This document shows, piece after piece, positions 1 through 64,000 of a stretch of 64,000 nucleotides of DNA. This DNA comes from a virus: the IMG/VR virus record IMGVR_UViG_3300027760_000838. One strand, 5' to 3'. Positions within the stretch are counted from its first letter, which is position 1. Each line of letters opens with the position of its first letter. The translations under genes were made by a program, and so were the position numbers. The notes under the pieces are model-generated. The model saw nothing but the letters and a program-made list of their open reading frames with translations, had not been told where the DNA came from and searched no databases.

Positions 1-237
1 TTCTACTTTGCCTTCCATTTCTTTTACTCGTGCTTGCCATTTGGCTTTCTCGCTGATACCGCCTTCGAACCAAACTCCGCTGACGATTAAAAATAATCCA
101 GCTAGATATGCTGCAAAACTATAGGTATATAGTGCGGGTAATTTTTTTATTATGGATGCTGCTATAATGCAGCTAACGCCTAAGAATATAATGGCATGAA
201 AGAACCAATCTGGAAGAAAACTTATTAACCAAAGCAT
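1..237 (-). CDS. Membrane protein, possibly Rz/i-spanin-like (runs off the window start)
   Basis: Hand translation from ATG at 237: MLWLISFLPDWFFHAIIFLGVSCIIAASIIKK...LFLIVSGVWFEGGISEKAKWQARVKEMEGKVE. Two hydrophobic segments, then a coiled coil. Not in the ORF track. Confidence 0.55.
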   Translation of the reverse strand, partial: MLWLISFLPDWFFHAIIFLGVSCIIAASIIKKLPALYTYSFAAYLAGLFLIVSGVWFEGGISEKAKWQARVKEMEGKVE

Positions 238-249
238 AGTTAAAATCCT

Positions 250-981
250 TTATTGTTTTTCTAAAACTACTGCATATCCTTCGTTTTCAAAAACAAAATT
301 GTTGTCAATTTTTGTAATATTATAATTGCCTAAATATTTAGTAAAGTATAGTGATTCTGAGATGGCACGAGCACTTACATCCATACGCCCTCCTAACCTA
401 TTATATACTTGATCAACAGGGCCAAAGTCTTTGATACGCATACATAAGTTTTCACTGAACATTTTTTTAAATGTTAGATCGTTTTCCAATGCTTCAATGT
501 TTTCCACATAGCTGCGATTGAAAAAATTTGAAAAGTTGTTTAATCTATTTTCTTGAACGGAAACAGCATAGCTTTCTTTATCTAATGGTACAATTTCTTT
601 AAATGATTCTGCATTAGCTGGATTAGTTCTAAAACTTTTATAGTATCTAAATCTAAAATTTTCAATGCCAGTTAATTTGCTTATGCCTTCTAATATTTCT
701 TCAATTCTTTCAGGCACGTGACGATTACGTTCTATCTCTACAAAAACCTTGTATTTGCCAGTATCTAAAGGGCCATCTGTGGCATCAGCGTCTACAATAT
801 AATCATAGCCTAGTTCTAAAAATCTAGCTAAATCATCTGCTGGCGGCTTGTCGTCTATGTTAAAACTTAGCACAACCATTTTCTGATCGTTGCCAATTTT
901 GCTTTTATAACTGTCGATTTCAAATACGCTACTGACCAAGTGCTTTAAGTCACCGGCTACCAGTGTTTCGTTTAGATTCAT
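250..981 (-). CDS. Hypothetical phage protein (243 aa)
   Basis: Long ORF with 4-nt stop/start overlap with the upstream gene; no motif recognised. Confidence 0.75.
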   Translation of the reverse strand: MNLNETLVAGDLKHLVSSVFEIDSYKSKIGNDQKMVVLSFNIDDKPPADDLARFLELGYDYIVDADATDGPLDTGKYKVFVEIERNRHVPERIEEILEGISKLTGIENFRFRYYKSFRTNPANAESFKEIVPLDKESYAVSVQENRLNNFSNFFNRSYVENIEALENDLTFKKMFSENLCMRIKDFGPVDQVYNRLGGRMDVSARAISESLYFTKYLGNYNITKIDNNFVFENEGYAVVLEKQ

Positions 982-1547
982 AGTGGTGGTGCTCCTCCAG
1001 CTGGTGCTGCTGCCGGCGCCCCTCCTGCTGGTGCTGCTGGTGGTGCTCCCCCTGCTGGTGGCGCTGCTACCCCTGCTGCTGGAGCCTTACTCTTTTCTGG
1101 AGTATCGCCTTTGCGTTCTTCTCTAATACGATCCATATAACTGTTAAAAATATCAAATACTAATTTTTTAGGCATAGAAATTTTTACAATCCAAATTGGT
1201 CGTGAATCTAATTTGCCTTTTTTTGTGCCAGGTCTAAAATCTTCTGGACTGCGAATTTTTCTTGGTTCAATGATTTCGCTCTTTTCATACTTTACTTTGC
1301 AGCCAAGTTGAATTAATCTACGTGCGCCATCTGGATCAGGTCTTTTTTTATTGGGCCACATAAATTCACAAGTAACCCAATGACGTTCGATTGTGGGACC
1401 GCTGACTAGTTCGCCGTCAAACCAGTTATCATAGACATAGACATCCATTTCATCTAGAACACGTTCAAAGTCTTTGAGTACAGCTAGGCTGCTATTGTTA
1501 TTATAAATGGTTTCTACGTTTTTAATAACGTCTAAAATATCTTTCAT
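978..1547 (-). CDS. Hypothetical phage protein with Pro/Ala/Gly-rich tail
   Basis: 189-aa ORF; GATAAATA late-like motif at 1573-1580 upstream. Confidence 0.75.
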   Translation of the reverse strand: MKDILDVIKNVETIYNNNSSLAVLKDFERVLDEMDVYVYDNWFDGELVSGPTIERHWVTCEFMWPNKKRPDPDGARRLIQLGCKVKYEKSEIIEPRKIRSPEDFRPGTKKGKLDSRPIWIVKISMPKKLVFDIFNSYMDRIREERKGDTPEKSKAPAAGVAAPPAGGAPPAAPAGGAPAAAPAGGAPPL

Positions 1548-1619
1548 AAAGGGCCCTTGAATTCTGCTTAGTTATTTATCAAACCCAGTTTGTCGACGGA
1601 GTAGATAATTTGATAGTAT

Positions 1620-1627
1620 TATAAATA
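1620..1627 (+). promoter_or_regulatory. T4-type late promoter TATAAATA upstream of phoH
   Basis: Exact T4 gp55 consensus about 70 nt before the phoH ATG. Confidence 0.6.
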
Positions 1628-1697
1628 AATTTGTAGGACCTCTGTAGTAATCGGGGCGGTCACTACAAGTCCTACTTCCCCAAGTAGGAGATACTAG

Positions 1698-2414
1698 ATG
1701 AGTAGAAGAGTGAAAAAACGCTTTGCTTCAAACGTGAATGTAATTGATTTTACAGCTTATAATCCGCAAAAGAAACAGCGAGTAGGCCTATATCCTCGCA
1801 GTGAAAGCCAAAAAATCTACATACAAAAGCTACAGGACGATGCTAATAGTATATTATTTGCCATAGGGCCAGCAGGCACCGGTAAAACTCTATTGGCTGT
1901 TCAAGCTGGAGTAAAGATGTTTCAAGAAGGCAAGGTAGATAAACTCATAGTAACTAGACCCGCCGTAAGTGTAGATGAAGACTTAGGGTTTTTGCCTGGT
2001 GACTTAAATGAAAAGATGGCACCATGGACCAGACCTATTTTTGATGTATTAGGAGAATATTATCAACAGAAAGACATCGCAGAAATGTTAAGTGAGGGCA
2101 TTATTGAAATAAGCCCATTGGCCTATATGAGAGGACGTACTTTTAAGAATTCCTGGATTATTGCTGATGAAATGCAAAATGCCACAACCAATCAAATGAA
2201 AATGCTCTTAACACGTTTAGGAGAAAATTCACGTATGATTGTAACAGGAGACTTGGCCCAAGCAGATAGACTTCAAGACAATGGTTTAATTGACTTTTGC
2301 AACCTACTAGGAAAGCATAAAAAATTAGAACACATTGATATTGTTCATTTTACCCAAAAGGATATTGAACGACATCAAGCAGTAAAGGAGGTCCTTTCCA
2401 TTTACGGAGATTAA
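1698..2414 (+). CDS. phoH: PhoH-family ATPase
   Basis: Walker A GPAGTGKT, RPAV, GFLPG, PLAYMRGRTF, DEMQN and GDLAQAD motifs; SD AGGAG at 1686-1690. Confidence 0.95.
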   Translation: MSRRVKKRFASNVNVIDFTAYNPQKKQRVGLYPRSESQKIYIQKLQDDANSILFAIGPAGTGKTLLAVQAGVKMFQEGKVDKLIVTRPAVSVDEDLGFLPGDLNEKMAPWTRPIFDVLGEYYQQKDIAEMLSEGIIEISPLAYMRGRTFKNSWIIADEMQNATTNQMKMLLTRLGENSRMIVTGDLAQADRLQDNGLIDFCNLLGKHKKLEHIDIVHFTQKDIERHQAVKEVLSIYGD

Positions 2415-2902
2415 AATATAGGATTTCCTTGGGCGTCCATCTCTATCCAAGTATGGTCGCCCAACCATTTAACTTTACAGATAAATTCATAATGAGTCGG
2501 TGGACCGCTGCTCCAATCATCGGGCCCATTATGTGTCAATATTGTGCATTTGTCTATATGGTTATAGGCCAGCCAATAGATCTGCCCATGATATATTTGA
2601 AAATTATATTTGGCACCATGCACTGCATCAGTAATTTCCAACCTACGTTTAATACTGGCAGCTTGTTTTTGTAATACACTGACCAGTTCCATGATTCGAT
2701 CATATTCTTGTTGAGCGTGCATTCTGGCCACATTGACCATGATATCTTTTTGTTTCTCAACAGGAATAAGATCAAACTTAGGACCGCCTGCTTCAGTTGG
2801 ATAAGGCGTGACATTTCTATTAAAAAATGTTACAAGTGAATCACCTACGGTGATATCGTAACTGTCACGTCCTTTAGATAGGTTTGATTTTTCTTCGCTC
2901 AT
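2411..2902 (-). CDS. DUF2452-like protein
   Basis: PYPTEAGGPKFDL...AKYNFQIYHGQIYWL pattern recalled from DUF2452 proteins. Confidence 0.65.
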   Translation of the reverse strand: MSEEKSNLSKGRDSYDITVGDSLVTFFNRNVTPYPTEAGGPKFDLIPVEKQKDIMVNVARMHAQQEYDRIMELVSVLQKQAASIKRRLEITDAVHGAKYNFQIYHGQIYWLAYNHIDKCTILTHNGPDDWSSGPPTHYEFICKVKWLGDHTWIEMDAQGNPIF

Positions 2903-3819
2903 TAAATGTGGGATAGTTTGATCATGGTGGCAGCAAGATTGATTTCTGGATCACTGACCAAGGTATGATCTACTAACCCCTGTTTAATAACAAGAATAGC
3001 CTTTTCTTGTTTGGCATCTTCTCCGAACAATTCCACATTATCGTAGAGCCAACGATAGATCTCTTCCATTTCTTCTGGTCTAGCCTGGCTACAAACTAAT
3101 TTACGAGCTTCGCCAATTTTGCCTGATTTAAACAAGGAAACCATTTCCACTCTATAGTCTGCGGATCCTGAGTCATTCTTTTCTGGAATACGTAAGACTC
3201 CGTCCAGGCTGTTCATTTGTATATTATTGATACATTTTCTTAGGTCAGGATAAGTGCCTTTAACCACACTATCTAATGTGTCAAGATCGAAATCGACATT
3301 TTCTTCCACTAAGATTGTGGCTACACGAGCAGTGAATTCAGTCAAGTCTGTCTTTTCAATATGTAAGGTTTGGCATCGACTATGAATGGGAGGTAAAATT
3401 CTGTTAGGATAGTTACAGGTTAAAATAAACCTTACACTACTTGTGTATTGCTCCATGAGATTACGCAAGGCCGGTTGTACAGATTGCGGATTCAAGTAGT
3501 CTGCTTCATCGATAAGCACAACCTTATAATCGCCAAATGGCATAGTAGAACAAAATCCAATAAGCTTATCTACCCATTCGATTTTTCTTCCTTCCTTTGA
3601 TCCATTTGCAAATAAGACGTCGACATCTTGAACATTTAATTTGTTCAATAAGATTTTAGCTAGAGTAGTTTTACCAACACCAGCATGACCACTGAATAAT
3701 AAATGTGGGATACTGCCCTCTTTAATCCAGTTTTCGATTTGATTCTTTTGATGATCATCTTTAAACACATAACCATCTAGTGTGTTAGGACGATACTTTT
3801 CAACCCAAAGTTCTTTCAT
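2902..3819 (-). CDS. Sliding-clamp loader subunit (T4 gp44/RFC small subunit-like AAA+)
   Basis: LWVEKYRP, Walker A GHAGVGKTT, IDEAD, SRC motif. Confidence 0.93.
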   Translation of the reverse strand: MKELWVEKYRPNTLDGYVFKDDHQKNQIENWIKEGSIPHLLFSGHAGVGKTTLAKILLNKLNVQDVDVLFANGSKEGRKIEWVDKLIGFCSTMPFGDYKVVLIDEADYLNPQSVQPALRNLMEQYTSSVRFILTCNYPNRILPPIHSRCQTLHIEKTDLTEFTARVATILVEENVDFDLDTLDSVVKGTYPDLRKCINNIQMNSLDGVLRIPEKNDSGSADYRVEMVSLFKSGKIGEARKLVCSQARPEEMEEIYRWLYDNVELFGEDAKQEKAILVIKQGLVDHTLVSDPEINLAATMIKLSHI

Positions 3820-3839
3820 AATTGCCTCTCTGTGCAGCT

Positions 3840-3868
3840 ATTATACAGAAAAAAATAGGGCCAGTCAA
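3840..3868 (-). promoter_or_regulatory. Sigma70-type promoter TTGACT-N17-TATAAT for the clamp loader
   Basis: Near-consensus hexamers with 17-nt spacing; overlaps the groES terminator. Confidence 0.7.
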
Positions 3869-3878
3869 TGGCCCTATT
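3849..3878 (-). terminator. Intrinsic terminator after groES
   Basis: 10-bp stem AATAGGGCCA/TGGCCCTATT, 5-nt loop, then a U-tract. Confidence 0.8.
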
Positions 3879-3894
3879 CGCCAACCAAATTATT

Positions 3895-4215
3895 TTAAAA
3901 TTCACTAGGTTGTTCATCGGCCATGGCCAGAATACAGTCATTATCGATTTTACGTATGGTTGTAATAGAACCATCTTCGTTTTCCACTTCGATGCCTCTT
4001 GTCCAACGTCCGTGTTCAATAAGAACCCATTCGCCTAATTTAACTTCATTCTGCTCGGGACCCACAGCGTAAACTCGGCCCCAACGTGGTCGAATACCTT
4101 CTGTTTTGCCGTCATCACTGTTGAGTATAATGCCACCGGCAGTTACCCTGGCATCGAAATTCATGTCTGCAACCAGTACTGTATCTCTAATAGGTTTTAG
4201 TTGTCCTTTTACCAT
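3895..4215 (-). CDS. groES: Co-chaperonin GroES/Cpn10
   Basis: LKPIRDTVLV, TAGGIIL mobile loop, GRVYAVGP, VKLGEWVL. Confidence 0.88.
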   Translation of the reverse strand: MVKGQLKPIRDTVLVADMNFDARVTAGGIILNSDDGKTEGIRPRWGRVYAVGPEQNEVKLGEWVLIEHGRWTRGIEVENEDGSITTIRKIDNDCILAMADEQPSEF

Positions 4216-4224
4216 ATGTTCCTC

Positions 4225-4434
4225 TTATTTTGTATTGCCTTTGTAATATTCCTGCATGACGTCTTCACGCTTGCGAATGATTTTGCCCCCAGGACCAATT
4301 TCATCTCCCCGAGCATTTACTCTAGCATTGCCTACAGCCAATGCTAGTTCGTTTTGATTTCTTAGTTTTTCCATGTCGACTTCAGTGCCTAACATGCTTC
4401 TATAACTTTTTCTTGCTGTTTCTTTCATTGACAT
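4225..4434 (-). CDS. Hypothetical protein (69 aa)
   Basis: SD AGGAG upstream; in operon context. Confidence 0.7.
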   Translation of the reverse strand: MSMKETARKSYRSMLGTEVDMEKLRNQNELALAVGNARVNARGDEIGPGGKIIRKREDVMQEYYKGNTK

Positions 4435-4446
4435 AATAATTCTCCT

Positions 4447-4938
4447 TTATCTTAGAAATTCCTTCCAGTCTAGATCGTATTTAATACTATCTATACGATG
4501 TACTCCTAATAGGAATAGCACATAACTGGCCACGCTACTTCCCCTGCCTACGCCCCAAACTATGTTATTGGCTCTGCAGGTGTCTACTACATATTTAAGC
4601 CAACGAAGTAGATCGAACATATTTCTATTTTCATATTCGGTTAATTCTTCCACTGCTCTTTGGAATTGATCTTCGCTGGCAGTTTGATCTAATACAAATT
4701 CTACTATATTAAAGTTTTTATATTCGTTGGGCATAAACCATTCACTTTGACAAATCTTGTCAAATTCTTCAACTTCTATGTTATAGATTTTGGAGTCTAT
4801 TTTTTTAGTCGGCAAATTGCTGAATTCTTCGTTGTCTTCTGTGTAAATTTTGCTTAATAAATGATCTTTATTGGAGTAGATCAGTTCTACTAGATCATTG
4901 ACATCGTAGATCACATTGCCGAATTTGTCAGTTCTCAT
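4447..4938 (-). CDS. Stand-alone DNA polymerase III alpha (DnaE)-like fragment
   Basis: WGVGRGSSVASYVLFLLGVHRIDSIKYDLDWKEFLR matches the DnaE GxGRGS...LGIT.IDP...L.FERFL segment; stops before the catalytic DxD. Confidence 0.75.
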   Translation of the reverse strand: MRTDKFGNVIYDVNDLVELIYSNKDHLLSKIYTEDNEEFSNLPTKKIDSKIYNIEVEEFDKICQSEWFMPNEYKNFNIVEFVLDQTASEDQFQRAVEELTEYENRNMFDLLRWLKYVVDTCRANNIVWGVGRGSSVASYVLFLLGVHRIDSIKYDLDWKEFLR

Positions 4939-4947
4939 CCAGCTATT

Positions 4948-5175
4948 TTAGTTGACATTGATCAGTTTGTCAAGTCCTTTATTGCTTTTTTGAAACTGTT
5001 TCTCCCAGGCTAGAGCTCGTCTATTAGATAGTTCTTCTTTATGAATGTTTAAAAAACTTAATATTTGCAGTTGAATTTCAGGGTTATGTGTCATAAAGTA
5101 TTTACGACTGAGATCTTGAATTTTTTGTTCTATTTCGCTGTCTGTGAGTTTACTAATGCTGATCAAAGGGTTCAT
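4948..5175 (-). CDS. Hypothetical protein (75 aa)
   Basis: Tightly packed ORF, helical composition. Confidence 0.65.
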   Translation of the reverse strand: MNPLISISKLTDSEIEQKIQDLSRKYFMTHNPEIQLQILSFLNIHKEELSNRRALAWEKQFQKSNKGLDKLINVN

Positions 5176-5750
5176 ACAAATTCGCCTAGATATTTAATAT
5201 AAACAGTTACTCCCCCATCGTAACTCCAGGCATCGATAACTTTTTCAGCACCTGAAGTTGAAACTGTAAATGGACTGGGAAATGGAGCACCGTCTCCAGC
5301 ATATTTAATAGTACCCTGGCCATCTGTGGCAAATATTATTGTATGATCGGATACATTATCACCACACAGATGTAGCCTAATTCTATGGTTTTTACCAGTG
5401 CTACCAATATTAGGCCAACCAGTTAATCGTAGTGTGCTATTGGAGGTAAATCTTAATTTTTGAACCTGTGCTTCAGTAACTGATGCTGTGACACTCACTC
5501 CGGAAACATTGCCTTTATTTCTAAAAAATTCAGACATATTATTTACAATGAGATTCTGTAGAATATGCCCATCGAAATTATTGTCAGAATTAAGTTTAGC
5601 AGTATTATTTTCTAAAGTTGTTATTTCCACCTTAGCAGTGGCTAGTCCTTGTTTAATATATAAAAAATTATCTCGAAACCCTTGACTAGGATTATCTTGC
5701 CCTTGAACAGGAAACGATTCATTTATATTATTTGCAGCTATATTGCTCAT
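5172..5750 (-). CDS. Putative virion structural protein
   Basis: QDNPSQGFRDNF N-terminus with coiled coil, then a beta-rich C-terminus; lies in the structural operon. Confidence 0.65.
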   Translation of the reverse strand: MSNIAANNINESFPVQGQDNPSQGFRDNFLYIKQGLATAKVEITTLENNTAKLNSDNNFDGHILQNLIVNNMSEFFRNKGNVSGVSVTASVTEAQVQKLRFTSNSTLRLTGWPNIGSTGKNHRIRLHLCGDNVSDHTIIFATDGQGTIKYAGDGAPFPSPFTVSTSGAEKVIDAWSYDGGVTVYIKYLGEFV

Positions 5751-8173
5751 AGAGTTACCCCGTTGTTTTTAAACACAAGATATTTATCACCATAATTTTG
5801 TTCTCCACTACGTGGAATTACAGCATCTATAATATAACGGTCTACAGTAAAATCTAAGTCTTTAAAATCAAACCCAGTGGTTTGTTGATAATTTTTTATG
5901 TTCAACACAATTTCTTCTCCATACCCAGGTTTGCAATAACATAAGGGCAAGGCCAAAACAAATCCTAGTTCCTGTCTAGTATCATCTTGAAAGCTACGCA
6001 TCCATAATGGCAGGTAATTACGTTCAGTTAGGAATTTCTCAACAATTACATTTGGGTTTAGAGGATCAGTTACTTGCCAATTCTTAAGCCTGTCCCTCCA
6101 ATTTAAATAGCTGTTAGGAAAACGTATACGACCATTTGGATCACTGGACAATATGGACGTTTGATCTACTGTGATAATATCGTTTGGTCTTGGTGTGTAT
6201 GGCTCGTTACCTGATATATACGATTCTTTCCATAGTCTGTTACTGGCATCGACTGTAACAGGGGTAGGATTTTTGCTTAATTTTTTTAATTTTATTGGTA
6301 ATTTTTTCTTTTGAATATCGAATGCGTCTACGAGCTCTACATAGACTATATCATAGACATGAGTTTCTGTGCCAGGTACTTTGGCCTGTGCTGTTTTAAC
6401 TGCACCGAATTGAAATCTTTTTTTCTTATTATTGATCCCCATTGCACCTACATAGGTTTTTGCTTGTTTGGTCTCAATGCCAGCATATATTAATGCTCTA
6501 AGATCTCGACGAACTCCAAAATTAGGATCATTTAATCTATAAATGTATTCTCTGACAAATACAGATTCGTCATTTACTAATTTTTCATACATGGCTCTTT
6601 TACTTGTTTCCGGAGTTGGGTTAAAAGGATCTAAATATGTGCTGATAAAAATGTTGCTATATAGTCTATCATTAGGAGTATTAATGAAAATTTCAAATTC
6701 TTTATCAATGGCGCTATAGTGTACTTGATCTTGGGCACGAATAATAAATTTGTAACGTCTATCCACAGTTGTTTCGTTACCGTCTAAAGTAAGGGAGTTA
6801 TTATCAAAGGTTATTATACCTTTTATCATATCGCCGTTGCCATATTGTTGAACTTTTCCAATTATTTCGCCGCGCAAATCCAACGATAATCCAGGGGGAA
6901 GTTCGCCACTGATTAATTGATAGATTATATCTGCATCGGCTAATGTACTAGCAGCTTGAACTTTTAGAGTACTTACATAATTAGCATCTATCATGCCTAA
7001 ATTATCTGGGCTAACCCAGGACATTATACTATTAACGTCACCTAAAAGTTTAATAGTGAATGTTCTTTCGCTGGGAGATGCTTCTCCTTTTTTGCCATAC
7101 CTAGTAGCAGTAATTGTAAAATTATAAATTTTAGATATAGCTGATTGATAAGGGATTAGGCCGAATAATTCTCCATTGACAGCGTCCAAGCTCATTCCTG
7201 GTGGTAGTAAACTAGCAGAACTGTCGGGGTTATTATCTTCTAACTTATAGTTTACTACACCCGCTTCTAATGCTTCGTAGATATCTAATTTAATTATGCT
7301 ATAATTATTGGCTCTAATAGTGCCTAAATCTGGTTTAGTATACCATATAGGTGCTCTTACACCACTACCAGCGGCAGTATATGTGCCATTCCCTGCACTC
7401 ATAATGGTATTATCAGCACGTAGAAAATCGTCACCTATTACATAGATTCTAAATTTTCTTCTAATAATATTATCACCGTCACTCACCGTGATAATAAATT
7501 CATAATTCCTGTTTAATTTTTTTGGTCCTATTGATGGCAAAGAATAATCATAATTTATGCTGTCGAATTTAAAACTGTCAAACCCGTTATCAGGTTTTAG
7601 TCCGTAATCAAACCCGTGTATGTCATAGACGTTTTTATCAAAATTACCATTTCTCTGGCTTAATGGTATGGCCAGTAAAGGTTCAATAAATCCAGTTATA
7701 CGTCCAGACTCATCCATAGTTAGACCAGGTGGTAAAGATCCATCCCCACTGCTGATAAAAAATTTCAATTTTTGGCCAGCAGCTTCATCAAAATCTACTG
7801 CGGTTATTTGAAAATCTACCGGACTAGAATCTAGTATAAAGTATGTGCTATTTGGCCCAATAGGTAATAATCCAGGAGGATTAATGATTAATGGCACATT
7901 GGGACCTTGAATAGTGATTTTATAAGTTCTGTCAGCAAAATCACTGTCGGTGCTAGCTCTTAGACAGAATTCAAAAATAGTGTCTTTGACCACTTCTAGT
8001 GGAACACCTATCAAATTGTTATCTTTTAACCTTAATCCTGGTGGTATCTTGCCGGATATTACTCGAAAATTTATACCAGTGGGGTCAGTAGTAGGCAAAA
8101 GAACTTCTACATTGGATCTTTCCTGATAGCTTCCTAAGTTAAATCCAGATTTTTCTGTCCAAATTTCCAGCAT
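5747..8173 (-). CDS. Virion/baseplate protein with repeated putative Ig-like domains
   Basis: Four xPPGL/MxL-type Ig motifs (SGKIPPGLRL, LPPGLTMD, LPPGMSL, GELPPGLSL); TATAAATA at 8192-8199. Confidence 0.7.
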   Translation of the reverse strand: MLEIWTEKSGFNLGSYQERSNVEVLLPTTDPTGINFRVISGKIPPGLRLKDNNLIGVPLEVVKDTIFEFCLRASTDSDFADRTYKITIQGPNVPLIINPPGLLPIGPNSTYFILDSSPVDFQITAVDFDEAAGQKLKFFISSGDGSLPPGLTMDESGRITGFIEPLLAIPLSQRNGNFDKNVYDIHGFDYGLKPDNGFDSFKFDSINYDYSLPSIGPKKLNRNYEFIITVSDGDNIIRRKFRIYVIGDDFLRADNTIMSAGNGTYTAAGSGVRAPIWYTKPDLGTIRANNYSIIKLDIYEALEAGVVNYKLEDNNPDSSASLLPPGMSLDAVNGELFGLIPYQSAISKIYNFTITATRYGKKGEASPSERTFTIKLLGDVNSIMSWVSPDNLGMIDANYVSTLKVQAASTLADADIIYQLISGELPPGLSLDLRGEIIGKVQQYGNGDMIKGIITFDNNSLTLDGNETTVDRRYKFIIRAQDQVHYSAIDKEFEIFINTPNDRLYSNIFISTYLDPFNPTPETSKRAMYEKLVNDESVFVREYIYRLNDPNFGVRRDLRALIYAGIETKQAKTYVGAMGINNKKKRFQFGAVKTAQAKVPGTETHVYDIVYVELVDAFDIQKKKLPIKLKKLSKNPTPVTVDASNRLWKESYISGNEPYTPRPNDIITVDQTSILSSDPNGRIRFPNSYLNWRDRLKNWQVTDPLNPNVIVEKFLTERNYLPLWMRSFQDDTRQELGFVLALPLCYCKPGYGEEIVLNIKNYQQTTGFDFKDLDFTVDRYIIDAVIPRSGEQNYGDKYLVFKNNGVTL

Positions 8174-8208
8174 AATATTATCCTATAGTTATATTTATAG
8201 GATTTTGG

Positions 8209-8886
8209 TTAGCTGTTTTTGTCCCTTATTATAGGCATTATGGTGTTACTACCACCATATGGTTGTGCTGAACCGGGCATGATACCTAATTTTAATCGAT
8301 GTTTCTTTGCTATTAAAGGAAAACTTAATTGATCTCTACTGCTATGTTTACAGATAAATTCCCACCAAGTTAATAACGCTGCTTGTACTTTGGGGGTATT
8401 AGCATAGACCAAACTGGTTAATTCATAAAGTCCGGCGTTTCTAGGCCAATTAGTGCGATTAAAATAGTCTAATGTACTGGCTAATGAATCGCCGGTGTCA
8501 AAATTTATTCGTCCAAGTAAGTCTATTTCGTCGTAAACACAATTTCTTATGGCATGTTTCCATACAGCCATGTCTTTGTCTTTAACATGAGTGTTGATTA
8601 GTTCTTCTGGATCTGTTTGTAGTTCACAATGATGATCATGCCAAATATAGTAATCGTATCCAGGTAGTAAAAGAAACCCTAATACTTTGGGTAATTTGGC
8701 ATTACGTCTAGGATAGAAGTATGAATCTAAACTAAAGTCTAATAAAGGTTGTTGTTGCCAAACTTTACAGTTGTGTTCGCGATCAACAAAGGCATAATAA
8801 TCGGCGTTGGCATATCCGCCATTGGCGGGATCTTGAATACTAGCGCCACTTAGTCCACTAACGCCAGTTATAACAGCAATTTTCAT
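8209..8886 (-). CDS. DUF616 (TOD1/MUCI70-like) glycosyltransferase-domain protein
   Basis: RNAKLPKVL, YIWHD, KHAIRNCVYDE, WW...SSRDQLSFP. Confidence 0.75.
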   Translation of the reverse strand: MKIAVITGVSGLSGASIQDPANGGYANADYYAFVDREHNCKVWQQQPLLDFSLDSYFYPRRNAKLPKVLGFLLLPGYDYYIWHDHHCELQTDPEELINTHVKDKDMAVWKHAIRNCVYDEIDLLGRINFDTGDSLASTLDYFNRTNWPRNAGLYELTSLVYANTPKVQAALLTWWEFICKHSSRDQLSFPLIAKKHRLKLGIMPGSAQPYGGSNTIMPIIRDKNS

Positions 8887-8888
8887 AG

Positions 8889-9377
8889 TTACTCGGCAAA
8901 GCCTCCGTCAATAACTACTCCTTCGTCTAAATTAAAAATTGTAGCTGCACCACCACCGTCTACTCCTGTTACACTGGCATCGACCATTCCTGGGGTCCAT
9001 TCTGTACCATTCCATACTAGGCTTTGTCCAGCAACTACATCTTCTGGAATAACCACATCACTTAATTCATCTAACTTATGGTCACTTATATCGCTAATTT
9101 GTCCAATAAAACGATCGGCAGTTACATTGCCAACTACTACTACTCCATCACCGCCAGGCTGGATACTAATTGTTCCGTAACTTGATAAATTGTATCCGTT
9201 TAGGTCTAGATCCCCGCCCAATCTTGGTTCTGTATCTTCGCTTAATGATGAAGGAAAATTTGTTTCAATGTTGTCAAAGTTAATGTTAACTTTGGCAAAT
9301 GCAGTACGGAGGTCATCGCCTGTGCCATCATTGGCATAGTCACCGAGATTAATAGTTTGCAGTGATAGTTGGCTCAT
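8889..9377 (-). CDS. Baseplate/fibre protein with T4 gp9/gp10-like N-terminus
   Basis: INLGDYANDGTGDDLRTAFAKVNINF motif. Confidence 0.75.
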   Translation of the reverse strand: MSQLSLQTINLGDYANDGTGDDLRTAFAKVNINFDNIETNFPSSLSEDTEPRLGGDLDLNGYNLSSYGTISIQPGGDGVVVVGNVTADRFIGQISDISDHKLDELSDVVIPEDVVAGQSLVWNGTEWTPGMVDASVTGVDGGGAATIFNLDEGVVIDGGFAE

Positions 9378-9400
9378 ACGATATATTTACCCTAGGTTAG

Positions 9401-11176
9401 TTAAACTCTTTTAATTCTTGGTCTGGGCCACATTTGGCCTTCAGTTGGCCTGAGTCTAGTATTTTCTTTAGGATACACATTGCCAGTAACTGTTCTTTCT
9501 AATTGGCAATATAAATATCGGTTGGGAGCATTACCTAACGAGTAGTAACTGCCTTGGTATTGCTCTGCATTTCCAGTCTGTGTTAATTGATCAGATTTAG
9601 AAAATGTTGAATTTAAAAAAGCCAATGCTTCTGATTGAGTTAAGTCTGGGTATACTTCTAGTAAACAAGCTAAAATTCCAGTTACTTGTGGGCAGGCCAT
9701 ACTGGTTCCGCTCATTAAAATTTTGTAGTAGCTGGAATTACGAGGATCCCTTACGCCACTACTGCTAGTATTAGCACTACTGGCTATATTACTTCCAGGA
9801 GCAAAAATGTTTACTCTTGGGCCTAAATTACTAAAATTTGATTTTCTTGGCGCTACTGTAGTATCGACAGAACCTACACTGATACATCCTTCCGCAGTGC
9901 TTATGCCGCCTCTTCTTGGGTAATAAGTAGTTGAGTTGGACATAACAATATAATCATTATAATGATCAGTATCGGTTCCTGAATAATTTTCCATAATGGA
10001 ATATTCATTACCAGCAGCAACTACTACTATAACTCCGGCATTGATCAAGTCTATTATATCAGCTTCCATTGGACTATAACGTGTGGGAAAGTATATCCCC
10101 CAATTTCCATTAACTTGAGCAACAAACATGCCAGTTCCAGTAAGAGCACCACCAGTTTTACTGCTAGGATAAGCAAAATCTACAGCATTCCAAGTGCTAG
10201 TATTGTAAACGTTTCCGGCATATCTTAAAGAAGTAATAGCACCGGCTACACTAGTTGTTGCACCAAGAACTGCTTGAGTTGGAGTAATGCTTATACTCAT
10301 GTTAACAATAGTAGGATTTTTACGTCCGGTATTAGGATTAACAGGTTTGTTAAGATGAAACTCTTTTACATAGTTAAGTATATTATTGGTATTAGGCGCA
10401 GGGCTATTACCGCTTGTTCCATAAGGATCGATACAATAGATATTGGCATCTCTAGCCCAGCCGCAGGTATTTCCTGCTGCTATACCAGCTACATTTGCTC
10501 CATGATCCCCTGATGGGCTAGAGGAATATGTATAGGTGCCTGTTGCTCCACCAGTAACATTAGGGTTATGTTGAAACCAATTATATTCTACAACTCTACT
10601 ACCGCCACTGCCATCCGAGTTAACAGCAGCTTCTGGGTGCGCAGTTTTAAAGTGATCGTCAACAATGACCACATCTACATTCTTACCGGATGCTGTGGTT
10701 GTAACAGTTCCAGAAACTACCTTAGGTACAAGTATGCCTCCGTCTGTGCCCCAATTGCCATCGTCGGCACCATCAGTACATCTTTTTAATGCCCAGTTTA
10801 AGCTGGCGGAAACTATACTTGAGTTTTTACTCCAGGCAGTAGATGTTTGTACCCAATTAGGTACTATTTTTAAACCAGCTTCTTCTAGAGTTAGAGTTAC
10901 AGCTAACACTCTAGGATCGTTTTTAATTTGTTCTACTTCTTCTGCTGTGAGCCTATAACTGGTATTTCTGCTATTAGGCATTCTTTGTTCTACTGCCACA
11001 GCACGATCTGGAACGTGTTCAGGACCGCCTAAATTTTCCATATCCTGATAAAATACATCAAGATTGTCATAATCGTGCAGAGTGATTATGTATTCTTGTC
11101 TTCCATGCTCGTCAGGTTGTTTGGGTTCGTCAGGAAGTAAATGGTTTGGTAGGTCTAAGGTTAATAACTGTTCCAT
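9401..11176 (-). CDS. Subtilisin-like S8 serine protease with N-terminal prodomain
   Basis: Triad motifs VDVVIVDD, HGANVAG and SGTSMACP; oxyanion AAGN. Confidence 0.9.
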   Translation of the reverse strand: MEQLLTLDLPNHLLPDEPKQPDEHGRQEYIITLHDYDNLDVFYQDMENLGGPEHVPDRAVAVEQRMPNSRNTSYRLTAEEVEQIKNDPRVLAVTLTLEEAGLKIVPNWVQTSTAWSKNSSIVSASLNWALKRCTDGADDGNWGTDGGILVPKVVSGTVTTTASGKNVDVVIVDDHFKTAHPEAAVNSDGSGGSRVVEYNWFQHNPNVTGGATGTYTYSSSPSGDHGANVAGIAAGNTCGWARDANIYCIDPYGTSGNSPAPNTNNILNYVKEFHLNKPVNPNTGRKNPTIVNMSISITPTQAVLGATTSVAGAITSLRYAGNVYNTSTWNAVDFAYPSSKTGGALTGTGMFVAQVNGNWGIYFPTRYSPMEADIIDLINAGVIVVVAAGNEYSIMENYSGTDTDHYNDYIVMSNSTTYYPRRGGISTAEGCISVGSVDTTVAPRKSNFSNLGPRVNIFAPGSNIASSANTSSSGVRDPRNSSYYKILMSGTSMACPQVTGILACLLEVYPDLTQSEALAFLNSTFSKSDQLTQTGNAEQYQGSYYSLGNAPNRYLYCQLERTVTGNVYPKENTRLRPTEGQMWPRPRIKRV

Positions 11177-11988
11177 TATACTTCTAATTGTAATAAGGTT
11201 AATGTTACAGTAATAGCAGCAGTACTACCACTATTATTGGTTACTCTAGCATAGATTGTAGTTCCAGGTGTGCCATCGTTGTTAAATCCTACGACTGCTG
11301 GTGTAATTAGTTGTGTTTGAGCACCAGTAGTAACTACTTCGGCAATTACGCCAGCACCAGCTAATGGATCGGAAGTTTGTGACCTGCCATTATCACTAGT
11401 TCTGGTAGTGTTATCAGTGTATAATCTTACCCATGCTGCCGCAGAAGTTTGCACTTTGTATAGTGCATAACCTTTAAATCCTGTAATATTAAGATCTGTA
11501 CTGGCGCCATTGGCAATAGAACTTGTAGTAGCGTTCGTGGTAGTCCTTGATCCTAGTCCTGTGCCACCACCGCCTCCGCCACCTGCTGGGCCTTGTACAC
11601 CTTGGCTACCTGCTCCTTGTACACCTTGAATACCTTGTCCGCCAACTGTACCTTGCACTCCAATGCCTTGAGCACCTTGAATACCTTGTGTGCCTTGACG
11701 GCCTTGGGAGCCTGTTGCTCCGTCTGCTCCTGGAGCAGCCTGTGTGCCTTGTATACCTTGGGTACCTTGACGACCTTGGCTACCTTGAGCAGCCTGTGTA
11801 CCTTGAATACCTTGACGACCTTGTGGACCTTGTGTACCCTGAGTACCTTGGCGTCCTTGTGGGCCTTGCGACCCGTCGGCTGCTTGAGTTCCTTGACGAC
11901 CTTGTACACCCTGTACTCCTTGACGACCTGTAATGCCCTGCGTACCTTGAGTACCTTGGCGGCCTTGTATTCCTTGAATATCTGCCAT
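11176..11988 (-). CDS. Collagen-like (Gly-X-Gln) fibre protein
   Basis: QGRQGTQGIQG triplets followed by a globular C-terminal domain; TATAAATA at 12007-12014. Confidence 0.85.
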   Translation of the reverse strand: MADIQGIQGRQGTQGTQGITGRQGVQGVQGRQGTQAADGSQGPQGRQGTQGTQGPQGRQGIQGTQAAQGSQGRQGTQGIQGTQAAPGADGATGSQGRQGTQGIQGAQGIGVQGTVGGQGIQGVQGAGSQGVQGPAGGGGGGGTGLGSRTTTNATTSSIANGASTDLNITGFKGYALYKVQTSAAAWVRLYTDNTTRTSDNGRSQTSDPLAGAGVIAEVVTTGAQTQLITPAVVGFNNDGTPGTTIYARVTNNSGSTAAITVTLTLLQLEV

Positions 11989-12038
11989 GATTTTTTCCTG
12001 TTTCTGTATTTATACAAAATTAATAAAGTAAATATTCA

Positions 12039-12491
12039 ATGAAGGCAGATAAGGAATATTGGACTACGCTAACATGGCCCGCAGCTCCTAACATAGACGA
12101 TTATAAGGTATTTTCCAGTTATTCTAAGGGTAGAGTGTTGCTGTTGGGCAGCACAAAAATGCTATTGCCTTTATGTACGGAAGCTTGGGATTTAGATCCA
12201 GTATACGATCATTCAAAAATATTAGTAAGAGATTGGTTTAGTTTGGATAGCCATTGGGACACAATTATAATAGATGGTGGATTAAGTTATGGGCAAGAGT
12301 TTACAGAACGTTTATTGCCCATAGTGCTAGCTCATTGTGATCGTTTTGTAAGTAGAACTTTTTTAAATCCTAACTGGCCCACAAAATACGCTGTTTATTT
12401 TCCTCGAGCTGATGAATTAACACCGCAGCCACAAGAACATCCTATTAACCAAATTTATACATTTTACATATGGAACAACAAACAATACTAG
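12039..12491 (+). CDS. Class I SAM-methyltransferase-like protein (divergent)
   Basis: VLLLGST, WDLD, DWF and DTIIIDG pattern. Confidence 0.45.
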   Translation: MKADKEYWTTLTWPAAPNIDDYKVFSSYSKGRVLLLGSTKMLLPLCTEAWDLDPVYDHSKILVRDWFSLDSHWDTIIIDGGLSYGQEFTERLLPIVLAHCDRFVSRTFLNPNWPTKYAVYFPRADELTPQPQEHPINQIYTFYIWNNKQY

Positions 12492-13063
12492 CCATGTACT
12501 CGGGCGGCTTAGATAGCCTAGGTATGACATACAAGTTACTTACAGAACCTGAATATAAGGACTACACTATTCATATACATCACGTACATCAACGTAATAT
12601 AGAAAATAGAGACAAGGCAGAAGCTATTGTGGTGTCTATGGTGTTAAAAAAACTTGAACAATTGAAATTCAGTTTCACTTATAGTGAAAGCGAAATAAGT
12701 AGTCAGCCTTACAACGGTAATTTTATGTATGACACAGACAGCATTAACTTCTTTGCTGGATATATTTGTAGTGCCAATCCCAACATAAAGAAAGTTGCCA
12801 TGGGTATGCAGGCCAGTGATCATAATCAAGTATTAGCAGAGCGTAGAGTCCGTGCCAACAAGATACTACAGGCATTTACAGATGTGGAAAAGATATATCC
12901 TGTATTGGAAATGAGCAAGCGTGAGATATATGATAGTTTGCCCATCTCGTTAAAGAATATGTTTTGGAGTTGTCGCCGTCCTGTCTATGGTGAAAAAAGT
13001 ATCGCACCTTGTTTAAAGTGCGATACTTGTGTTAAGTTGAGGGAACAGGGTGTTAGATATTAA
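12470..13063 (+). CDS. QueC-like PP-loop ATPase
   Basis: AMYSGGLDS PP-loop; WSCRRP...CLKCDTC zinc site. Confidence 0.75.
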   Translation: MEQQTILAMYSGGLDSLGMTYKLLTEPEYKDYTIHIHHVHQRNIENRDKAEAIVVSMVLKKLEQLKFSFTYSESEISSQPYNGNFMYDTDSINFFAGYICSANPNIKKVAMGMQASDHNQVLAERRVRANKILQAFTDVEKIYPVLEMSKREIYDSLPISLKNMFWSCRRPVYGEKSIAPCLKCDTCVKLREQGVRY

Positions 13064-14121
13064 TATGGATCGACGATTAGGAATACACCTGTTGATACAT
13101 TGGAATAACAAACATATTCTAAAAATGTACTTTGTCTACCACGATTAAGAACTGAATTACTTCCTGATACTGCTTGATCCGCCGCCACTCCAGTATTAAC
13201 AAGTATACTATCTGTAGTAGTATTTTGAAGAATAACTGAGCATCGTTTACCAGCAGTAATATTTGTAAATGCAATTGTGGGTGGATCTGTCGGATCTTTT
13301 ATTAATATAATTCCATCTTGACTAAAATCTATTGTTACTGTCGCCGTACCTGGTGAAGTCACTGATACAGATCTTATAGTCGAACCATATGCTACAGTGG
13401 GTGATGGACCTTGTAGTCCTTGCAAGCCTTGGCTACCTTCAGTGCCTTGTACACCTTGACCACCGTCAATACCCTGAATACCTTGGGACCCTTCAATGCC
13501 TTGTACACCTTGGCCACCGTCAATACCTTGTACACCTTGGCCACCGTCAATACCTTGTATACCTTGAGCTTCTAACCCCTGAATACCTTGGAATCCTTCA
13601 ACTCCTTGTACACCTTGGCTACCTTCAGTACCTTGTATACCTTGAGCTTCTAACCCCTGAATACCTTGGAATCCTTCAACTCCTTGTACACCTTGTGATC
13701 CTTCAACTCCTTGTACACCTTGGAAACCTTCAGTACCTTGTACACCTTGGAAACCTTCAGTACCTTGTACACCTTGGAATCCTTCAGTACCTTGTATACC
13801 TTGAGCTTCTAACCCCTGAATACCTTGGAATCCTTCAACTCCTTGTACACCTTGGAATCCTTCAACTCCTTGTACACCTTGGAAACCTTCAGTACCTTGT
13901 ACACCTTGGAATCCTTCGGTACCTTGTATACCTTGAGCTTCTAACCCCTGAATACCTTGGAATCCTTCAACTCCTTGTACACCTTGAATACCTTGTAGTC
14001 CTTGAATACCTAAATCAGATCCATTCCATTTAGTACCGTCGTATGTGTATTTTATACCGTTTGGACCAATGTATTCATACCCTACAAATAGTCCGCTATT
14101 TGGAAAATTAAGTGTGGCCAT
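13060..14121 (-). CDS. Collagen-like fibre protein
   Basis: N-terminal LNFP...YTYDGTKW, long QGVQGTEGF/QGIQGLEA repeats, small C-terminal domain. Confidence 0.85.
   Translation of the reverse strand: MATLNFPNSGLFVGYEYIGPNGIKYTYDGTKWNGSDLGIQGLQGIQGVQGVEGFQGIQGLEAQGIQGTEGFQGVQGTEGFQGVQGVEGFQGVQGVEGFQGIQGLEAQGIQGTEGFQGVQGTEGFQGVQGTEGFQGVQGVEGSQGVQGVEGFQGIQGLEAQGIQGTEGSQGVQGVEGFQGIQGLEAQGIQGIDGGQGVQGIDGGQGVQGIEGSQGIQGIDGGQGVQGTEGSQGLQGLQGPSPTVAYGSTIRSVSVTSPGTATVTIDFSQDGIILIKDPTDPPTIAFTNITAGKRCSVILQNTTTDSILVNTGVAADQAVSGSNSVLNRGRQSTFLEYVCYSNVSTGVFLIVDPY
13420..14010. repeat. Tandem DNA repeat array inside the collagen gene
   Basis: 27-nt units plus a ~65-nt block (ccttgtataccttgagcttctaacccctgaataccttggaatcc...) present four times near 13552, 13630, 13789 and 13921. 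Confidence 0.85.
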
Positions 14122-14180
14122 TATTGTATATTCCTGTTATTCATATTTGACGTACCCTATCTATTATATCAATCTCTCAA

Positions 14181-17100
14181 TTAAATTTGAGCATATCCCC
14201 AATCAACTGTTTTAGGTGAGCCACTGTTATTGGTAATACCAAATGTAAATACATTGGCAGTGGTCGTAGACACTGTTGCAGTACTAATATTGTTTAGAGT
14301 TCCAATAATTTGAGTGGGTATTGCAGTAAGCACTAACTGATTACCGTCCGCATAATACCAACCATAACTACTACCTAGTACCGGCACATTATTGTTAGTC
14401 ACAACTACTGTAGCGGTATATGAAACGATACCACTTGGAATATTACCTCTAACCCATATTGAGTAAGTACCGTTTATTGGTACTGTAAGACTTACTGTGT
14501 TAGCACCTGCAGCCAATGTCCATGAACCTGTGGTAGTGCCTAATCCACTTGGGCCTGTAGTACCTTGTATACCTTGAGCAGCTTGTGTACCCTGTATACC
14601 TTGTCTGCCTTGTATACCTTGCTGACCCTGTATACCTTGAGCAGCTTGTGTGCCCTGTATACCTTGTACACCCTGTATACCTTGGATACCTTGACGTCCC
14701 TGGATACCTTGAGCAGCTTGTGTGCCCTGTATGCCTTGTATGCCTTGGCTACCGCCTTTGGGGCTAGCATCAACCCAACTTGAATCATAGTAGAGATACA
14801 GTCTACCATTAACAGTATCATACCATAATAAATCAGTATCGGAGGGAGGAGTATCACTTTCGTAGATGCCAGGACCTTGTGGCCCAGTTATACCTTGAAT
14901 ACCTTGTGCTCCATTTCCGCCACCACCACCGCTACTAGTGCCTTGAGCGCCCTGTGCTGCTAATAAGTCCCAGTAACCAGCATTAGGCGGTGTAACAGGT
15001 GGTTGATAGCTTTGAGCTGTTGCAATATAAGTTGATCCTTCATACACTACTACGTCATTTGTAGTATAAAAATCACCAGAAACATATGTGCCTTTATAAG
15101 TGAATCCTACACCTTGTATACCTTGATTGCCTGTTATGCCTTGTACACCTTGATTGCCATCAAATCCTTGGATACCTTGGATACCTTGTGATCCACCAGC
15201 AATACCTTGTACACCTTGAATTCCTTGTAATACACTCTGACCACTGCTGTTTAGTATATCGCCGCCCGCAGGCAATGTCAGTTTGCCATCCTCATCGAAT
15301 TTCCATTCCTTGTTGTCAACGGTAAGAGTGGTTGTTGCCGCACTCAATGTGCTAGTAGGAACAGGTAGCCCACCTGTGCTATTATCCCAAGTAATCAAGT
15401 TATCAGTTGACGAATATTTTGTATCGCCACCTTGGATACAAAACCAAACCCCACCACCGATAGCTTCAATAGTAACACCATTTCCACCTGTATAAAGTGT
15501 AGCACTAGTTTTAGTATAGGTTTGATTTACTGCGGTCAGTCCAGCACCAGAAAGAGTAAGTCTTTCACCAATTGGTTCATCAGAGATTAGACTACCTGCT
15601 GGCAATATCAGTGTATCCTCGCTAAATGTCCAAAATTTGTTAGAGACAACGCCGCCACTTCCAGAATTAATTCTTATTGATTTGCCGCTGATGATAGACA
15701 CATCCCATGACAAGTCAATTTTATTAGTACCGACAGGACCGCCTACAATGCCACCATCTGGAATTGTTAATACGCCATCATCACCGAACTTCCAATCATT
15801 GCTGTTTACTGTAAGAGTGGTTGTTGCCGCACTCAATGTGCCAACTGGTGGGGTGGTGCCTGCATATGGGCCTGCAACCCAGGTCACAAGATCTGTTGAA
15901 CTAAACCATCCAGTGGCATCGTACTGGATTACCCAATCTGACCCCACCAACGACATTAACGGACCGTCCGGTAATGCTTGATATGTTGTAGTGTTTTGTT
16001 TAGTAAAAACTAGGGTGCCAGCCCAGCCACTAATATCAGTTAACTGATCTAATGTAACTGTCTCAGCGGATGGCGTATCACTCAAGATGCCACCGTTTGG
16101 TAATGTTAGTTTACCATCTGTTTCAAAACGCCATACGTGTTGATCACCGCCATTGTTATCATTTGTGCCAATCTCAACACCATAGGCAGGGTCTTGTTGA
16201 TATTGTGCAGGACGTTGACGAACATAGTTGAAGTCATCGCCAAAGAATAAATCTGTATCAGTTTCACCTCCTGGACGCATAATATGGAAATGCTGTGTGC
16301 CGCCAGGTTCTGGTAGTGCGCCAAACTCTAAGTTCCCGCGACTTGTTGTCATAGTAACAACACCATCAGTGCCTACGCTAACGGAATAAGTGTTATTACC
16401 GTCGGTGTTAGTGATTTGTGTAGGTGATTCAACTGGAGCAGCGTTTCCATACAATGAACCAGTGACAGCAACACCATCGCCATCGAAACCGCTACTACTA
16501 TTGTCGTTACCATATCCACCTTCTTCGCCACTAGTACCAATAACATCGATATTAGCACCTGTGGCAAATATACCAAAAATACCTGCTTGATAGGTTACAA
16601 CGTAGTCACCGCCGCCAAAAGCAGTTGAGTTAATTATTGGGGCGCCACTATTATAAGTAATGTTTGTTTCCAAATTAGTGTGAATAGCATTGGCGCCATC
16701 ATATTCATCATCGCCACCGTCATCAATACTATAGATTGGCCATAGTGGTTGTGTATAGGGCACTGTGCCAGTAATGGTGTATGTCTGAGCTATGCCACCG
16801 CCGTCCACACTATTGATGGTAATGGTGATGTCATTGGCAGGACTTGCTAGATAATTGTTTTGATAGTCTTGAACGGCTGTGCCAGGAATAGTAATTGTAT
16901 CACCGACTTGGTATCCACCAGGTGCCCCATTGCTGTAACTGGTCGCATCAAAGTTGTTGTTATTTGGATTCCATTCGATAGTACTGATATTGAGTCCAGC
17001 TCCAGATCCGCTGTTGACAGCCTGCCCAAAGTCCATGTAATACCTCAGAGGTTCAGTGTCAAAGAACTCAAGGCCTGTTTTTACACTAGGAATAATTGTG

Positions 17101-20100
17101 TTAAAGTTACTGAAGTTATTGTAGAATGCTGTTCTCATTGCCGACACGGTGTTTACATCACCTGCAACTCCACTGTCTAAGATAACTTCGTCAATTATAG
17201 CTTCTACAAATGTCTTCAAGTCTGCTAGAGAAGTTTGTGTGATATTATCACTGACGACAACCAACATGGCCACAACATCACTGCCGGTTAATCCTGTTAC
17301 CTGGAAGTCGTCACTGCTGGTATCTGCGTCAATGGCACTGGCAGGTGAGACTGTGGATTTGTAAATTACCAGTTTGTTGATGGGACCGTTGGGATCGTCA
17401 TTGTTGTCATACATGCTACCATAGTGTGCTCTAAAACCTTTGTATGGTGGCAGTAGTCCGTCGCCGCCTAATACGCTATTGCCGTTACTATCAACAATGT
17501 CGCCGCCCGCAGGTAATGTTAGTCTACCATCTGTGCCAAACAACCATTTCTTTTCGTTACCTGAATCTGTGGTGTTGGACCAAATGCCCACACCATACGA
17601 GCCTTCTATGCGAGTTGGGTTTGTGCCGCCATTATCGTCTTGTGGTTTTAGCACCAATCTACTTTCGCCAGACCCACCGTCCTCCCTTGTTTCAATATAA
17701 ATGTCTATGCCATTGGCCACGTCAATTGCATTATTATCAATGGTAAATGAACCTAAGTCTGTTTGATCTACCCATTCTGTGTTATAGTCAGTGCTGTCAA
17801 TTTTAGCAAGAACTTGGCCAGCACTGCCGCCTGCGGGAACACCTTCTCCTGGATCACCCTTATCACCTTTCTCACCTGGCATACCGCCACCGCCACCTAA
17901 TAATCCTGTTGTATCAGTTAGATCACTTACATCTATTGGAATAGTCGGTACATCTGTTAGGTCATTATACTTACCACTAAAGATTGGTTTGATTAAATTG
18001 AATTCAATATTTTCTAGACCACTGCCTTTGTTTTCCGACACTGTAATTGTATAGTCTGTATACTCATTATAACCAACAACTACTTGACCCGATATTGAAA
18101 CCACAGTCAGTACATTTAGACCATTTACAGGGAAACTTAATTTAAGTTTGTTGCCTTTTACTATACTATTAGCAATGGTGTCACCATCAGAATCTGTGCC
18201 AACTCTAATACTTACAATATTATTTTCATATTGAGTCCAGGCAACACCGGTCACATTTCCTGCCTCGCCAAATATAAAACCGCCTACTTCCAGTTTATTA
18301 TCAGTAATACTTAGATTTTTATCACCTAAATATAATGTATTAGCACTTAAATAAAGGTCTCTAAATCTTTTTGTAGGTGATCCAATATCATAGGTAATAT
18401 CGGTAGATGGAAGAATATGCTCACTGACTGCACCAAGATCTACATTGCCACCCCCGCCAAGTGGTATGGTAATAGTGGCAACTCCATCTACTACTGCGGT
18501 ATCGATATTGCCGGCAAAATGTAATTTGGTAAACTTATCTAATTTGTCACTGACAGGCAATGAAGTATGTATTGTGGGTCTTGATTGTATCCAACTGGTG
18601 CCATTACTTATACCAGTTACTCCATCACCGTCTCTAGCATCTTTTAATACTATAATGTCAAAAGTATTGGGAATGTTTTCATAAAATACTGCTTCCCAAA
18701 TAATGTTTGAATTTCCGCCCTCACCCCCAGTATTATTAGTGCCTTCAAATCTAATACGTAATGATCTAGTTCCTGTGGTACCGCTTACTAGAGTATAGAT
18801 TCTCTGATAACTATTATCTGCTGAACTGATAAAAATTGCTGGATGTGAATTGGCACTTCCTGGGCCACTGATATTAAATCTATTAGAACCACCGCCAAAT
18901 GTTAGATAGCTGTTACTGCCAATGTAGATTTGATCGTAGCTGACGTCGTTAAAACTTATATTGAAAGGTAATGTACCTGTGCTGATATTGGCGTCGTCTA
19001 CACTGCCATCAGCAATTTTTAACATAGCAGCTGGGCCTGCTTCTGTAGCCCAGTCGCCCTCTGTAGCAGTATAGTTGTCTACAGAAGTCATTTCAAATCT
19101 AGTTACTATATGTTTGCCTTGTAGTTGTGGTAAAACACTGTTACCATTTACGTCTACAATGTCACCACCTGCTGGTAATGTAAGATTGCTTTCTGAATCA
19201 AAATTCCACTGGATAAAGGTATATGTGCCTGTAGGTGCTGGGCCACCGCTATACCCTAACTCCCATTGAGCATTTGGACTATAAAGTTTTCCTGAATTAA
19301 CGTAAATCGAGTCACTATTAATATCTTCAGTAATTGCTGTCCAGCCGTTGTCATAGACAATATATTGTTGGTTAGTGTTATTACCATCTTTGTACCAAGT
19401 TAGTGGAGAACTATCTACTTCTAATATATAAGTGCCATTACAAGGAGCGTGATCAGCACCTGTAAGAACTATGGTACTAGGGTATACAGCTATGGAAAAG
19501 TTGTCACTCTTAAGAGCTAAATTGTCGCCTTCTATGGATAAATTGTCGCTGACTAAATGATTATCATTAGGGAATACAGTACTGCCATCTAGACCAAACA
19601 CCCATTCTCCGCCAGGTGTTTCTATGTGGGCTTGTCCGCCTTCGACCCATACATATGATGATCCAGTTAGTTCATTTTGACTTTCTATTTGGGCATAGCC
19701 ATCGACAGTTTTAATAGTGATATAATCATCACTGGAAGTGATCTCGCTACCATCTATGGTTAGATTGCCTAAATTAACCAATACACTATTGCCATCACTA
19801 TCAAGAATATCACTATCTATGGGGAGAGTTAACTTGCCATCTGCGCCAAAAGTCCAACTCTTAATAGCCTCTGGAGTTGTTTGCCCTTCTCCTAGATTAG
19901 TAGCAATAACTAAATCATTAACAGCTGATAATACTCCATTATCACTCCATTCTGAAAACGGCGCTGGAGTCTCTTCTGTAATCTGCTCAGGATCGATCCA
20001 AGCTAAACTAACATTGCCAATATTAACAACGTTTGGAACATACAACTGTCCTAAGTTATCACCAATAGTGCCTGCAAATGGTATAGTCAAATTGCCATCG

Positions 20101-20888
20101 GTGCCAAATGTCCATTCATTTTCGTTTGAACTAATTTTGACAGCACCGTCGGAGTAAATTGTTGGAGGATATGCTGGTGGAGGACTTACTGCTATGTTTG
20201 CAGTATACATCATAGGTCCAGGGTTTTGGACGTCAGTTAATGTTAACGTAAAAGTGTAATCTGGAATACCATGTTCTGACTCTGTGAACACAAATTCTTT
20301 ACCAGCGGAATAGCCAGGGTTTGAAGGATGAGCAGGGTTGTCGACCATGGTTTCCACAATACCATTTGGACTAACTTGGAACTCTACGGTATATTCCCAA
20401 GGGGATCCTGTTAAATCAACTCCTTGAACTGAGTGTGCGCTATCTAATACTGCTGTGAATGACTTAGGTAATAATAGTGGAGTAGTTAATGTTCCTTTAT
20501 TATCCAAAACTACTTCTAGGTCGCCGTTGACTAGTCTGTCACTACTGCCACCTCCGCCACCACCTAATAGGCCATCTACGTCTGTTAGTTGATTTACATC
20601 GGTAGGAATAGTTGGTGCATTTGTGAGATCGTTATAATCTCCACTGAATGTGCCATCTCCCGGACCCCAACTTAAATTACCATCTCCGTCGTTGATTAAA
20701 TATCCTTGAGCATCAGGAGGAAGTTGTGAAGCACCAACAGGATCGAGCTCGCTCCAATGTGCTGTTCCATTACCAATTTTAAGTATTTTATTGGTTAAGT
20801 CATACCCTGGTTCGCCTTGACTTAAAATGGGATCTTCGCTAGCCCAATTTTCTGCTGTATCTCTTCTAAGTTGTATTTTATTTGCCAT
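14181..20888 (-). CDS. Large modular tail fibre/adhesin (2235 aa)
   Basis: Mtd/hyaluronidase-like N-terminus (KIQLRRDT..NW...PIL..GE.GY...KIGNG), nine W-x-F-x-x-[DE] linker modules, collagen segments near the C-terminus. Confidence 0.85.
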   Translation of the reverse strand: MANKIQLRRDTAENWASEDPILSQGEPGYDLTNKILKIGNGTAHWSELDPVGASQLPPDAQGYLINDGDGNLSWGPGDGTFSGDYNDLTNAPTIPTDVNQLTDVDGLLGGGGGGSSDRLVNGDLEVVLDNKGTLTTPLLLPKSFTAVLDSAHSVQGVDLTGSPWEYTVEFQVSPNGIVETMVDNPAHPSNPGYSAGKEFVFTESEHGIPDYTFTLTLTDVQNPGPMMYTANIAVSPPPAYPPTIYSDGAVKISSNENEWTFGTDGNLTIPFAGTIGDNLGQLYVPNVVNIGNVSLAWIDPEQITEETPAPFSEWSDNGVLSAVNDLVIATNLGEGQTTPEAIKSWTFGADGKLTLPIDSDILDSDGNSVLVNLGNLTIDGSEITSSDDYITIKTVDGYAQIESQNELTGSSYVWVEGGQAHIETPGGEWVFGLDGSTVFPNDNHLVSDNLSIEGDNLALKSDNFSIAVYPSTIVLTGADHAPCNGTYILEVDSSPLTWYKDGNNTNQQYIVYDNGWTAITEDINSDSIYVNSGKLYSPNAQWELGYSGGPAPTGTYTFIQWNFDSESNLTLPAGGDIVDVNGNSVLPQLQGKHIVTRFEMTSVDNYTATEGDWATEAGPAAMLKIADGSVDDANISTGTLPFNISFNDVSYDQIYIGSNSYLTFGGGSNRFNISGPGSANSHPAIFISSADNSYQRIYTLVSGTTGTRSLRIRFEGTNNTGGEGGNSNIIWEAVFYENIPNTFDIIVLKDARDGDGVTGISNGTSWIQSRPTIHTSLPVSDKLDKFTKLHFAGNIDTAVVDGVATITIPLGGGGNVDLGAVSEHILPSTDITYDIGSPTKRFRDLYLSANTLYLGDKNLSITDNKLEVGGFIFGEAGNVTGVAWTQYENNIVSIRVGTDSDGDTIANSIVKGNKLKLSFPVNGLNVLTVVSISGQVVVGYNEYTDYTITVSENKGSGLENIEFNLIKPIFSGKYNDLTDVPTIPIDVSDLTDTTGLLGGGGGMPGEKGDKGDPGEGVPAGGSAGQVLAKIDSTDYNTEWVDQTDLGSFTIDNNAIDVANGIDIYIETREDGGSGESRLVLKPQDDNGGTNPTRIEGSYGVGIWSNTTDSGNEKKWLFGTDGRLTLPAGGDIVDSNGNSVLGGDGLLPPYKGFRAHYGSMYDNNDDPNGPINKLVIYKSTVSPASAIDADTSSDDFQVTGLTGSDVVAMLVVVSDNITQTSLADLKTFVEAIIDEVILDSGVAGDVNTVSAMRTAFYNNFSNFNTIIPSVKTGLEFFDTEPLRYYMDFGQAVNSGSGAGLNISTIEWNPNNNNFDATSYSNGAPGGYQVGDTITIPGTAVQDYQNNYLASPANDITITINSVDGGGIAQTYTITGTVPYTQPLWPIYSIDDGGDDEYDGANAIHTNLETNITYNSGAPIINSTAFGGGDYVVTYQAGIFGIFATGANIDVIGTSGEEGGYGNDNSSSGFDGDGVAVTGSLYGNAAPVESPTQITNTDGNNTYSVSVGTDGVVTMTTSRGNLEFGALPEPGGTQHFHIMRPGGETDTDLFFGDDFNYVRQRPAQYQQDPAYGVEIGTNDNNGGDQHVWRFETDGKLTLPNGGILSDTPSAETVTLDQLTDISGWAGTLVFTKQNTTTYQALPDGPLMSLVGSDWVIQYDATGWFSSTDLVTWVAGPYAGTTPPVGTLSAATTTLTVNSNDWKFGDDGVLTIPDGGIVGGPVGTNKIDLSWDVSIISGKSIRINSGSGGVVSNKFWTFSEDTLILPAGSLISDEPIGERLTLSGAGLTAVNQTYTKTSATLYTGGNGVTIEAIGGGVWFCIQGGDTKYSSTDNLITWDNSTGGLPVPTSTLSAATTTLTVDNKEWKFDEDGKLTLPAGGDILNSSGQSVLQGIQGVQGIAGGSQGIQGIQGFDGNQGVQGITGNQGIQGVGFTYKGTYVSGDFYTTNDVVVYEGSTYIATAQSYQPPVTPPNAGYWDLLAAQGAQGTSSGGGGGNGAQGIQGITGPQGPGIYESDTPPSDTDLLWYDTVNGRLYLYYDSSWVDASPKGGSQGIQGIQGTQAAQGIQGRQGIQGIQGVQGIQGTQAAQGIQGQQGIQGRQGIQGTQAAQGIQGTTGPSGLGTTTGSWTLAAGANTVSLTVPINGTYSIWVRGNIPSGIVSYTATVVVTNNNVPVLGSSYGWYYADGNQLVLTAIPTQIIGTLNNISTATVSTTTANVFTFGITNNSGSPKTVDWGYAQI

Positions 20889-20905
20889 CTTTTATGCCCC
20901 GATAT

Positions 20906-21130
20906 TCAAAAAGTTGTATCCGATACTCCGCCATCAATATTTAACCCATTGGAGTCATAAATTGTACTAGCAGCTCCACCATCTAATTTTATGTTTAAAA
21001 TTGTGCTATTGATTTGTCCGATTAGATCATATAGCTCTGTAAAGTTACTATTAACTTTAATAAAGGATGTTCTAATGGGATCACCATTGCCTTTATCTGC
21101 TTGCCCAACATTGATAACCTGTTTAGTCAT
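20906..21130 (-). CDS. Small gp9/gp10-like N-terminal domain protein
   Basis: INVGQADKGNGDPIRTSFIKVNSNFTELY. Confidence 0.7.
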   Translation of the reverse strand: MTKQVINVGQADKGNGDPIRTSFIKVNSNFTELYDLIGQINSTILNIKLDGGAASTIYDSNGLNIDGGVSDTTF

Positions 21131-21672
21131 TATGTACGTCCTACTGATATTTCAATCATGCCTGCTTCAGGTGAGTCTTTGTCTGTTAATGCTTTTCCTA
21201 TGATAGTGCCTACTTTAGGATCTATTGCTTTGGCAGCATGGCCAGCTGCGCCGGCAGTAGTTAGTAAATCACCTTTTTGAACACGACCGACTACTTTACA
21301 AAATACACGACCTTGTAAAGCTATGAGAGCGCTATGGGACCCTTCGATATTTTTATTCAATACGAATGCAGGTTCAGTAGATACTACACCAGCTACTCTG
21401 GTATCGCCGAATGTTGTAGTAGTAGTTACTTCAGAACTGCCACCAAATACTAATACTGTGCCCTCTGTATAGGTTGCATCTGCTCGATACCACTCGGCTA
21501 AGTCAGCATATGTTGATTGTAATTTGCTACCAGAACTTAAACTCCAATTACCAGTTATTGTGCCGGCTGTACTATTACTGCCTGCGGTGATCGAAGTTGT
21601 AGCCAAATCATCGGCACTTTGTAATTCTTGTACGCTGCTGCCATTTAAAACTAACGGATATTTTGCTGCCAT
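21130..21672 (-). CDS. Tail-fibre-associated protein with intramolecular-chaperone/peptidase G2-like domain
   Basis: ADLAEWY, GTVLVFGG, VAGVVSTEPAF, ALQGRVFCKV...KGDLL. Confidence 0.65.
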   Translation of the reverse strand: MAAKYPLVLNGSSVQELQSADDLATTSITAGSNSTAGTITGNWSLSSGSKLQSTYADLAEWYRADATYTEGTVLVFGGSSEVTTTTTFGDTRVAGVVSTEPAFVLNKNIEGSHSALIALQGRVFCKVVGRVQKGDLLTTAGAAGHAAKAIDPKVGTIIGKALTDKDSPEAGMIEISVGRT

Positions 21673-21683
21673 GTTTTTATTCC

Positions 21684-24600
21684 TTAAACTAATGCTACAC
21701 TAACTGTAGAACCTACTCTATCTGTAATAATTAAATAACCGCTATTGGTTACAACATTGACAGAGCTAATACCGTCGTGTAAAGTAATTGGTAATTTACC
21801 ATTTGATGTTCCACCGCCCCCTCCTGCACCCCAATATAATCCACTACCATTGGACAATAGGGCAGTACCTGTTGGTCCAATGCTTAACATGCCAGTTGTT
21901 CCTGATGCTGTTTGATAAGGTATACTACCAGCTGCTCCCCCTGTTAGGTTAGTAGCCGAGCCAGCAGTAGTAGCCGAGCCAGCAGTAGTAGCCGAGCCAG
22001 CAGTAGTAGCATATGTAGCTGTAAATGTAGCGTTGACTCCAGGCGCCCATTGTCCTTTATAAGTTACTGGGGTGGCTGTGTCAGAAGTTCCTGATGCACT
22101 GATAACGGTAACATCACCGTCTGTGTTTATATCACTGATTTTGATAGCACCATTACTGGTTCTTTTAACAAGTGTATTATTGGTTACTGATGTGCTTATT
22201 GCTGTGTTAAAAGTTATCCAGCCATCAGTGGCTGTAAAATAAGTTGAATCAAAACTGCTTAGACCACTAGCTGCTTGTTTTTGAGCGGTAGTTCCTGTAG
22301 GTGCAGCTGACCTAGTGGCAGATAATTCTAAACTTAATTTGCTCTGTAAAATGCCTGCACTACTATTGACATCCGCATTGATAATAGTATCAGGATTAAT
22401 TTGAAAGTTTACTTGCGCCTCGTTTAAACTAGTAACAGTAACACCGATGCTATGATCAACTGCTATGCCTGACGTAAACTTGCTATTATTTGAAGTGGCC
22501 TTACTAAGTCTGGTAACACCATCTAATGAGTTCGGACCGCCTCCGATAGTTTTAGTTGAATACTGAAATACCTCACTGCCTATTAAAACATAACCATTTG
22601 TTGGAAATGATGCGGCACTGGCGACAAATATAGAACTAGTAACTTGGCTAGTTGGTATAGCTTGTGTTAACGTGCTGGAGATAGGACTGGTCAATGTGGC
22701 AGTTAAATCTCCACTTACTTCTGCATTGACTGAACCGTTTAATGCACCAATGAAGGCCAACATATCGGCTTTGGCCGGTGATGTTAGCACAACATCTTTT
22801 AATTTTGATAAATCATTAAATTTATTTGTTTCGGTATCTACATAATTTTTAGTGGCAGCATCATTAAGCCCAGTAGGACTAGCAATATTAGTCAGTCTAT
22901 ATCCGTCCCAATCCATGTCTGCAATTGGTTTAGTTCTGCCGTCTAAACTTAAAAATCCTGGACCGATTCTTTGTATTGGGTCAGATATTAAATTACCTTG
23001 CTCGTCCATGCCCAATCTTCTGTTAATATACCCATTAACAGCTGATTGAGTAGGAACGACATCATTGGCAGGATTAGTAAATCTATCATCGGCGCTGAAC
23101 TCACTAATGGCCACTCCACGCTTGAATCCAATACCATCTAGATTGCTTAAGGCAATACTGGCTGCAAATGTAACGGTGCCTGTGCCTTGATCTACCTTAA
23201 AGAATCGGCCAACACGATAGATACCATCTTGGTCGGTACTGGCATAAAATACTCTGCCTTTGCGTCTTTCTTGAATTTCCTGGCTTTGATTTGGTGCTCT
23301 TGGTTTACCAAAAATTCTATTAGGGTAATTTGATTGGTTAAATCCGCCAGTACCAATGTCCAAGAAGTCGTGCCCAGTGGCTCGCATGGTACTGATCTTG
23401 GTTATAATGTCTGCTTGTTCTTCTGCAACCAACCCTACTTTAAGAACCACATCACTAATGCTTTGTAAACTAGTATTAGTGTCCGACGACATCGATGAAC
23501 TTAACCCAGTTAACACACCAGAAACATTAGGTAGTCTAGTTGTACCATTTGAATAAAAATCACTGATGTTAATAAATCCACCATGGCCAGGGTCTTCTAT
23601 ATAACCTGTAATTCTATGTAATTTTCCGTCCCAGGCAAAAATCATTTGCCCTGTGTTTATTCTTTCTAGGTCAGTACCCGTAATAGTTTGAACAGCTATA
23701 CGTTCATCGCCAGTAGTATATCCTGAAGTTTTTCCATTATTTGAAACATTGACTCGGCTTTGATTAACAACTAGCTGAATATATCTATAAGGAGCGTCAA
23801 AAGTTAATATAGATTCGGTAGTGGCCAAAGCATTGCCAACAGGATCATTGGTGTTATAAGCAATAACTCTATAAATGGTTGCACTTTCAGTGTCTGTTGG
23901 ATCGCCAGTGAATGTTAGAGCAGTGCTAGGTCTTGTTGGATTTGTATCTACTACTTCTTTAAATTTAAAGTTTTGTCCACATCTAATAGTAATTTTTTGA
24001 CCGTGAACAAGATCTCCTTTCAATCCAGCTGATTCGGTGTCATTATTTCCTGAAGTATTGAGATTTAATTTTAATACACTACCACCTTCTCTCGACTCCA
24101 CAGTGGATAATTCATAACGAAGTATTCCGCCTGTTAGTAAATCTGCGCCAAAGTTAATTTCTATTATGCCTCTATTATAAGGTATGTATTGAAAATCACT
24201 AATATAAAAGGTTATATCTCCGGCCTTTCCCGACAATGAATAGTCACCAGTTTTATAAATTTTGGCTACTTGAACCATGTCATCGGATAGTTTAACTAAA
24301 TCTGGAATTTCTAAAGGATCAGTACCATTAGCAATTAATCCATATTCACCATTAGCAGAGCTACCATTTAAGGATCTTATTTGACCGCCGTTATTACTAT
24401 AATAACTGGTCCAGCAATAGTAAGTGAACAAACTAACAGCTTCAGCTAAACCATTATTGTTTGTTACAATACCATATCCTAGGTCATTAACTTGTGTAAA
24501 GTCATTGCTCAACATGCTGATATTGCCGCCTGAAACTAAGGTAATCTCATAAGGGGCAGAAATAGTCAATGGAGTATCGTCATCGAGCACAATATTATAT

Positions 24601-27449
24601 GATGGATATGCCATAGTAGCAAGGGTAGATAATCCTTGATTTACCGTTTGATAAATGCTATCTAACAACGTAGTTATTCTGGCACTAGTACCTAATTCAC
24701 TTGATCTACTAGTGTCTTTGATTTGTGTATATTCATTCTGAATAGATAGTACCGTTACATTTTGTGTTATGCTTATACTGGATGATTTTATATAGGTAAT
24801 TGCAGCCAATAATAAAGGAATTCCATTTGTTGGAATTCTTAAAATTCCGGTTCCTAAATTAAACAATCTTTTAGTGGCAGATAATGTTTTTATATTACCT
24901 GAGCTTCTAACGTCAAAAACAACACCGTCTATGATCTTGTCAATCATTCTGGTCATGTCTTCTACAGAATATTTTACACTAGGAAAATCAGTATTAAGCT
25001 TGGCTATTGTTTGAGCCTGTATAAAGTTTTTATTCAGTTTGATTAAATCACTGGCCACAGGCTTGCCAGCAGCAGTAGGAATCCAACTATTAACTTTATA
25101 TCTTACGCCATCGATGAAAAAACTAGTTGGTGTTTGAACTTCTTTAGGAAAGTTTGAAACAATTAAATTAAAATTATCTACTTTTTCTGTAACTACTGCT
25201 GTGACATTACTGGCAAATCCATCAACGTATTGTCCGCCTCTGAATGCCTGTTTGTTTAGGCTGCCGCTAAATGATGCACTTTGTTGACAATATGGACTCT
25301 TAGTTAGTATTTGACCTTCTGGATCAAATACCATCATAAAGCCTCCATGGCCTTGGCAAGTAATTTGTCTTACAATAGTAGCATCATTGCATAAAAACAC
25401 GTCTAATTCTTTATTATTTTTTGGTGCATTATAACTGGCGTTAAAAGCAAATATTAATTTTGTGATCATATTGGTCACAATTGTTTTGACCGTTGATGAT
25501 TCACTAGCAATTATATAGGTATTAATATAATCGGAAATATATGCCATTCCCTGACGACAATAAGTTGTTAGTGCAACTTCTGAGAAAATACCTTGTAATT
25601 TTAATATTTCTTCTTGTCCACCATTAATCAAATCTGATGCAATGGCTTCAACAATATAACCAGTGTCCCTTCTGCTCTTTGCTGCTGCTAAGTCGGATAA
25701 TACAGAAGGATCCATTCTGTCGTTGACATCGTCCACAATGGCATTGGCAATTGTTTGTTTTGCTGCTTTGATGGTATTAGCCGCAGTGGTATATCCGCCA
25801 GCATTAACGTAAGTTATGCCTAGATTAGGTAATCTTGAAGGATCTGTTAAGTAATGGTAACCGTAATATCCTTCGAACTCTACATTAAGTTGAGTACCGC
25901 CGCTGATAATAGGCAGCCCATCAAACATACTATTTCTAAAAAACCAAGTATCTACCCAAGGACTTTGACTAACTCGATCTTTTGGTCTAACTAGTGTTCT
26001 TCTAAATTCATCTCCCACAACGGAAGTATTAGCAGGAATTCGTATCGGGTAATCTTCTTCATAAATGCCACTTTCAATATAAATGGTAACATTGGTTGTT
26101 TTTACAGGGTTATCAAATTCTAAATTTTCGCCTTCGATAAATGTACCTACTACATATTGTAACTCTACAAAGTCATAATTTTGGATAGTAGTAGAGTACT
26201 GATAAACAAATCCATAGGCACCAGATGTACGTCCCTTGATTAATTTACCGGGTGTGATATCTTTGCTTACACCCTGATCTACAGGTAATCCATTTTTATT
26301 TGTGAAATTTAATACGGTAATACCATTGCCGCCATCGCTGGTAGATACCACAATGGATGGAATAGTTACAACACCCTGAGCACCTTGTTGTGCTACAAAA
26401 TTCCAATATAAACCAATATTTTCTGGTAAATCCGGCTGATGATTGATATTTCCATCGACTATGCTTATGTAACTGCTGCCATTCCAATAAACCGCTTGAT
26501 TTAAACCATACTCTGTTGCTGAATTCCAAGCTCCTCGACCAATAGTATAGCTAATTAATTGTCTGTATGGCCCTGTTTCGTAGGTAGCATTTCTAATTAA
26601 ATATTCTGCTTTTTCACAGGCTTTGCTTATGGATCTATAAGCATATGCCCAAGCACGCCCTTGTTTACCTACTGGTGTGTTTGTTTGTGCATCATCGCCC
26701 ACGGTACTTACATAAAGATTTACCGTACTGGCAAAACTGCTGTTGTCCACATAATATTTGGTAGCTGCTTGAAGGTCGTTTGATCCATTAGGAGTTCCAG
26801 CTCCGGCTAATGCACCAGGGTGATCTGACAAGTTCAAAATTCCACTCATAGTACTGCCAGTTTTAAGTACTACTTCGCTGGCTCTTGGTACTTGATTACC
26901 ACTTGCTCCGCCCGGAACAGACAATGAACCAGTCATTGTGTCTCCGGTCTTTAACACATATCTACCATCGGCATACCCCTTAGGTATAGCCAGCTCGTCT
27001 TCTGTTGTAGTTAAAGGATTGTTTGGGTCATTATTATAAACATCATTAAACTCTTTTACAGCAGCCGCGCTAGGTGCTTTTACCTTGGCTATAACATTAT
27101 TGTTAGCATTAAATGGCCCAGACAATGTAGGAGTGCTATCCGAATTTAATGACGAACTTGCGGAAATTATTTTAATTTTAGTAGGGTCGCTGGCCAAATC
27201 TACACTGATTCCTATACCAACTAGTTGCCTTCCTACTATAGATTCACCGGTATCATTAGTTGTTATAATACGATTTGCATCTAATACATCTGGCACATTG
27301 CCAAGATCTTGAAAGTTTATTCTTCCGCCTTGATTAAAGACAGCATAAAGTTCTGTAAAATTTTCGTTGACTTTTCTGAAAGATTCGCGAATGCTATCGC
27401 CAGTTCCATCATTACCTTGTACACCAATATCAATTTCTTGTTTTGACAT
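21684..27449 (-). CDS. Very large baseplate/tail structural protein (~1920 aa)
   Basis: Starts MSKQEIDIGVQGNDGTGDSIRESFRKVNENF (gp9/gp10-like). Start moved to the ATG at 27449, just after the erpA stop. Contains NDAATKNYVD fibre motifs. Confidence 0.85.
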   Translation of the reverse strand: MSKQEIDIGVQGNDGTGDSIRESFRKVNENFTELYAVFNQGGRINFQDLGNVPDVLDANRIITTNDTGESIVGRQLVGIGISVDLASDPTKIKIISASSSLNSDSTPTLSGPFNANNNVIAKVKAPSAAAVKEFNDVYNNDPNNPLTTTEDELAIPKGYADGRYVLKTGDTMTGSLSVPGGASGNQVPRASEVVLKTGSTMSGILNLSDHPGALAGAGTPNGSNDLQAATKYYVDNSSFASTVNLYVSTVGDDAQTNTPVGKQGRAWAYAYRSISKACEKAEYLIRNATYETGPYRQLISYTIGRGAWNSATEYGLNQAVYWNGSSYISIVDGNINHQPDLPENIGLYWNFVAQQGAQGVVTIPSIVVSTSDGGNGITVLNFTNKNGLPVDQGVSKDITPGKLIKGRTSGAYGFVYQYSTTIQNYDFVELQYVVGTFIEGENLEFDNPVKTTNVTIYIESGIYEEDYPIRIPANTSVVGDEFRRTLVRPKDRVSQSPWVDTWFFRNSMFDGLPIISGGTQLNVEFEGYYGYHYLTDPSRLPNLGITYVNAGGYTTAANTIKAAKQTIANAIVDDVNDRMDPSVLSDLAAAKSRRDTGYIVEAIASDLINGGQEEILKLQGIFSEVALTTYCRQGMAYISDYINTYIIASESSTVKTIVTNMITKLIFAFNASYNAPKNNKELDVFLCNDATIVRQITCQGHGGFMMVFDPEGQILTKSPYCQQSASFSGSLNKQAFRGGQYVDGFASNVTAVVTEKVDNFNLIVSNFPKEVQTPTSFFIDGVRYKVNSWIPTAAGKPVASDLIKLNKNFIQAQTIAKLNTDFPSVKYSVEDMTRMIDKIIDGVVFDVRSSGNIKTLSATKRLFNLGTGILRIPTNGIPLLLAAITYIKSSSISITQNVTVLSIQNEYTQIKDTSRSSELGTSARITTLLDSIYQTVNQGLSTLATMAYPSYNIVLDDDTPLTISAPYEITLVSGGNISMLSNDFTQVNDLGYGIVTNNNGLAEAVSLFTYYCWTSYYSNNGGQIRSLNGSSANGEYGLIANGTDPLEIPDLVKLSDDMVQVAKIYKTGDYSLSGKAGDITFYISDFQYIPYNRGIIEINFGADLLTGGILRYELSTVESREGGSVLKLNLNTSGNNDTESAGLKGDLVHGQKITIRCGQNFKFKEVVDTNPTRPSTALTFTGDPTDTESATIYRVIAYNTNDPVGNALATTESILTFDAPYRYIQLVVNQSRVNVSNNGKTSGYTTGDERIAVQTITGTDLERINTGQMIFAWDGKLHRITGYIEDPGHGGFINISDFYSNGTTRLPNVSGVLTGLSSSMSSDTNTSLQSISDVVLKVGLVAEEQADIITKISTMRATGHDFLDIGTGGFNQSNYPNRIFGKPRAPNQSQEIQERRKGRVFYASTDQDGIYRVGRFFKVDQGTGTVTFAASIALSNLDGIGFKRGVAISEFSADDRFTNPANDVVPTQSAVNGYINRRLGMDEQGNLISDPIQRIGPGFLSLDGRTKPIADMDWDGYRLTNIASPTGLNDAATKNYVDTETNKFNDLSKLKDVVLTSPAKADMLAFIGALNGSVNAEVSGDLTATLTSPISSTLTQAIPTSQVTSSIFVASAASFPTNGYVLIGSEVFQYSTKTIGGGPNSLDGVTRLSKATSNNSKFTSGIAVDHSIGVTVTSLNEAQVNFQINPDTIINADVNSSAGILQSKLSLELSATRSAAPTGTTAQKQAASGLSSFDSTYFTATDGWITFNTAISTSVTNNTLVKRTSNGAIKISDINTDGDVTVISASGTSDTATPVTYKGQWAPGVNATFTATYATTAGSATTAGSATTAGSATNLTGGAAGSIPYQTASGTTGMLSIGPTGTALLSNGSGLYWGAGGGGGTSNGKLPITLHDGISSVNVVTNSGYLIITDRVGSTVSVALV
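21958..22011. repeat. 18-nt tandem repeat x3 (encodes ATTAGS)
   Basis: gagccagcagtagtagcc repeated in tandem. Confidence 0.75.
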
Positions 27450-27450
27450 C

Positions 27451-27774
27451 TTATACCCCGAAGCTTGAACCACAACCGCAAGTAGTTACTGCGTTGGGAT
27501 TTTTAATAGTAAATGATGAACCATTTAGATCATCTTTGTAATCAATTTCTGCACCTTCTAAATACTGCATACTCATAGAGTCAACTAGAACTTTCCAATT
27601 ACTTAATGGAAATTCAAAATCGTCCTCGTTTTGTTCTTCATCAAAAGTAAAGCCGTAACTGAAACCGCTACAGCCGCCCCCTTGAACAAAGGTACGTAAT
27701 TTGAGATTGGGGTTATTTTCTTCTAAAAATAACTCTGTGATTTTATTTTTGGCAGATTCGCTGATTGTTATCAT
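27451..27774 (-). CDS. erpA: A-type Fe-S cluster carrier (ErpA/IscA/HesB)
   Basis: [41 protein letters not shown]; start set at MITISESA. Confidence 0.92.
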
Positions 27775-27861
27775 ACTGATATTTATCAATAGACTAACTG
27801 TTCGTTTAGTTTGATTTGGCTCAATTTAGATATATACATATATAATGATAAGGATACACTT

Positions 27862-28158
27862 ATGTTAAAATGGTTAAAAGCATTATTTGAAGTTCCCGCA
27901 AAGGAGCAAGCCTCAGTACCACCGGCACCAGCAGTGGTTGCTGAACCAGTAACAGCACCAGTAGCTGAAGTTACTAAGCCCGTAAGAAAACCACGGGCCA
28001 AGCCAGCAGCTAAACCTGAAGTTCAACCAGCAGCTAAAAAGCCTAGGGCAAAGAAAGTTGTTGAGCAGCCAAAGAAAACTACAGCCACAAAAAAAGCCCC
28101 TGCTAAAACAGAGGCTTTTAAACCAAAAGCACCACGTAGACCTAAGTCACAGGCCTAA
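27862..28158 (+). CDS. Lys/Ala/Pro-rich basic protein (histone H1-like low complexity)
   Basis: SD AAGGA before ATG 27862; PAAK/KPRAK repeats. Confidence 0.65.
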   Translation: MLKWLKALFEVPAKEQASVPPAPAVVAEPVTAPVAEVTKPVRKPRAKPAAKPEVQPAAKKPRAKKVVEQPKKTTATKKAPAKTEAFKPKAPRRPKSQA

Positions 28159-29172
28159 TTTTGCTTGTTCGTAAAGGGCAAAACTAGCAATGTTCTTGCC
28201 CTTGCTTTCGCACATGATATCGAAGTCGTCCCAAAAGCTAAGGGCCCATTCATTCACTGCACGATTCCAGTAGAAGTCGCTGTGGGCTCTAAGTTTTTGC
28301 TTACGATAGCCTTCTGCTAGTAGTTGGCTATGATTGGGCATGACAGTAGGATTGTGATCTATGAGAAGATCTTCCCTACTGACACTATAATGACAAGTAG
28401 GGCGAACACCGCGCCAACTATCGACAACCCTCTTAACACGATCATCTCTAGGCGAGATGTACTCACCTTCACGAATCCAGTGATGATGGATGTCAAGAAC
28501 AATAGGCACGAGATCACTAATTGATAAACAATCGTCCAGTCCATGGCTTATTTCTTCGTTTTCGATAGTGATACAATTTCTCGCTTGGGGCGAGAGTCTA
28601 CCGTAGGCACGGCGGATACCTTCCGGACCGGCTCTACCCGATATGTGGACGTTAATTTTGAGGTCCTGGAAATGTCTGCCAAACCCCATCCAAGTGGCCA
28701 ACTGTGCATGATATTCAAACTCCTCTATACTTCGGTCAACAATGTCTTGATTATCGCTGGCCAGAACTGTAAATTGCCCTGGATGAAAAGACAGGCGAAC
28801 CCCAAGCTCACGAGCGCGGCTACCGATCTCTCCAAAGTGCTTTTCAGCATAACTGCGAGTGTCATCCCTACGCCAAAACCAACACCAAGTAGGCTCTGTA
28901 TATACTGGTAGGAGATCACTTGATAAGCGAACCATTCTAAGATGTCCATCTAAACTACCTACCTTTTCAATTAATAGTCTTACTGATTCAATGTTTTTTA
29001 CCATGATGTCCCACAGTTTCTGTGTGGCTACATCCTTAGTTTGTCTATTTAACCAACTTACTGTGGTTCCACCGGTGTTGAATTTTTTACAATCATCTTT
29101 GGGATGAATGCCCCCAACCTGATCTGGACGATCAATCCACTTGCAGGCAAAGCCTATACGTTTTTTATTCAT
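28147..29172 (-). CDS. uvsE: UV DNA damage endonuclease (UvsE/UVDE)
   Basis: RIGFAC, RLSSDLLP, RLSFHPGQFTVL, INVH, IENEE, DIHHH, HSD. Confidence 0.92.
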   Translation of the reverse strand: MNKKRIGFACKWIDRPDQVGGIHPKDDCKKFNTGGTTVSWLNRQTKDVATQKLWDIMVKNIESVRLLIEKVGSLDGHLRMVRLSSDLLPVYTEPTWCWFWRRDDTRSYAEKHFGEIGSRARELGVRLSFHPGQFTVLASDNQDIVDRSIEEFEYHAQLATWMGFGRHFQDLKINVHISGRAGPEGIRRAYGRLSPQARNCITIENEEISHGLDDCLSISDLVPIVLDIHHHWIREGEYISPRDDRVKRVVDSWRGVRPTCHYSVSREDLLIDHNPTVMPNHSQLLAEGYRKQKLRAHSDFYWNRAVNEWALSFWDDFDIMCESKGKNIASFALYEQAKLGL

Positions 29173-29180
29173 AGTGTATT

Positions 29181-30113
29181 TTACACTACTGTACGGAAAT
29201 AGTCAATGGTTTTTGATAAGCCGTCTGTTAATACTATTTTGGGTTCCCACCCTAAAACAGTTTTTGCCAATTCAATATTGGGCTTGCGTTGTCTAGGATC
29301 ATCTTTGGGTAATGGCTTGTGCATCAATCGACTTGAACTACTAGTCAAAGCCAAAACCTTTTCAGCCAATTCAATCATGGTAAATTCACCAGGATTACCA
29401 ATATTAATTGGACCAGTGAATGAATTATCACTGGCCATCAATGCCATCATGCCATCCAATAAGTCATCCACATAACAGAAGCTACGTGTTTGAAGTCCAT
29501 CCCCATAAACGGTAATATCTTCATTGCGTAAGGCCTGTACAATAAAGTTTGATACTACCCTGCCATCACCTTCGGCCATTCTTGGTCCATAGGTATTGAA
29601 GATACGCATGATTTTAACCGTAACATTGTGTACACGGTGATAGTCAATGAATAGTGTTTCAGCAGCACGTTTACCTTCATCATAGCAACTGCGTATGCCT
29701 ACGGGATTAACATTACCCCAATATTCTTCGGGTTGTGGATGTACAGTAGGATCACCATAGCATTCACTGGTTGACGCCTGTAGTATACGAGCTTTAGTGC
29801 GTTTGGCCAATCCCAACATATTAAAAGCACCAATAACCGATGTTTTCATTGTTTGAATTGGATCCAATTGATAGTGTTGTGGACTGGCTGGGCAAGCTAG
29901 ATTATAAATCTCGTCTACTTCCACATACAAGGGAATACAGATATCCTGACGAATAACTTCAAAGTTTTTGTAATCTAGCAAATGAGCAATATTACGTTTA
30001 CTGCCAGTAAAGTAGTTGTCCACACAGAGCACATGATGACCCTGTGTGACTAGCCTATCGCAGAGGTGACTACCCAAAAAGCCAGCCCCTCCTGTTACTA
30101 GAATTTTTTTCAT
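29181..30113 (-). CDS. UDP-glucuronate decarboxylase (UDP-xylose synthase)
   Basis: [45 protein letters not shown]. Confidence 0.92.
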
Positions 30114-30895
30114 AGGCTAGCAATAGCTTTCTTCAAGGCCACTTCTACGGGTTGTAGTGGGAATACAGCCTGTAATTTATCCACGTTCAATACGCAATTA
30201 CTTCTTGGTGCTACTGTTGCTGCCTTAAATTCTTCTTCAGTGAAGAATTCCTTTTCAATACCCATCATTTTTGTAATATCTTTGGCATTACTGGAACCAG
30301 GATTGCATACATTATAGATGCCAGGCTTGGGTAATTTGTTGGCAAAGAATACAGCCACGTCTGCCACATCAGGTACATAGCTCAAGCTGTTTTCGTAACT
30401 GATAAGTTTTTTATATTTTTTCATTTTGGTCAAAAAGTTTTTGTCATGATCTTCGTCGCCAAAAGGCATACGAATACGTAACAAATAGCTCTTATTCATA
30501 AATGCCGACAAAGCCTGTTGACCCAATGCTTTAGATCCACTATAAAAACTGCCGTTACCAAAAGTAAAGTTAGGCTCGTCTTCTTCAGTCCACCCGCCTT
30601 CTTTGTAACCTCCGTAGGTACATCCACTGCTAATATGCACAATAGGAATATCTTTATTGTTTGTTTCTAGCATCAATGGAAATACCACGTTGCCTTCAAT
30701 AGTTTCTGCTTTATTTGTTTCGCAAGCGTCAACATTGGGACTGCCAGTATAACCAGCAGCATTGATAATCACAGTAGTTCCTTTTGGAACTGGATCTGTA
30801 TGTCGAATCCATTCAAAATTATAAGTTAATTTCTTTGCAGTCAATGTTCTAGAAATATAATCGCCAATATATCCGTGCCCAATTAATGTAATCAT
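30110..30895 (-). CDS. NDP-4-keto-6-deoxyglucose 3,5-epimerase/4-reductase-like SDR (rhamnose pathway)
   Basis: [46 protein letters not shown]. Confidence 0.7.
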
Positions 30896-30896
30896 T

Positions 30897-31595
30897 TTAT
30901 CTCCAATTATTAATAATGATTTTATCCTCTACATCTTCTAGATCAGGAGTTCCATGAAAGGCCAATACTGCTGTATTTTTATCAATGTCTGGTTCTCTTG
31001 TTTCTTTGAAAATCCATTTATCCTGTCGTCTAATCAATTCACTTTGATTTCGTATTTCCCATTTGTAACTCATGATCCAAGTTTTAGGATAGAATTTGAT
31101 ATGTTGTTTGGCACATTCCCAAATCCAATCTTGGTCCCCTCCTTTGTATCTCTTAGTTAATCCAGGTCTAAGATCTATAGCATCCCAAATATTGCTGTAC
31201 ATATTGCTAGGCCAACGTAGTACTGCACTGCCTAATTTTTGGGGTCTATTAAATACTCTGCCCACATCTTCTAATCCCACAAAGCTATCTGGATCATAAG
31301 TAACAAGTTTGTCTATGTTACTTATAATAACCATGTCTAAGTCAAAAAATAAATTAGTGTCTGCGGGGTCAAAATGCCCCATTTGAAACATATAAGTTTT
31401 CCACCACCAACCCGTGATCTCAGATCTATTGGGTAATGGTTTTATTTTGACACGGGAGTCGATGCCTTTGGAATCTTCAGTAAAACAAATGAACTTGTGA
31501 TCTATGGTCAAATGTCTTTGAACCATATTGTATAGTTTGTTTACATATTCTGAACCATACTTTGTGCCGTGTTTGACACAGATGACATTGAGCAT
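30897..31595 (-). CDS. GT-A fold glycosyltransferase
   Basis: ICVKHGTKYG.EYVNKL, FFDLD (DxD), GDQDWI, FHGTP. Confidence 0.75.
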   Translation of the reverse strand: MLNVICVKHGTKYGSEYVNKLYNMVQRHLTIDHKFICFTEDSKGIDSRVKIKPLPNRSEITGWWWKTYMFQMGHFDPADTNLFFDLDMVIISNIDKLVTYDPDSFVGLEDVGRVFNRPQKLGSAVLRWPSNMYSNIWDAIDLRPGLTKRYKGGDQDWIWECAKQHIKFYPKTWIMSYKWEIRNQSELIRRQDKWIFKETREPDIDKNTAVLAFHGTPDLEDVEDKIIINNWR

Positions 31596-31786
31596 TACCA
31601 GTGCCTTATAGTATTAGCCATGATAAACACGCAAGTAACCACATGTATTACTACCCAAAAGGTTTTTAGGAACAGAGCAATACGTGCTTCTTTTAATGTG
31701 AGGATAGGTACGTCTGGTCTATCCTCATCGGTATGACCCATTAAATGGCCAGTAGCCCTGGACCACACTCTTTCCAGACTGTTCAT
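31595..31786 (-). CDS. Small membrane protein
   Basis: 63 aa with a C-terminal hydrophobic helix; overlapping stop/start. Confidence 0.6.
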   Translation of the reverse strand: MNSLERVWSRATGHLMGHTDEDRPDVPILTLKEARIALFLKTFWVVIHVVTCVFIMANTIRHW

Positions 31787-32244
31787 CTTTCGTAAGTAGC
31801 AGCATTAGCACCGTGTTCAAAAACTTCCACGCTTTTGATTCTAACGGTGGGGTTAGTGGGATAACGTGTTAGACCATTGACTAGAATTTTGTCCATTTTA
31901 TCAAAACATAATTTGGCAAACATTTCACAGCCCACAGCATCTACTACTCTGACATCTGCTAATTTGCCGTCTAATGCTACTAATGTGGCAAACTCTGGGT
32001 CGTCTTTGGCAATGACCAATGTGTGATCAAACATATGATCAGCCCATGTTTTGAACTCTTTCATGCCACCAAAGTCCATGCACCAATTTTTGTCATCAAG
32101 TGTGTCACACTCAAAAACTAATTTAATGCCAATACTATAACCGTGTAGTAAACTGCAATGACTATGAGTAGCTCTCCACTGTCTAAAACAGCAACTCAAT
32201 CCTCTGTCATTACCATATGTCTTCGTCGAATAAAACTTAGCCAC
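31783..32244 (-). CDS. queD: 6-carboxytetrahydropterin/6-pyruvoyltetrahydropterin synthase (QueD/PTPS)
   Basis: HSHCSLLHGYS, DFG, FDHT, GCE motifs; GTG start with AAGGAGG SD. Confidence 0.85.
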   Translation of the reverse strand: MAKFYSTKTYGNDRGLSCCFRQWRATHSHCSLLHGYSIGIKLVFECDTLDDKNWCMDFGGMKEFKTWADHMFDHTLVIAKDDPEFATLVALDGKLADVRVVDAVGCEMFAKLCFDKMDKILVNGLTRYPTNPTVRIKSVEVFEHGANAATYER

Positions 32245-32324
32245 CTCTTGCCTCCTTTATGAGTAAGTTTGATGACATGCAGAATATTTAGAGAGGGTTG
32301 AACGTCTTAGTCCTCTGTGTGTAT

Positions 32325-32352
32325 ATTATATATGCTTTATCTATTAAGTCAA
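32325..32352 (-). promoter_or_regulatory. Sigma70-type promoter TTGACT-N16-TATAAT for queD
   Basis: Near-consensus hexamers. Confidence 0.65.
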
Positions 32353-32358
32353 CTGTTT

Positions 32359-33846
32359 TTATTGTTTATCTGTATAGATTCTACCAAATGGAGCCCAACC
32401 GCCAGGTGCTCCATCTCTTACACAGACCCATCCAATATATCCTTCGATAGCAGGATTTTCATTCCATACAATGTCGCCTTTTTTATGTTGACCGGATTGT
32501 GGAATACTATAACTTACTTGGAATTTTTTACCATTCAAACTCATAGAATCATTTAGTGCCAGGTCTACATCAGGGTCTGGATTGGTTACATTTACATTTA
32601 GTTGACCGTATACAATGACCTTTCTACTAACATTGTCTCCATGACCTATTTGAATATCACCATTAGATACAATTTTAAATTCTGTTTCAGCATTACAGCT
32701 AATAGCAAAGGTCTTTTCTGAGCTTAAAATTGCAGTATTAAGTGTTTTGACATTTAATGTATCTTTAAATTCAGCTGGGCCTTCCACGGTTAAATCTCTT
32801 AATACACCAAGTTTAGTTAAACTACTTTCACTGACGCTATCACCTAATGTGGTTTTACTTAACACCAACATTTTGTTTATGGAAAACCATTTGCCATCGG
32901 ACAGATCAATTGTTTCTGTACTCCAAATTCTATCAGGACCAGCAGTAAAAAATAAATGTTTATTTTGTTGATCTTGTTGCCAAAGAAATCCAGTACCATA
33001 TACATTGCTGCTTTCAGTAGATCTAAATATTACGGGAACATTTTTTTCATTTGTATTAGTGACAATTTCGTCTACTTCTAAACGACCATAAATTTTAACA
33101 TTGGCATTTTTGTATTTGGGATTGCCAAATATAACTTCTCCAGTATTTTTAATACTCATTCTTGTTTTATGATCTGTACCAAAATCCACACTGGAACTAT
33201 TAAAAGTGCCAATAAAAGCCACATCATTTTCAAAACTACCTAGAATGATTTCTACATTGTTATCTAGTACACTGAAAGTAGAATTGGGGTTTTCTGTATT
33301 AATACCAATTCTATTATTGTAAGAATTGAAAAACACCCAATTATCAAATTCTACCTGTCCTGATACTTTAAGTCCGTTTAATTCACCTACTTTGGTTAAA
33401 TTACTATTGACAACACTGCTACCTAATGTGGTTGCAGATAGCACTGGGATTTTATCTATAAGATAGCTACGAGTCCTGGCCAAATCAATGTCCATTGTAC
33501 TCCACATTCTATTGCCTTCTTTAAAGACAAATTGTTTGCTGCCATTGCCATCAGTAAACAATAGTCCTTTACCATCTAGATCCTTTTCAGTTTTGCCTGT
33601 AAAAACAGTTGTTGCGGCTCCTTTGTCAGCAGCCGCCGAATCTGAAATGATATTGTTAACTCTAATAGTATCAGCAGTAATAACACCTGCTACATCAAGG
33701 TTTCTTTTAGTCTTTATATCTTTGTCAATATAAAGAGTGCCTTGTATTTGAATATCATCATTGGCAGTAACAGGCCCGTCAATTTCTCTTACATTGAGTT
33801 TTTTAATAACTAATGCATCATCAACAATGGAAAGTAGTGAATTCAT
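32359..33846 (-). CDS. Putative tail/fibre structural protein (beta-helix-like repeats)
   Basis: RIGINTENP motif; duplicated LG.SV..S.LTK.G.L module; GATAAATA at 33867-33874. Confidence 0.7.
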   Translation of the reverse strand: MNSLLSIVDDALVIKKLNVREIDGPVTANDDIQIQGTLYIDKDIKTKRNLDVAGVITADTIRVNNIISDSAAADKGAATTVFTGKTEKDLDGKGLLFTDGNGSKQFVFKEGNRMWSTMDIDLARTRSYLIDKIPVLSATTLGSSVVNSNLTKVGELNGLKVSGQVEFDNWVFFNSYNNRIGINTENPNSTFSVLDNNVEIILGSFENDVAFIGTFNSSSVDFGTDHKTRMSIKNTGEVIFGNPKYKNANVKIYGRLEVDEIVTNTNEKNVPVIFRSTESSNVYGTGFLWQQDQQNKHLFFTAGPDRIWSTETIDLSDGKWFSINKMLVLSKTTLGDSVSESSLTKLGVLRDLTVEGPAEFKDTLNVKTLNTAILSSEKTFAISCNAETEFKIVSNGDIQIGHGDNVSRKVIVYGQLNVNVTNPDPDVDLALNDSMSLNGKKFQVSYSIPQSGQHKKGDIVWNENPAIEGYIGWVCVRDGAPGGWAPFGRIYTDKQ

Positions 33847-33902
33847 ATGGTCTCTCAGGTTTTTGATATTTATCTAAAGACAACATCAAAAACCCAAGAA
33901 AC

Positions 33903-35093
33903 TTAGGCCACTTTCAACAATACAATCTCTTCATTGATACGACCATTCATTTTGGCATCTACGCTGTTAATATCATCCAAGAACTTGCGTAGTGCTACCT
34001 TGCCAGCTGACTTAAATGCTTTTAGCTGTTCATCAGGCTTGCGTAGCGTCTTTTGTACGCTTTTAGTCTCATCGTAGCCTGTAATAGTAGCACCTTTAAC
34101 TCCAAGGTCGCTGAAGTCAGCAGCCACGTACTTGCCCAATTTGCGATACTTGGTATTGTACGTCCAAAGCTCCTTGGCGCCAATGATGTCCTGTGGGTCA
34201 ATACTGACCAATTTCAAGGGCTCATCAGTCTTTTTGTACTTGAGACGACTAACTGCTTTGGCCTTATCCGTGGGCTTCTTAGCACGTGGCTTACGAGTAA
34301 CTTTGGCTTCCTGCATGAGCATAGTACACGCTTCGTTGATCTCTTTCAAAAAGTCAATCAATTTACGGATATGCTTACGGCTACGATTGCTATAGCCTTC
34401 ACGCAATTGCTCATCTGCCCGGCCACTGGACAAGAGTTCAAGTTCTGCAAGATCCTTTGCATAAAACTCGCGGATCACACGAGCATGTCCTGCTTTGGCT
34501 TTTTTGCCTTTGAGCAAGTTAAGCACTTTGAATGATTTTGGGTCAAATGCCTCGGCGTCTTTGTGCCAGTTTTCAATGGCCTGTTCAATTTCTTCAGTCA
34601 TGCCTAAACTGGTATCTTGCATACGCTCTTGGATACTGATCTGGGGTCCAAGTACTTTGGCTTCAGCTTCTTCCTGTTCGCGGATATCTTCCCGTCCATC
34701 TTCAATGATAGAGGCAATTTCATCACGGAGCCAAGCTTCTGTATTCTTACTTTGGTTGAACCCCAATTTCACAGCAGGCATACCGCGTAAAAGATTGGCA
34801 GCAATGGCGCCTGCTGTTACACTACAACGCCAATCTTTAGTAGTCTTAAATGCAACAATGTCAGATTTGCTGTAGTCATTTTTAGTCATCCAATCGATGA
34901 CCTTGGGCTTAAGATCCCTTGCGCTAAACCCAGTTCTATAGAAAGCCATAGCGTTGTGAAAATACAACGTAAACTCGCCAACAGTCATATCCTCTTGACC
35001 TTGCCAACTTGGGCTCGTATCTTTTTTGCTTGTAGCACGATGCTCGGCAATGCGTTTAGCACTGACTTTGGTAGTTTTGGGTGTCGCAGCCAT
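33903..35093 (-). CDS. Hypothetical phage protein (396 aa), early-promoter driven
   Basis: Long ORF with a consensus sigma70 promoter upstream. Confidence 0.8.
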   Translation of the reverse strand: MAATPKTTKVSAKRIAEHRATSKKDTSPSWQGQEDMTVGEFTLYFHNAMAFYRTGFSARDLKPKVIDWMTKNDYSKSDIVAFKTTKDWRCSVTAGAIAANLLRGMPAVKLGFNQSKNTEAWLRDEIASIIEDGREDIREQEEAEAKVLGPQISIQERMQDTSLGMTEEIEQAIENWHKDAEAFDPKSFKVLNLLKGKKAKAGHARVIREFYAKDLAELELLSSGRADEQLREGYSNRSRKHIRKLIDFLKEINEACTMLMQEAKVTRKPRAKKPTDKAKAVSRLKYKKTDEPLKLVSIDPQDIIGAKELWTYNTKYRKLGKYVAADFSDLGVKGATITGYDETKSVQKTLRKPDEQLKAFKSAGKVALRKFLDDINSVDAKMNGRINEEIVLLKVA

Positions 35094-35125
35094 TTAGTTC
35101 TCCAATTAACTTAGCTAATATAGTA

Positions 35126-35154
35126 ATTATACAGCCAGATGATGTTTTTGTCAA
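35126..35154 (-). promoter_or_regulatory. Perfect sigma70 promoter TTGACA-N17-TATAAT
   Basis: Exact consensus, 17-nt spacer. Confidence 0.85.
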
Positions 35155-35156
35155 TA

Positions 35157-35185
35157 GAAAAGTCTGGGATTTTACCCCCAGACTT
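35157..35185 (-). terminator. Probable intrinsic terminator
   Basis: 9-bp stem AAGTCTGGG/CCCAGACTT with a short U-run, directly before the next -35. Confidence 0.5.
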
Positions 35186-35432
35186 CATTATAGGCCCTTA
35201 AGGCCATTTGCCTTGCCAAAAATAATCTTAGCTTGACGTAGTCATTGATTGGGAATTCCTCCCAACCATTTTTGACTACTTCTGGACGACGATATCCATT
35301 GTGTAGGTCTAAGTCCTCGACAGTGGTGCCATCGTCATCATCATCCCAACAAAGATTACTTAGCTGCGGGTGCTGTGGTGGCAGCAGGCGTAGCAGCCTT
35401 TGCTTCGACTTTGGCAGCAGCCTTGACTTCAC
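35172..35432 (-). CDS. Hypothetical protein, start uncertain
   Basis: C-terminal half looks protein-like; the only start found (GTG) lies inside the upstream gene. Confidence 0.4.
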   Translation of the reverse strand: MKSRLLPKSKQRLLRLLPPQHPQLSNLCWDDDDDGTTVEDLDLHNGYRRPEVVKNGWEEFPINDYVKLRLFLARQMALRAYNEVWG

Positions 35433-35616
35433 TTTTGGCAGGCTTGGCTACATCATTCTTGTCCTGTTTGGTAACTGCATCTACTTTAGCAGGAGCAGCA
35501 GGGGCGGTAGCAGGGGCTACAACAGGGGCAGTAGCAGCAGCTGGTGCCTTAGGTGCTTCAGCAGCAAATGCAGTAGCAGCGAACAAACTAGCGATTACGG
35601 TTACGATTGATTTCAT
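35356..35616 (-). CDS. Secreted Ala/Pro/Lys-rich small protein with signal peptide
   Basis: MKSIVTVIASLFAATAFA|AEAPKAPAAAT; SD AAGGA; start set at 35616. Confidence 0.75.
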   Translation of the reverse strand: MKSIVTVIASLFAATAFAAEAPKAPAAATAPVVAPATAPAAPAKVDAVTKQDKNDVAKPAKSEVKAAAKVEAKAATPAATTAPAAK

Positions 35617-35698
35617 TTTAAATTTCCTTTTTAAGTTAAGCACAGAAATTGCTCTGTGTACATATATTAACGCTTGAGCTAATAGTTTAGTTGACAAA

Positions 35699-36442
35699 TT
35701 AATCCCACAAACCTTGATAATATTTGCCAAAAAGTTTTAGTCCATTGTTAATTCGATTTTGATGAGCGGTCATACCATCATGATCAATTTTGGCAGTATG
35801 ATTGGGACCATCTTTCATTTCATACATGGTAGGCTTGCCATCCTCATCCCATTCAGTGGGAACACTACGCAAGTCATACTCTCCTGTTCGGTATTGTTCT
35901 TCCCAATCACAATCAGGATGTAATTGTTCAAATGTCCAAATTAGTTCGTCCATGATCCAATCCCAACGAAGGAAATGATTGCTGTCAGTATCCCATTCGT
36001 TTTCTCGTGGTTCTGCCGCAGTACTACGCAAATGTTCTGGAACGTCATCATCGTCCACTAAGGGAGCACCATGCTTGGTCTCATGAAGTTGTTTGAGCAT
36101 GGGCAAGATGATCATGCTCAGTGTGGAGTCCATGCCCCAGGTATCATAACGATCAATACGGATTTTAACCTTGCGTTTGCGTTTGCTTTCTACCCAAAGT
36201 AAAAAACGGTAAAGAAGTGTATTGGGACGTTCTTTGCGACTAAGAATTTCCATGCCAGTTCTGAACTCTGGCTCAGGTTCTACGCTACCATGAGCCAGCC
36301 ATTCTCCAAAGTTATGGACCCAATCTGGTTTAGATTCAATACCGTATTTGTCCTTTACGGGCTTGGCCCAAAAGCATAACTTTTCGGCTAGTTGGTAAGG
36401 GCCAAACCAGTTCTTATAGGGTCCAATATAAACTTTCATCAC
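35699..36442 (-). CDS. Hypothetical phage protein (247 aa)
   Basis: Trp-rich ORF ending GLKLFGKYYQGLWD. Confidence 0.8.
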   Translation of the reverse strand: MMKVYIGPYKNWFGPYQLAEKLCFWAKPVKDKYGIESKPDWVHNFGEWLAHGSVEPEPEFRTGMEILSRKERPNTLLYRFLLWVESKRKRKVKIRIDRYDTWGMDSTLSMIILPMLKQLHETKHGAPLVDDDDVPEHLRSTAAEPRENEWDTDSNHFLRWDWIMDELIWTFEQLHPDCDWEEQYRTGEYDLRSVPTEWDEDGKPTMYEMKDGPNHTAKIDHDGMTAHQNRINNGLKLFGKYYQGLWD

Positions 36443-36533
36443 ACACGCCTATTTAAAATAAAGCCTTTAGTATAGACTAGAAATGCTCGGCCAGTTCTAA
36501 TCATTTGCTTGAAATAATATTTACGATAAGACA

Positions 36534-37220
36534 TTACTCTTTCTTGTCACCAAACAATTGTAGCAAGCTTAGGAATAGATTGATAAAATCCATATACAAT
36601 GTCAATGCACCCATAATTTCCAAACGGTGATCGTCATCATACATCAGTGTTTCACGAATCTTTTGAGTGTCGTATGCAGTAAGTCCAGTAAAGATCACAA
36701 TGGCCAATGCACTAACTACTTGTGCCAATGGACCACTTTGTAGGAAAATGTTAATTATACTGGTAATACAGATAGCAATCAAGCCTATCATTAGCCATTT
36801 TCCAACGCTATCCAAACTGCGTTTAGTAAAGTATCCATAAAAACTCATCACACCAAACAATACTGCGGCAGCCATAAAAGCACCAGCAATACTGCCCATT
36901 TGGTAAACAGCAAAAATCACAGCAAAACTCAAGCCCATAGCTGCCGCAAATATATGAAGTAGAACGGGCGCCATGGTCTTGCCGGCATTACTAATCGCCC
37001 ATGGAATAGCAAAGGCCAATACCAATGGCAAAAACATCACAATCCATTTCATGATGCCAGTAAAGAAAAATGCCAGCAATGTTGGGGTTGTTCCAACAAA
37101 ATAACTAATGATCATTGAGGTGATTACGGCTAACCCCATATGTCCATAAACACGTGCCATGGCTGTGTTAATAGACTCGGCACCTCTATAACTGCTTCCG
37201 TAATAACTAGTTCCGTACAT
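36534..37220 (-). CDS. Bax inhibitor-1/YccA family membrane protein
   Basis: About seven TM helices; YGYFTKRSL, TAYDTQKI, ALTLYMDFINLFL.LL. Confidence 0.9.
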   Translation of the reverse strand: MYGTSYYGSSYRGAESINTAMARVYGHMGLAVITSMIISYFVGTTPTLLAFFFTGIMKWIVMFLPLVLAFAIPWAISNAGKTMAPVLLHIFAAAMGLSFAVIFAVYQMGSIAGAFMAAAVLFGVMSFYGYFTKRSLDSVGKWLMIGLIAICITSIINIFLQSGPLAQVVSALAIVIFTGLTAYDTQKIRETLMYDDDHRLEIMGALTLYMDFINLFLSLLQLFGDKKE

Positions 37221-37223
37221 AAT

Positions 37224-37592
37224 TTACTCCTTTGTCAAAAATGGTTTAAGATTGGGTGGTGTCCAACCCACAGGTTTGAGCACTTTGCCATCTTCACGTT
37301 TACGAACCTTGCCAGTATCTTTGTCAATTTTGGCAAAGTTAGTATTCATAACTTCACGCCAGGCACCTTCTCCATCTGCGCCCATTGAATGGATAGCACC
37401 GATGGTCACAACTAGAATGTCAATAAGAGCATCTAGTGTTTCTAACTGGTCGTGATTATTTACTGCTTCGTTAAGTTCTTTAAATTCTTCTTCAATCAGG
37501 CCCACGTACATGGCAAATTGTTGTTGATCGAATTTGCCTGTAGCTTGGTCACAGGCTCGCATAAATTTTTCTTGGTCTCTAAATAAGTTCAT
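37224..37592 (-). CDS. MazG-like/PRA-PH family NTP pyrophosphohydrolase
   Basis: LIEEEFKEL, ETLDALID, EVMNTNFAK, REDGKVLKP. Confidence 0.82.
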   Translation of the reverse strand: MNLFRDQEKFMRACDQATGKFDQQQFAMYVGLIEEEFKELNEAVNNHDQLETLDALIDILVVTIGAIHSMGADGEGAWREVMNTNFAKIDKDTGKVRKREDGKVLKPVGWTPPNLKPFLTKE

Positions 37593-37821
37593 AATTTCTC
37601 AATGCATCCATAGTTAATTCTTTGCCATAAACATTGGCCACGGGTTCGAGCCAACCCATTGATATTGCTCGAATAATAACTTCTCTATAATCTTCTGGAC
37701 ATTCAGTATTAATTTGAAAAGCAGCTCTTGGAACATGTACCAGACCACTTTTGAGAATGAATTTTGGATCACCCCTACGAATAGTTCGAATATTGGTTGG
37801 AGGGTGCTGTTTATAGTTCAA
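37579..37821 (-). CDS. Hypothetical protein (80 aa)
   Basis: Overlapping stop/start with neighbours. Confidence 0.6.
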   Translation of the reverse strand: MNYKQHPPTNIRTIRRGDPKFILKSGLVHVPRAAFQINTECPEDYREVIIRAISMGWLEPVANVYGKELTMDALRNYELI

Positions 37822-39146
37822 ATCTTTTCTCCTGGTACAAATCCACGAAAACGTAAAAAACGGGGGAAGCGCATACTGTATGATCCATCTTGGTTTTGAG
37901 TTACGGCATCAGCACGTACTTCAACAATTTGACCAACGAGCTGATCACGAGCAGACCAAAACTGATCTCGATCACTGTCGCTAAAGCCACTACCCACATT
38001 GACTCGTATAAGTCTCCCATCATCCTCACCTGAGCAAACGAAAGCTCCAAGGCGTCCTGCATTTCTTCCAGTGCCCTCTTCAACATCCACAATCTCCAAA
38101 CTAGCTTCAATAAATGGTTTTAGTTTAAGCCAAGCAAAACTGCGTTTACATTCGTAAGGAGCATCCAAATCTTTGATCATGATGCCTTCATAACCGCCTT
38201 TGATTGCCTCTGCATTGATTTCACTGAAACGACGTTGCCCTTCATCAGTGTCCAAGTCTACAGTTTCTTGCCCAACAATTTCAATATTGGGGGTTTCCTC
38301 TAGCCAAAGATTTTTCCAAGCACGTAATTTTTTACTGCGTTTTTCTTGGCCTTTATTCCAACGTCCGTGTTCAAATGCAAATAAAGGAATAAAATCAAAC
38401 AAGTGTAGTACAGCATCTTGGCTTTGAACGTTACTTTTACGATGTACTTGTTTCATTAAATCTTGAAAACTACTGCTCATTACTTCGCCGTCCAAGACCA
38501 CAGGTTCAGTAATGCCAGTCACTGTCCTTCTAAGTTGTTCTACAATATGTGGGAAGTTCAGGAGTTCTTTACCATTACGGCTAAACTGATCCACTCGACC
38601 ATCTGGATAAAGTACAGAAAGTACGCGAACACCGTCCAGTTTAACTTCAATACACTTCTTTCCTGAAACTCGTGATTCGTGACCACTACTATCATGAGCG
38701 AGTTGACAAGCAAAAGTAGGGATAACATAGTCTGCATAATGTTTCTTTGTTACTTTGTTAATAGTCACTTCGCTGACGCCGCAACGAAGATCTTTGATTA
38801 AGATACGACGATACCAACCATTCCATTGTTTTTGAGTCGCTGACAACATAAGATGTTGAATCATATCACGGGCCATATTGCCAGTAATTTGACGGTTAAC
38901 AAATCCTGTAATGGCCAATGTAAAGGCGTCCCAAGACAGGCCTGTTGGACTGGTTTGTGGATCCTTGTCAGTCTTTTCCGGCACTTTTTTAATGCCAAAA
39001 GTAATCATGGGATCCAATGCCAGCTTGAATCCCTCAAACAGTTCTCGATTACCTTGTTCAGCCTGAGCAAGAATAATAGCTTCTTTGTTCAAGCGACTAG
39101 GGTGTTGTTCCAAAGCGGATATTACAAGTTCACAAGGGTCAGCCAT
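37818..39146 (-). CDS. ATP-dependent DNA ligase
   Basis: KLDGVR (KxDG), LDGE, EGIMIK, WLKLKP, OB-fold RFPRF; start set at MADPC (SD AGGA). Confidence 0.95.
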   Translation of the reverse strand: MADPCELVISALEQHPSRLNKEAIILAQAEQGNRELFEGFKLALDPMITFGIKKVPEKTDKDPQTSPTGLSWDAFTLAITGFVNRQITGNMARDMIQHLMLSATQKQWNGWYRRILIKDLRCGVSEVTINKVTKKHYADYVIPTFACQLAHDSSGHESRVSGKKCIEVKLDGVRVLSVLYPDGRVDQFSRNGKELLNFPHIVEQLRRTVTGITEPVVLDGEVMSSSFQDLMKQVHRKSNVQSQDAVLHLFDFIPLFAFEHGRWNKGQEKRSKKLRAWKNLWLEETPNIEIVGQETVDLDTDEGQRRFSEINAEAIKGGYEGIMIKDLDAPYECKRSFAWLKLKPFIEASLEIVDVEEGTGRNAGRLGAFVCSGEDDGRLIRVNVGSGFSDSDRDQFWSARDQLVGQIVEVRADAVTQNQDGSYSMRFPRFLRFRGFVPGEKI

Positions 39147-39177
39147 TTCAGTCCTAGATTGGTTGTACAATGTGTAT

Positions 39178-39206
39178 ATTATATATGCTTGGAATTAATA
39201 AGTCAA
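39178..39206 (-). promoter_or_regulatory. Sigma70-type promoter TTGACT-N17-TATAAT for the ligase
   Basis: Near-consensus hexamers. Confidence 0.7.
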
Positions 39207-39914
39207 GTGTCTATCAGTTCGAAATGGTTTATCTATGTCGATATTAGGCAGATAAGCGACAATTTTTCTTTTCAAACTTTTTATTACTGGATGTTCATGA
39301 TTGTGTTCAAACACTTCCATATAACTTTTGAAAGCATTATGACGGGATTTACGGTAGTTGTTAGTGTCTAGCCATGTTTTACTACTGTTAATATCATTGC
39401 CAAATTTGTGCCAAAGATCTGTAGCTATGTTAAAAGCATATGCACCGACTTCATCTCTATGACCATAATATTCCTGATTGCCATTTTGGCTATGGGCTAT
39501 AGTAGCATGTCCTTTAAGCTCTTTCCAACCTCTAGAACGATATTGACGCATATGTATCATTTCGTGGAATACAACATCCACTATGAGTTTGGACAATCTT
39601 TTGTGATTAATATAGGTAAGATCAATGTGTGTATCTTTGTTATTGAAATGAAATTCTATTTGAATAGGTGTCAATCCTTCTAGATCTCTGTCACTGAAAT
39701 AAAAGCCACTGACATACAGTTCGCCTGGGCCTATTTTGGCACTACGGCAATTTCTTATATTAACAGGGATTAAGCTTTTGAGATGTTTGCTGGTATTTTT
39801 TTGTAGAGTTTTAATTTCTACGTTTTCTAATTCGTTGGAGAGTAGATTTCCCAGCACTTGATTATACAGTGCGTTTTGTGTTAGTTCGAACCAGTTAAAA
39901 CCTCGTCTTGCCAT
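39195..39914 (-). CDS. Hypothetical protein with HExxH zincin motif
   Basis: HEMIH plus downstream DEVGAYA; SD GAGG. Confidence 0.65.
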   Translation of the reverse strand: MARRGFNWFELTQNALYNQVLGNLLSNELENVEIKTLQKNTSKHLKSLIPVNIRNCRSAKIGPGELYVSGFYFSDRDLEGLTPIQIEFHFNNKDTHIDLTYINHKRLSKLIVDVVFHEMIHMRQYRSRGWKELKGHATIAHSQNGNQEYYGHRDEVGAYAFNIATDLWHKFGNDINSSKTWLDTNNYRKSRHNAFKSYMEVFEHNHEHPVIKSLKRKIVAYLPNIDIDKPFRTDRHLTY

Positions 39915-39943
39915 ACACACCTCACACTGTATTTATTCATTTT

Positions 39944-40540
39944 CTACTTTGGGCGTTTGGCTACAATCTCATCAATCAATCCATAGTCCAGTGCTTCTTG
40001 AGCACTCATAAACCTATCACGTTCCATGTCACGAGTAAGCTCATCAAAAGTCTTACCTTTGGTATTGTGTCGAACATAGATATCAGTCAAGTACTTTTTC
40101 ATTTTGAGAATTTCTTCAACTTGAATCTGCATGTCCGTAGCCTGTCCACGAGCACCGCCGCTGGGTTGGTGAATCATGTGTCGTGCATTGGGTAGGATTT
40201 TACGTTTACCAGATGCACCAGCCTGTGCTAGCAAACTGCCCATGCTACAGGCCTGTCCCATGACAATAGTCTGCACATCGGGCTTAATGAATTGCATAGT
40301 ATCGTAGATAGCCATGCCTGCTGTTACGCTGCCACCTGGGCTGTTGATATAAAAGTAAATGTCTTTGTTGCTGTCTTCAGCCTCCAAGAACAGAAACTGT
40401 GCTACTAGTAGGCTAGCAGTATGTTCATTTACGTCAGTGTCCAGCATGACAATTCGATCTTTAAGCAAACGACTGTAAATGTCGTAAGCACGTTCACCTC
40501 GAGCTTCCTGCTCGATTACCATAGGTACTAAATTGGGCAT
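39944..40540 (-). CDS. clpP: ATP-dependent Clp protease proteolytic subunit
   Basis: [39 protein letters not shown]. Confidence 0.97.
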
Positions 40541-40543
40541 CTT

Positions 40544-40996
40544 TTATCCTTCAATGTTTGATGTATCATAAGTTTGGTGGAAAATATCTTTCTTTACTAC
40601 GCCGTAGTCGTTATGGCCGTGACGTACAATATAATCTTCTCCTGGATTGTAGTGTAGCTTTTCACCCCAGCTAGTGTCAACACTTCCGGAATGATCGGCC
40701 AACTTGGCAACCTTCATAATTTTCTTTGGGGTACAAATACCATGCCCATGATCATCTTTGAGTGCATCAAATTTTTCTGGACTGATTGGATATTTTTCCC
40801 CCTTTGGACCACGCATAATGTAATAACCAGCTGGATATTTTACAGGACCTTCCAGTGTGTCAATTACACCAGGTTCATCTGCAATGTTGTAATGTTCTTT
40901 GGCAGGCTTTTTATAAGTTTCAAACCCGCCATGTTTAAACCAAGCATCGGTGATTCCATTCATAGATTCTACGATGTTGATGTATTCTTTAATCAT
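40544..40996 (-). CDS. Hypothetical protein with duplicated PGDYG-like module
   Basis: TLEG...AGYYIMRGPKGEKYP and TSWG...GEDYIVRHG. Confidence 0.6.
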   Translation of the reverse strand: MIKEYINIVESMNGITDAWFKHGGFETYKKPAKEHYNIADEPGVIDTLEGPVKYPAGYYIMRGPKGEKYPISPEKFDALKDDHGHGICTPKKIMKVAKLADHSGSVDTSWGEKLHYNPGEDYIVRHGHNDYGVVKKDIFHQTYDTSNIEG

Positions 40997-41387
40997 TTTC
41001 CACCTTTATGTTAGTTAATTCCGCAATCATTTTAAACTTTTCCCAAGCCATGCGGGCAGCTGGGTTTTGATCTAATTCCTTATCCATTAATACAATTTCA
41101 CGCCAATGATAGGCAGGTGATCTTATGCCAGCACCAAATTTGCGAGGTTGATGAATTTTGCCATCATCCCAAAGTTGCAGGGTAACAGCTCTGACTTCGT
41201 CTTCACGATTTTTCAATCCACTCCAAATACCATGTTCATAGGCGTAGCCATGCCAAATAGCATCCCATTGATCATCCAGAGTAGGATCAAAATGAGTACC
41301 AGTGATTAACACTTGCACATCTTCTGGATCCACTACTCCTTCTACGATGTCTCGAATACAACGACTCAATGAGTAGCCAATTTTCAT
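40989..41387 (-). CDS. Hypothetical protein (132 aa)
   Basis: Operon context. Confidence 0.7.
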   Translation of the reverse strand: MKIGYSLSRCIRDIVEGVVDPEDVQVLITGTHFDPTLDDQWDAIWHGYAYEHGIWSGLKNREDEVRAVTLQLWDDGKIHQPRKFGAGIRSPAYHWREIVLMDKELDQNPAARMAWEKFKMIAELTNIKVEND

Positions 41388-41388
41388 T

Positions 41389-42138
41389 TTAATCCCTTAA
41401 ACGTTCAATGTCATCTTCGACACATTCTGAACCATGTTGAATTTCAATCACATGTAAGTTAGTAGTGCCGGTATTTTCCAATTGATGCCATTCCATAGTG
41501 TCTATTCTAATGGTACTATGCTTTTGAATATCAGTGAACCCAACTCGCCAATTAACTCGCCCTTCTCCCTTGACCACATACCAAAATTCATTGCGATGTT
41601 GATGACGTTGCATACTTAATTTTTTGCCCGGGTCCACAATTAATTCTTTTACTTTAACTGTGGTGTCAACATCACTGAGTACTTTCCAACACCCCCAAGC
41701 ACGTTCAGTACGATTGGTTCGCCAATCTTCTAGGATCCAGCTACTTGAGTTCTTTTTATCTTCTCCGCCCACACCAAATACAAATTCAATGTTACCATCG
41801 TCGATATCCATTTCTGGAATATTTTGTTGTGTGCGATCTCCGCCATTGGCAAATATAATAGTGGCATCAGGGTACATTGCTCTTACACCAGTAATTGCAT
41901 TTTTACTGCTGCCATCTGCGTCAGGGTAACAAACTACTCGATCAACTACACGAAGAGAACTGACAATTCGTTCTCTTTCGTAGATGTGCATAAAGGCTCT
42001 GCCCTTTTTTCGTTGGAGCCATTCGTCTGAGTTTAGCCCAACAATCAACATATCACCTAAAGCTTTGGCTGCTTCAAAATATGCAATGTGTCCACTATGG
42101 ACGGGATCAAATCCACCAGTAACCAGTACTACTTTCAT
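41389..42138 (-). CDS. Cytidylyltransferase-like (HxGH) domain fused to a mannose-6-phosphate isomerase type II cupin
   Basis: TGGFDPVHSGH, GLNSD, FANGGDR; ERAWG, LSMQRHQHRNEFW, IEIQHG..EDDIER. Confidence 0.85.
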   Translation of the reverse strand: MKVVLVTGGFDPVHSGHIAYFEAAKALGDMLIVGLNSDEWLQRKKGRAFMHIYERERIVSSLRVVDRVVCYPDADGSSKNAITGVRAMYPDATIIFANGGDRTQQNIPEMDIDDGNIEFVFGVGGEDKKNSSSWILEDWRTNRTERAWGCWKVLSDVDTTVKVKELIVDPGKKLSMQRHQHRNEFWYVVKGEGRVNWRVGFTDIQKHSTIRIDTMEWHQLENTGTTNLHVIEIQHGSECVEDDIERLRD

Positions 42139-42359
42139 CGACCCTCCTTAGTTTCTACTATTTTAGGACCTGTACTGATAAAACTCATTCCACTGGCTTT
42201 GCCCTCATAAATCTTACCATTCCATGCTAATGAAATCTTGACGCTTTTGTTAAGGCTAACGGTTAACATTTTGCCTTCTTTGAAACTTAAAATTTCAGCA
42301 GGCACTTCACGATCATTATTTTCATTGATCACAGTACAAGTATCAGCAATGTACTTCAA
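42135..42359 (-). CDS. Hypothetical protein (74 aa)
   Basis: Overlapping stop/start. Confidence 0.6.
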   Translation of the reverse strand: MKYIADTCTVINENNDREVPAEILSFKEGKMLTVSLNKSVKISLAWNGKIYEGKASGMSFISTGPKIVETKEGR

Positions 42360-42514
42360 TTTATGTCCTTGATTACAGGTTCGTATGCTTCTAGTCGTTT
42401 ACGCAATTGAGCGTTTTCGAACTCTAATTCTTCAATATGATCTGCCACTCGCTGTAATAGCTCACTTAAATTAGCACTAGTTAATCTAACAATATCACTG
42501 ATGTTCTTATCCAT
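42356..42514 (-). CDS. Small coiled-coil protein
   Basis: Start reset to MDKNIS at 42514, overlapping the upstream stop. Confidence 0.55.
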   Translation of the reverse strand: MDKNISDIVRLTSANLSELLQRVADHIEELEFENAQLRKRLEAYEPVIKDIN

Positions 42515-43347
42515 TATACTTCCAATACAATATTTGGATCCCAACCACTGGGATCTTCGTAACCTTCATAACCACGTGGGTTACATACAACTCTAGTCTC
42601 ACCGATCACATAGTCAAATGCATGATGCGTATGCCCATGTGTCCACAACTTGATTTGAGGATGATCAAGAATGAATTCACTAAGGTCACTGCTAAATGCA
42701 CCATTTTGAATACGTTCACCTTTGTACATTTCATGTGTGCTCAACTTGCTAGGACTGTGATGACCCACTACTACATATTTTTTACTGGGATCATTTTCTA
42801 CCACATGTTTAATATAGGCCACATGATCATGATGTTTGTTAACTGTATCCTGTGGACGTAGTCTGGCATAGTTGCGTTGACTATTACGAATAATACGATA
42901 ATCATTCATCATGTCTGATACCGAATATAAGGTAATAGGATCACCCTTGTTCATGTCAGTCCAAAGAGTACAACCAACAAAGATCACATCCTCGATTTGT
43001 TTAGCATCCATTTCTAGAAAGTAAACATTAGGATATACTGCACACTCTTCCCGTAGATAATCAATGGCATCAGGAAATTTGCCGTGATAGTATTCGTGGT
43101 TACCTGCAACAAAAATCACATGCGGAAATCTATCACTACACCGCTTTAGAAAATTTCTATAAAGTATAGCAGCATTTTGTCTAGCACCAAAAGTATTTTT
43201 TTTATTCAAATAGTCAGCAGGGTAGTCATGTAGGTCCTGTGCCACCATGATATCTCCACTGAGAATTAGCACATCACAATTTTGCTCATTGTAAATTTCG
43301 ATGTCGCCGAATTCTAAATGGATGTCGCTAATTAGTTTGATTTTCAT
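42514..43347 (-). CDS. Calcineurin-like metallophosphoesterase
   Basis: SDIH, LSGD, GNHE, HH, HGHTH. Confidence 0.9.
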   Translation of the reverse strand: MKIKLISDIHLEFGDIEIYNEQNCDVLILSGDIMVAQDLHDYPADYLNKKNTFGARQNAAILYRNFLKRCSDRFPHVIFVAGNHEYYHGKFPDAIDYLREECAVYPNVYFLEMDAKQIEDVIFVGCTLWTDMNKGDPITLYSVSDMMNDYRIIRNSQRNYARLRPQDTVNKHHDHVAYIKHVVENDPSKKYVVVGHHSPSKLSTHEMYKGERIQNGAFSSDLSEFILDHPQIKLWTHGHTHHAFDYVIGETRVVCNPRGYEGYEDPSGWDPNIVLEV

Positions 43348-44033
43348 TGTGCCACTTTAACATAATTAAGGCGAGATTCTTCTACTTTAAATTTCCAATG
43401 CTTACGATGATCTTTAACTTTGGCCTTGACCAATACAGCCGGGCCTAATTTCATTTGTTCCTTAGCAAACCATGTAGCTAATTTATTATCAATTATAGCA
43501 CAGATGTTCCAAGAAACAAACTTATCTGAGTATTCTGATTGAATAATTTCACAATCTTTATCAGCCAATTTAGTTCCAGGTTGTCCCAAAAACCCTTCAT
43601 CAAGCTCACGTAGTTTACGCTTGATTTCCTTTTCTTCCAAGCTCTTATAATACCATTGTGGCATATAAGCAACAAGCCCAATACTAACTTCGGGAATACG
43701 CCCAGTTTCCAAAAAACGACTAATGTCCATTAGAAAATCATTTTCGCCACTGATCACATTGAACATGAGCTTACGTCCATATTGTTGGATAACATCAGCC
43801 AGCTCACGATCTTCATCTAACACTTCCATAGAAGGCGGTCGTTCATTTTCCCTTCTACGCAATTCTTTTTTGATAAGCTGTTTGTTGGCACTTTTGACAA
43901 ACAAACATTCATTAGTGTCTTCATCATATACAGATTGTTCTACTTTTAGATAGCCATTGTTGGTTCTATAAGCAGCACAGGCCAATTCCAATACTGGACG
44001 AAGATCAATCATTTTGAGTTCTAAAGTCATCAT
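43344..44033 (-). CDS. Hypothetical protein (229 aa)
   Basis: Long ORF with a possible OB-like C-terminus. Confidence 0.7.
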   Translation of the reverse strand: MMTLELKMIDLRPVLELACAAYRTNNGYLKVEQSVYDEDTNECLFVKSANKQLIKKELRRRENERPPSMEVLDEDRELADVIQQYGRKLMFNVISGENDFLMDISRFLETGRIPEVSIGLVAYMPQWYYKSLEEKEIKRKLRELDEGFLGQPGTKLADKDCEIIQSEYSDKFVSWNICAIIDNKLATWFAKEQMKLGPAVLVKAKVKDHRKHWKFKVEESRLNYVKVAQ

Positions 44034-44200
44034 TTTGAAATTTTGGTAATGATTAAGGATTCGCCTTCTTGTTTAACATCTATCTGATCGCCTTCTTTCA
44101 ATCCTAACTTCTCTGATATTTCAGGGGGGATTTTGAATAGTACATGATCGGGGTCATCAGGGATATCTTCAAAAATATCTTCCACGTTGTAAGTAGTCAT
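44030..44200 (-). CDS. AbrB/MazE/SpoVT-like small DNA-binding protein (56 aa)
   Basis: Hand translation MTTYNVEDIFEDIPDDPDHVLFKIPPEISEKLGLKEGDQIDVKQEGESLIITKISK; below the ORF-track cutoff. Confidence 0.75.
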   Translation of the reverse strand: MTTYNVEDIFEDIPDDPDHVLFKIPPEISEKLGLKEGDQIDVKQEGESLIITKISK

Positions 44201-44742
44201 AATCTATCATCCTCTTCTTCGGGTAATACGCACCAACCTAAACGATCTAAGTCCTGTTCAACTTCTCTAGTTACATAACCTTCTGGTACATGATCAGGCA
44301 TACGACCATGAGTTTCATCGTAGCTGTCATAATCAGCAGTGCCACGTCCACTACAATACCAATCCATGTAGTCGCCCTTTTCCTGCATGTCGGCAATAAT
44401 GCCACCAGCATAACGCCAAGTGCAAGTCCAACGTTGATCTTTCAAAATGTTCCACATTTCTTTTTTACGAAACTGTCGATTGCATAGAGCAGCATAAAGA
44501 TTCTGTGCATAACCATTGTTAGTTCGTACTTTTTCCAACATCCAATCAGTGGTACGCAGGTCGTATTCTAAATTGTCTTTTTGCCATTTGGGATCGTTGA
44601 CTCGATCTCTGGATTCACGACGGCTGTCTTCGTACATTTTTATGTAGGCTTGATTGGGTTGTTCATTAGTTCGCTCACAGCGAGCCAAGTATCTTTTTAT
44701 TTGAGTAGTATAACGTTCTGGGCTTGTACTAATCTTTTTCAT
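44197..44742 (-). CDS. Hypothetical protein
   Basis: Start reset to MKKISTSPER (44742); the longer ORF-track start runs through the tRNA-like element. Confidence 0.7.
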   Translation of the reverse strand: MKKISTSPERYTTQIKRYLARCERTNEQPNQAYIKMYEDSRRESRDRVNDPKWQKDNLEYDLRTTDWMLEKVRTNNGYAQNLYAALCNRQFRKKEMWNILKDQRWTCTWRYAGGIIADMQEKGDYMDWYCSGRGTADYDSYDETHGRMPDHVPEGYVTREVEQDLDRLGWCVLPEEEDDRL

Positions 44743-44759
44743 AACCAACTCTGTGTGTA

Positions 44760-44867
44760 TGTAGTCGGCAGGATTCGAACCCGCAGAGCGCGACAATGTC
44801 GAATGCCCGTCCCCAGCTTTTCCTTTCAGAAGAAGCGGGAGGTCTACCACTTTCCACTAACGACTAC
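44760..44867 (-). ncRNA. tRNA-Leu-like RNA lacking an anticodon loop and encoded CCA
   Basis: 7-bp acceptor GTAGTCG/CGACTAC plus A, D-loop GTGGAAAGTGGTAGAC, T-arm GCGGG-TTCGAAT-CCTGC, GAAA-capped long hairpin in the anticodon position, long variable arm. Confidence 0.7.
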
Positions 44868-44873
44868 TTTCAT

Positions 44874-44902
44874 AGTATACAGTCTTATAGGTCCAATGTC
44901 AA
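44874..44902 (-). promoter_or_regulatory. Sigma70 promoter TTGACA-N17-TATACT for the tRNA-like RNA
   Basis: The -10 ends 7 nt before G1 of the element. Confidence 0.75.
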
Positions 44903-45970
44903 CTGTTGTGATTCCGCCACACGCATTTCTCTTCCAACTCTATGTACTGTATCAATCAATACCGAGACATTCTCAGGCGGTGTGTATTGACTAATACCAT
45001 GCCCTAAATTGAATACATGACCAGTATTGCTGGGACCAAAACTACGTACAACTCTTTCTGCTTCACAAGCCACTGCTTCTGGTGTGCTACGCAACACCAC
45101 AGGGTCCATATTGCCTTGTAAGGTAACTCTATCGCCAACTAATGCTCTAGCCTTGGCCAAATCAACGGTCCAATCCACGCCCAACGCATTTACACCAATC
45201 TCGGCTTGATCATCTAACCAAAGTCCACCGCCTTTGCTGAAAGCAATATTGGGGATGACTACGCCATCTTTGATTTTGATTAGTCCTTCTACAATTTGTC
45301 GCATATAACTCAAGCTGAATTTCTTATAAGAATCTTCACTCAATACACCGCCCCAACTGTCAAAAATCATAACAGCTTGAGCTCCAGCAATGATCTGTGC
45401 ATTTAAGTATTCAGTAACAGCATCAGCAGTAATGTTCAAAATCTTGTGCATGAGGTCAGGACGAGAATACATCATGCTTTTGACTTTGGCATAATCATCA
45501 CTGCCGCCGCCTTCAATCATGTAGCAGGCCAGTGTCCATGGACTACCACTAAAACCAATTAATGGTACTCTTCCGTTAATTGCACGACGTGTCATGGTAA
45601 TAGCGTCCATAACATAGCGTAGCTCTTTCTCTACATCTGGCACAAACAGTTTGTTCACATCGTTTTCATCTTTAATTGGGTTGGCTAGTTTAGGACCTTC
45701 ACCGTCCACAAAGTGTAAGCCCAAGCCCATGGCATCTGGTACTGTAAGAATATCTGAAAAGATAATTGATGCGTCTAAGTCATAACGATCTAAGGGTTGT
45801 AATGTTACTTCACAGGCATATTCGGGAGTTTTACAAAGATTTAAAAAGCTGCCGGCCTTACGTCTTGTTTCGTTGTATTCAGGTAAGTAGCGTCCGGCTT
45901 GGCGCATGACCCAAACAGGAGTTGTTTCTGTTGGTTGCTTGAGTAGAGCTCTTAAAAATATATCATTCAT
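44885..45970 (-). CDS. hemE: Uroporphyrinogen decarboxylase
   Basis: [44 protein letters not shown]. Confidence 0.97.
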
Positions 45971-45972
45971 AA

Positions 45973-46899
45973 TTATATTGTACCTAAAATTTTTGCCATT
46001 ATTTTTTTGCCTCCACGAGCAAGCATGGCTTCAGCCATGGAAACGGCTAATTTTTCTGCTTCTTTCCAAGGACCTTTGCAATTAGCCGAAATAATATCAG
46101 TACCATCTGGCATGACAATAAGACCTTGCATGGTAAAAGTTTGATGGTCTCCAATTTCTGCATATGCACCTAAGGGCAATTGACAACTGCCGCCAAGACG
46201 TTTACTAAAAGCACGTTCAGCCCTTACACAAATGGTAGTTTCAATATCAGTCAATGCTCCTATGGCCTCCAATAGATCGGATCTGTCATTTAATATTTCT
46301 ATGCCCAATGCTCCTTGCCCAGGCGCTGGTACAATTATTTTGGGGTCTATCTCACTGCGTATTCGATGTCCTAACCCTAGTCTTTTTAATCCTGCCGCTG
46401 CTAAAATAATGGCATCGTATTCGCCTGCATCTAATTTGGCTAACCTAGTGTCTAAATTTCCACGTAAAGACGCCACCTTTAACAAAGGAAATTTCCTTAG
46501 CAGTTGCCCTTGTCTACGCAAACTACTAGTGCCCACTACGCTACCTGCTGGTAGTTCAGCTAGGCTATTAAATTTATTACTGACAAATGCGTCTCTAACA
46601 TCCTCTCTACGAGTAATGGCTGCTAGACTAAATCCATCAGGCAAGTCCATTGGTACGTCTTTCATACTGTGAACTGCTAAATCCGCACGACGTTCTTGTA
46701 GTGCCACTTCTAATTCTTTAATGAATAGGCCTTTGCCACCAATACTGGACAAAGGTTGATCTAGAATTTGATCGCCCTTTGTGGTCATGCCTAATATTTC
46801 CACTTGATATTCGTTTAGTTCCAAAGATTCTTTTATGTGATTAGCCTGCCACATGGCTAATCTCGATTCACGACTGGCTATAATTAGTTTATTTTCCAT
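45973..46899 (-). CDS. hemC: Hydroxymethylbilane synthase (porphobilinogen deaminase)
   Basis: [48 protein letters not shown] (dipyrromethane Cys). Confidence 0.97.
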
Positions 46900-46914
46900 A
46901 TGTTCTCCGCAGAG

Positions 46915-46922
46915 TATTTATA
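46915..46922 (-). promoter_or_regulatory. T4-type late promoter TATAAATA upstream of hemC-hemE
   Basis: Exact consensus 16 nt before the hemC ATG. Confidence 0.6.
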
Positions 46923-46940
46923 GTGTAGTTTTTTACTGCC

Positions 46941-46967
46941 AAAAAAAAGCCCTGCATTACACAGGGC
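46941..46967 (-). terminator. Intrinsic terminator
   Basis: GCCCTGT-GTAAT-GCAGGGC followed by T8. Confidence 0.9.
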
Positions 46968-46969
46968 CA

Positions 46970-47210
46970 CGTAGGGAAAAGTTAATTACATAGACGGGAC
47001 AATGTACAAGTAAGGTTACGGCCCTCACGAACAATGTTCAATAGGCAAAGCACATTACTCTGTATACTCCCAACTTACAAAACACAACGTCGTTATAAAT
47101 TAGTTGGTTCACACAAATATGTCACTTAAAAAGTGTTTCGATTTTTTCTACTATAGTAGAGGTATCTACCTAATCTTCTTTCCCACTACGGCCAATTTTA
47201 ATAAATTGGC
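46970..47210 (-). ncRNA. Candidate structured 3' RNA downstream of the 188-aa gene
   Basis: 8-bp hairpin 47191-47210; long-range helix 47178-47190 with 46970-46981, extendable inward; ends at a terminator. Confidence 0.5.
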
Positions 47211-47216
47211 AAAATC

Positions 47217-47783
47217 TTACAGAATACCTTCAAACTTCAAAGTCTTTTCAACTTCTTCAGTGATCTGAATAACTGTTTGTACGTTGAGTTCAAGAATTTC
47301 ATCTTGAGCTTTTTGTTTTTGCTTGCGACTAAAACTCACAATATTTTTAAAGTTAGTAATGTCATTGGCATTGAACAGACTTACGGTAACATTGTCCTGA
47401 TAGAAGCTATGACTACCTTCACCTTTGTTACGGATTTTTGCCAAACGACTTTCAATTACGGTCAAAGGCTCTTGAACAGTTTCACTTACGTATTTGGAAT
47501 AAAATTGAATTTGTTTTTCCAAATGAGCAATGTCTGCCAATTTGGCATCAATACCGTACTGCACATTGGCCTGACTAACACCTTTACGGATGGCGTATAA
47601 TGCTTCCAATAAACGTTCACGGCGGGCAATGTCAGCACTAAACTTTTCCTGTGCAAGACTTAATGTTTCTCCAACGTTTTGAAACTCGTCGATAGTAACA
47701 CTGTTTTTAAATTCAAGAGCCTTGAGTGTGTCGTTGATCAGTGTTTGGACAGCATTAGCTTTGCGTAGAGTCAAGTTCATCAT
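47217..47783 (-). CDS. Coiled-coil hypothetical protein (188 aa)
   Basis: LTLRKANAVQ N-terminus, heptad-rich, KQKAQDEILELNVQT C-terminus; SD AAGGA. Confidence 0.8.
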   Translation of the reverse strand: MMNLTLRKANAVQTLINDTLKALEFKNSVTIDEFQNVGETLSLAQEKFSADIARRERLLEALYAIRKGVSQANVQYGIDAKLADIAHLEKQIQFYSKYVSETVQEPLTVIESRLAKIRNKGEGSHSFYQDNVTVSLFNANDITNFKNIVSFSRKQKQKAQDEILELNVQTVIQITEEVEKTLKFEGIL

Positions 47784-47800
47784 AGTTCCTTAAAAATTAA

Positions 47801-47876
47801 TGGTAGGACGTGACGGGTTCGAACCGCCGACATTCGCCGTGTAAAGGCGACGCTCTACCAACTGAGCTAACGTCCC
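47801..47876 (-). tRNA. tRNA-Val(TAC)
   Basis: 76-nt cloverleaf, TCGCC-TTTACAC-GGCGA, encoded CCA. Confidence 0.95.
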
Positions 47877-47885
47877 AATGCATGT

Positions 47886-47914
47886 ATTATATGCTGATCT
47901 ATATGTGTTGTCTA
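47886..47914 (-). promoter_or_regulatory. Sigma70-type promoter TAGACA-N17-TATAAT for tRNA-Val
   Basis: Near consensus. Confidence 0.65.
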
Positions 47915-48151
47915 GCGTTTTGGCTGTTTTGCTCTAACTCTCTTGTTGAGATATTCTTGTGTGTCTACTCGACCATTTTGTATTTCAAGTAGAGCACTTA
48001 CACATCCATGATCGTCATGGTTGTAACGACGTAGTTCACGAGCCTTTTGTGCCGCCACTAAGACTAAAAGAAATTTATTACCTCCTGACATTTTTACACA
48101 TTGTTGAGTATCAATGTCTGGACCACGACTAAGTTTTTTTACAATTTTCAT
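47912..48151 (-). CDS. rpoZ: RNA polymerase omega subunit-like protein
   Basis: GGNKFLLVLVAAQKAREL...VSALLEIQNG resembles omega NRFDLVLVAARRARQ...ALREIEEG. Confidence 0.75.
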   Translation of the reverse strand: MKIVKKLSRGPDIDTQQCVKMSGGNKFLLVLVAAQKARELRRYNHDDHGCVSALLEIQNGRVDTQEYLNKRVRAKQPKR

Positions 48152-48165
48152 TTTTAATTTAAAGT

Positions 48166-48239
48166 TGGAGCGGGATGCGAGAATCGAACTCGCGACTTCA
48201 GCTTGGAAGGCTGAGGTAATACCATTTTACGAATCCCGC
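48166..48239 (-). tRNA. tRNA-Gly(TCC)
   Basis: 74-nt cloverleaf, TCAGC-CTTCCAA-GCTGA, CCA. Confidence 0.93.
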
Positions 48240-48245
48240 TGATTA

Positions 48246-48515
48246 TTAAGCAGTACGTAGAATCAAATGGTATCCAAACTGAGTTTGAACTGGACCACTT
48301 AGTTGGCCTACCTCTAAACCAAATGTGGCATCTTCAAAAGGTTTGACCATTTGTCCACGACCAAACTCACCAAGGTCACCACCACGTTGACCACTTGGAC
48401 AGCTACTATTTGCTGCTGCTAATCTAGCAAAGTCTTCTCCTGTTTGAATTCCTTCAATCAAGGCCTGGGCTTTTTGTTCTGAATCTACTAAAATATGACT
48501 GGCTCTAACTTTCAT
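48246..48515 (-). CDS. ppiC: Parvulin peptidyl-prolyl isomerase
   Basis: RASHILV, FARLA...SSCPSG..GGDLG.F..GQMVKPFE, TQFGYHLI. Confidence 0.95.
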   Translation of the reverse strand: MKVRASHILVDSEQKAQALIEGIQTGEDFARLAAANSSCPSGQRGGDLGEFGRGQMVKPFEDATFGLEVGQLSGPVQTQFGYHLILRTA

Positions 48516-48538
48516 TTTATTCTCTTTTAAAAATTACA

Positions 48539-48615
48539 TGGTCGGAGTACAAGGATTCGAACCTTGGACCTCCTGCTCCCAAAGCAGGCGCACTACCAGG
48601 CTGTGCTATACTCCG
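48539..48615 (-). tRNA. tRNA-Pro(TGG)
   Basis: 77-nt cloverleaf, CCTGC-TTTGGGA-GCAGG, CCA. Confidence 0.95.
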
Positions 48616-48620
48616 GAATT

Positions 48621-48696
48621 TGGTGCCCCCACCATGATTCGAACACGGGACCTACTGATTACAAATCAGTTGCTCTACCAGCTGAGCTATAAGGGC
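48621..48696 (-). tRNA. tRNA-Thr(TGT)
   Basis: 76-nt cloverleaf, ACTGA-TTTGTAA-TCAGT, CCA. Confidence 0.95.
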
Positions 48697-48711
48697 GTTA
48701 ACTATATATCC

Positions 48712-49569
48712 TTAAGGTAACAAAAACTCTTTTACTCTTGGCAAGTCAAAAACTAGCTTGGGCAATAAACTAGTATCATAGGCCTGCATGATGTGATTAT
48801 CACGTCCTAATGGATCAGTACTGCCAACCTTAACTTCATGACTGCCAATAAACTCATTCAATGCTGTCTTGTCGCCTTGGCCTGCACTGTTGGGAATGTC
48901 GTCTTGATAATGCATAAACGACTGATATTTAATTTGATTACGAGCACCACCGCCCATCCAACTAAAATGCCAACCTGCGTTCTGCACTACACCGCCATCC
49001 ATTGTAAAGATATCTCTATATACCACATTGAAGTAGCCTTTACTATGGCTTTCTCTAATTTCACTTAAGGTATACTTTTCTTTGTGATGACCCATACAGA
49101 CAAAACCAGGACTCCACGCAATGGCCTTACCAAGTGGATCGTATGCTTGCAAGTCAGCTCTGCCCATTAGGAATGCCATGGGCAAACGTAGGATGCTATT
49201 TGCATTATTTTTGGCTACCATAGCATAGTAATCAATAAAGCTAGGATTCATAATCTCGTCGCAATCGCTAATAAACGCTAAGTCATTGTAGCCAATATAT
49301 TCAGCGGCAGCATCACGTTGCATACGTTCACGAGCATGATCGTCTTGTAGTTCTTCCTTTGGAGGCAGATGTACAGTGACAATACGGATTTTATCTCTTG
49401 GTAAGCCTAACTCATCAATGGTCTTTGACACGGTGAGTTCTTTGGGTTTGCCACTGTGTGTTCTATCTGCTTCGCAAATAACAAATTCATCCACATGATC
49501 TTTCAACAAGTTAATGCGTAGTTCAAGCAACTCACGCTCATTGAAGTATGGGAAACAATCTTTAATCAT
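48712..49569 (-). CDS. GT17-like glycosyltransferase (MGAT3-like)
   Basis: DCFPYFNERELLELRI, EADRTHSGKPK, ERMQRD, ISDCDEI, GWHFSW. Confidence 0.8.
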   Translation of the reverse strand: MIKDCFPYFNERELLELRINLLKDHVDEFVICEADRTHSGKPKELTVSKTIDELGLPRDKIRIVTVHLPPKEELQDDHARERMQRDAAAEYIGYNDLAFISDCDEIMNPSFIDYYAMVAKNNANSILRLPMAFLMGRADLQAYDPLGKAIAWSPGFVCMGHHKEKYTLSEIRESHSKGYFNVVYRDIFTMDGGVVQNAGWHFSWMGGGARNQIKYQSFMHYQDDIPNSAGQGDKTALNEFIGSHEVKVGSTDPLGRDNHIMQAYDTSLLPKLVFDLPRVKEFLLP

Positions 49570-50546
49570 AATTCGCCTTTAATAAACTTTTCTAAAATGT
49601 CCATATCCATTCTTAGGATATAGGCAGCATTGTCTTGGAAACCAAAACTGATCAACATATCTGTACCTTGTTGTGCCATGCCCACAGCAAACTCCACGTG
49701 AGCATCCATAAAAGCAAAGTCTCTACTATAGGCAATCAAGTTAAACTTGTCGTCCCACAATAAAAAGCGATGTCTATACACGCCATCTTTACGACCCACT
49801 TCACTTTTGAACAAGTTCACTTCATGTACTACAGCCAAGTAATATCCACGGAATTTTACTAGTTGACTGCCACCCCTAAAGTCCCCATTTAAAGGAATAC
49901 GTTCAGTTAAAAATGCAGTAGTGGCCACACCAGTTACGGGATCTACTTTGACTACTTCAGTGGGGTTACTCCACTTTACATAATGAAATGGCATGTCCAT
50001 TATGGGCATCCAATTCTTTTCACAATAACTGTCTTTGGGTGGTTCGATACGAACTCTACTGATTTCTTTTACAGTATCTTTATCCACAACGATTTCGCTA
50101 AGTTCCATACGACCTTGGCCAATCTTAGTAGTATCCCTACGAACACCGCTAAGATATAGTTTATTGTCCCAACGGAAGATACGAGCGTCTTCTAAACCTA
50201 CGAAGTCCCATTGAGGTTCGTAAGTGTCAAATGTACTAGTATCCACTTTGGTAAAACGTTGGATATTAAGATCATTGTCTAATTCACAATACCAATTCCA
50301 AGTCCGCAAATGCATGTCATTTTCTGGATGGATATAAGTTAGTGGACCCCACTGGTGTTGAAACAGTTTTGCCTCACTATGATAAAAAGTATAGTTTACA
50401 TGACGTAGATTAACTTTGATCTTGCCATCATCATCAATAAACATACTAGGGTTCATAAGACCTGTGCCTTCGGTTAGGCCAGCAGGAATAATCAATGGTC
50501 TAATTGCACCGCCATTGTCTAGTGCTAGTTTTGCTAAATTGTTCAT
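49566..50546 (-). CDS. Beta-propeller glycoside hydrolase/phosphorylase-like protein
   Basis: NPS, GLEDARIF, EKNWMP, RGGSQL, VEFAVG pattern. Confidence 0.65.
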   Translation of the reverse strand: MNNLAKLALDNGGAIRPLIIPAGLTEGTGLMNPSMFIDDDGKIKVNLRHVNYTFYHSEAKLFQHQWGPLTYIHPENDMHLRTWNWYCELDNDLNIQRFTKVDTSTFDTYEPQWDFVGLEDARIFRWDNKLYLSGVRRDTTKIGQGRMELSEIVVDKDTVKEISRVRIEPPKDSYCEKNWMPIMDMPFHYVKWSNPTEVVKVDPVTGVATTAFLTERIPLNGDFRGGSQLVKFRGYYLAVVHEVNLFKSEVGRKDGVYRHRFLLWDDKFNLIAYSRDFAFMDAHVEFAVGMAQQGTDMLISFGFQDNAAYILRMDMDILEKFIKGEL

Positions 50547-50592
50547 ATGCCTATTATAATTGTTTTAATATGTAAGTCAATATAATTTGGCA

Positions 50593-50757
50593 TTATCCGC
50601 CACGACCTGCTGCTTTTTTCATAGGTTTGTTAGGCATTACTGGTGCTTTAACACCTTTGGTAGGATCACCATTGGCTTGTAATTTACCACCGCTACCCTT
50701 AGCGGCCTGCTTTTTTGCTAATGCTTCTTTGATAGAGTCTGATAATTTCGTCATCAT
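50593..50757 (-). CDS. Small basic protein (54 aa)
   Basis: Hand translation MMTKLSDSIKEALAKKQAAKGSGGKLQANGDPTKGVKAPVMPNKPMKKAAGRGG; SD GAGGAGG. Confidence 0.6.
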   Translation of the reverse strand: MMTKLSDSIKEALAKKQAAKGSGGKLQANGDPTKGVKAPVMPNKPMKKAAGRGG

Positions 50758-50936
50758 ACAGCCTCCTCAGCAATATTAGCTTTGAATTCGGTCTTACTTG
50801 GTTTGATTTTAACTGCTGCTGCCAATTCGGAAGCAATAATAGCTCTTTTAAGAATACCTCTATAATGAGGGTCAATAATTTGTGCAAGGTCACGTTTGCC
50901 TTGTTTGCTCATTTTATAATTCTTATCTGCCTTCAA
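50754..50936 (-). CDS. Hypothetical protein (60 aa)
   Basis: SD GAGG; 4-nt overlap with the next ORF. Confidence 0.6.
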   Translation of the reverse strand: MKADKNYKMSKQGKRDLAQIIDPHYRGILKRAIIASELAAAVKIKPSKTEFKANIAEEAV

Positions 50937-50957
50937 TTCATTTCCTCTTTATGTTAT

Positions 50958-51047
50958 TGGCGGAGCGTTAGGGAGTCGAACCCTATCAACGCTTTGAGAC
51001 GTTGTACGGATTAGCAATCCGCTGCCTTACCATCCGGCCCACGCTCC
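50958..51047 (-). tRNA. tRNA-Ser(GCT)
   Basis: 90 nt, long variable arm, GCGGA-TTGCTAA-TCCGT, CCA. Confidence 0.93.
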
Positions 51048-51072
51048 GTGTCTTTTACTTATACTCTGTGTG

Positions 51073-51160
51073 TGGCGGAAGCGGTGAGATTCGAACTCAC
51101 GGAGCCTTTCGACTCTTCAGTTTTCAAGACTGACGGATTAAACCACTCTCCCACACTTCC
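51073..51160 (-). tRNA. tRNA-Ser(TGA)
   Basis: 88 nt, TCAGT-CTTGAAA-ACTGA, CCA. Confidence 0.93.
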
Positions 51161-51172
51161 CTACTTGTTTAA

Positions 51173-51248
51173 TGGAGCGGGAGACGAGTCTCGAACTCGC
51201 GACATTTACCTTGGCAAGGTAATGCTCTACCAACTGAGCTACTCCCGC
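51173..51248 (-). tRNA. tRNA-Gly(GCC)
   Basis: 76 nt, TTACC-TTGCCAA-GGTAA, CCA. Confidence 0.95.
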
Positions 51249-51253
51249 ATATT

Positions 51254-51337
51254 TGGTGCCCCAGGGGAGACTCGAACTCCCACGCCTCTCGGCACTGGCT
51301 TCTAAGACCAGCGTGTCTACCATTCCACCACCAGGGC
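51254..51337 (-). tRNA. tRNA-Leu(TAG)
   Basis: 84 nt, CTGGT-CTTAGAA-GCCAG, CCA; G1 is shared with the HNH stop codon. Confidence 0.95.
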
Positions 51338-51645
51338 TAATTTCTTCTTCTAAACCTAAACGCTAAATCTTCCATGACACTACGATTTTCAAAACGCACA
51401 CGATCCTGTCTGTTCTCACTGGCCGTACCCCAATACAAATGTCTTGGATTGCTACACAAGCCATTATGGCAAGCATGGCATACATGAATCATATGACCAC
51501 TGGGCATGGTCGTTTCCAACAAGTGTGCCAATAATCCTTTACAGTAAGTACTGCCACCGCCTCTTTCTATACAGGATTCATCAAGATCCAAATGTTCCTG
51601 ACGAAGTGCTTTTGGTTTTAGAATATAATCGTATATGTCTTCCAC
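51337..51645 (-). CDS. Free-standing HNH (His-Me finger) endonuclease, 102 aa
   Basis: VCHACHNGLCSNPRHLYWGTASEN motif. Confidence 0.8.
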   Translation of the reverse strand: MEDIYDYILKPKALRQEHLDLDESCIERGGGSTYCKGLLAHLLETTMPSGHMIHVCHACHNGLCSNPRHLYWGTASENRQDRVRFENRSVMEDLAFRFRRRN

Positions 51646-51658
51646 CTAATATTTAACG

Positions 51659-51896
51659 CAACTTATTGATCATGGCTTGAATTATGAATAACAATCGCCC
51701 TGTTATCATTGCCAGGAATTCACACTTCCTCGGGTACTCTTATTGCTAGGGTAGCTACTCCCATGATTCGTAGTACACACATTGTGTTCAGGTTAACCTT
51801 AGACGATGTCTAAGTGAGCCGGCACTCCCCCAAATACAGACTTAGGCCTAGGCTGGTGGACACAGCCATTTTCTCCAAGCCATGATCAATAAGTTG
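51659..51896 (-). ncRNA. Candidate ~240-nt structured RNA closed by a 21-bp perfect inverted repeat
   Basis: 51659-51679 is the exact reverse complement of 51876-51896; interior has at least four local hairpins and no plausible ORF; strand inferred from the flanking tRNAs. Confidence 0.6.
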
Positions 51897-51970
51897 GTAC
51901 ACCCAACGGGATTCGAACCCGTGTTCTTGCCGTGAAAGGGCAATGTCCTAGGCCTCTAGACGATGGGTGC
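51895..51970 (-). tRNA. tRNA-Glu(TTC)
   Basis: 76 nt, TTGCC-CTTTCAC-GGCAA, CCA. Confidence 0.95.
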
Positions 51971-52011
51971 TTAACTTGTTTAACTTGTTAAAGAACGCTT
52001 ACTAAGTCATT

Positions 52012-52040
52012 AGTATAGCATCAGAGCACTACACTGTCAA
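52012..52040 (-). promoter_or_regulatory. Sigma70 promoter TTGACA-N17-TATACT for the tRNA cluster
   Basis: Near consensus, about 40 nt upstream of tRNA-Glu. Confidence 0.75.
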
Positions 52041-52045
52041 CACTT

Positions 52046-52615
52046 TTATCTGGGATCTAGCAAATATTCTGCAAGTTTGGCAGTCAATTTTTCCACAGAA
52101 TAATTTTTCTCTACTTGGAATACTGCCATTCTGCCCTGCTGCTCTTTTACAGGCGAAAACTCTTCCACAACAAAATAATGAGGTCTAGGCTCATAATAAT
52201 CATCAAACAATATGGTAACACCTTCTTTGGCACACATCAAACTATACAAGAATGAAGCCACTCTAAAACGTCCATCAATCAATACAACATCTGGAATTAA
52301 GTTGTGTTTTTGTGCAACCTGCCAAGGAGTTATAGTGTACTTCCAAAAATTTTCAATGTGATCTTTATTTTTTGGATATCCCCATTCTTTGACAGGCCCG
52401 ATATCGCAATGCTCTAATAATAAAGTTGAATTGGACAAGTTGGTAATTTGTTTAATCCAATCTGGATCAGACTCTATGCTTATGATATTTTCTATTTTGG
52501 CAACATTAGCAGCATATACTGTACTACCACCACAGCCATATTCCAAATAACATTGACTAGATTGTAATGTTCGTTTAAAACAATCCAATCCTGCTTGATC
52601 CATTGATGGTGTCAT
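52046..52615 (-). CDS. SAM-dependent (polysaccharide-type) methyltransferase-like protein
   Basis: YLEYGCGGST, SIESDPDW, VLIDGRFRVAS, ILFDDY. Confidence 0.75.
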   Translation of the reverse strand: MTPSMDQAGLDCFKRTLQSSQCYLEYGCGGSTVYAANVAKIENIISIESDPDWIKQITNLSNSTLLLEHCDIGPVKEWGYPKNKDHIENFWKYTITPWQVAQKHNLIPDVVLIDGRFRVASFLYSLMCAKEGVTILFDDYYEPRPHYFVVEEFSPVKEQQGRMAVFQVEKNYSVEKLTAKLAEYLLDPR

Positions 52616-53334
52616 AGTATTTTCTCGTTAAATTCCTGCCAATTTTGCTTGCTCAATGCAGTATATCTATCCAACTGCATAATAAGTCCAGGATCACTGC
52701 GCCATAAATTTACATCTTGCTTTTGTAATTCAATGCATAATGACACAGCCTTACAGACATTTGCGTGAAATAGTTCATTTTTGTTTAAGAAAAGATCCTT
52801 ATTTACAGCAAAAGTATAACAGCAATAGTCTGCTGTACGCCAATTAACTCCGGTTTGTTCGTCAAAATATTCTAAATTTTTATTGGGATAGTTATGAATG
52901 TATTTGAAGTCATTGGTATATTGTGCAGGATGATCATAATTGGTCACAAATTTTAATTGATCTATCACATTGGCTATGGCTGTTATGCTATTAGGTTTAT
53001 GTAAATAGTCATCCTCGATCAAATTAAAACTAGTATTCAATTCCTTACAAATATGTAATGTGTCTACACTACTGCTAAAATTTTCATTTCTAGACAATTT
53101 CACAATGGTGTGTTGTTTTGGAATCATTTCATATAATTCGCCTACGGTTCCGTCGTGAACAAAAATAACTTCTTTGACTACAGCCTTGGCCTGCTCAACG
53201 GCATTTAAAAAAGATGTCAAACATTTTCTTTTATCAAACCAACTAGGTCTGATATGGGCGGGTTGATTTCTAATATTTTTATCACAAAGTCGGTATACGC
53301 AACTGATCATATTAAATCCATAATTTAGGGTCAT
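52612..53334 (-). CDS. GT-A fold glycosyltransferase-like protein
   Basis: VIFVHDG, LIEDDYLH. Confidence 0.65.
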   Translation of the reverse strand: MTLNYGFNMISCVYRLCDKNIRNQPAHIRPSWFDKRKCLTSFLNAVEQAKAVVKEVIFVHDGTVGELYEMIPKQHTIVKLSRNENFSSSVDTLHICKELNTSFNLIEDDYLHKPNSITAIANVIDQLKFVTNYDHPAQYTNDFKYIHNYPNKNLEYFDEQTGVNWRTADYCCYTFAVNKDLFLNKNELFHANVCKAVSLCIELQKQDVNLWRSDPGLIMQLDRYTALSKQNWQEFNEKIL

Positions 53335-54034
53335 AATCTACAAACCCCCAACAACGTTGATTGAATTCATTATTTGGATTGAAATTGGAACTAGACCTAG
53401 AATTATGAAAAACTTTTTTTGCCTTTATCTTTGACACAATACTATCAACAAAATGAAACGGACCGCTAGGAATACAATGTATTTCTTCAGCATCTATAAT
53501 CAAATCAATCCAATCTAATAGATTTCTGCTTGCTGGTTTTATTTCTAATATTTCCATATGGGGGCTTATATGCTTTTCCCATTTAATATGGTTAGTTCCA
53601 TTACCGCCCTCAAAATGCACTAGTGCATATGGACCTTTTGGACGTAGTCTATCATAAAGTTCTCGCCTTCCTGGTATTTCCTTTGGTAAACGAAATTTGC
53701 TATATCTATACTCAAACGGTAGATTAGACCATTCGTACATACATTCTTGGTATCGATGCATTTCTACACGATGAGTAGCAATACCAAAAGGTCGAGCATT
53801 CAATTCCTGTGCTAGTTTTTGCACATAATCGTCATGAGTCTGTCCTAAGTTTTGATGCGGTGTGGTGACTAATTCAACACGGGGATTATCTTTATATAAA
53901 CATTGTAATGTTTCATCTTTGCTTTCTCTTCTTAGTAGATAAACAAAATTATTTTCGCTTAGATGATTTACAATACCATTGCAAATGATATGATCACCCA
54001 TGCCACATCTAGTATGAACTAAAAGTTTCTCCAT
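53312..54034 (-). CDS. GT-B/GT9-like glycan-related protein
   Basis: GMGDHIICNG, YALVH, LLDWIDLI..AEEIHCI.S. Confidence 0.5.
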   Translation of the reverse strand: MEKLLVHTRCGMGDHIICNGIVNHLSENNFVYLLRRESKDETLQCLYKDNPRVELVTTPHQNLGQTHDDYVQKLAQELNARPFGIATHRVEMHRYQECMYEWSNLPFEYRYSKFRLPKEIPGRRELYDRLRPKGPYALVHFEGGNGTNHIKWEKHISPHMEILEIKPASRNLLDWIDLIIDAEEIHCIPSGPFHFVDSIVSKIKAKKVFHNSRSSSNFNPNNEFNQRCWGFVDYDPKLWI

Positions 54035-54036
54035 AA

Positions 54037-55467
54037 TTATCTTATAATCAATATAACGTCGTCGGCACGCTGCCCTTTAAAGAATCCTACTACTTTGACA
54101 TGATAGGGCAAGCTTTGTTCTTTAATATAGGCCTTTAGCATTTCATCCAGTTCTACAATGCCATAAACACTTTCAACTATGTAAGTGCCATTGTTGGCCA
54201 AATAGGGTATGAAATTTTTAAATGTATTAAATTGTGATTGTGGATTATGATCACCGTCATCAAGAATAAATTTGAATTTTAAGTCATCGAACTTTTCTTT
54301 TACCTGCTCTTTATTAGTACTGTCACAGGTCACAAGATGTATTCTAGGATAGTTATTATTAATGTGTGTGGTCATAGAGGGTACATCAATAATTCGTCCA
54401 TAATGATCAACAGTTTGACTCCAATTATCAATGCCGTAAATTTCAGCCTTAGTTAAAAAGTCATTGAACATGCGGAGACTACCGCAGGTCAATGCACCAA
54501 TTTCTAAAAAGTTGATGTTATGGTTTTGATACGGTCCAAAAATTATGTCATATGTTTCAATATAACTATGTGTAGTCCCCTTATCGGTTTCATAGCTAGT
54601 ATGTATATCTTTTAATTTTATAGGCGATGTCATTTCCTGTAATAATTTTGCCACTTGTAAAAAGGTGCTTGTAAAATCTGTTTCAATCAAGGTACTACGA
54701 CTCAGTATGACCAAATCTACCATGGCCTGCACAACACTTTCACTGCTACGATTTACGTTATATGGAAAGTTTGCACCAGTGCTGTCTCTTATAACAGTAT
54801 TCCAATCACCCTCCACTAGTTTTTCCACATAACTGGTTTTGTCATATTTAAATGTGTTTGCATACTGCATGAACTTGGCTTCTACTTCAGCACTATCACT
54901 GCAAATAAAAAATTGACTATCTTGATTATTGGCCACATGTGACAAATAATCGTCCAAGTTTATGTTCTTTGTATGGTCGGTCCAACGTAAATGAATACCA
55001 AAAAACTCTTTGTTGTTACATTTGTCTTTGATAACGGAACTAGCAATGTCTAAAATTCTTTGCTGAAAATCTAATTGACGTACTATTGGGCGTAGTAAAT
55101 TACGATCTATCCAAGGACACAATAGACTAGAAAAAAAGAAAATATCTTTATCTGGTTGTGTTCGCATAAAATCAGTTATGCCCACGTGTATCCACATGGG
55201 ATTTTGTACTACTAGCTCTGGCTGAAATGGATTCCAGTGCATGAAATTATTAGTATCATGTTGACTGAAAAAAGTTTCTTTGTCAAACTCTTTAAATTCT
55301 TCCAAGCTACTATCAAATAAGTCAGTGAAGGTCGCCCCACACCAATTATTGACAGGCCAAATAATCTTAGGTATGTAGTTACAGTGTTTGGCTATGAATA
55401 ATCCGTTTAATAGATTATTGAATCTATTGCCAAAACCGCCATCACAGTAGATGTATATTGTGTTCAC
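54037..55467 (-). CDS. Fusion of an O-fucosyltransferase-like (NodZ/GT23-type) domain and a class I methyltransferase
   Basis: GGFGNRFNNL, GIHLRWTD, FFICSD, STFLQ; then DKGTTHSY, FLEIG, FILDDGDH, YIVE. Confidence 0.7.
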   Translation of the reverse strand: MNTIYIYCDGGFGNRFNNLLNGLFIAKHCNYIPKIIWPVNNWCGATFTDLFDSSLEEFKEFDKETFFSQHDTNNFMHWNPFQPELVVQNPMWIHVGITDFMRTQPDKDIFFFSSLLCPWIDRNLLRPIVRQLDFQQRILDIASSVIKDKCNNKEFFGIHLRWTDHTKNINLDDYLSHVANNQDSQFFICSDSAEVEAKFMQYANTFKYDKTSYVEKLVEGDWNTVIRDSTGANFPYNVNRSSESVVQAMVDLVILSRSTLIETDFTSTFLQVAKLLQEMTSPIKLKDIHTSYETDKGTTHSYIETYDIIFGPYQNHNINFLEIGALTCGSLRMFNDFLTKAEIYGIDNWSQTVDHYGRIIDVPSMTTHINNNYPRIHLVTCDSTNKEQVKEKFDDLKFKFILDDGDHNPQSQFNTFKNFIPYLANNGTYIVESVYGIVELDEMLKAYIKEQSLPYHVKVVGFFKGQRADDVILIIR

Positions 55468-56129
55468 TATTGTGTATCCACGCCGTAAAGATAAGTTTTC
55501 CAGAATATGTATTCTGAAGTTGATCTAAATTGTTCCACATGATCCATATCAACTAGGTCAGGATGCACCCACCAATCTTCAAACTCATAGCAATTTGGTA
55601 ATATCCTAACATTGGGCACTAATAAATCATATCCCATATTAGTTAAAAACTCTCTACTCTTTTCTCTAGTGCCATCTTTATCTAGATAGTTAGCATGTTC
55701 AAAAGTAATTACTGCACATTTATAACCACTGTCCAATAATTTAACCAGAGCTTGATATGTTGCTATACATGGTTCAATGTCCACACTGGCATAATCAATA
55801 ACGTTATCATGCCAACCTAAATCGTTGAATATTTTGGCATAGTCTGCTGTTACTGCGTCTTGTAATAGAGCCTTATTAGTTCTTCGTTGATTAAAAGCAT
55901 TTACACAGTATTGTGAAATATCTAAACTAACACCAGTCCAATTATATAGTTTTTCCAAAGAATAGGTATTGTTGATAACTTCAGGTTCATGCCCGCCAAT
56001 TTCCACATATCTACCTTGTGTTTTTCCCTTTAGCATACTTAGAACAAATACATCTTGCCCTACTTGACTACGACTACCATTCATTATTGGTTCAATTCCA
56101 GGGAATTGATATTTTGATATAATATTCAT
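55467..56129 (-). CDS. FkbM-like methyltransferase
   Basis: SQVGQDVFV, YVEIG, IDYASVDIE, ITFEH, EDWWV. Confidence 0.75.
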   Translation of the reverse strand: MNIISKYQFPGIEPIMNGSRSQVGQDVFVLSMLKGKTQGRYVEIGGHEPEVINNTYSLEKLYNWTGVSLDISQYCVNAFNQRRTNKALLQDAVTADYAKIFNDLGWHDNVIDYASVDIEPCIATYQALVKLLDSGYKCAVITFEHANYLDKDGTREKSREFLTNMGYDLLVPNVRILPNCYEFEDWWVHPDLVDMDHVEQFRSTSEYIFWKTYLYGVDTQ

Positions 56130-56656
56130 CTAATCACTGCCGTGATAATGTCATCAGGAACGCAACCGTTTTCATATCCTACAGTATAGTTGGGATTAAT
56201 TTGTTTTAGCTTGCCAATGATTTCTGATTCTACTATGCCTGCTCCCCAATTGCCAACACCAAAGCAACGACGATCATCAATCATAATAGTGTGATTTTTG
56301 ATGGCATGTTGATGTATGGCTTCCAGTTCCATTGGCAACGGACATTTAACAGTGCCCAACGGCCCGCCGTCCCAGTGTGCATCTAACCAAAAAGTTGCCC
56401 TGCCTTCAAGGCGTTTAATTAGCTCGGGGAAAATAATTGAAGTGTCGCCTTCTATAATTTCCAAACTGCCTAGTTTGATAAGATCAGCATATTGCTGTTG
56501 ATTTGCTCGCACTAGGTCTGGATTTATTTCAATACTGTAAATCTTTTTAAATCCGCAAAGTATGGCCAATCTCACTGCTTCGCCATATGCAGTGCCAGTT
56601 TCTACAAATATGTCGTTGGGGTATTTTTCTAATACTGTTTTAGTTAGTGTTGTCAT
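56126..56656 (-). CDS. Class I SAM-methyltransferase-like protein
   Basis: FVETGT, YSIEI, GDTS, FWLDAH, IMIDD. Confidence 0.7.
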   Translation of the reverse strand: MTTLTKTVLEKYPNDIFVETGTAYGEAVRLAILCGFKKIYSIEINPDLVRANQQQYADLIKLGSLEIIEGDTSIIFPELIKRLEGRATFWLDAHWDGGPLGTVKCPLPMELEAIHQHAIKNHTIMIDDRRCFGVGNWGAGIVESEIIGKLKQINPNYTVGYENGCVPDDIITAVIR

Positions 56657-57608
56657 TTTGTTGTTGAATCCATTCGTATGTTTTTTTAATTCCCACTTCT
56701 AAAAGATAGTTAGGAACCCATCCTAATCGTTCTTGTATTAATAGGTTGTCACTGTTGCGTCCTCTTACTCCTAATGGTCCAGGAATATTCTTTATGGTGA
56801 GCTGCTTGCCTGATATTCTAATAGCCATTTCGGCTAACTCATTAATAGTAACCATTTCATCACTGCCAATATTAACTGGACCTTCGAAATCACTCTGCAT
56901 AAGCCTTCTAGTAGCTTCAATACATTTGTCAATGTATAGGAAACTGCGTGTTTGCTTTCCGTCACCCCATATTTCAATATGATCAGTAGCTTCAAGCACC
57001 TTACGACATATGGCTGCTGGTGCTTTTTCTTTGCCACCTTTGTATGTGCCTTCTGGTCCATAGATATTGTGATAACGGGCAATGCGTACTTGTATGTTAT
57101 AATTACGAGCATAGCTCAAGTACAATCTTTCACTGAACAATTTTTCCCAACCATATTCGCTGTCTGGGTTAGCAGGATAAGCACTGCTTTCTTCACAGTT
57201 AGGATCGTCTGGATCTAGTTGATTATGTTCGGGATAGATGCAAGCACTGCTGGAATAAAATATCTTTGGACGACAACCTTCTGGTTGCTTTTTAATTTCA
57301 TCCAACACATTGAGATTGATCATGGCGCTGTTATGCATGATGTCGGCGTCGTGATCTTTGGTAAAGATATATCCCGCACCTCCCATGTCAGCAGCAAATT
57401 GATATACTTCATCAAACCTTGTGGTAAACAATGCTGCTACAGTTTTTTGATTACGTAGATCACCTACAATAAATTTGTCTGCTTGGCTACTACTGAACTC
57501 GGGCTTTTTCAAATCTACGCCACAAACCCAATAGCCTTCTTCTCTTAATTGATTCACCATGTGGTTGCCAATAAAACCACCGGCTCCTAATACTAATGCT
57601 GTCTTCAT
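56640..57608 (-). CDS. GDP-mannose 3,5-epimerase-like NAD-dependent epimerase
   Basis: GAGGFIG, AADMGGAGYI, YSSSACIYP, YGWEKL, GGKEKAPAAICRK. Confidence 0.85.
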   Translation of the reverse strand: MKTALVLGAGGFIGNHMVNQLREEGYWVCGVDLKKPEFSSSQADKFIVGDLRNQKTVAALFTTRFDEVYQFAADMGGAGYIFTKDHDADIMHNSAMINLNVLDEIKKQPEGCRPKIFYSSSACIYPEHNQLDPDDPNCEESSAYPANPDSEYGWEKLFSERLYLSYARNYNIQVRIARYHNIYGPEGTYKGGKEKAPAAICRKVLEATDHIEIWGDGKQTRSFLYIDKCIEATRRLMQSDFEGPVNIGSDEMVTINELAEMAIRISGKQLTIKNIPGPLGVRGRNSDNLLIQERLGWVPNYLLEVGIKKTYEWIQQQNDNTN

Positions 57609-58907
57609 TTAAAAACCTGTTTTCACACCACGCTGGAAAGGGTAACTATGCATGGTTAAGTAGTTATCTAATACATTTTTGTACACAGAATTTTTTAAGT
57701 CTGCACTAAGCCATAAGAACTCTTGTACTACTGCTCTATCTAAAAATGGATAACGTCCCTCTAATCCATAAGCACCACTAACATACTCTTCTTTGGCTAG
57801 ATAACTTTCCATTGTGCTGCCATAGAAACTGTTCCAAGGGAATATGGTTGATAAGTCTTTAGGAAATAATCCACCAAAGTTGCTATGATGGAATATCTTA
57901 TTGCCTGCATAGCCATAGTCTGAAAATATTTCATCAGCACCACTGCCTGACAAGTATATTTTAATACCTTCCTTACTGGCTTGACTACATACTATGCTTA
58001 ATCCATTACTACCACCATCATCAATTAACATACGATGACGTTCGTTATAGTCACTGCTTGAGCTGGATATGGTGTATTGATATGGCTCAGTTCGTTCGGC
58101 AATAAAGTCGTGTGCTTCATGCCAACCAGAACGATCTATGTATTGATGATTATCTCTAATACGTTGATCAGTTATTGCTGTATCTTCACTGCCTGTTATT
58201 GTATATGCTTTATAGTTGACACCTTGTTGATCCAACGCACAGGCAATGCTGCCGCTGTCATATCCAGCACTGAGTCCAATAAAGATTCTTTCTCTAATGT
58301 TGTGTGTACGTTTGTAAATGCTTTGCTTAAATGCTCTATTCCAATCGTCGTAGTTATTTTTAAATTGTGTTAAGTCCCAAGTATAAACACTGCCAATTTT
58401 TGTTGTAGTATAGGTATTGAGATCCAAATGGAATATGCTATTCGCTGGTACTGACTGAATGTTGGTGAATCCAAGTTGTTCTAGTGGAGTGCGATATGTG
58501 CTAATACCAAAATTATCTCCTTCTACTGAGACAAATAAGGGTTTAGTTTTAAACAAGTCAGTGCTGAATATTACGCAATTACGTTCAAAGTCGGCAAGTG
58601 CCACAGCGAACTCGCCATCAAATCGTTGAGTGAATAAGTCACCGTATTCTTTATATGTGGGAATGAGCATGTATCCATCACTATCATAATGACCATAGTT
58701 GTATATTTCGCCGTTGTGCATGGCCACTATGTTGTCAACCTTAAATGGTTGTGGAGTAAATGCTCCTGATATGCTTAGTAAGTTATGTACAAATGTCACA
58801 CCGTTTTGTGTATGTACAGTGGTATGGTCTGGTCCTCGAAATTTCAAGTAGTAATTTACTTCTTCAAAATTGTCTATTGTTTTGTTTGTCAGTAATATAG
58901 AACACAT
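57609..58907 (-). CDS. Asparagine synthetase-like amidotransferase (Ntn + PP-loop)
   Basis: N-terminal MC, RGPD, HNGEIYN, DGEFA, LSAGYDS, LSGSGADEIF, RYPFLD. Confidence 0.85.
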   Translation of the reverse strand: MCSILLTNKTIDNFEEVNYYLKFRGPDHTTVHTQNGVTFVHNLLSISGAFTPQPFKVDNIVAMHNGEIYNYGHYDSDGYMLIPTYKEYGDLFTQRFDGEFAVALADFERNCVIFSTDLFKTKPLFVSVEGDNFGISTYRTPLEQLGFTNIQSVPANSIFHLDLNTYTTTKIGSVYTWDLTQFKNNYDDWNRAFKQSIYKRTHNIRERIFIGLSAGYDSGSIACALDQQGVNYKAYTITGSEDTAITDQRIRDNHQYIDRSGWHEAHDFIAERTEPYQYTISSSSSDYNERHRMLIDDGGSNGLSIVCSQASKEGIKIYLSGSGADEIFSDYGYAGNKIFHHSNFGGLFPKDLSTIFPWNSFYGSTMESYLAKEEYVSGAYGLEGRYPFLDRAVVQEFLWLSADLKNSVYKNVLDNYLTMHSYPFQRGVKTGF

Positions 58908-58958
58908 TCTAAGCCTTAATATGCTAGTATTATATTTATTTTAGGTATGTGTTATGTT

Positions 58959-59594
58959 TTAAATTATTCCAGGGTCAGTTCTTCCTAACTGGTCAAACCC
59001 CCATTGACGTTCATTGCATCCGTTACAGGATCCGCACTTACCCGGCATGTTACAACTATGAGTAAGTTCAAACAAAAATTCTTGTTTAAAATGATAAATC
59101 AAGTCTACTATGTGGCTTTTATTCAGATCTTTAAATGGAAATTTGCGGGTTTCAGTTTCTTTCCATTTAACTGGATCACGCCACCCTATGGTATGTATAG
59201 CCAGTTCTTCTATCAATCCCAAATAAACAATACTTGACTTTGCCAATACATCCATACAACCAGATTCTACTTGTCGAGGTTCTGATAGTGTAGGATCACC
59301 TACTATTTCAGTTGTTATATATGGTAAATTAAATTGATCATGCACATAATCAATTATAGATTGTGCAAATTCACAAGAGCCGTCTTTTCTAAGAATAGTA
59401 TAGGGAGTGATTTTATGTATAAATCCCTGTTCTACATTTAGTCTAACTAACAAATAGTATAATAAGGCACTGTCCATGCCCCCACTTATCAACACTCCGA
59501 CCTTTCTTCTTAAAGGATGTAAGTGGATGTTTAACGTTCTTCGATCAGCAACAGGCCCACATTCAACTGTATATCTGTGTTTAATAAAGCTCAT
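58959..59594 (-). CDS. QueC-like PP-loop ATPase (second copy)
   Basis: LISGGMDS; THSC...CGSCNGCNER. Confidence 0.72.
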   Translation of the reverse strand: MSFIKHRYTVECGPVADRRTLNIHLHPLRRKVGVLISGGMDSALLYYLLVRLNVEQGFIHKITPYTILRKDGSCEFAQSIIDYVHDQFNLPYITTEIVGDPTLSEPRQVESGCMDVLAKSSIVYLGLIEELAIHTIGWRDPVKWKETETRKFPFKDLNKSHIVDLIYHFKQEFLFELTHSCNMPGKCGSCNGCNERQWGFDQLGRTDPGII

Positions 59595-60414
59595 TTATGG
59601 ATTGTGACAATATAGTGTTAACATGGGCGTCATGAAAATATTCAGAATGTTCCTTAACAAATTCCCTGTAATAATCTTCGATCTCATTTATATTTGATAT
59701 CAAATCTCTGTAATCCCCTGCAAATTTTGAAAATTCAATAGATATTAATTTATTTGGTAGAGTTATAATTTTGTTTAAATTACGAATATTATTTTGCCAT
59801 TGTTCGTAATAAATTACTGGAACGTTGCCAAATATTTCTTTAATAAGGTTCTCGCATTTAATATACATTTCTAAATGAAATTTAATTTCATCAATAGGTA
59901 TATTAATTTTATTTTTTATATTCACACGACTAAAGGTATCTCTTTGATCGATGTTATGCCATATTTCAGTATATTTACAAATTTCTATAGAAACTATACC
60001 ATACAATACATCTATTCTTTTTAATCTTATAAAATCTATATTAGAGTTATTTTTTATTTTTCTAATAACATCTGGATAGCAACTAAGTACATTTTTTATC
60101 AAAAGACTAAAAATAGCATAGTGGTCAACACTTGCTACATCATTTAATATTGTTAGACTTTTATCGGCCCAATTATTGATTTTGATGTTATCAAAATCAA
60201 AAACAGAATCTCTTCTAAATACATCTTTAAAAGTTAAAGCAGTTTTTTTATTTTTATCAACAACCACAGTTTGTTGCGGGTTAATGGGATTTAAAAATTC
60301 ACCTAAATTTAAAATATCTAAAGATGATGAAATATAATTTCTAAAAGCATGTGACCCAGATCTAGGCTCAAGAATTACTGCTATATGTTTGTTTTTGGGC
60401 AAATTAATTTTCAT
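59581..60414 (-). CDS. Sulfotransferase-like (Stf0-type) protein
   Basis: PRSGS PAPS-loop, GEFLNP, LKRID...S, IYYE. Confidence 0.6.
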   Translation of the reverse strand: MKINLPKNKHIAVILEPRSGSHAFRNYISSSLDILNLGEFLNPINPQQTVVVDKNKKTALTFKDVFRRDSVFDFDNIKINNWADKSLTILNDVASVDHYAIFSLLIKNVLSCYPDVIRKIKNNSNIDFIRLKRIDVLYGIVSIEICKYTEIWHNIDQRDTFSRVNIKNKINIPIDEIKFHLEMYIKCENLIKEIFGNVPVIYYEQWQNNIRNLNKIITLPNKLISIEFSKFAGDYRDLISNINEIEDYYREFVKEHSEYFHDAHVNTILSQSINELY

Positions 60415-60423
60415 TACACACCA

Positions 60424-62424
60424 TCAATTGAGACAAGGACATCCGCTGCCGAACTTCCATTCTCCACAAGTACCATAATTACTACCGGCTTTTACATTAT
60501 GGCTAATTAGTCCTTCAGATATGTAAGTATGTGCATCCTTAACTGTTAATTTAACAGCAGGGGCAAGACCTAATTCTACAATGGATTTAATAGTTTTGTC
60601 AACTTCAAATCCTTTGATAACAGATTCTTCACCAATTTCAAATACCTGTTGCCAATTACCTGATGCCATTAAGAATTTATGTGATCTAGAAACACTTAAA
60701 GTTGTATTATCTGTGAAGGAGATATTTACCATAGGCTGATCCTCAATTTTCACATCTGTTACCATAAATTTACCAAATTCTTTTGTTGTTTCATGCATAG
60801 TATATACAAAATCTCCGATTTGTACTTGACCTGCAGGCTTACTGGACATATCACCCATTAATAATAACACATTTGGTGAGGGACAACCACATGGCTGACC
60901 AGTGCAATCATTTTGAGTGCATGATTGGACATCCAATGTTAATTCAAGTAAAGGGTCATCTTTTGATAAAATAGTTGGATCAAATAAAGTTCCAAATAAG
61001 GTAATTTTTACTTCTTTAGTAATAGATATATCCAAATTCCTTAAATCAAGTCTTATTTCAAAGGAATAAGAACCTACATGATTTTCTGAAACGGGTTCAT
61101 TTTGCATATTAAAATTGATGTTTACGCCATCAATTGTTACTCCATTAGGCAAATCACCTAATATTTCATATGATTTAATTAATTTCGGCACAAGAAATCT
61201 TCTCGCACTAAATTGCCCTATTCGTGATACTTGTTTTATGGGTCTCTCAATACTTGAGAAATCAGCATGACGACTATCTATGTCCACGTAACTACAAATT
61301 TTATTAACTGAAGATGAATATTTAGAATCTGATAAATCCATTATGTTTTTACGATCTGTGCTACTTATTGCATTATTTCTTTGAAATAATAACGGAAGAT
61401 CGCCTGAGTTTATTAGATATTGACTCAAATTATAAGCAATGGCTCCTGAATATATTGCACTGGATATTGAAGTTCCTGAGGCTATAGAATAGCTATTATT
61501 GCCCGGGCTTGCTACATAAATGTTTTCTCCTGGAGCCCAACTATCAAGACTTCCAAAATTAGTTAAATTAGGTGTATTACTTATAGAACTAGAAAAATTA
61601 GAAAAATTAGAAGGAATAAAATCTTGACCATATGATCCTATAGTGAATACATCAGGCATTGAAGCCGGTGTAACATCAGAAATAGGCATGCCTGAGTTAC
61701 CTGCCGATACAACCACAATCAATCCAGCATCAATTAAGCATTGAATTTTTGATTCAATAAAAGAATTTTTAGGAATACTCCAACTTAAATTGACAACTGA
61801 TACTCGATTTGATGATACTGCGGCATCTTCCAAGATTGCGTTTAGTGCAGATAATAAATCACTTTGTTTTGTAGGAATGGTTTGATCAAATATTTTAACT
61901 ACGTTTAAAGTTGCATTAGTTAATCCACATGTATTGCCAACAATCAAACTGCTTAATCCTGTTCCGTGTCCATTATTATCAGAAAACTCATTAGTAAAAG
62001 AAAACAGTAAATTTATATCTTGATCGGCAAATTCTGAATGTGTAATATCAATCCCACTATCTACCATGTAAACATTTATTCCCTCGCCGAAAATTTCAGT
62101 ATCAATAGTTGGTTGATCTAAATCTGCATTTGCGATTGAATATACTTTCCACCAATTATGATCATCACTAGAACTAAATGATTTTGTACTGGGAGTAGCT
62201 GGCATTGGAACATTCACCGTTGTCAATAGCTGTAAATGACTGTCGTCATCATTGACAATTGTACTTACTATATTGGTTAAAATAGGTTGAGTTTCTGAAC
62301 TCACTTGATAAGTTTTTTCTAATCGATTAAAAATTTTAATTTGTGAAAATTGACTATTATTAATGTATGCTTGAATTGCTTCTTCATCGGCATCGTTTTT
62401 AAAATCTATTAAATAAGTATTCAT
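60424..62424 (-). CDS. S8 subtilisin-like protease with C-terminal Hint domain and Cys-rich tail
   Basis: VDSG, HGTG, AGN and SGTS motifs; Hint domain at residues 514-643. Confidence 0.85.
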   Translation of the reverse strand: MNTYLIDFKNDADEEAIQAYINNSQFSQIKIFNRLEKTYQVSSETQPILTNIVSTIVNDDDSHLQLLTTVNVPMPATPSTKSFSSSDDHNWWKVYSIANADLDQPTIDTEIFGEGINVYMVDSGIDITHSEFADQDINLLFSFTNEFSDNNGHGTGLSSLIVGNTCGLTNATLNVVKIFDQTIPTKQSDLLSALNAILEDAAVSSNRVSVVNLSWSIPKNSFIESKIQCLIDAGLIVVVSAGNSGMPISDVTPASMPDVFTIGSYGQDFIPSNFSNFSSSISNTPNLTNFGSLDSWAPGENIYVASPGNNSYSIASGTSISSAIYSGAIAYNLSQYLINSGDLPLLFQRNNAISSTDRKNIMDLSDSKYSSSVNKICSYVDIDSRHADFSSIERPIKQVSRIGQFSARRFLVPKLIKSYEILGDLPNGVTIDGVNINFNMQNEPVSENHVGSYSFEIRLDLRNLDISITKEVKITLFGTLFDPTILSKDDPLLELTLDVQSCTQNDCTGQPCGCPSPNVLLLMGDMSSKPAGQVQIGDFVYTMHETTKEFGKFMVTDVKIEDQPMVNISFTDNTTLSVSRSHKFLMASGNWQQVFEIGEESVIKGFEVDKTIKSIVELGLAPAVKLTVKDAHTYISEGLISHNVKAGSNYGTCGEWKFGSGCPCLN
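60496..60885 (-). other. Hint (intein-like/BIL-type) domain, 130 aa, no endonuclease
   Basis: Block A CPSPNVLLLMGDMSSK..QIGDFV, block B SRSH, C-terminal HTYISEGLISHN; +1 residue is Val. Confidence 0.8.
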
Positions 62425-62429
62425 CTTTC

Positions 62430-63323
62430 TTAGTCCTTACTAATTATGTGAAGTGTTCCATGATTTCTAAGTCCTTCATATGGGTATCTAAACAAAAGAT
62501 CGAACACACGGTTGCTGGGTTTATTTGCGAATCTTAACCGATCTATCGGCTTAATCCTTTCTTGATATTTATCATAAAAATTTTTTAATTCCTCAAATCC
62601 TGTAATTTTACTAGGTTGTGGGATGATTTCAAATCCGTGCTTAAGGTATTGATCATTTTTTATAAGACAATTGTAGTCAAAAGCGTAAGCTAATTCTAGA
62701 TATTCTAAAAAAAAGAAAGGTATAACAGAAATATCTTTTCTACTTTTATATAAAGCTAACTTATGCAGCCCTAATAATGCAGGGGTTAAATATATTGGTT
62801 TTGGATTTGGAATAAAATTACCACTAAAGATTATTGTGCCCGAAGGCACTAGATCTGTCATTTTTATATGGGTACTTATCTGTGGACTTGGACATTCATA
62901 TTTTGTTGCTATGTCCTTTAAGTCATTTTCTAAAAAATCAATGACATCAAACTCTTTGAAATTAATCTCTAATTTATTAATATTCGCAAATTCTTCTAGA
63001 GTAACAAGATCGTGCTGATTCCACCATACATCATTTGATACATATTTTATTGATATGATATTAAATGGAATTCCAGATTTTAACCAGGCATAACACATTG
63101 CTTGACTATCAGTGCCACCGCTGCACATTAAATTATAAGGGGGCGGATAAGCATGCGAAATCTTTTTAACACATTTGATTGCTATATCAAGAGCAGATTC
63201 GTTTAATAAATTTTCTGGGGGCGGGGAAACCTTAATAAAAAACTCATCTTTATATTTTCTTTCCCTATTCAAATTTTCTCCCCATCCGTACTTTATCCAC
63301 CCATTTTCTCCAAATGATAACAT
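62430..63323 (-). CDS. PP-loop (adenine nucleotide alpha-hydrolase-like) protein
   Basis: LMCSGGTDS motif; no zinc cluster. Confidence 0.6.
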   Translation of the reverse strand: MLSFGENGWIKYGWGENLNRERKYKDEFFIKVSPPPENLLNESALDIAIKCVKKISHAYPPPYNLMCSGGTDSQAMCYAWLKSGIPFNIISIKYVSNDVWWNQHDLVTLEEFANINKLEINFKEFDVIDFLENDLKDIATKYECPSPQISTHIKMTDLVPSGTIIFSGNFIPNPKPIYLTPALLGLHKLALYKSRKDISVIPFFFLEYLELAYAFDYNCLIKNDQYLKHGFEIIPQPSKITGFEELKNFYDKYQERIKPIDRLRFANKPSNRVFDLLFRYPYEGLRNHGTLHIISKD

Positions 63324-63328
63324 TTAAA

Positions 63329-63529
63329 TCACCATTTTCCTTCAGGACATTCGGCATTTCTTAATTTGGTTTTTGCATCAACTATGCAAAAACATTTACG
63401 ACATTGTCGAGTGATGTTTATCAGATGTTCGCAACTGTCACAGATACTTAATCGATTCGTGCTTATTTCCTTTGGGGCAATAAGCCTGTCAGCAACTTTA
63501 GTTTTAAATTTTTCTACGATACTGGACAT
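63329..63529 (-). CDS. Small Cys-rich metal-binding protein (DUF6171-like)
   Basis: CDSC...QCRKCFC...ECPEGKW; TATAAATA at 63563-63570. Confidence 0.65.
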   Translation of the reverse strand: MSSIVEKFKTKVADRLIAPKEISTNRLSICDSCEHLINITRQCRKCFCIVDAKTKLRNAECPEGKW

Positions 63530-63569
63530 TCTTTACCTCACGTTCATATTTGATATTAAATATATTTAT

Positions 63570-64000
63570 ATGCTAATAGAACTTACTTGGGAGAAAATAT
63601 GCCCTATATGGGCCAAATACCTTTGGCCAAATAGATCAAGTTCTATAGAGCCTAACAGCGCTATGTGCTTACTCAACGGTTACGACATAGCTAATATACA
63701 ATCAATCCCTACATTCTACGGTTATATTGTAAATGATAAAATTGTAGCTGTCAATAGCGGACACGCCTGTCCTAATCAAAATAATTATAGATCTAGAGGA
63801 CTTTGGGTAGATTCTAATTACAGGGGTCAAGGCATAGCTCAACAATTATTAACAGCCACAATCAAACAAGGACAACAGGAAGGATATACCCAAATATGGA
63901 GTTATCCTAGAAGATCTAGCTGGCCAACATATAAAGCAGTGGGCTTTGAATTGGCTAGCAATTGGGAAATCAGTGAAACCAGCGAAGCTAATGCTTATTG
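63570..64000 (+). CDS. GNAT acetyltransferase (runs off the window end)
   Basis: Hand translation MLIELTWEKICPIW...RSRGLWVDSNYRGQGIAQQLL...YKAVGF; acetyl-CoA motif R-G-x-G-x-A. Confidence 0.8.
   Translation, partial: MLIELTWEKICPIWAKYLWPNRSSSIEPNSAMCLLNGYDIANIQSIPTFYGYIVNDKIVAVNSGHACPNQNNYRSRGLWVDSNYRGQGIAQQLLTATIKQGQQEGYTQIWSYPRRSSWPTYKAVGFELASNWEISETSEANAY

Follow-up and report, generated by a model that had tools for sequence, protein, structure and literature searches.

Phage tRNA genes are usually accounted for by codon supply or by the replacement of host tRNAs cut by defence nucleases. The locus described here, on the minus strand of a 64-kb stretch of viral DNA (the window), raises the question of what a phage might do with an RNA that fits neither account, since the acceptor end and the elbow that enzymes recognise are kept and the part that reads codons is closed. 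The answer that we consider most probable (about 0.72), judging from the comparison of sequences, is that the locus encodes an RNA of tRNA-Leu descent that does not decode. Host enzymes probably mature it and may leucylate it, and it would work off the ribosome in trans.

The element spans 108 nt (44867..44760, minus strand) from G1 to the discriminator A, and its parts are listed with the flanking features in Table 1. A 17-nt spacer separates the TTGACA and TATACT boxes of its promoter, and the hexanucleotide ATGAAA follows before RNA nucleotide 1. Consensus promoters of this TTGACA-17-TATACT type number four in the 64-kb window, against 0.27 expected. The -35 box and the 17-nt spacer are kept in all 18 homologues of the hemE clade. 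In 57/59 family members exactly 6 nt lie between the end of the -10 box and nucleotide 1, which is a purine in every member. Because of this 6-nt distance and the purine at nucleotide 1, transcription likely starts at or next to G1, in agreement with a preliminary description of the window, which had read the same promoter and start point in the single copy.

Table 1. Positions of the RNA element, its promoter and the neighbouring genes in the window
Feature	Position	Strand	Remarks
hemE (uroporphyrinogen decarboxylase), upstream	44885..45970	(-)	Pfam URO-D, E 7e-134
-35 box TTGACA	44897..44902	(-)	inside the last hemE codons; direct reading
-10 box TATACT	44874..44879	(-)	ends 6 nt before RNA nucleotide 1; direct reading
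Acceptor stem, 5' strand GTAGTCG	44861..44867	(-)	pairs with 44761-44767; 7/7 Watson-Crick
D arm	44840..44858	(-)	weak stem A10-U25, G11-C24, U x C; Leu-type loop GAAAGTGGTAG with G18G19
Anticodon-position arm	44810..44840	(-)	closed 12-bp hairpin, two one-nt bulges, GAAA loop
Variable arm CGGGCATTCGACATTGTCGCGCTCT	44785..44809	(-)	25 nt; two-part stem, ATT triloop
T arm GCGGG-TTCGAAT-CCTGC	44768..44784	(-)	5/5 stem pairs in the window
Acceptor stem, 3' strand CGACTAC	44761..44767	(-)	then discriminator A at 44760
ORF181, next gene, 181 aa	44197..44742	(-)	start codon 17 nt after the discriminator
ORF229, 229 aa, two genes downstream	43344..44033	(-)	C-terminal OB fold, AF2 pLDDT 95

Set beside class II tRNA-Leu (RF00005; in the window tRNA-Leu(tag), 51254-51337), the family has in common with it the 7-bp acceptor stem, the discriminator A, the T arm, the long variable arm, a short D stem whose loop GAAT-GGTAGA contains G18G19 and, for the majority of members, the encoded CCA end. 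The minus-strand, tRNA-Leu-like architecture of the preliminary description, with its 7-bp acceptor stem, discriminator A, canonical T arm and long variable arm, is confirmed. The discriminator is A in 59/59 members and the T loop reads TTCGANN in 58/59. Across the family, 411/413 acceptor-stem cells and all T-stem cells are paired, figures to which the selection filter described below contributes in part. The identity of the pairs varies in the acceptor stem (3-70 = GC/AU; 6-67 = CG/UA/UG; 2-71 = UA/CG; 5-68 = UA/AU/CG) as well as in the T stem (50-64 = CG/UA/GC; 51-63 = AU/GU). The earlier remark that the element carries no encoded CCA is true of the window copy, where TAC follows the discriminator and where the nine true tRNAs of the window all end in CCA, but it does not describe the family: ACCA is encoded in 50/59 members, and its absence is confined to the window's clade, comprising 6/18 sequences of the hemE group.

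The D region reads GTGGAAAGTGGTAGAC in the element and GTGGAATGGTAGAC in the window's own tRNA-Leu(tag), so that the D loop equals the GAATGGTAGA of that tRNA plus 2 nt, a match already pointed out in the preliminary description and borne out by the comparison. The family D loop can be written GAAT(T/A)GG(C/T)AG. The family differs from tRNA-Leu in one extra nucleotide ahead of the D stem and in a conserved U x C as the third D-stem pair (58/59; C-G in L020 only). As this stem is weak, with two Watson-Crick pairs and the conserved U x C, the core may fold unlike that of a normal tRNA. The variable arm is longer than in tRNA-Leu, with 21-31 nt and a conserved triloop, ATT or NTA in 58/59; its inner stem differs by member (GTC/GAC, GAC/GTC, CGAC/GTCG, GAGT/ACTC), and the window copy is mismatched (A.C) at 44790.

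At the anticodon position the family has no 7-nt loop, in contrast to tRNA-Leu, but a closed hairpin of 15-37 nt and 5-15 bp. In the window copy this hairpin, TCCCGCTTCTTCTGAAAGGAAAAGCTGGGGA, folds with 12 bp at -11.2 kcal/mol (RNAfold). Its outer pairs covary among relatives (CG/AU/GC/GU and CG/UG/UA), and the distal part differs greatly in length and sequence. The 59 members carry 32 different loops of 3-10 nt, eight of them GNRA and two UUCG, with no common loop sequence. The GAAA tetraloop that the preliminary description had listed as a feature is confined to the window copy and one near-identical relative (L032) and has to be given up as a family trait. Its broader claim, an RNA gene with its own promoter that derives from tRNA-Leu and has no anticodon, stands: a canonical arm with a 5-bp stem, a 7-nt loop and U33 was found in 0/59 members.

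Conventional detectors pass over the element, which lies below the thresholds of both Rfam and ARAGORN, unlike tRNA-Leu. With default settings ARAGORN did not call it in the window; with introns allowed, the program forced a poor tRNA-Gln on it. The only homologues for which ARAGORN made a call were L031 and L036, both reported as tRNA-?(Tyr|Leu) with a 4-base anticodon. The Rfam tRNA model RF00005 gave 21.6 bits at the element (cut-off 29, E 0.046), none of 12 homologues passed the RF00005 threshold, and apart from the sub-threshold tRNA no Rfam family matched the element. Neither ARAGORN -m, the tmRNA mode, nor Rfam returned a tmRNA match there. A covariance model of the family, R1, scored 112.7 bits at the element, and the next best match in the window was tRNA-Leu(tag) with 29.3 bits. 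The best matches of R1 outside the family were tRNA-Leu (29.3 bits) and tRNA-Ser (28.7 bits). Descent from tRNA-Leu is suggested because the D loop matches that of the phage's own tRNA-Leu and because tRNA-Leu is the best non-family match of R1. Single-sequence folding of the element (z = -1.25) was not significant by itself, and the case against a chance similarity therefore rests on comparison.

We assembled 59 distinct homologues, 18 located beside phage hemC-hemE and 41 from the IMG/VR matches listed. The wide family was gathered by a fixed D-region pattern and a filter for T-stem and acceptor pairing; consequently, the conservation of the D region, the T stem and the acceptor stem is in part due to ascertainment. 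Among the 18 distinct syntenic homologues, 95.2-95.9% of the cells were paired, as opposed to 35-52% in slid controls, and two-sided changes occurred at seven pairs. The covariation score of 0.26 compared with 0.15 in shuffles and was reached by 0/500 of them, and pair-preserving switches recurred independently on the tree of the neighbouring hemE DNA. The 41 IMG/VR members have the architecture in common and differ in their variable arms and hairpins.

Could the element nevertheless be a decaying tRNA-Leu pseudogene, or a functionless sequence that resembles a tRNA by chance? The Rfam tRNA score under the cut-off, the weak D stem, the window copy without CCA and with a variable-arm mismatch, and the modest folding z-score speak for such an origin. 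However, the 59 distinct homologues reside in divergent phages and keep the RNA architecture even though neighbouring proteins among carriers are only 45-70% identical. Every stem that could be tested shows compensatory changes, the promoter has been kept along with its spacing, and a C-G pair has turned into U-A via U.G inside the very clade that has no CCA. We therefore regard decay or chance as hardly credible. The covariation in homologues, which the preliminary description had named as a check, contradicts the pseudogene reading, and the homologues, for which the same description had raised the option, are not ordinary tRNA-Leu genes. Taken together, the comparative evidence indicates that the element is a real RNA gene under selection.

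A different way of rescuing a decoding function would be a tRNA-Leu carrying a small insert at position 34/35, whose removal after transcription restores a 7-nt anticodon loop. Cyanobacterial tRNA-Leu(UAA) group I introns occupy the same 34/35 site. Such a spliced intron had been considered in the preliminary description, and we checked it on the hemE-linked set. Removal of the 12 nt CTTCTGAAAGGA from the window copy leaves a stem of U.G, C-G, C-G, C-G and G.U with the loop CUUAAGC and the Leu anticodon UAA, and removal of TAAAT from L013 has the same outcome. The escape by an intron is nevertheless weak, as no more than part of the hemE clade regains the 7-nt loop, and 8/18 sequences of that clade have C at the would-be position 33. 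The flanks of the insert covary as pairs (CUU..AAG, CCU..AGG, CCU..GGG) with would-be anticodons UAA, UAG and UGG, which means that pairing is conserved rather than an anticodon. Many arms of the wide family are helices of 5-7 bp capped by UUCG, UUAG or GNRA and would leave no loop at all. The inserts, moreover, measure 5-13 nt, far below the size of a self-splicing intron, and have no intron core. Archaeal tRNA-splicing enzymes recognise a 3-4-3 bulge-helix-bulge, which the single-nucleotide bulges of the element do not form, and to our knowledge bacteria have no enzyme for the excision of inserts of this kind. Decoding after insert removal is thus a very improbable explanation.

The surroundings of the gene bear on whether the RNA acts on its own or as part of an mRNA. 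No terminator follows it, and most loci have, within 5-70 nt of its end, the start of an ORF that possesses a Shine-Dalgarno sequence, so that a role in cis on that mRNA has to be considered. In the window this gene is ORF181, probably co-transcribed with the RNA; a relative of ORF181 lies downstream on the same strand in 16/19 wider-family loci with enough flank. The gene directly downstream varies by lineage and can be ORF181, an Hc1 histone-like protein, a small HExxH protein, tRNAs, a GNAT protein or glycosyltransferases. Upstream, the association with hemE and hemC does not extend beyond the hemE clade, with both genes absent from the 56 wider-family loci (0/56). Glu-tRNA feeds the C5 heme pathway. 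A link to heme, proposed by hemC-hemE next door, was rejected on account of this absence, of a related 400-kb genome that contains no GluTR, and of an RNA that has no anticodon for recognition by GluRS. The notion that the palindrome CGACATTGTCG serves as a DNA operator was likewise rejected: one further exact copy exists, and it falls within a small Cys-rich ORF.

The element might accordingly be a tRNA-shaped 5' module of the downstream mRNA, either cut off to set the 5' end of the mRNA or retained to tune its stability or translation. Besides the close ORF and the missing terminator, in one clade the final A of CCA is also part of the Shine-Dalgarno sequence AAGGAG. L027 has a swapped downstream gene with the RNA and the Shine-Dalgarno stretch retained, and the promoter before the RNA is the sole consensus-grade match just upstream of the downstream genes. 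Precedents exist in plant mitochondrial t-elements (PMC1920247) and in the tRNA-like fold of the yjdF riboswitch (PMC9142559). Yet a processing or stability signal requires just an acceptor/T minihelix or a plain hairpin and has no need for the discriminator A in 59/59 members, for the encoded CCA in 50/59, for a Leu-type D loop or for a structured variable arm. The downstream genes are also unrelated between lineages and are ordinary tRNAs in two loci, and even the genomes of 322-400 kb have one copy, which is not reused before many genes. The single copy and the lineage-dependent downstream genes favour action in trans over a gene-specific leader, and we judge the cis module unlikely.

How widely the RNA is distributed was addressed by several searches. 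At least 57 IMG/VR contigs and many freshwater metagenome contigs carry it, ranging from contigs of ~50 kb up to complete genomes of 322 and 400 kb, with one copy per genome in the two complete (400 and 322 kb) and three partial genomes inspected. Searching 50,697 isolate phage records by BLAST with the region and with a homologue revealed no relative, only 30-nt T-arm/acceptor matches to tRNA-Tyr genes. A variable-arm pattern had 0 matches in 185,579 bacterial and archaeal species genomes, and a looser D-region pattern had 120 matches in the same genomes, none of them with a tRNA frame. In IMG/VR, patterns taken from the D loop of the window copy or from the variable arm yielded nothing or just one contig; the variable arm proved clade-specific. 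The literature and Rfam, as searched, contained no description of such an RNA. The family is apparently widespread in phages and undescribed. One metatranscriptome run overlapped the stretch, with a 154-nt hemE contig only; it consists of assembled contigs whose ends are unreadable and is uninformative on the element.

We return to the preferred reading, a non-decoding RNA that acts in trans, and ask what its retained parts could be for. Bacterial leucine identity is set by A73, A14, the A15-U48 pair, G18G19 and A20a, and LeuRS dispenses with the anticodon and the variable arm, as variants without both arms are still charged (PMC9976931). Such minimalist E. coli tRNA-Leu variants are attributed to Larkin et al. 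2002 (in PMC9976931) and indicate that the acceptor end, A73 and the D/T elbow suffice for LeuRS, all of which the phage RNA keeps. Those variants are laboratory constructs, whereas the phage RNA comes from a natural gene that would follow the same logic. As letters, not as a fold, the whole identity set is present: A73, A14, A15 with U48, G18G19 and A20a, with T (U48) ahead of the T stem in 59/59 sequences and TTCGA in the T loop in 58/59. Since this set is present and LeuRS can do without both the anticodon and the variable arm, binding by the host LeuRS is probable and leucylation possible, and charging is a reasonable proposal. The conservation of the identity letters could also reflect inherited elbow architecture rather than selection for charging.

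In the proposed mechanism, a single-copy phage gene would give rise to a stable non-decoding RNA from class II tRNA-Leu. Its transcription from a sigma-70-type consensus promoter would begin at or next to nucleotide 1, so that little or no RNase P trimming would be required. The RNA keeps the acceptor end and the elbow (the 7-bp acceptor stem, the discriminator A, the T arm and the G18G19 D loop) and retains the long structured variable arm. In place of the anticodon loop there is a closed helix, arbitrary in length and sequence and in many cases capped by a stable tetraloop, and the RNA can hence neither pair with codons nor reach the decoding centre. Host enzymes would trim the 3' end to ACCA and, in the CCA-less clade of the window, would have to add CCA. 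The host LeuRS probably binds the RNA and may leucylate it. Off the ribosome, the RNA could then act in trans as a competitive, uncleavable look-alike for a tRNA-binding factor, as a dedicated leucine carrier or as the partner of a phage protein. The preliminary description had suggested a decoy, a modulator of uncharged-tRNA sensing or a Leu donor for an L/F-transferase feeding ClpP; these specific roles are conjectural. In the related complete 400-kb phage genome, searches for an L/F-transferase, for the head domain of a CCA-adding enzyme and for a class Ia synthetase were negative.

The tRNA-like domain of tmRNA is non-decoding and aminoacylated, with an acceptor stem, a T arm, CCA and a long helix replacing the anticodon arm. 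The phage RNA resembles it in not decoding and in combining an acceptor stem and a T arm with a helix at the anticodon-arm position. However, tmRNA is set apart by its alanine identity pair G3.U70, by pseudoknots, a tag reading frame and SmpB as a partner, and by the absence of a D stem, whereas pair 3-70 is A-U or G-C in 59/59 members of the family, which has a D arm and no reading frame. YrlA, a Y RNA-like non-coding RNA of bacteria and phages, likewise mimics a tRNA, by a module that comprises a T arm and a D arm. Its acceptor-like stem is closed, and the helix on the anticodon side opens into the Ro-binding stem; the topology of the phage RNA is reversed. The vtRNAs of murine gammaherpesvirus 68 and mascRNA are tRNA-shaped, processed by tRNA enzymes and CCA-tailed, and have roles outside decoding. 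The tRNA-Other of B. cereus is reported to be a tRNA-like RNA that is processed, CCA-tailed and non-decoding (PMC3399842). These tRNA-shaped transcripts, some of them virus-encoded, share with the phage RNA a role outside decoding, but they keep an anticodon-like loop, are eukaryotic, or come from single chromosomal genes, and none is known to be a phage family whose anticodon loop is closed by a helix. Some phage tRNAs escape anticodon nucleases; they are functional in decoding, have altered anticodon loops and take the place of host tRNAs that were cleaved (PMC10264068, PMC11464382, PMC11555353). Like the present RNA, they are phage-encoded, and their value lies in the conflict with tRNA-targeting host defences; unlike them, this RNA cannot substitute in decoding and could only compete for binding. 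A decoy specific for a Schlafen acting on type II tRNAs was rejected, as the studied bacterial Schlafen is not class-II-specific and cuts tRNAs for Lys, Met, Ala and others in the anticodon arm (PMC13056530).

If charged, the RNA would be a natural, virus-made aminoacyl-tRNA look-alike for work off the ribosome; if a decoy, it would represent a new kind of RNA-based counter-defence. Because standard tRNA finders and Rfam miss the family, it goes unannotated in phage genomes, and a covariance model from these sequences would let others detect it.

As a tentative and rather doubtful extension, the RNA could be part of a phage device that uses the host tRNA-Leu charging pathway outside translation. 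It would be leucylated, or would hold LeuRS or another tRNA-binding factor, and would work with the ORF181 and ORF229 families as a Leu donor or as an uncleavable inhibitor of a host tRNA-targeting anti-phage enzyme. ORF181 matched no family in Pfam or PHROG and gave no usable match in the Atlas feature search, and its AF2 model had no match among PDB folds (Foldseek E > 1; best VIA Z 3.5). ORF229 is a possible partner of the RNA. Its predicted OB fold has a match with Z 7.7, and the AspRS anticodon-binding domain reaches Z 6.5. In loci of the HExxH group, a relative is located at a distance of ~1.9 kb downstream.

Comparison with homologues confirmed the element as a member of a phage family of anticodon-less tRNA-Leu look-alikes that is both widespread and unannotated. 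The preliminary description of a promoter-driven tRNA-Leu mimic without an anticodon was accurate; the stems, D region, hairpin, promoter and TAC instead of CCA can all be read in the sequence. The genes in the window all run on the minus strand. Ahead of the element lie TTGACA, 17 nt, TATACT and 6 nt before nucleotide 1; the acceptor stem consists of 7 perfect base pairs with A as the discriminator, the T arm reads GCGGG-TTCGAAT-CCTGC, the variable arm spans 25 nt, and the D region differs from that of the phage's own tRNA-Leu(tag) only by two additional letters. The position of the anticodon arm is occupied by a 31-nt hairpin that ends in a GAAA loop and whose 12 bp are interrupted by two bulges of one nt each. 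The discriminator is followed by TAC, whereas all nine ordinary tRNAs in the window have an encoded CCA at the 3' end. ARAGORN with default settings missed the element, the Rfam tRNA model scored it at 21.6 bits, below the threshold of 29, no other Rfam family matched, and single-sequence folding was not significant (z = -1.25). As the detectors and the single-sequence fold left the meaning of the element undecided, it was settled by comparison.

Features of the window and of homologous loci (L, homologue locus; G005, contig of the homologue locus L063; positions without a prefix refer to the window)
Feature	Position	Strand	Basis or remark
ORF229, 229 aa	43344-44033	-	model pLDDT 95
ORF181, 181 aa, without assigned function	44197-44742 (ATG at 44742)	-	gene after hemE
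tRNA-shaped element, 108 nt (G at 44867 to A at 44760)	44760-44867	-	sequence reading
hemE, uroporphyrinogen decarboxylase	44885-45970	-	Pfam E 7e-134
hemC-hemE pair	44885-46899	-	intact
Second consensus promoter	52012-52040	-	TTGACA-17-TATACT
Cys-rich ORF, 66 aa	63329-63529	-	zinc-ribbon-like CxxC...CxxC
Hc1-type gene (example)	L137:4173-4361	-	
HExxH protein gene	L056:1421-1732	+	
HExxH protein gene	L134:10662-11000	-	
tRNA-like stretch, 118 nt, in phage tRNA cluster	G005:8512-8629	-	28.7 bits with model R1

Neither the isolate-phage collection nor IMG/VR contained the window. Syntenic phage contigs were reached through relatives of the window's hemE protein, and a pattern derived from the RNA led to 15 further metagenome contigs, giving a total of 18 distinct versions (the hemE clade). 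All 18 follow hemC-hemE and carry TTGACA, a 17-nt spacer, TATAAT or TATACT, and 6 nt to nucleotide 1. Standard pairs filled 95.2% of the cells in the MAFFT alignment of these versions and 95.9% in the model-fitted one, compared with 35-52% for slid partners, and the covariation score was higher than in all 500 shuffles. The observed states were GC and AU at acceptor pair 3-70; CG, UA and UG at acceptor pair 6-67; CG and UA at T stem pair 50-64; CG, AU, GC and GU at one pair of the outer anticodon stem and CG, UG and UA at the next; and UA and CG at the foot of the inner helix. On the tree of the adjacent hemE DNA, the pair switches arose independently in several clades, including the window's own CCA-less clade, where C-G became U-A via U.G. 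Because such compensatory switches recur independently, a chance match is excluded, as is the decaying pseudogene considered in the preliminary description. All hemE-clade relatives have T at the position corresponding to 44790; only the window copy carries C there, which turns a variable-arm A-U pair into A.C.

A looser D-region pattern gave at least 119 loci in IMG/VR. The complete frame of T stem, T loop and acceptor stem was found in at least 56 IMG/VR loci with at least 41 further distinct sequences, and it was absent from all 120 pattern matches in bacterial and archaeal genomes. The 18 hemE-clade versions and the 41 sequences among the IMG/VR matches listed make up a set of 59, gathered by a fixed D pattern and a filter on T-stem and acceptor pairing, so part of its conservation is ascertainment; the variety of pair types in the acceptor and T stems is not a product of the pairing filter. 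The discriminator is A in all 59, the D loop reads GAAT(T/A)GG(C/T)AG, and in the D stem A-U and G-C precede a U x C that is conserved in 58/59. TTCGANN forms the T loop in 58 sequences, CCA is encoded in 50, and a -10-like hexamer ends exactly 6 nt ahead of the purine at position 1 in 57. The variable arm differs between members, and its constancy within the hemE clade is due to the narrowness of the clade and to the search pattern. Its design is kept, with an outer stem, an internal loop or bulge, a short inner stem whose sequence changes from member to member, and a triloop of ATT or NTA (58/59). The covariance model R1 detected exactly one member in each record searched, namely two complete genomes, one of 400 kb with 27 ordinary tRNAs and one of 322 kb with terminal repeats, and three partial genomes; ordinary tRNAs scored far lower. 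The stretch in G005, overlong for an ordinary tRNA, may be another odd tRNA-like gene.

Within the hemE clade, alignment of the arm at the anticodon position is limited to its outer 4-5 pairs, a single conserved bulged U and the initial pairs of the inner helix; beyond these, length and sequence vary, even where the hemE proteins are 95% identical, and the 12-nt insert ending in GAAA in the window corresponds to TAAAT in the homologue L013. Each of the 15 distinct arms of the clade folds into one hairpin (mean z = -2.2 versus shuffles), and their loops have nothing in common. Across the 59 sequences, the arm measures 15-37 nt with 5-15 bp and is capped by any of 32 loops, among which are eight GNRA and two UUCG tetraloops. 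In some members, five pairs topped by a tetraloop make up the whole arm, and a 7-nt loop on a 5-bp stem occurs in none of the 59. The two forms of the distal hairpin in the window's clade (12-nt insert with GAAA, 5-nt TAAAT) do not track the hemE tree, and the one contig of the sequencing run X13 across 44810-44840 carries the form that is shorter by 8 nt, which suggests that the site has undergone recombination or repeated indels.

The gene directly downstream of the RNA differs by lineage, being ORF181 in the hemE clade. In 34 of the 56 wider loci listed, it encodes an Hc1-type histone H1-like protein (Pfam PF07432, E 4e-14) of 62-67 aa, starting 27-67 nt downstream; a phage chromatin-type protein is thus encoded immediately after the tRNA look-alike at these loci. 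Another 13 of the 56 have the gene of a small HExxH protein of about 105-113 aa, predicted to be secreted, with a signal peptide and conserved cysteines; it has no match in Pfam and may represent a very small, metalloprotease-like secreted protein. Ordinary tRNAs follow directly in two wider loci, and GNAT or glycosyltransferase genes in others. Since all 56 wider loci listed lack hemE and hemC, the proximity to heme genes is incidental. Of the 19 wider loci with at least 5.3 kb of downstream DNA, 16 have a relative of ORF181 downstream of the RNA and on its strand, at a distance of either about 0.35 kb or 3-5 kb, and relatives of ORF229, likewise downstream in the window, lie about 1.9 kb downstream in the HExxH group. 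This linkage may stem from a gene order retained by related phages or from a functional module. About 2,950 proteins are related to ORF181; most of them are unnamed and come from metagenomes, and Trp/Cys motifs are conserved in the family, which shows no Pfam match or recognisable fold. In the model of ORF229, a helical domain at the N terminus precedes a C-terminal OB fold (residues 147-229; best match Z 7.7); the AspRS anticodon-binding domain, a generic nucleic-acid-binding fold, matches at Z 6.5. Judging from this model, ORF229 is possibly a nucleic-acid binder encoded in the same operon as the element.

We considered two other explanations. The element could possibly act in cis on the downstream mRNA, as no terminator was found after it and a ribosome-binding site is close by, but it occurs once per genome, the downstream genes are unrelated, and its features are conserved beyond the needs of a processing or stability signal. 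A mini-intron, the splicing alternative raised in the preliminary description, would restore an anticodon loop by removal of a small insert from the arm, and taking 12 nt out of the window copy indeed recreates a perfect Leu(UAA) loop, CUUAAGC. However, 8 of the 18 hemE-clade sequences would carry C at position 33, the letters on either side of the insert change in concert as pairs and would give the anticodons UAA, UAG and UGG, and many wider members have only a stem and a tetraloop, making splicing highly improbable. The intron-like pattern seems to fit better as a trace of origin, by which a central insertion would have turned a near-palindromic Leu anticodon loop into a helix.

The anticodon-less look-alike is thus shown to be a conserved single-copy gene with its own promoter, retaining the acceptor end and elbow of a tRNA. 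The constant spacing of 6 nt between the -10 box and the purine suggests that transcription would start at nucleotide 1, giving a leaderless 5' end, and the encoded ACCA suggests that the 3' end would be trimmed as in a tRNA. For the window's clade, the addition of CCA would fall to a host enzyme because the related complete phage genome has no CCA-adding enzyme. The LeuRS of E. coli depends on A73, the A15-U48 pair, G18G19, A20a and contacts between D and T loops, needs neither the anticodon nor the variable arm, and still charges tRNA-Leu variants without both arms (PMC9976931). Because A73, A15-U48, G18G19, A20a and the D/T-contact letters are all present in the RNA, host LeuRS probably recognises it. 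As the RNA cannot decode, it would be used off the ribosome, possibly as a look-alike that occupies a tRNA-binding factor and is uncuttable in the anticodon loop, as a dedicated leucine carrier, or as a partner of the conserved neighbouring proteins. We infer a mechanism as far as entry into tRNA pathways without decoding; homologues and covariation bear out the gene and promoter of the first reading, which is thus supported in part.

The nearest known RNAs are class II tRNA-Leu and the laboratory "minimalist" tRNA-Leu substrates, although the look-alike does not have the anticodon arm by which a tRNA is defined. It also resembles the tRNA-like domain of tmRNA and the processed, non-decoding tRNA-like RNAs of herpesviruses and mammals, but by the respective tests it is not a tmRNA, a YrlA RNA or an intron-containing tRNA. 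No description of such an RNA was found in Rfam 15 or in the literature searched. The family is notable for being common, clearly under selection and accessible to simple assays.

Four consensus promoters of the element's type were seen in the 64 kb against 0.27 expected, and a second one heads the tRNA cluster, 41 nt ahead of tRNA-Glu. The palindrome CGACATTGTCG has its sole other exact copy inside the 66-aa Cys-rich ORF, which we judged a coincidence. The window's hemE protein is 67-70% identical to hemE of Rhodocyclaceae (Aromatoleum, Azoarcus, Zoogloea), a similarity that hints at a betaproteobacterial host or donor. The runs containing most of the sampled stretch are labelled as freshwater or lake metagenomes.

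What the first reader, a model, noticed from the sequence alone, without database searches (positions are those of the whole stretch)
46941..47783. Coiled-coil gene followed by a long folded 3' RNA with repeated motifs
Seen: after the stop of the 188-aa gene the transcript runs ~250 nt to a strong terminator. It begins with an 8-bp hairpin. CGUAGUGGGAAAG (47178-47190) then pairs with CUUUUCCCUACG (46970-46981), and the helix extends inward for about another dozen pairs (AUUA/UAAU, GUAGAU/GUCUAU), enclosing the whole region. Inside are two near-identical motifs UUG(A/U)ACAUUGU(U/C)C at 47029-47041 and 46997-47009, 32 nt apart. A non-coding stretch this long is unusual in a genome with overlapping genes. 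Inference: a cis-encoded structured RNA bound by the adjacent protein (an RNP or toxin-antitoxin-like pair) or a processed sRNA.
Basis: partly seen in the sequence, partly recalled or inferred. Interest (0 to 1): 0.68.

Follow-up and report, generated by a model that had tools for sequence, protein, structure and literature searches.

The report
Phage heptad RNA with partner protein
Behind a small gene of unknown function, this large phage encodes a real, strongly conserved 245-base folded RNA that is in no RNA catalogue, carries six evenly spaced 7-base units, and stays next to that gene (before or after it) in hundreds of related phage sequences, so the two probably form an undescribed protein-RNA particle.

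Summary
Confirmed, and richer than reported. Window 47214-46970 (-) is a conserved non-coding RNA with no Rfam match. Across 77 phage copies, 21 of 22 pairs covary (95.9% paired; 0/500 shuffles). The 188-aa protein has no family hit by sequence, but its best fold match is DIP1984/DUF6847 (3KDQ), and it is predicted to form homodimers. Coupling runs both ways: the RNA lies within 1.6 kb in 142 of 160 loci found by protein (the rest are truncated), and the gene in 133 of 139 found by RNA. It is not a 3' UTR element: in most relatives it precedes the gene behind its own sigma-70 promoter, or follows a tRNA. Cultured Caulobacter and Brevundimonas phages carry it; PA5oct has the gene without it. 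Canonical bacterial DUF6847 genes carry a similar row built on A. Best reading: an oligomer reads one unit per subunit, HutP-like, in a stand-alone particle; binding and function are inferred, not shown. This scan has reported DIP1984-plus-RNA pairs before on other DNA; no paper was found.

The parts
47886..47914 (-). sigma-70-type promoter (11 of 12 consensus, 17-nt spacer) that would drive tRNA-Val, the gene and the RNA as one transcript
   Evidence: consensus match only
47801..47876 (-). tRNA-Val(TAC), first part of the predicted transcript
47217..47783 (-). 188-aa partner gene; DIP1984/DUF6847-like helical fold, predicted antiparallel homodimer
46970..47214 (-). conserved non-coding RNA, about 245 nt, one copy per locus in relatives; no Rfam family
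47191..47210 (-). P1, 5' hairpin preceded by a U run; loop length variable; lost in a few relatives
   Evidence: 6 of 6 pairs with two-sided change
47178..47190 (-). 5' strand of outer closing helix P2a
   Evidence: (own partner -17.8 vs mismatched partner -10.4 kcal/mol)
47170..47177 (-). conserved purine-rich strand (invariant A, near-invariant AG) opposite the conserved ACU at 46987-46985; in most relatives an asymmetric internal loop
47164..47169 (-). 5' strand of inner closing helix P2b (pairs with 46995-46990)
   Evidence: 97.6% paired, 6 of 6 two-sided
47058..47118 (-). P4 arm: two helices around an internal loop with an invariant UG (47111); its end loop holds a 3-bp mini-hairpin and two UG units 7 nt apart (47086, 47079)
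47032..47054 (-). heptad row, units 1-4: UG at 47054, 47047, 47040, 47033
   Evidence: spacing 7 in 77/77, 75/77, 77/77
47010..47028 (-). P6, optional hairpin inserted between units 4 and 5; absent in 8 of 77 relatives, where all six units run in unbroken 7-nt register
47000..47008 (-). heptad row, units 5-6: UG at 47008 and 47001
   Evidence: spacing 7 in 77/77
46970..46995 (-). 3' strands of P2b and P2a
46941..46968 (-). intrinsic terminator (9-bp stem, U run); not a constant part of the RNA family

Best explanation
A two-part module of large phages: a stand-alone non-coding RNA and a dedicated partner protein that form a ribonucleoprotein particle. SHOWN: the RNA is a conserved fold in which two closing helices and the P4 arm frame a row of six UG-centred 7-nt units, plus three more invariant UGs; RNA and gene are coupled one to one in either order. 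INFERRED: the RNA gets its ends from its own promoter, from processing behind a tRNA or stop codon, and from the closing helix or terminator; the protein forms antiparallel dimers that assemble further, and each subunit reads one UG unit of the unpaired row, as the HutP hexamer reads UAG-N4 units; the conserved N-terminal LRKANxxQ and C-terminal KxxxQDxxLELN surfaces, which lie outside the predicted dimer interface, are the likely RNA-binding or assembly face. The RNA thus acts as a scaffold that sets the size and state of the protein oligomer. The job of the particle is least certain; its place in tRNA clusters under host-type promoters points to support of phage gene expression. My odds: RNA real 0.97; bound by this protein 0.75; stoichiometric scaffold rather than switch or antidote about 0.55; the stated job about 0.3.
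For: Covariation. G-U pairs outnumber A-C 195 to 32, fixing the strand. Fixed 7-nt pitch and optional P6. Protein to RNA: 142 of 160 loci, all 18 misses with under 1 kb on one side; more distant relatives at 24-42% identity also carry it or its row. RNA to protein: 133 of 139, the other 6 at locus ends. The four-unit pattern occurs at one place per genome, beside the gene, in four genomes of 212-400 kb. Order switched 2-5 times on the protein tree without loss of linkage; no other neighbouring gene is in more than about half of the gene clusters. Own promoter in 65 (both hexamers) plus 22 (-10 only) of 111 RNA-first loci; 19 loci start right after a tRNA CCA. Cultured Caulobacter and Brevundimonas phages (gp272 group, about 26% identity to the window protein) keep the closing helix and 5-6 UG units. 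Canonical DUF6847 genes have a row of six invariant A at 7,7,6,7,7 inside a covarying closing helix: the letter changes with the protein subfamily. Homo-oligomer model: score 0.64, best control 0.39; mark reached by 20 of 30 solved homodimers and 1 of 23 single chains; runs agree in at least 84% of contacts, pLDDT at least 82; four copies and own alignment differ from the calibration, and the pass may echo 3KDQ. Precedent for 7-nt pitch read by a hexamer: PMC2425495.
Against: PA5oct gp180 is a homologue (E 7e-13) with no UG row nearby, in its four reported ncRNAs, or at a matching place in the genome. The protein is not basic (pI 6.2; family median 6.8). Energy models pair the row's G residues with mean probability 0.72, so 'unpaired' rests on the lack of covarying partners. 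One relative has a degenerate row (L359). Linkage alone does not prove contact.
Confidence: 0.6

Rival explanations
1. Antidote or sponge: the protein is harmful or active when free, and the RNA neutralises it by binding (works like a type III toxin-antitoxin pair).
For: Strict two-way coupling; repeated units in the RNA; often one transcript.
Against: No nuclease or toxin family; invariant residues are L6, R7, R66, N167, not a catalytic set; PA5oct keeps the gene without the row; the RNA is one folded domain, not an array of processed repeats.
Confidence: 0.15
2. Cis-acting autoregulation: the protein binds the RNA in its own transcript and controls read-through or translation, like HutP or TRAP.
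For: 7-nt pitch as in the HutP site; in the commonest layout the RNA is a promoter-proximal leader ending 13-66 nt before the gene.
Against: In 52 of 163 loci the RNA is downstream, up to 1.6 kb away; genes that follow it are unrelated (omega-like gene, tRNAs, others); some genes after the RNA have their own promoter-like site; no conserved terminator/antiterminator overlap was seen.
Confidence: 0.12
3. The RNA acts on a host protein or as an RNA-only assembly, like GOLLD and ROOL, and the gene is only a co-expressed neighbour in tRNA clusters.
For: It sits in tRNA clusters that also hold GOLLD and other uncatalogued RNAs; such RNAs can assemble without protein (PMC12286853).
Against: Other residents of the cluster come and go while this pair stays together; the link also holds outside tRNA clusters (CcrColossus group, bacterial DUF6847).
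Confidence: 0.1
4. A DNA-level element (binding site array or single-stranded DNA structure), not an RNA.
For: Direct UUG-N4 repeats could be read in DNA.
Against: Long-range covarying helices with G-U far above A-C; 5' end set by promoters or tRNA 3' ends; 7-bp pitch is out of phase with the DNA helix (own knowledge).
Confidence: 0.03

Closest known systems
DIP1984 / DUF6847 (Pfam PF20935; PDB 3KDQ)
   Same: Best fold match in both structure searches (Foldseek rank 1, prob 1.0, E 0.013; VIA Z 10.7, 141 aligned, rmsd 6.7; Atlas TM 0.62-0.78); two AsnAsn-like anchors align (N73, N167); canonical members also have a structured RNA with a six-unit row.
   Different: No Pfam or NCBIfam hit; profile-profile probability under 1%; 188 vs about 150 aa; UG row vs A row; RNA may precede the gene. 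No paper found that describes an RNA for this family.
HutP with the Bacillus subtilis hut terminator (PMC2425495); TRAP by analogy (own knowledge)
   Same: Short triplets at 7-nt pitch (UAG-N4 there, UUG-N4 here) read by a homo-oligomer; six sites; RNA next to the protein's own gene.
   Different: No sequence or fold match to HutP was listed; units sit in a free-standing multi-helix RNA, not in a terminator; no fixed downstream operon; order is variable.
GOLLD and ROOL RNAs (PMC12286853)
   Same: Structured phage RNAs of unknown function near tRNA clusters; GOLLD lies within 2.5 kb in 5 of 20 loci scanned.
   Different: No Rfam match; much smaller; strictly tied to one protein gene, whereas no partner protein is known for ROOL.
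Type III toxin-antitoxin systems (ToxIN, TenpIN, CptIN; own knowledge)
   Same: One protein gene plus an adjacent repeat-bearing RNA in one transcript.
   Different: No endoribonuclease family; no tandem 30-50-nt repeats; either gene order.
Ro60 (Rsr) with bacterial Y RNAs (own knowledge)
   Same: Long terminal helix joining the 5' and 3' ends; RNA encoded beside its protein; found in phages near tRNAs.
   Different: No TROVE domain, no Y RNA or tRNA-like match in Rfam or ARAGORN.

Membership tests
DUF6847 / DIP1984 | Match to Pfam PF20935 above its cut-off | tested here: not met
   None of 114 members lists PF20935 among top families; PF20935 finds nothing at the gene in five genomes that hold it; hhalign probability 0.3-0.6%.
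DUF6847 / DIP1984 | Fold of 3KDQ (long helical hairpins, terminal strands) | tested here: met
   Top hit, only hit spanning residues 3-173; Atlas. Helical folds score easily, so this shows likeness, with remote homology likely.
DUF6847 / DIP1984 | Adjacent structured RNA with a periodic row (not in the literature; seen in this scan) | tested here: met
   Both groups have it, with different letters.
Any Rfam 15 family | Covariance-model score at gathering threshold | tested here: not met
   best is GcvB at 20.7 bits against 42.
HutP-type antitermination | Triplets at 7-nt pitch | tested here: met
   against the motif in PMC2425495; the triplet is UUG, not UAG.
HutP-type antitermination | HutP protein family or fold | tested here: inconclusive
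   Not listed in Pfam, NCBIfam or fold searches; absence from a fold list does not exclude.
HutP-type antitermination | Sites overlap a terminator that controls a fixed downstream operon | tested here: not met
   Row lies inside the closing helices; downstream genes vary; order varies.
Type III toxin-antitoxin | Endoribonuclease toxin of ToxN, TenpN or CptN type | tested here: not met
   No such family in Pfam, NCBIfam, PHROGs, PADLOC.
Type III toxin-antitoxin | Tandem repeat array upstream of the toxin, then a terminator | tested here: not met
   Single folded RNA with 7-nt units, either side of the gene.
Type III toxin-antitoxin | Toxicity neutralised by the RNA | not testable with these tools
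   Needs expression tests.
Ro60 / Y RNA | TROVE-domain partner and Y RNA motif | tested here: not met
RNA-guided systems | Variable unpaired guide with a target elsewhere | tested here: inconclusive
   Variable parts are self-paired hairpins; no exact match of 12 nt or more elsewhere in the window; host and rest of genome not available.

The most novel reading that the evidence does not exclude
A widespread, undescribed class of ribonucleoprotein in which a DIP1984-fold oligomer counts a row of 7-nt units on a dedicated RNA, with the read-out letter co-evolving with the protein subfamily (UG in these phages, A in bacterial DUF6847), forming a defined particle used by large phages during infection.
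Probability: 0.55. Interest if true: 0.85.

Novelty: categorically new. Interest (0 to 1): 0.72.

Why it matters
It would give a first function-level handle on a structural-genomics orphan fold (DIP1984/DUF6847, solved in 2009, no paper found) and add a new kind of protein-RNA module to large phages. The variable gene order shows that the RNA works as its own molecule, which rules out a simple UTR switch and was not reported in the scan's earlier notes, which describe the RNA as following the gene. The rule (six units, 7-nt pitch, optional hairpin that keeps the register, letter that differs by subfamily) gives sharp mutational tests and a possible modular RNA-protein tag. Cultured phages of laboratory Caulobacter carry it, so it can be tested now.

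Tried and rejected
Single-protein search of viral contigs found nothing; the alignment did. No Pfam, PHROGs, NCBIfam or PDB sequence hit; one weak PADLOC hit in one of five proteins is taken as coiled-coil noise. No longer fused form among candidates, weak evidence. GcvB E 0.025 is driven by the terminator and GU-rich text, rejected. Hidden small ORF rejected. RNAalifold's 2-bp helix inside units 5-6 has no two-sided change and is rejected. L359 first looked like a gene without RNA but has a diverged copy directly upstream; the pattern match 41 kb away is chance. PA5oct's four ncRNAs lack the row. The omega-like gene is not an obligatory third part: absent in 57 loci with full flanks. Only two hits in GTDB genomes, both small MAG contigs that carry the RNA and may be phage. 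Paper searches for DUF6847, DIP1984, 3KDQ, PF20935 and related phrases found no description; PMC10690425 lists over 10,000 anonymous viral RNA candidates, but its supplements are not held, so an anonymous entry there cannot be excluded. HutP, ToxN and Ro60 folds were not listed in fold searches.

Full report
Setting. The window reads like part of a large phage genome: dense minus-strand genes, nine tRNAs, ClpP-like, hemC and hemE genes. Relatives lie on viral contigs of up to 400 kb. A good sigma-70-type promoter at 47914-47886 precedes tRNA-Val, the 188-aa gene, the RNA and a terminator at 46968-46948, which suggests one transcript (inference).

Observation. The 276-nt stretch folds at -83.5 kcal/mol, z = -5.2. 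Rfam 15 has no family for it.

The RNA family. A nucleotide HMM from 22 seeds found one same-strand copy in 142 of 160 loci fetched through the protein; all 18 misses have under 1 kb of DNA on one side. In an alignment of 77 copies, four helices (P1, P2b, two parts of P4) are 95.9% paired, 21 of 22 pairs change on both sides, no shuffle reaches any measure, and slid controls give 22-45%. An unbiased covariation scan recovered the same pairs and added others, which also beat the controls on pairing and score. The outer closing helix pairs better with its own partner than with another copy's, -17.8 against -10.4 kcal/mol. G-U outnumbers A-C 195 to 32, so the minus strand is the folded one, and length changes are mostly out of frame, so it is not a small gene.

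The heptad row. Nine UG dinucleotides are invariant or nearly so. Six form a row with spacing 7 in 77/77, 75/77, 77/77 and 77/77 copies; a variable hairpin P6 sits between units 4 and 5, and in the 8 copies without it all six units run in register. No covarying partner was found for the row, though energy models tend to pair it, so its unpaired state is inferred. The four-unit pattern occurs once in the window (0.12 expected, weak alone) and at one place per genome, beside the gene, in three metagenomic genomes and CcrColossus.

The protein. About 1,700 clusters at 50% identity match its profile. No family names it by sequence. The model (pLDDT 93) matches 3KDQ, DIP1984 of Corynebacterium diphtheriae, best in both structure searches, and a DUF6847-bearing Atlas cluster; profile comparison is not significant. 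I call it DUF6847-like, not a member. A four-copy model passed: 0.64 against best control 0.39; the mark was reached by 20 of 30 solved homodimers and 1 of 23 single chains; contacts agree at least 84%, pLDDT at least 82; the job differs from the calibration and may echo 3KDQ. The interface uses residues 25-137; the most conserved residues at both ends (L6, R7, K8, Q13, K156, D161, N167) lie outside it. The protein is neutral overall.

Coupling. Searching by RNA pattern alone gave 139 copies; 133 have the gene on the same strand within 1.6 kb and the other six sit at locus ends (the patterns favour some subfamilies). Of 163 non-redundant loci the RNA is upstream in 111 and downstream in 52; upstream copies mostly start just behind a promoter consensus (65 with both hexamers, 22 with -10 only), 19 copies start right after a tRNA CCA, 23 right after the stop codon. 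On a quick protein tree the order changed five times by parsimony, at least twice on strongly supported branches. No other neighbour comes close: the most frequent families are in under half of the gene clusters, the omega-like gene in 64 of 163 loci. More distant relatives carry the RNA or its row, as do CcrColossus, CcrPW and three Brevundimonas phages. The exception is PA5oct gp180.

Canonical DUF6847. In eleven related bacterial genomes the gene is followed by a different RNA of about 190 nt with a covarying closing helix and six invariant A at 7,7,6,7,7. Same layout, other letter. These genomes are close kin, so this is one independent case.

Mechanism. Shown: fold, row, two-way coupling, free order. 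Inferred: a discrete RNA bound by an oligomer of the protein, one unit per subunit. HutP gives the precedent: a hexamer that recognises UAG-N4-UAG-N4-UAG (PMC2425495). Because the order is free and the downstream genes vary, a stand-alone particle (0.6) is preferred to an antidote (0.15), a cis switch (0.12), an independent RNA (0.1) or a DNA element (0.03). The job is open; the tRNA-cluster setting, shared with GOLLD (PMC12286853), hints at support for phage gene expression. No expression data could be had.

Novelty. No paper or catalogue entry was found. This scan has noted DIP1984-plus-RNA pairs on other DNA; those notes are not counted as support. I had seen the 7-nt pattern before reading them, but took the HutP lead and the idea to check bacterial members from them. 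What this locus adds is the two-way count, the free order with own promoters, the optional hairpin that keeps the register, cultured carriers, and one exception.

Noticed in passing
L006:2422-2640 and many relatives (L012, L013, L022, L026, L029, L039, L054, L359): A second conserved RNA of about 210 nt, often directly after the same gene, with a core GGACAGAGUAAC..CUCAGUCUAGGGC..GCUAGACAC; no Rfam match; not in the window.
   Followed up: partly
L036:3077-3400 (also L037, L045, L046, L049): A third conserved non-coding stretch after the gene in loci where the heptad RNA is upstream; no Rfam match.
   Followed up: partly
window 47912-48151 (-): RNA polymerase omega (RpoZ)-like gene in a phage; weak Pfam hit here, above cut-off in relatives; lies between RNA and gene in 33 loci.
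   Followed up: partly
window 45973-46899 and 44885-45970 (-): Porphobilinogen deaminase (hemC) and uroporphyrinogen decarboxylase (hemE) genes in a phage-like genome, right after the terminator.
   Followed up: no
L002:3001-3564 (PA5oct gp180): Distant homologue marked ESI-MS/MS in its record, that is, found in virion preparations (PMC7318152); it lacks the UG row.
   Followed up: partly
L307 (PA5oct 8263-8498): PA5oct ncRNA001 makes up 2.4-5% of phage reads and folds into long helices, but has no UG row.
   Followed up: partly
L182:2317-2644 (-): RNA copy with an internal duplication of the P4-to-row part (two HMM pieces, two rows).
   Followed up: no
L216: Two gene-plus-RNA pairs on one 6.9-kb viral contig; may be an assembly artefact.
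   Followed up: no
L004:4699-5165, L024, L043, L053, L054: GOLLD RNA within 2.5 kb of the gene.
   Followed up: no
window 40989-41387 (-): 132-aa gene without Pfam hit whose relatives appear to sit between the gene and the RNA in L005, L014, L016, L017, L116 (likeness seen by eye).
   Followed up: no
window 48246-48515 (-) and 40544-40996 (-): Parvulin-type PPIase gene and PGDYG-family gene in the phage tRNA region.
   Followed up: no

What the first reader, a model, noticed from the sequence alone, without database searches (positions are those of the whole stretch)
51337..51896. ~240-nt inverted-repeat-closed RNA between tRNA-Glu and a minimal HNH nuclease
Seen: a perfect 21-bp inverted repeat (caacttattgatcatggcttg at 51659-51679 and its reverse complement at 51876-51896) begins at the tRNA-Glu CCA and encloses ~196 nt. 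The interior holds local hairpins: GGCTG/CAGCC 51851-51867, CTTAGAC/GTCTAAG 51798-51814, AGGAA/TTCCT 51714-51730 and ATAACA/TGTTAT 51688-51706. About 13 nt downstream starts a 102-aa HNH gene with no obvious separate DNA-binding domain, whose stop shares a base with tRNA-Leu. Established: free-standing homing endonucleases occur in phage tRNA clusters (e.g. T4 SegB), and long flanking stems are RNase III processing stalks. Inference: a stable ncRNA is excised from the tRNA transcript. If it co-occurs with the small HNH, the pair could be an undescribed RNA-associated nuclease or mobile module.
Basis: partly seen in the sequence, partly recalled or inferred. Interest (0 to 1): 0.72.

Follow-up and report, generated by a model that had tools for sequence, protein, structure and literature searches.

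The report
Self-pairing folded RNA in phage tRNA operon
The 238-nt stretch after tRNA-Glu is a real, elaborately folded non-coding RNA from an undescribed family carried in the tRNA operons of large uncultured phages; it probably binds copies of itself, and the small nuclease gene beside it is an unrelated mobile insertion.

Summary
A perfect 21-bp inverted repeat (51896-51876 and 51679-51659, minus strand) starts inside the CCA of tRNA-Glu and encloses 196 nt. No Rfam 15 family matches it.

It is a divergent ("type A") member of a family of at least 59 distinct sequences, found only in viral and metagenome contigs. None occurs in about 185,000 bacterial and archaeal genomes or in cultured phages.

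On 55 type-B members a nine-helix fold is 95% paired, and 58 of 71 pairs show compensatory changes.

The gene is single-copy. It usually sits flush between two tRNAs, behind a sigma-70 promoter and an rrn-type boxA-like leader.

One apical loop is a palindrome in 55 of 55 members, with 16 different palindromes and 7 central tetranucleotides. This is the signature used to support symmetric kissing loops in OLE and GOLLD RNAs. The window keeps the palindromes GCCGGC and GUAGCUAC.

The RNA-HNH module idea fails. Two complete RNA-bearing genomes lack the nuclease, 40 further RNA loci show no nuclease hit, and five nuclease-bearing records lack the RNA motif.

The 102-aa protein is a His-Me finger nuclease related to I-PpoI, and it behaves like a free-standing homing gene.

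The scan noted this RNA family before on other DNA (e1-5375662). Function remains unknown.

The parts
52012..52040 (-). Sigma-70-type promoter of the tRNA-Glu / RNA transcription unit (TTGACA, 17 nt, TG-n-TATACT)
   Evidence: 11 of 12 consensus matches with an extended -10 TG. A TTGACA-N17-TATAAT promoter lies at the same relative place in most related loci.
51985..51996 (-). rrn boxA-like leader element GUUCUUUAACAA
   Evidence: The motif GTTC(T/A)TTAA(A/C)A lies about 20-30 nt before the first gene in 22 of 27 family loci. E. coli rrnB boxA, TGCTCTTTAACAA, was read from L282:316. Function is inferred from that similarity.
51895..51970 (-). tRNA-Glu(UUC); its last two bases (C75, A76) belong to the closing stem of the RNA
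   Evidence: ARAGORN; Rfam tRNA 60.5 bits.
51659..51896 (-). The 238-nt structured non-coding RNA, a type-A member of the family
   Evidence: Inverted repeat; fold z = -4.6. A profile built from type-B members only hits both of its ends in the right order, E 0.003 and 0.02. Family covariation.
51874..51896 (-). P1, 5' arm of the closing stem (21 perfect pairs plus G-U and A-U)
   Evidence: In relatives P1 is 19-27 bp in the first 19 members, shorter in a few later ones, with different sequences and compensatory changes.
51659..51681 (-). P1, 3' arm of the closing stem
51851..51867 (-). P2 hairpin with the conserved 7-nt loop UGUCCAC, preceded by the junction GAAAAU
   Evidence: 5 of 6 stem pairs covary. 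The loop is UGU-N-CAC in 54 of 55 type-B members.
51816..51827 (-). L1-equivalent hairpin carrying the palindrome GCCGGC (51823-51818)
   Evidence: Its position and flanks (ending in CAC) correspond to type-B L1, which is palindromic in 55 of 55 members. GCCGGC is kept in L050 although the flanking stem differs there. The correspondence is inferred.
51747..51763 (-). P7/P8-equivalent hairpin with the apical palindrome GUAGCUAC (51758-51751), flanked by ACGAA and AUAAG as in type B
   Evidence: the loop AGCU becomes AAUU in L027, a double change that keeps the palindrome. Coordinates.
51687..51707 (-). P9 hairpin (GAUAACAG / UUGUUAUU, loop GGCGA) followed by the junction CAUAAU; the most conserved module of the family
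   Evidence: This is the pattern that retrieved the family. 5 of 8 pairs covary in the 55-member set.
51337..51645 (-). Neighbour, not part of the RNA: a 102-aa His-Me finger (HNH / His-Cys box-like) nuclease gene, probably a free-standing homing endonuclease
   Evidence: Pfam; I-PpoI alignment over the catalytic His and Asn. H57, C56, C59, C64, H69 and N78 are invariant in 9 homologues. Distribution is independent of the RNA.
51254..51337 (-). tRNA-Leu(UAG), next gene of the operon; shares base 51337 with the nuclease stop codon

Best explanation
The element is a gene for a stable, elaborately folded non-coding RNA. It belongs to an undescribed family of about 165-245 nt, present once per genome in the tRNA operons of large uncultured phages.

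Proposed mechanism:
1. A sigma-70 promoter and an rrn boxA-like leader drive transcription through tRNA-Glu, the RNA, the nuclease ORF and further tRNAs (inferred).
2. The two ends of the RNA pair into a helix of about 20 bp (P1). In the precursor P1 includes the CCA tail of the upstream tRNA and, in most relatives, ends at the first base of the next tRNA.
3. tRNA processing enzymes (RNase P and the 3'-end nucleases), and possibly RNase III acting on the outer half of P1, therefore release the RNA (inferred).
4. The mature RNA is a multi-junction fold (P1 to P9) with invariant single-stranded junctions (fold shown by covariation in type B).
5. An apical loop that is always self-complementary probably lets two copies kiss, as in OLE and GOLLD RNAs, giving a dimer or a larger assembly (inferred).

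The cellular role is unknown. The adjacent nuclease gene is an independent selfish insertion.
For: Real fold:
- 24 members: 97.7% of cells paired and 44 of 72 pairs compensatory, against 32-49% paired in slid controls.
- 55 members: 95.3% paired and 58 of 71 pairs compensatory; no shuffle reaches the observed values.
- Many conserved G-U pairs would be A-C mismatches on the other strand, so the tRNA-sense strand is the folded one.

Not a known family:
- Rfam finds only tRNAs under the element, in the window and in relatives.
- No match in 50,697 phage records.
- No true match in the bacterial and archaeal genome collection.

Genomic setting:
- Single copy in two complete genomes and three large fragments.
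- The P1 5' arm overlaps the last 2-5 nt of a tRNA in 21 of 28 loci.
- A tRNA starts within -3 to +14 nt of the 3' arm in 13 of 28 loci. The 40 further loci are similar.
- Promoter plus boxA-like leader in 22 of 27 loci.

Self-pairing:
- The L1 apex is a palindrome of 6 nt or more in 55 of 55 members, with 16 distinct palindromes and 7 central tetranucleotides.
- The central tetranucleotide changes at least 11 times on a tree built from the rest of the RNA.
- In the window's clade AGCU becomes AAUU.
- The same argument was used for symmetric kissing loops seen by cryo-EM in OLE and GOLLD (bioRxiv 10.1101/2024.12.08.627333).
- Internal control: the P8 loop is palindromic in only about half of members, so nothing generic forces palindromic loops.
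Against: - No expression or RNA-end data exist, so excision and stability are inferred.
- The window's central domain differs from type B, and only four close type-A sequences exist. Its internal helices are therefore poorly tested (2 compensatory pairs).
- The window's L1-equivalent palindrome GCCGGC is offset by one base from the hairpin apex.
- In the window the 3' arm is followed by an ORF, not a tRNA, so RNase P cannot set the 3' end here.
- Palindromic loops show selection for self-complementarity, not that a dimer forms in cells.
- Family members were gathered with exact motifs, so the sample is biased towards conserved ends.
Confidence: 0.7

Rival explanations
1. RNA-guided or RNA-associated nuclease module: the small HNH protein and the RNA work together as a mobile or targeting unit.
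For: They are 13 nt apart in the window and in three near-identical contigs. In L014 they lie about 270 nt apart.
Against: The type-A adjacency is one lineage, not independent evidence. In L014 two tRNAs lie between them. No nuclease hit in 40 further RNA loci. Two complete RNA-bearing genomes lack the nuclease. Five nuclease-bearing records have no RNA motif, and nine nuclease loci have no RNA within 3 kb. L023 has the same gene order as L014 but tRNA-Cys and tRNA-Leu(UAG) lie 19 nt apart with no nuclease between them.
Confidence: 0.03
2. Only a processing spacer: P1 is an RNase III or tRNA-maturation stalk and the interior has no function of its own.
For: A helix of about 20 bp joins the two flanks, with a boxA-like leader upstream, as in rRNA operons. 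In type B the outer half of P1 varies freely while staying paired.
Against: A spacer needs no conserved interior. Here 8 internal helices covary, and stretches such as UAAAAGCAAAC, GGAAAA, AAUGCAC and CAUAAC are invariant or nearly so across 55 members. The L1 palindrome is under selection.
Confidence: 0.1
3. A protein-bound regulatory or decoy RNA, for example a Y-RNA-like partner of a Ro60-type protein, or a decoy for a host defence or tRNA-targeting enzyme. The palindromic loops would then bind a dimeric protein rather than another RNA.
For: It has a long closing stem and sits among tRNAs, like phage and bacterial Y RNAs. One RNA-bearing jumbo genome encodes a TROVE (Ro60) protein. Highly conserved single-stranded stretches could be protein sites.
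Against: The Rfam YrlA model gives only weak hits, all over tRNAs or other stretches of the arrays and none on the element. TROVE is absent from the other complete RNA-bearing genome and from three large fragments. A sequence-specific protein site would not tolerate 16 different palindromes.
Confidence: 0.15
4. A DNA-level element: a miniature transposable element with terminal inverted repeats, a recombination site or a replication origin.
For: Perfect 21-bp terminal inverted repeats bracket 196 bp.
Against: It is single-copy in the window and in complete genomes. The arm sequences differ between relatives yet stay complementary. Interior helices covary and use G-U pairs that work on one strand only. 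It always lies in tRNA sense inside tRNA operons.
Confidence: 0.02

Closest known systems
GOLLD RNA (Rfam RF02032), ROOL RNA and OLE RNA: large ornate RNAs that form RNA-only dimers or cages (Kretsch et al., bioRxiv 10.1101/2024.12.08.627333)
   Same: Phage-encoded, function unknown and located in tRNA islands. The fold is multi-helix with covariation. An apical loop switches between palindromes (GGCC, GAUC, AGCU and others), the signature used for symmetric intermolecular kissing loops. GOLLD itself lies 0.6-1.1 kb from this RNA in two loci.
   Different: There is no detectable homology: the GOLLD model does not hit the element at E up to 1. This RNA is three to four times smaller (165-245 nt). 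It has a closing stem of about 20 bp fused to tRNA ends. It occurs in genomes where no GOLLD was found (that search's controls did not ring). Oligomerisation is untested here.
Phage T4 species 1 and 2 RNAs (rnaC, rnaD) and T5 RNAX: stable RNAs of unknown function co-transcribed with phage tRNAs (from general knowledge and the scan's earlier notes)
   Same: A non-tRNA stable RNA gene embedded in a phage tRNA cluster, presumably released by tRNA processing.
   Different: No sequence similarity to any cultured phage record. The fold is different and the loop is palindromic. Not compared by structure.
rRNA operon architecture: boxA antitermination leader plus RNase III processing stalk formed by the flanks of 16S or 23S rRNA
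   Same: A promoter is followed by a boxA-like element, with 11 of 13 bases matching E. coli rrnB boxA. A stable RNA is enclosed by a long flank-to-flank helix next to tRNA-Glu.
   Different: The enclosed RNA has no rRNA homology (nhmmer --max found nothing). RNase III cleavage and Nus factor binding are untested.
I-PpoI (His-Cys box) and HNH_3-type free-standing homing endonucleases; for comparison T4 SegB and the T5 F-Tfl nucleases in tRNA clusters (the latter from general knowledge). This entry concerns the neighbouring ORF.
   Same: A His-Me finger core with the catalytic His, the metal-binding Asn and the Cys/His zinc ligands aligned. It lies in tRNA gene clusters and shows presence/absence between loci of the same gene order.
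   Different: Only 98-102 aa. The Pfam scores fall just under the gathering thresholds. The target site and activity are unknown.

Membership tests
Undescribed phage tRNA-operon RNA family (this report; type B defined on alignment A8) | Closing stem P1, then junction GGAAAA or GAAAAU, then hairpin P2 with loop UGU-N-CAC | tested here: met
   Window 51896-51851. The type-B-only profile hits 51873-51849 at E 0.021. Coordinates.
Undescribed phage tRNA-operon RNA family (this report; type B defined on alignment A8) | 3' module: hairpin P9 (GAYAAYAG, loop GGNNA, UUGUURUY), then CAUAA, then the P1 3' arm | tested here: met
   Window 51710-51673 hit at E 0.0029 by the type-B-only profile. The shared 21-nt pattern retrieved the family.
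Undescribed phage tRNA-operon RNA family (this report; type B defined on alignment A8) | Central domain P3 to P8 as in type B | tested here: inconclusive
   The window's centre does not align by sequence. It shares only the frame: a P3a GCC/GGC pairing, and ACGAA, a palindromic hairpin, then AUAAG. Only four close type-A sequences exist. A covariance model could not be built because calibration was forecast to exceed the limit.
Undescribed phage tRNA-operon RNA family (this report; type B defined on alignment A8) | Self-complementary apical loop | tested here: met
   GCCGGC at 51823-51818 and GUAGCUAC at 51758-51751. AGCU becomes AAUU in L027. Type-B L1 is palindromic in 55 of 55.
Undescribed phage tRNA-operon RNA family (this report; type B defined on alignment A8) | Location in tRNA sense inside a phage tRNA operon, abutting a tRNA 3' end | tested here: met
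GOLLD RNA (RF02032) | Match to the Rfam covariance model at 150 bits or more | tested here: not met
   No GOLLD hit on the element at E up to 1. The model does detect true GOLLD at L013:7640-8102 (210 bits) and L291:7549-8012 (201 bits).
Y RNA / YrlA (RF02553) with Ro60 | Match to the YrlA model, and a TROVE-domain protein encoded by the same genome | tested here: not met
   There are only sub-threshold hits, none on the element. TROVE is present in 1 of 2 complete RNA-bearing genomes and in 0 of 3 fragments.
HEARO / IscB omega-RNA (HNH-associated RNA) | Rfam HEARO model match next to a protein of about 400-500 aa with RuvC and HNH domains | tested here: not met
   No Rfam hit. The ORF is 102 aa with only the His-Me finger.
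RNase III processing stalk | Uninterrupted double helix of about 20 bp or more formed by the two flanks of a stable RNA | tested here: met
   21 perfect pairs in the window; 19-27 bp in the first 19 members.
RNase III processing stalk | Staggered cleavage by RNase III | not testable with these tools
   Needs RNA-end mapping or an in vitro assay.
His-Me finger (HNH_3 / His-Cys box) homing endonuclease (neighbouring ORF) | Catalytic His, metal-binding Asn and Cys/His zinc ligands in the beta-beta-alpha-metal core | tested here: met
   Aligned to I-PpoI residues 81-120. These residues are invariant in 9 homologues.
His-Me finger (HNH_3 / His-Cys box) homing endonuclease (neighbouring ORF) | Pfam gathering score reached | tested here: not met
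   26.0 bits against a cut-off of 27; 19.2 bits against 24.8.

The most novel reading that the evidence does not exclude
This family is a further, much smaller class of natural RNA that assembles with itself without protein, alongside OLE, ROOL and GOLLD. It would form a dimer through L1, or a larger ring or cage where the second loop (P8) is also palindromic. Large phages would make it from their tRNA operons to act on tRNAs or the translation machinery during infection.
Probability: 0.35. Interest if true: 0.8.

Novelty: new variant of a known kind. Interest (0 to 1): 0.62.

Why it matters
Only a few natural RNAs are known to build defined RNA-only quaternary structures, and two of them (GOLLD and ROOL) also sit in phage tRNA islands with no known function.

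A third, unrelated family in the same niche carries the same palindrome-switching loop. That suggests self-assembling RNAs are a recurring phage strategy linked to tRNA operons.

At about 200 nt it is small enough for mutational, biophysical and cryo-EM or crystallographic work, which is harder for the much larger GOLLD.

The family also shows that some phage tRNA operons use an rRNA-operon-like layout: a boxA-like leader and a long flank-to-flank stalk.

For annotation, the 200-240 bp "gaps" in tRNA arrays of large environmental phages are genes. The small His-Me nuclease next door should be annotated separately, as a homing-type endonuclease.

Tried and rejected
- **Rfam.** Four scans of the window and 26 related loci gave only tRNAs, two GOLLD copies and a tmRNA, and nothing on the element. 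A fifth scan of three loci, run to identify an upstream tRNA-like element, added the second GOLLD copy.
- **Cultured phages.** BLAST of the window region and of a type-B member found no match beyond the tRNAs.
- **The window's exact arm sequence in IMG/VR.** No match.
- **Mini-rRNA idea**, prompted by boxA, tRNA-Glu and the stalk. A profile search against E. coli rrnB found nothing. Only short matches turned up, and I treat them as chance: 12 nt of the type-A P1 arm equals 16S nt 13-24 (E 0.065), and P9 of L027 matches 23S 2447-2460 at 13 of 14 positions (E about 1).
- **Anticodon-loop mimicry by the P2 loop.** I first read UGUUCAC as a Glu UUC anticodon. I dropped this because the fourth loop base varies (U, A or C) and position 33 is G.
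- **Intramolecular L1-P8 kissing.** Rejected because the two loops do not covary with each other.
- **Dependence on GOLLD.** Not supported: no GOLLD match in five large RNA-bearing records, two of them complete. The search's controls did not ring, so its sensitivity is unproven.
- **Covariance model of the family.** Sequence profiles were used instead.
- **Catalogue of IMG/VR structured RNAs** (Fremin et al. 2023, PMC10690425). Its supplementary files are not held, so I could not check whether the motif is listed there.
- **Two looser 3'-motif scans.** They returned mostly chance matches and no new members.

Full report
**Observation**

All genes in this stretch lie on the minus strand. In order they are:
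- tRNA-Glu(UUC), 51970-51895
- a 238-nt non-coding stretch, 51896-51659
- a 102-aa ORF, 51645-51337
- tRNA-Leu(UAG), 51337-51254, followed by tRNA-Gly and two tRNA-Ser

The inverted repeat is exactly as described: 21 nt, 100% complementary, 196 nt between the arms. It is unique in the window, and none is expected by chance. Its 5' arm begins at C75-A76 of the tRNA-Glu CCA. The stretch folds far better than shuffles (-86.5 kcal/mol, z = -4.6). Permissive Rfam scans find only tRNAs here.

**Relatives**

The nuclease protein retrieved 11 IMG/VR contigs, all in tRNA arrays. Only one of them (L011, the same contig as L014) had a similar RNA. There it lay directly after tRNA-Glu, with a 20-bp closing stem of a different sequence and two tRNAs between it and the nuclease.

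I then scanned with motifs shared by the window and L011:
- The conserved 3' hairpin gave 28 distinct members from IMG/VR and JGI metagenomes.
- The 5' motif of the commoner form gave 40 more viral contigs.
- Neither motif gave a true match in one genome each of about 185,000 bacterial and archaeal species.
- No cultured phage record matches.

I distinguish two forms.
- **Type B**: 55 distinct sequences (alignment A8).
- **Type A**: the window plus three near-identical contigs (L027, L050, L079; alignment A6).

A profile built from type B alone hits the window only at the two ends of the element, in the right order (E 0.003 and 0.02 in 128 kb). The two forms also share two framing features: the P3a pairing, and a central unit of ACGAA, a hairpin with a palindromic apex, then AUAAG. 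The rest of the window's central domain is divergent, and with four close sequences it is poorly tested.

**Structure**

I defined a hand-curated fold for type B:
- closing stem P1
- hairpin P2 with loop UGU-N-CAC
- long-range P3a
- P3/P4 carrying the apical hairpin L1
- P5 enclosing an optional P6 and the P7/P8 hairpin
- hairpin P9

Support for this fold:

| Alignment | Members | Cells paired | Pairs with compensatory change | Slid controls |
|---|---|---|---|---|
| A5 | 24 | 97.7% | 44 of 72 | 32-49% paired |
| A8 | 55 | 95.3% | 58 of 71 | 33-50% paired |

No shuffle out of 500 reaches the observed values. Many conserved G-U pairs make the fold specific to the tRNA-sense strand.

Several single-stranded stretches are invariant or nearly so: GGAAAA, AAUGCAC, UAAAAGCAAAC and CAUAAC. 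This argues that the interior, not only the stalk, is functional.

In type B the inner 11 bp of P1 are almost constant in sequence. The outer 9-10 bp vary but stay paired.

**Context and biogenesis (inferred)**

- The gene is single-copy in two complete genomes (171 and 368 kb, with direct terminal repeats) and in three large fragments.
- In 21 of 28 loci the P1 5' arm overlaps the last 2-5 nt of a tRNA: Glu in 16 loci, otherwise Leu, Val or Asp.
- In 13 of 28 loci a tRNA starts within -3 to +14 nt of the 3' arm. The 40 additional loci behave alike, and in two of them the RNA is the first gene after the leader.
- In 22 of 27 loci the unit is preceded by a TTGACA-N17-TATAAT promoter and, about 20-30 nt before the first gene, by GTTC(T/A)TTAA(A/C)A.
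- In the window the promoter is at 52040-52012 (11 of 12 consensus matches, extended -10), and GUUCUUUAACAA is at 51996-51985.
- This matches the E. coli rrnB boxA, TGCTCTTTAACAA, which I read from the MG1655 record.

The layout therefore resembles an rRNA operon: promoter, boxA, then a stable RNA closed by a flank-to-flank helix. I infer three things:
- The operon is transcribed under Nus-type antitermination.
- P1 forms in the precursor.
- The RNA is freed by RNase P at the downstream tRNA, by 3' maturation of the upstream tRNA, and possibly by RNase III in the variable outer half of P1.

None of this is shown. In the window an ORF, not a tRNA, follows P1, so here the 3' end must be set in another way.

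**Self-complementary loop**

The apex of L1 is a perfect palindrome of 6 nt or more in all 55 type-B members. There are 16 different palindromes and seven different central tetranucleotides: UGCA, AGCU, UCGA, GGCC, CUAG, GAUC and ACGU. On a tree built from the rest of the molecule, the central tetranucleotide changes at least 11 times, always from one palindrome to another.

Adjacent bases of a tetraloop cannot pair with each other within one molecule. Kretsch et al. used exactly this kind of switching (GGCC to GAUC or AGCU) as evolutionary support for the symmetric intermolecular kissing loops they saw by cryo-EM in OLE and GOLLD.

As an internal control, the P8 loop is palindromic (GGCC, UGCA, GCGC) in only about half of the members, and is GACG or GCAA in most of the others. 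L1 and P8 do not covary with each other.

In the window's clade, the P8-equivalent loop AGCU is AAUU in L027, a double change that keeps the palindrome. GCCGGC in the L1-equivalent hairpin is kept in L050 although its flanks differ there.

I therefore think homodimerisation, or higher assembly where both loops are palindromic, is the most likely physical behaviour. I put this at about 50-60%.

**The nuclease is a separate matter**

The ORF is a His-Me finger protein.
- Pfam zf-His_Me_endon and HNH_3 match, both just below their thresholds.
- The best solved relative is I-PpoI, aligned over the catalytic His, the zinc ligands and the metal-binding Asn.
- These residues are invariant in nine homologues of 57-80% identity.

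It lives in tRNA arrays, often just upstream of tRNA-Leu(UAG). L014 and L023 share the order Leu(UAA), Cys, Leu(UAG). L014 has the nuclease between Cys and Leu(UAG), whereas in L023 these two tRNAs are 19 nt apart.

Evidence that it is independent of the RNA:
- No nuclease hit in the 40 additional RNA loci.
- None in two complete RNA-bearing genomes.
- Five nuclease-bearing records lack the RNA's 3' motif.

The RNA-nuclease adjacency in the window reflects one lineage.

**Comparison with known systems**

The closest analogues in behaviour and niche are GOLLD and ROOL, which are ornate phage RNAs of unknown function in tRNA islands with kissing-loop quaternary structure. GOLLD itself lies 0.6-1.1 kb from this RNA in two loci. 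But there is no detectable homology, the RNA is far smaller, and it occurs in records where no GOLLD match was found.

It is not a Y RNA. There is no YrlA match, and a Ro60 gene occurs in only one of two complete genomes. It is not a HEARO/omega RNA. It shows no rRNA homology.

My literature searches found no description of it. A catalogue of about 8,500 IMG/VR RNA motifs could contain it, but its tables are not held.

I reached the palindrome reading before seeing that note and tested it here. It is not independent evidence.

**Verdict**

The RNA-nuclease module is not. The RNA is a new, non-homologous variant of the known kind "ornate, probably self-assembling phage RNA in tRNA islands". Its function remains unknown.

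Noticed in passing
window 51985-52040 (minus strand) and the same relative position in 22 of 27 related loci: The phage tRNA operon starts with a near-consensus sigma-70 promoter followed by an rrn boxA-like element (GUUCUUUAACAA; E. coli rrnB has UGCUCUUUAACAA). In many relatives a GNRA-capped hairpin (UGUUAA-GAAA-UUAACA) lies just before it, like boxB. This suggests Nus-factor antitermination of a phage tRNA array.
   Followed up: partly
L013:7640-8102 and L291:7549-8012: Full-length GOLLD RNA (210 and 201 bits), each with an embedded tRNA, lies 1.1 and 0.6 kb downstream of the new RNA in the same tRNA array. Five other large RNA-bearing records gave no GOLLD match.
   Followed up: partly
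L067:3197-3518: A betaproteobacterial-type tmRNA (168 bits) lies on an RNA-bearing contig. It is either phage-encoded or a hint that the hosts are Betaproteobacteria.
   Followed up: no
window 51878-51889 (P1 5' arm): UUGAUCAUGGCU is identical to 16S rRNA nucleotides 13-24 (the 27F primer site), so the 3' arm is antisense to the 16S 5' end. E is 0.065 against one rrn operon and the match occurs in type A only. Probably chance.
   Followed up: partly
window 51694-51707 and L027 (P9): The family's most conserved hairpin strand (GAUAACAGGGYGAU) resembles 23S rRNA 2447-2460 in the peptidyl-transferase centre (13 of 14 positions in L027, E about 1). Not significant, but it is the most conserved part of the RNA.
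   Followed up: partly
L014:6596-7266 compared with L023:5713-5893: Presence/absence of the His-Me nuclease gene between tRNA-Cys and tRNA-Leu(UAG) in two loci with the same gene order. In 7 of 12 loci the nuclease lies just upstream of tRNA-Leu(UAG), which may be its homing target.
   Followed up: partly
L085:2233-2315, L109:1969-2049, L291:8887-8967: A class-II-like tRNA (Rfam 33 bits, anticodon loop CUGUAAA, so probably Tyr) that ARAGORN misses sits directly upstream of the RNA in these loci.
   Followed up: partly
L019:5523-5623 and a tRNA about 28 nt downstream of the RNA in L298: ARAGORN calls tRNAs of about 100 nt with a four-base anticodon (tacc) in two RNA-bearing arrays. L009 and L010 (nuclease-bearing) carry a tRNA with anticodon CUA, a possible amber suppressor.
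   Followed up: no
L105:2644-2746: A second, partial copy (the 3' half) of the RNA lies about 200 nt upstream of the complete copy: a local partial duplication.
   Followed up: no
G005:C1:155864-156745 (L329, L330): The complete 368-kb RNA-bearing jumbo phage encodes a TROVE (Ro60-like) protein about 48 kb from the RNA. The complete 171-kb genome has none.
   Followed up: partly
window 51643-51658: The nuclease ORF starts with GUG immediately after AGGU, with no spaced Shine-Dalgarno sequence, 13 nt after the base of P1. Its translation may depend on how the precursor is cut.
   Followed up: no
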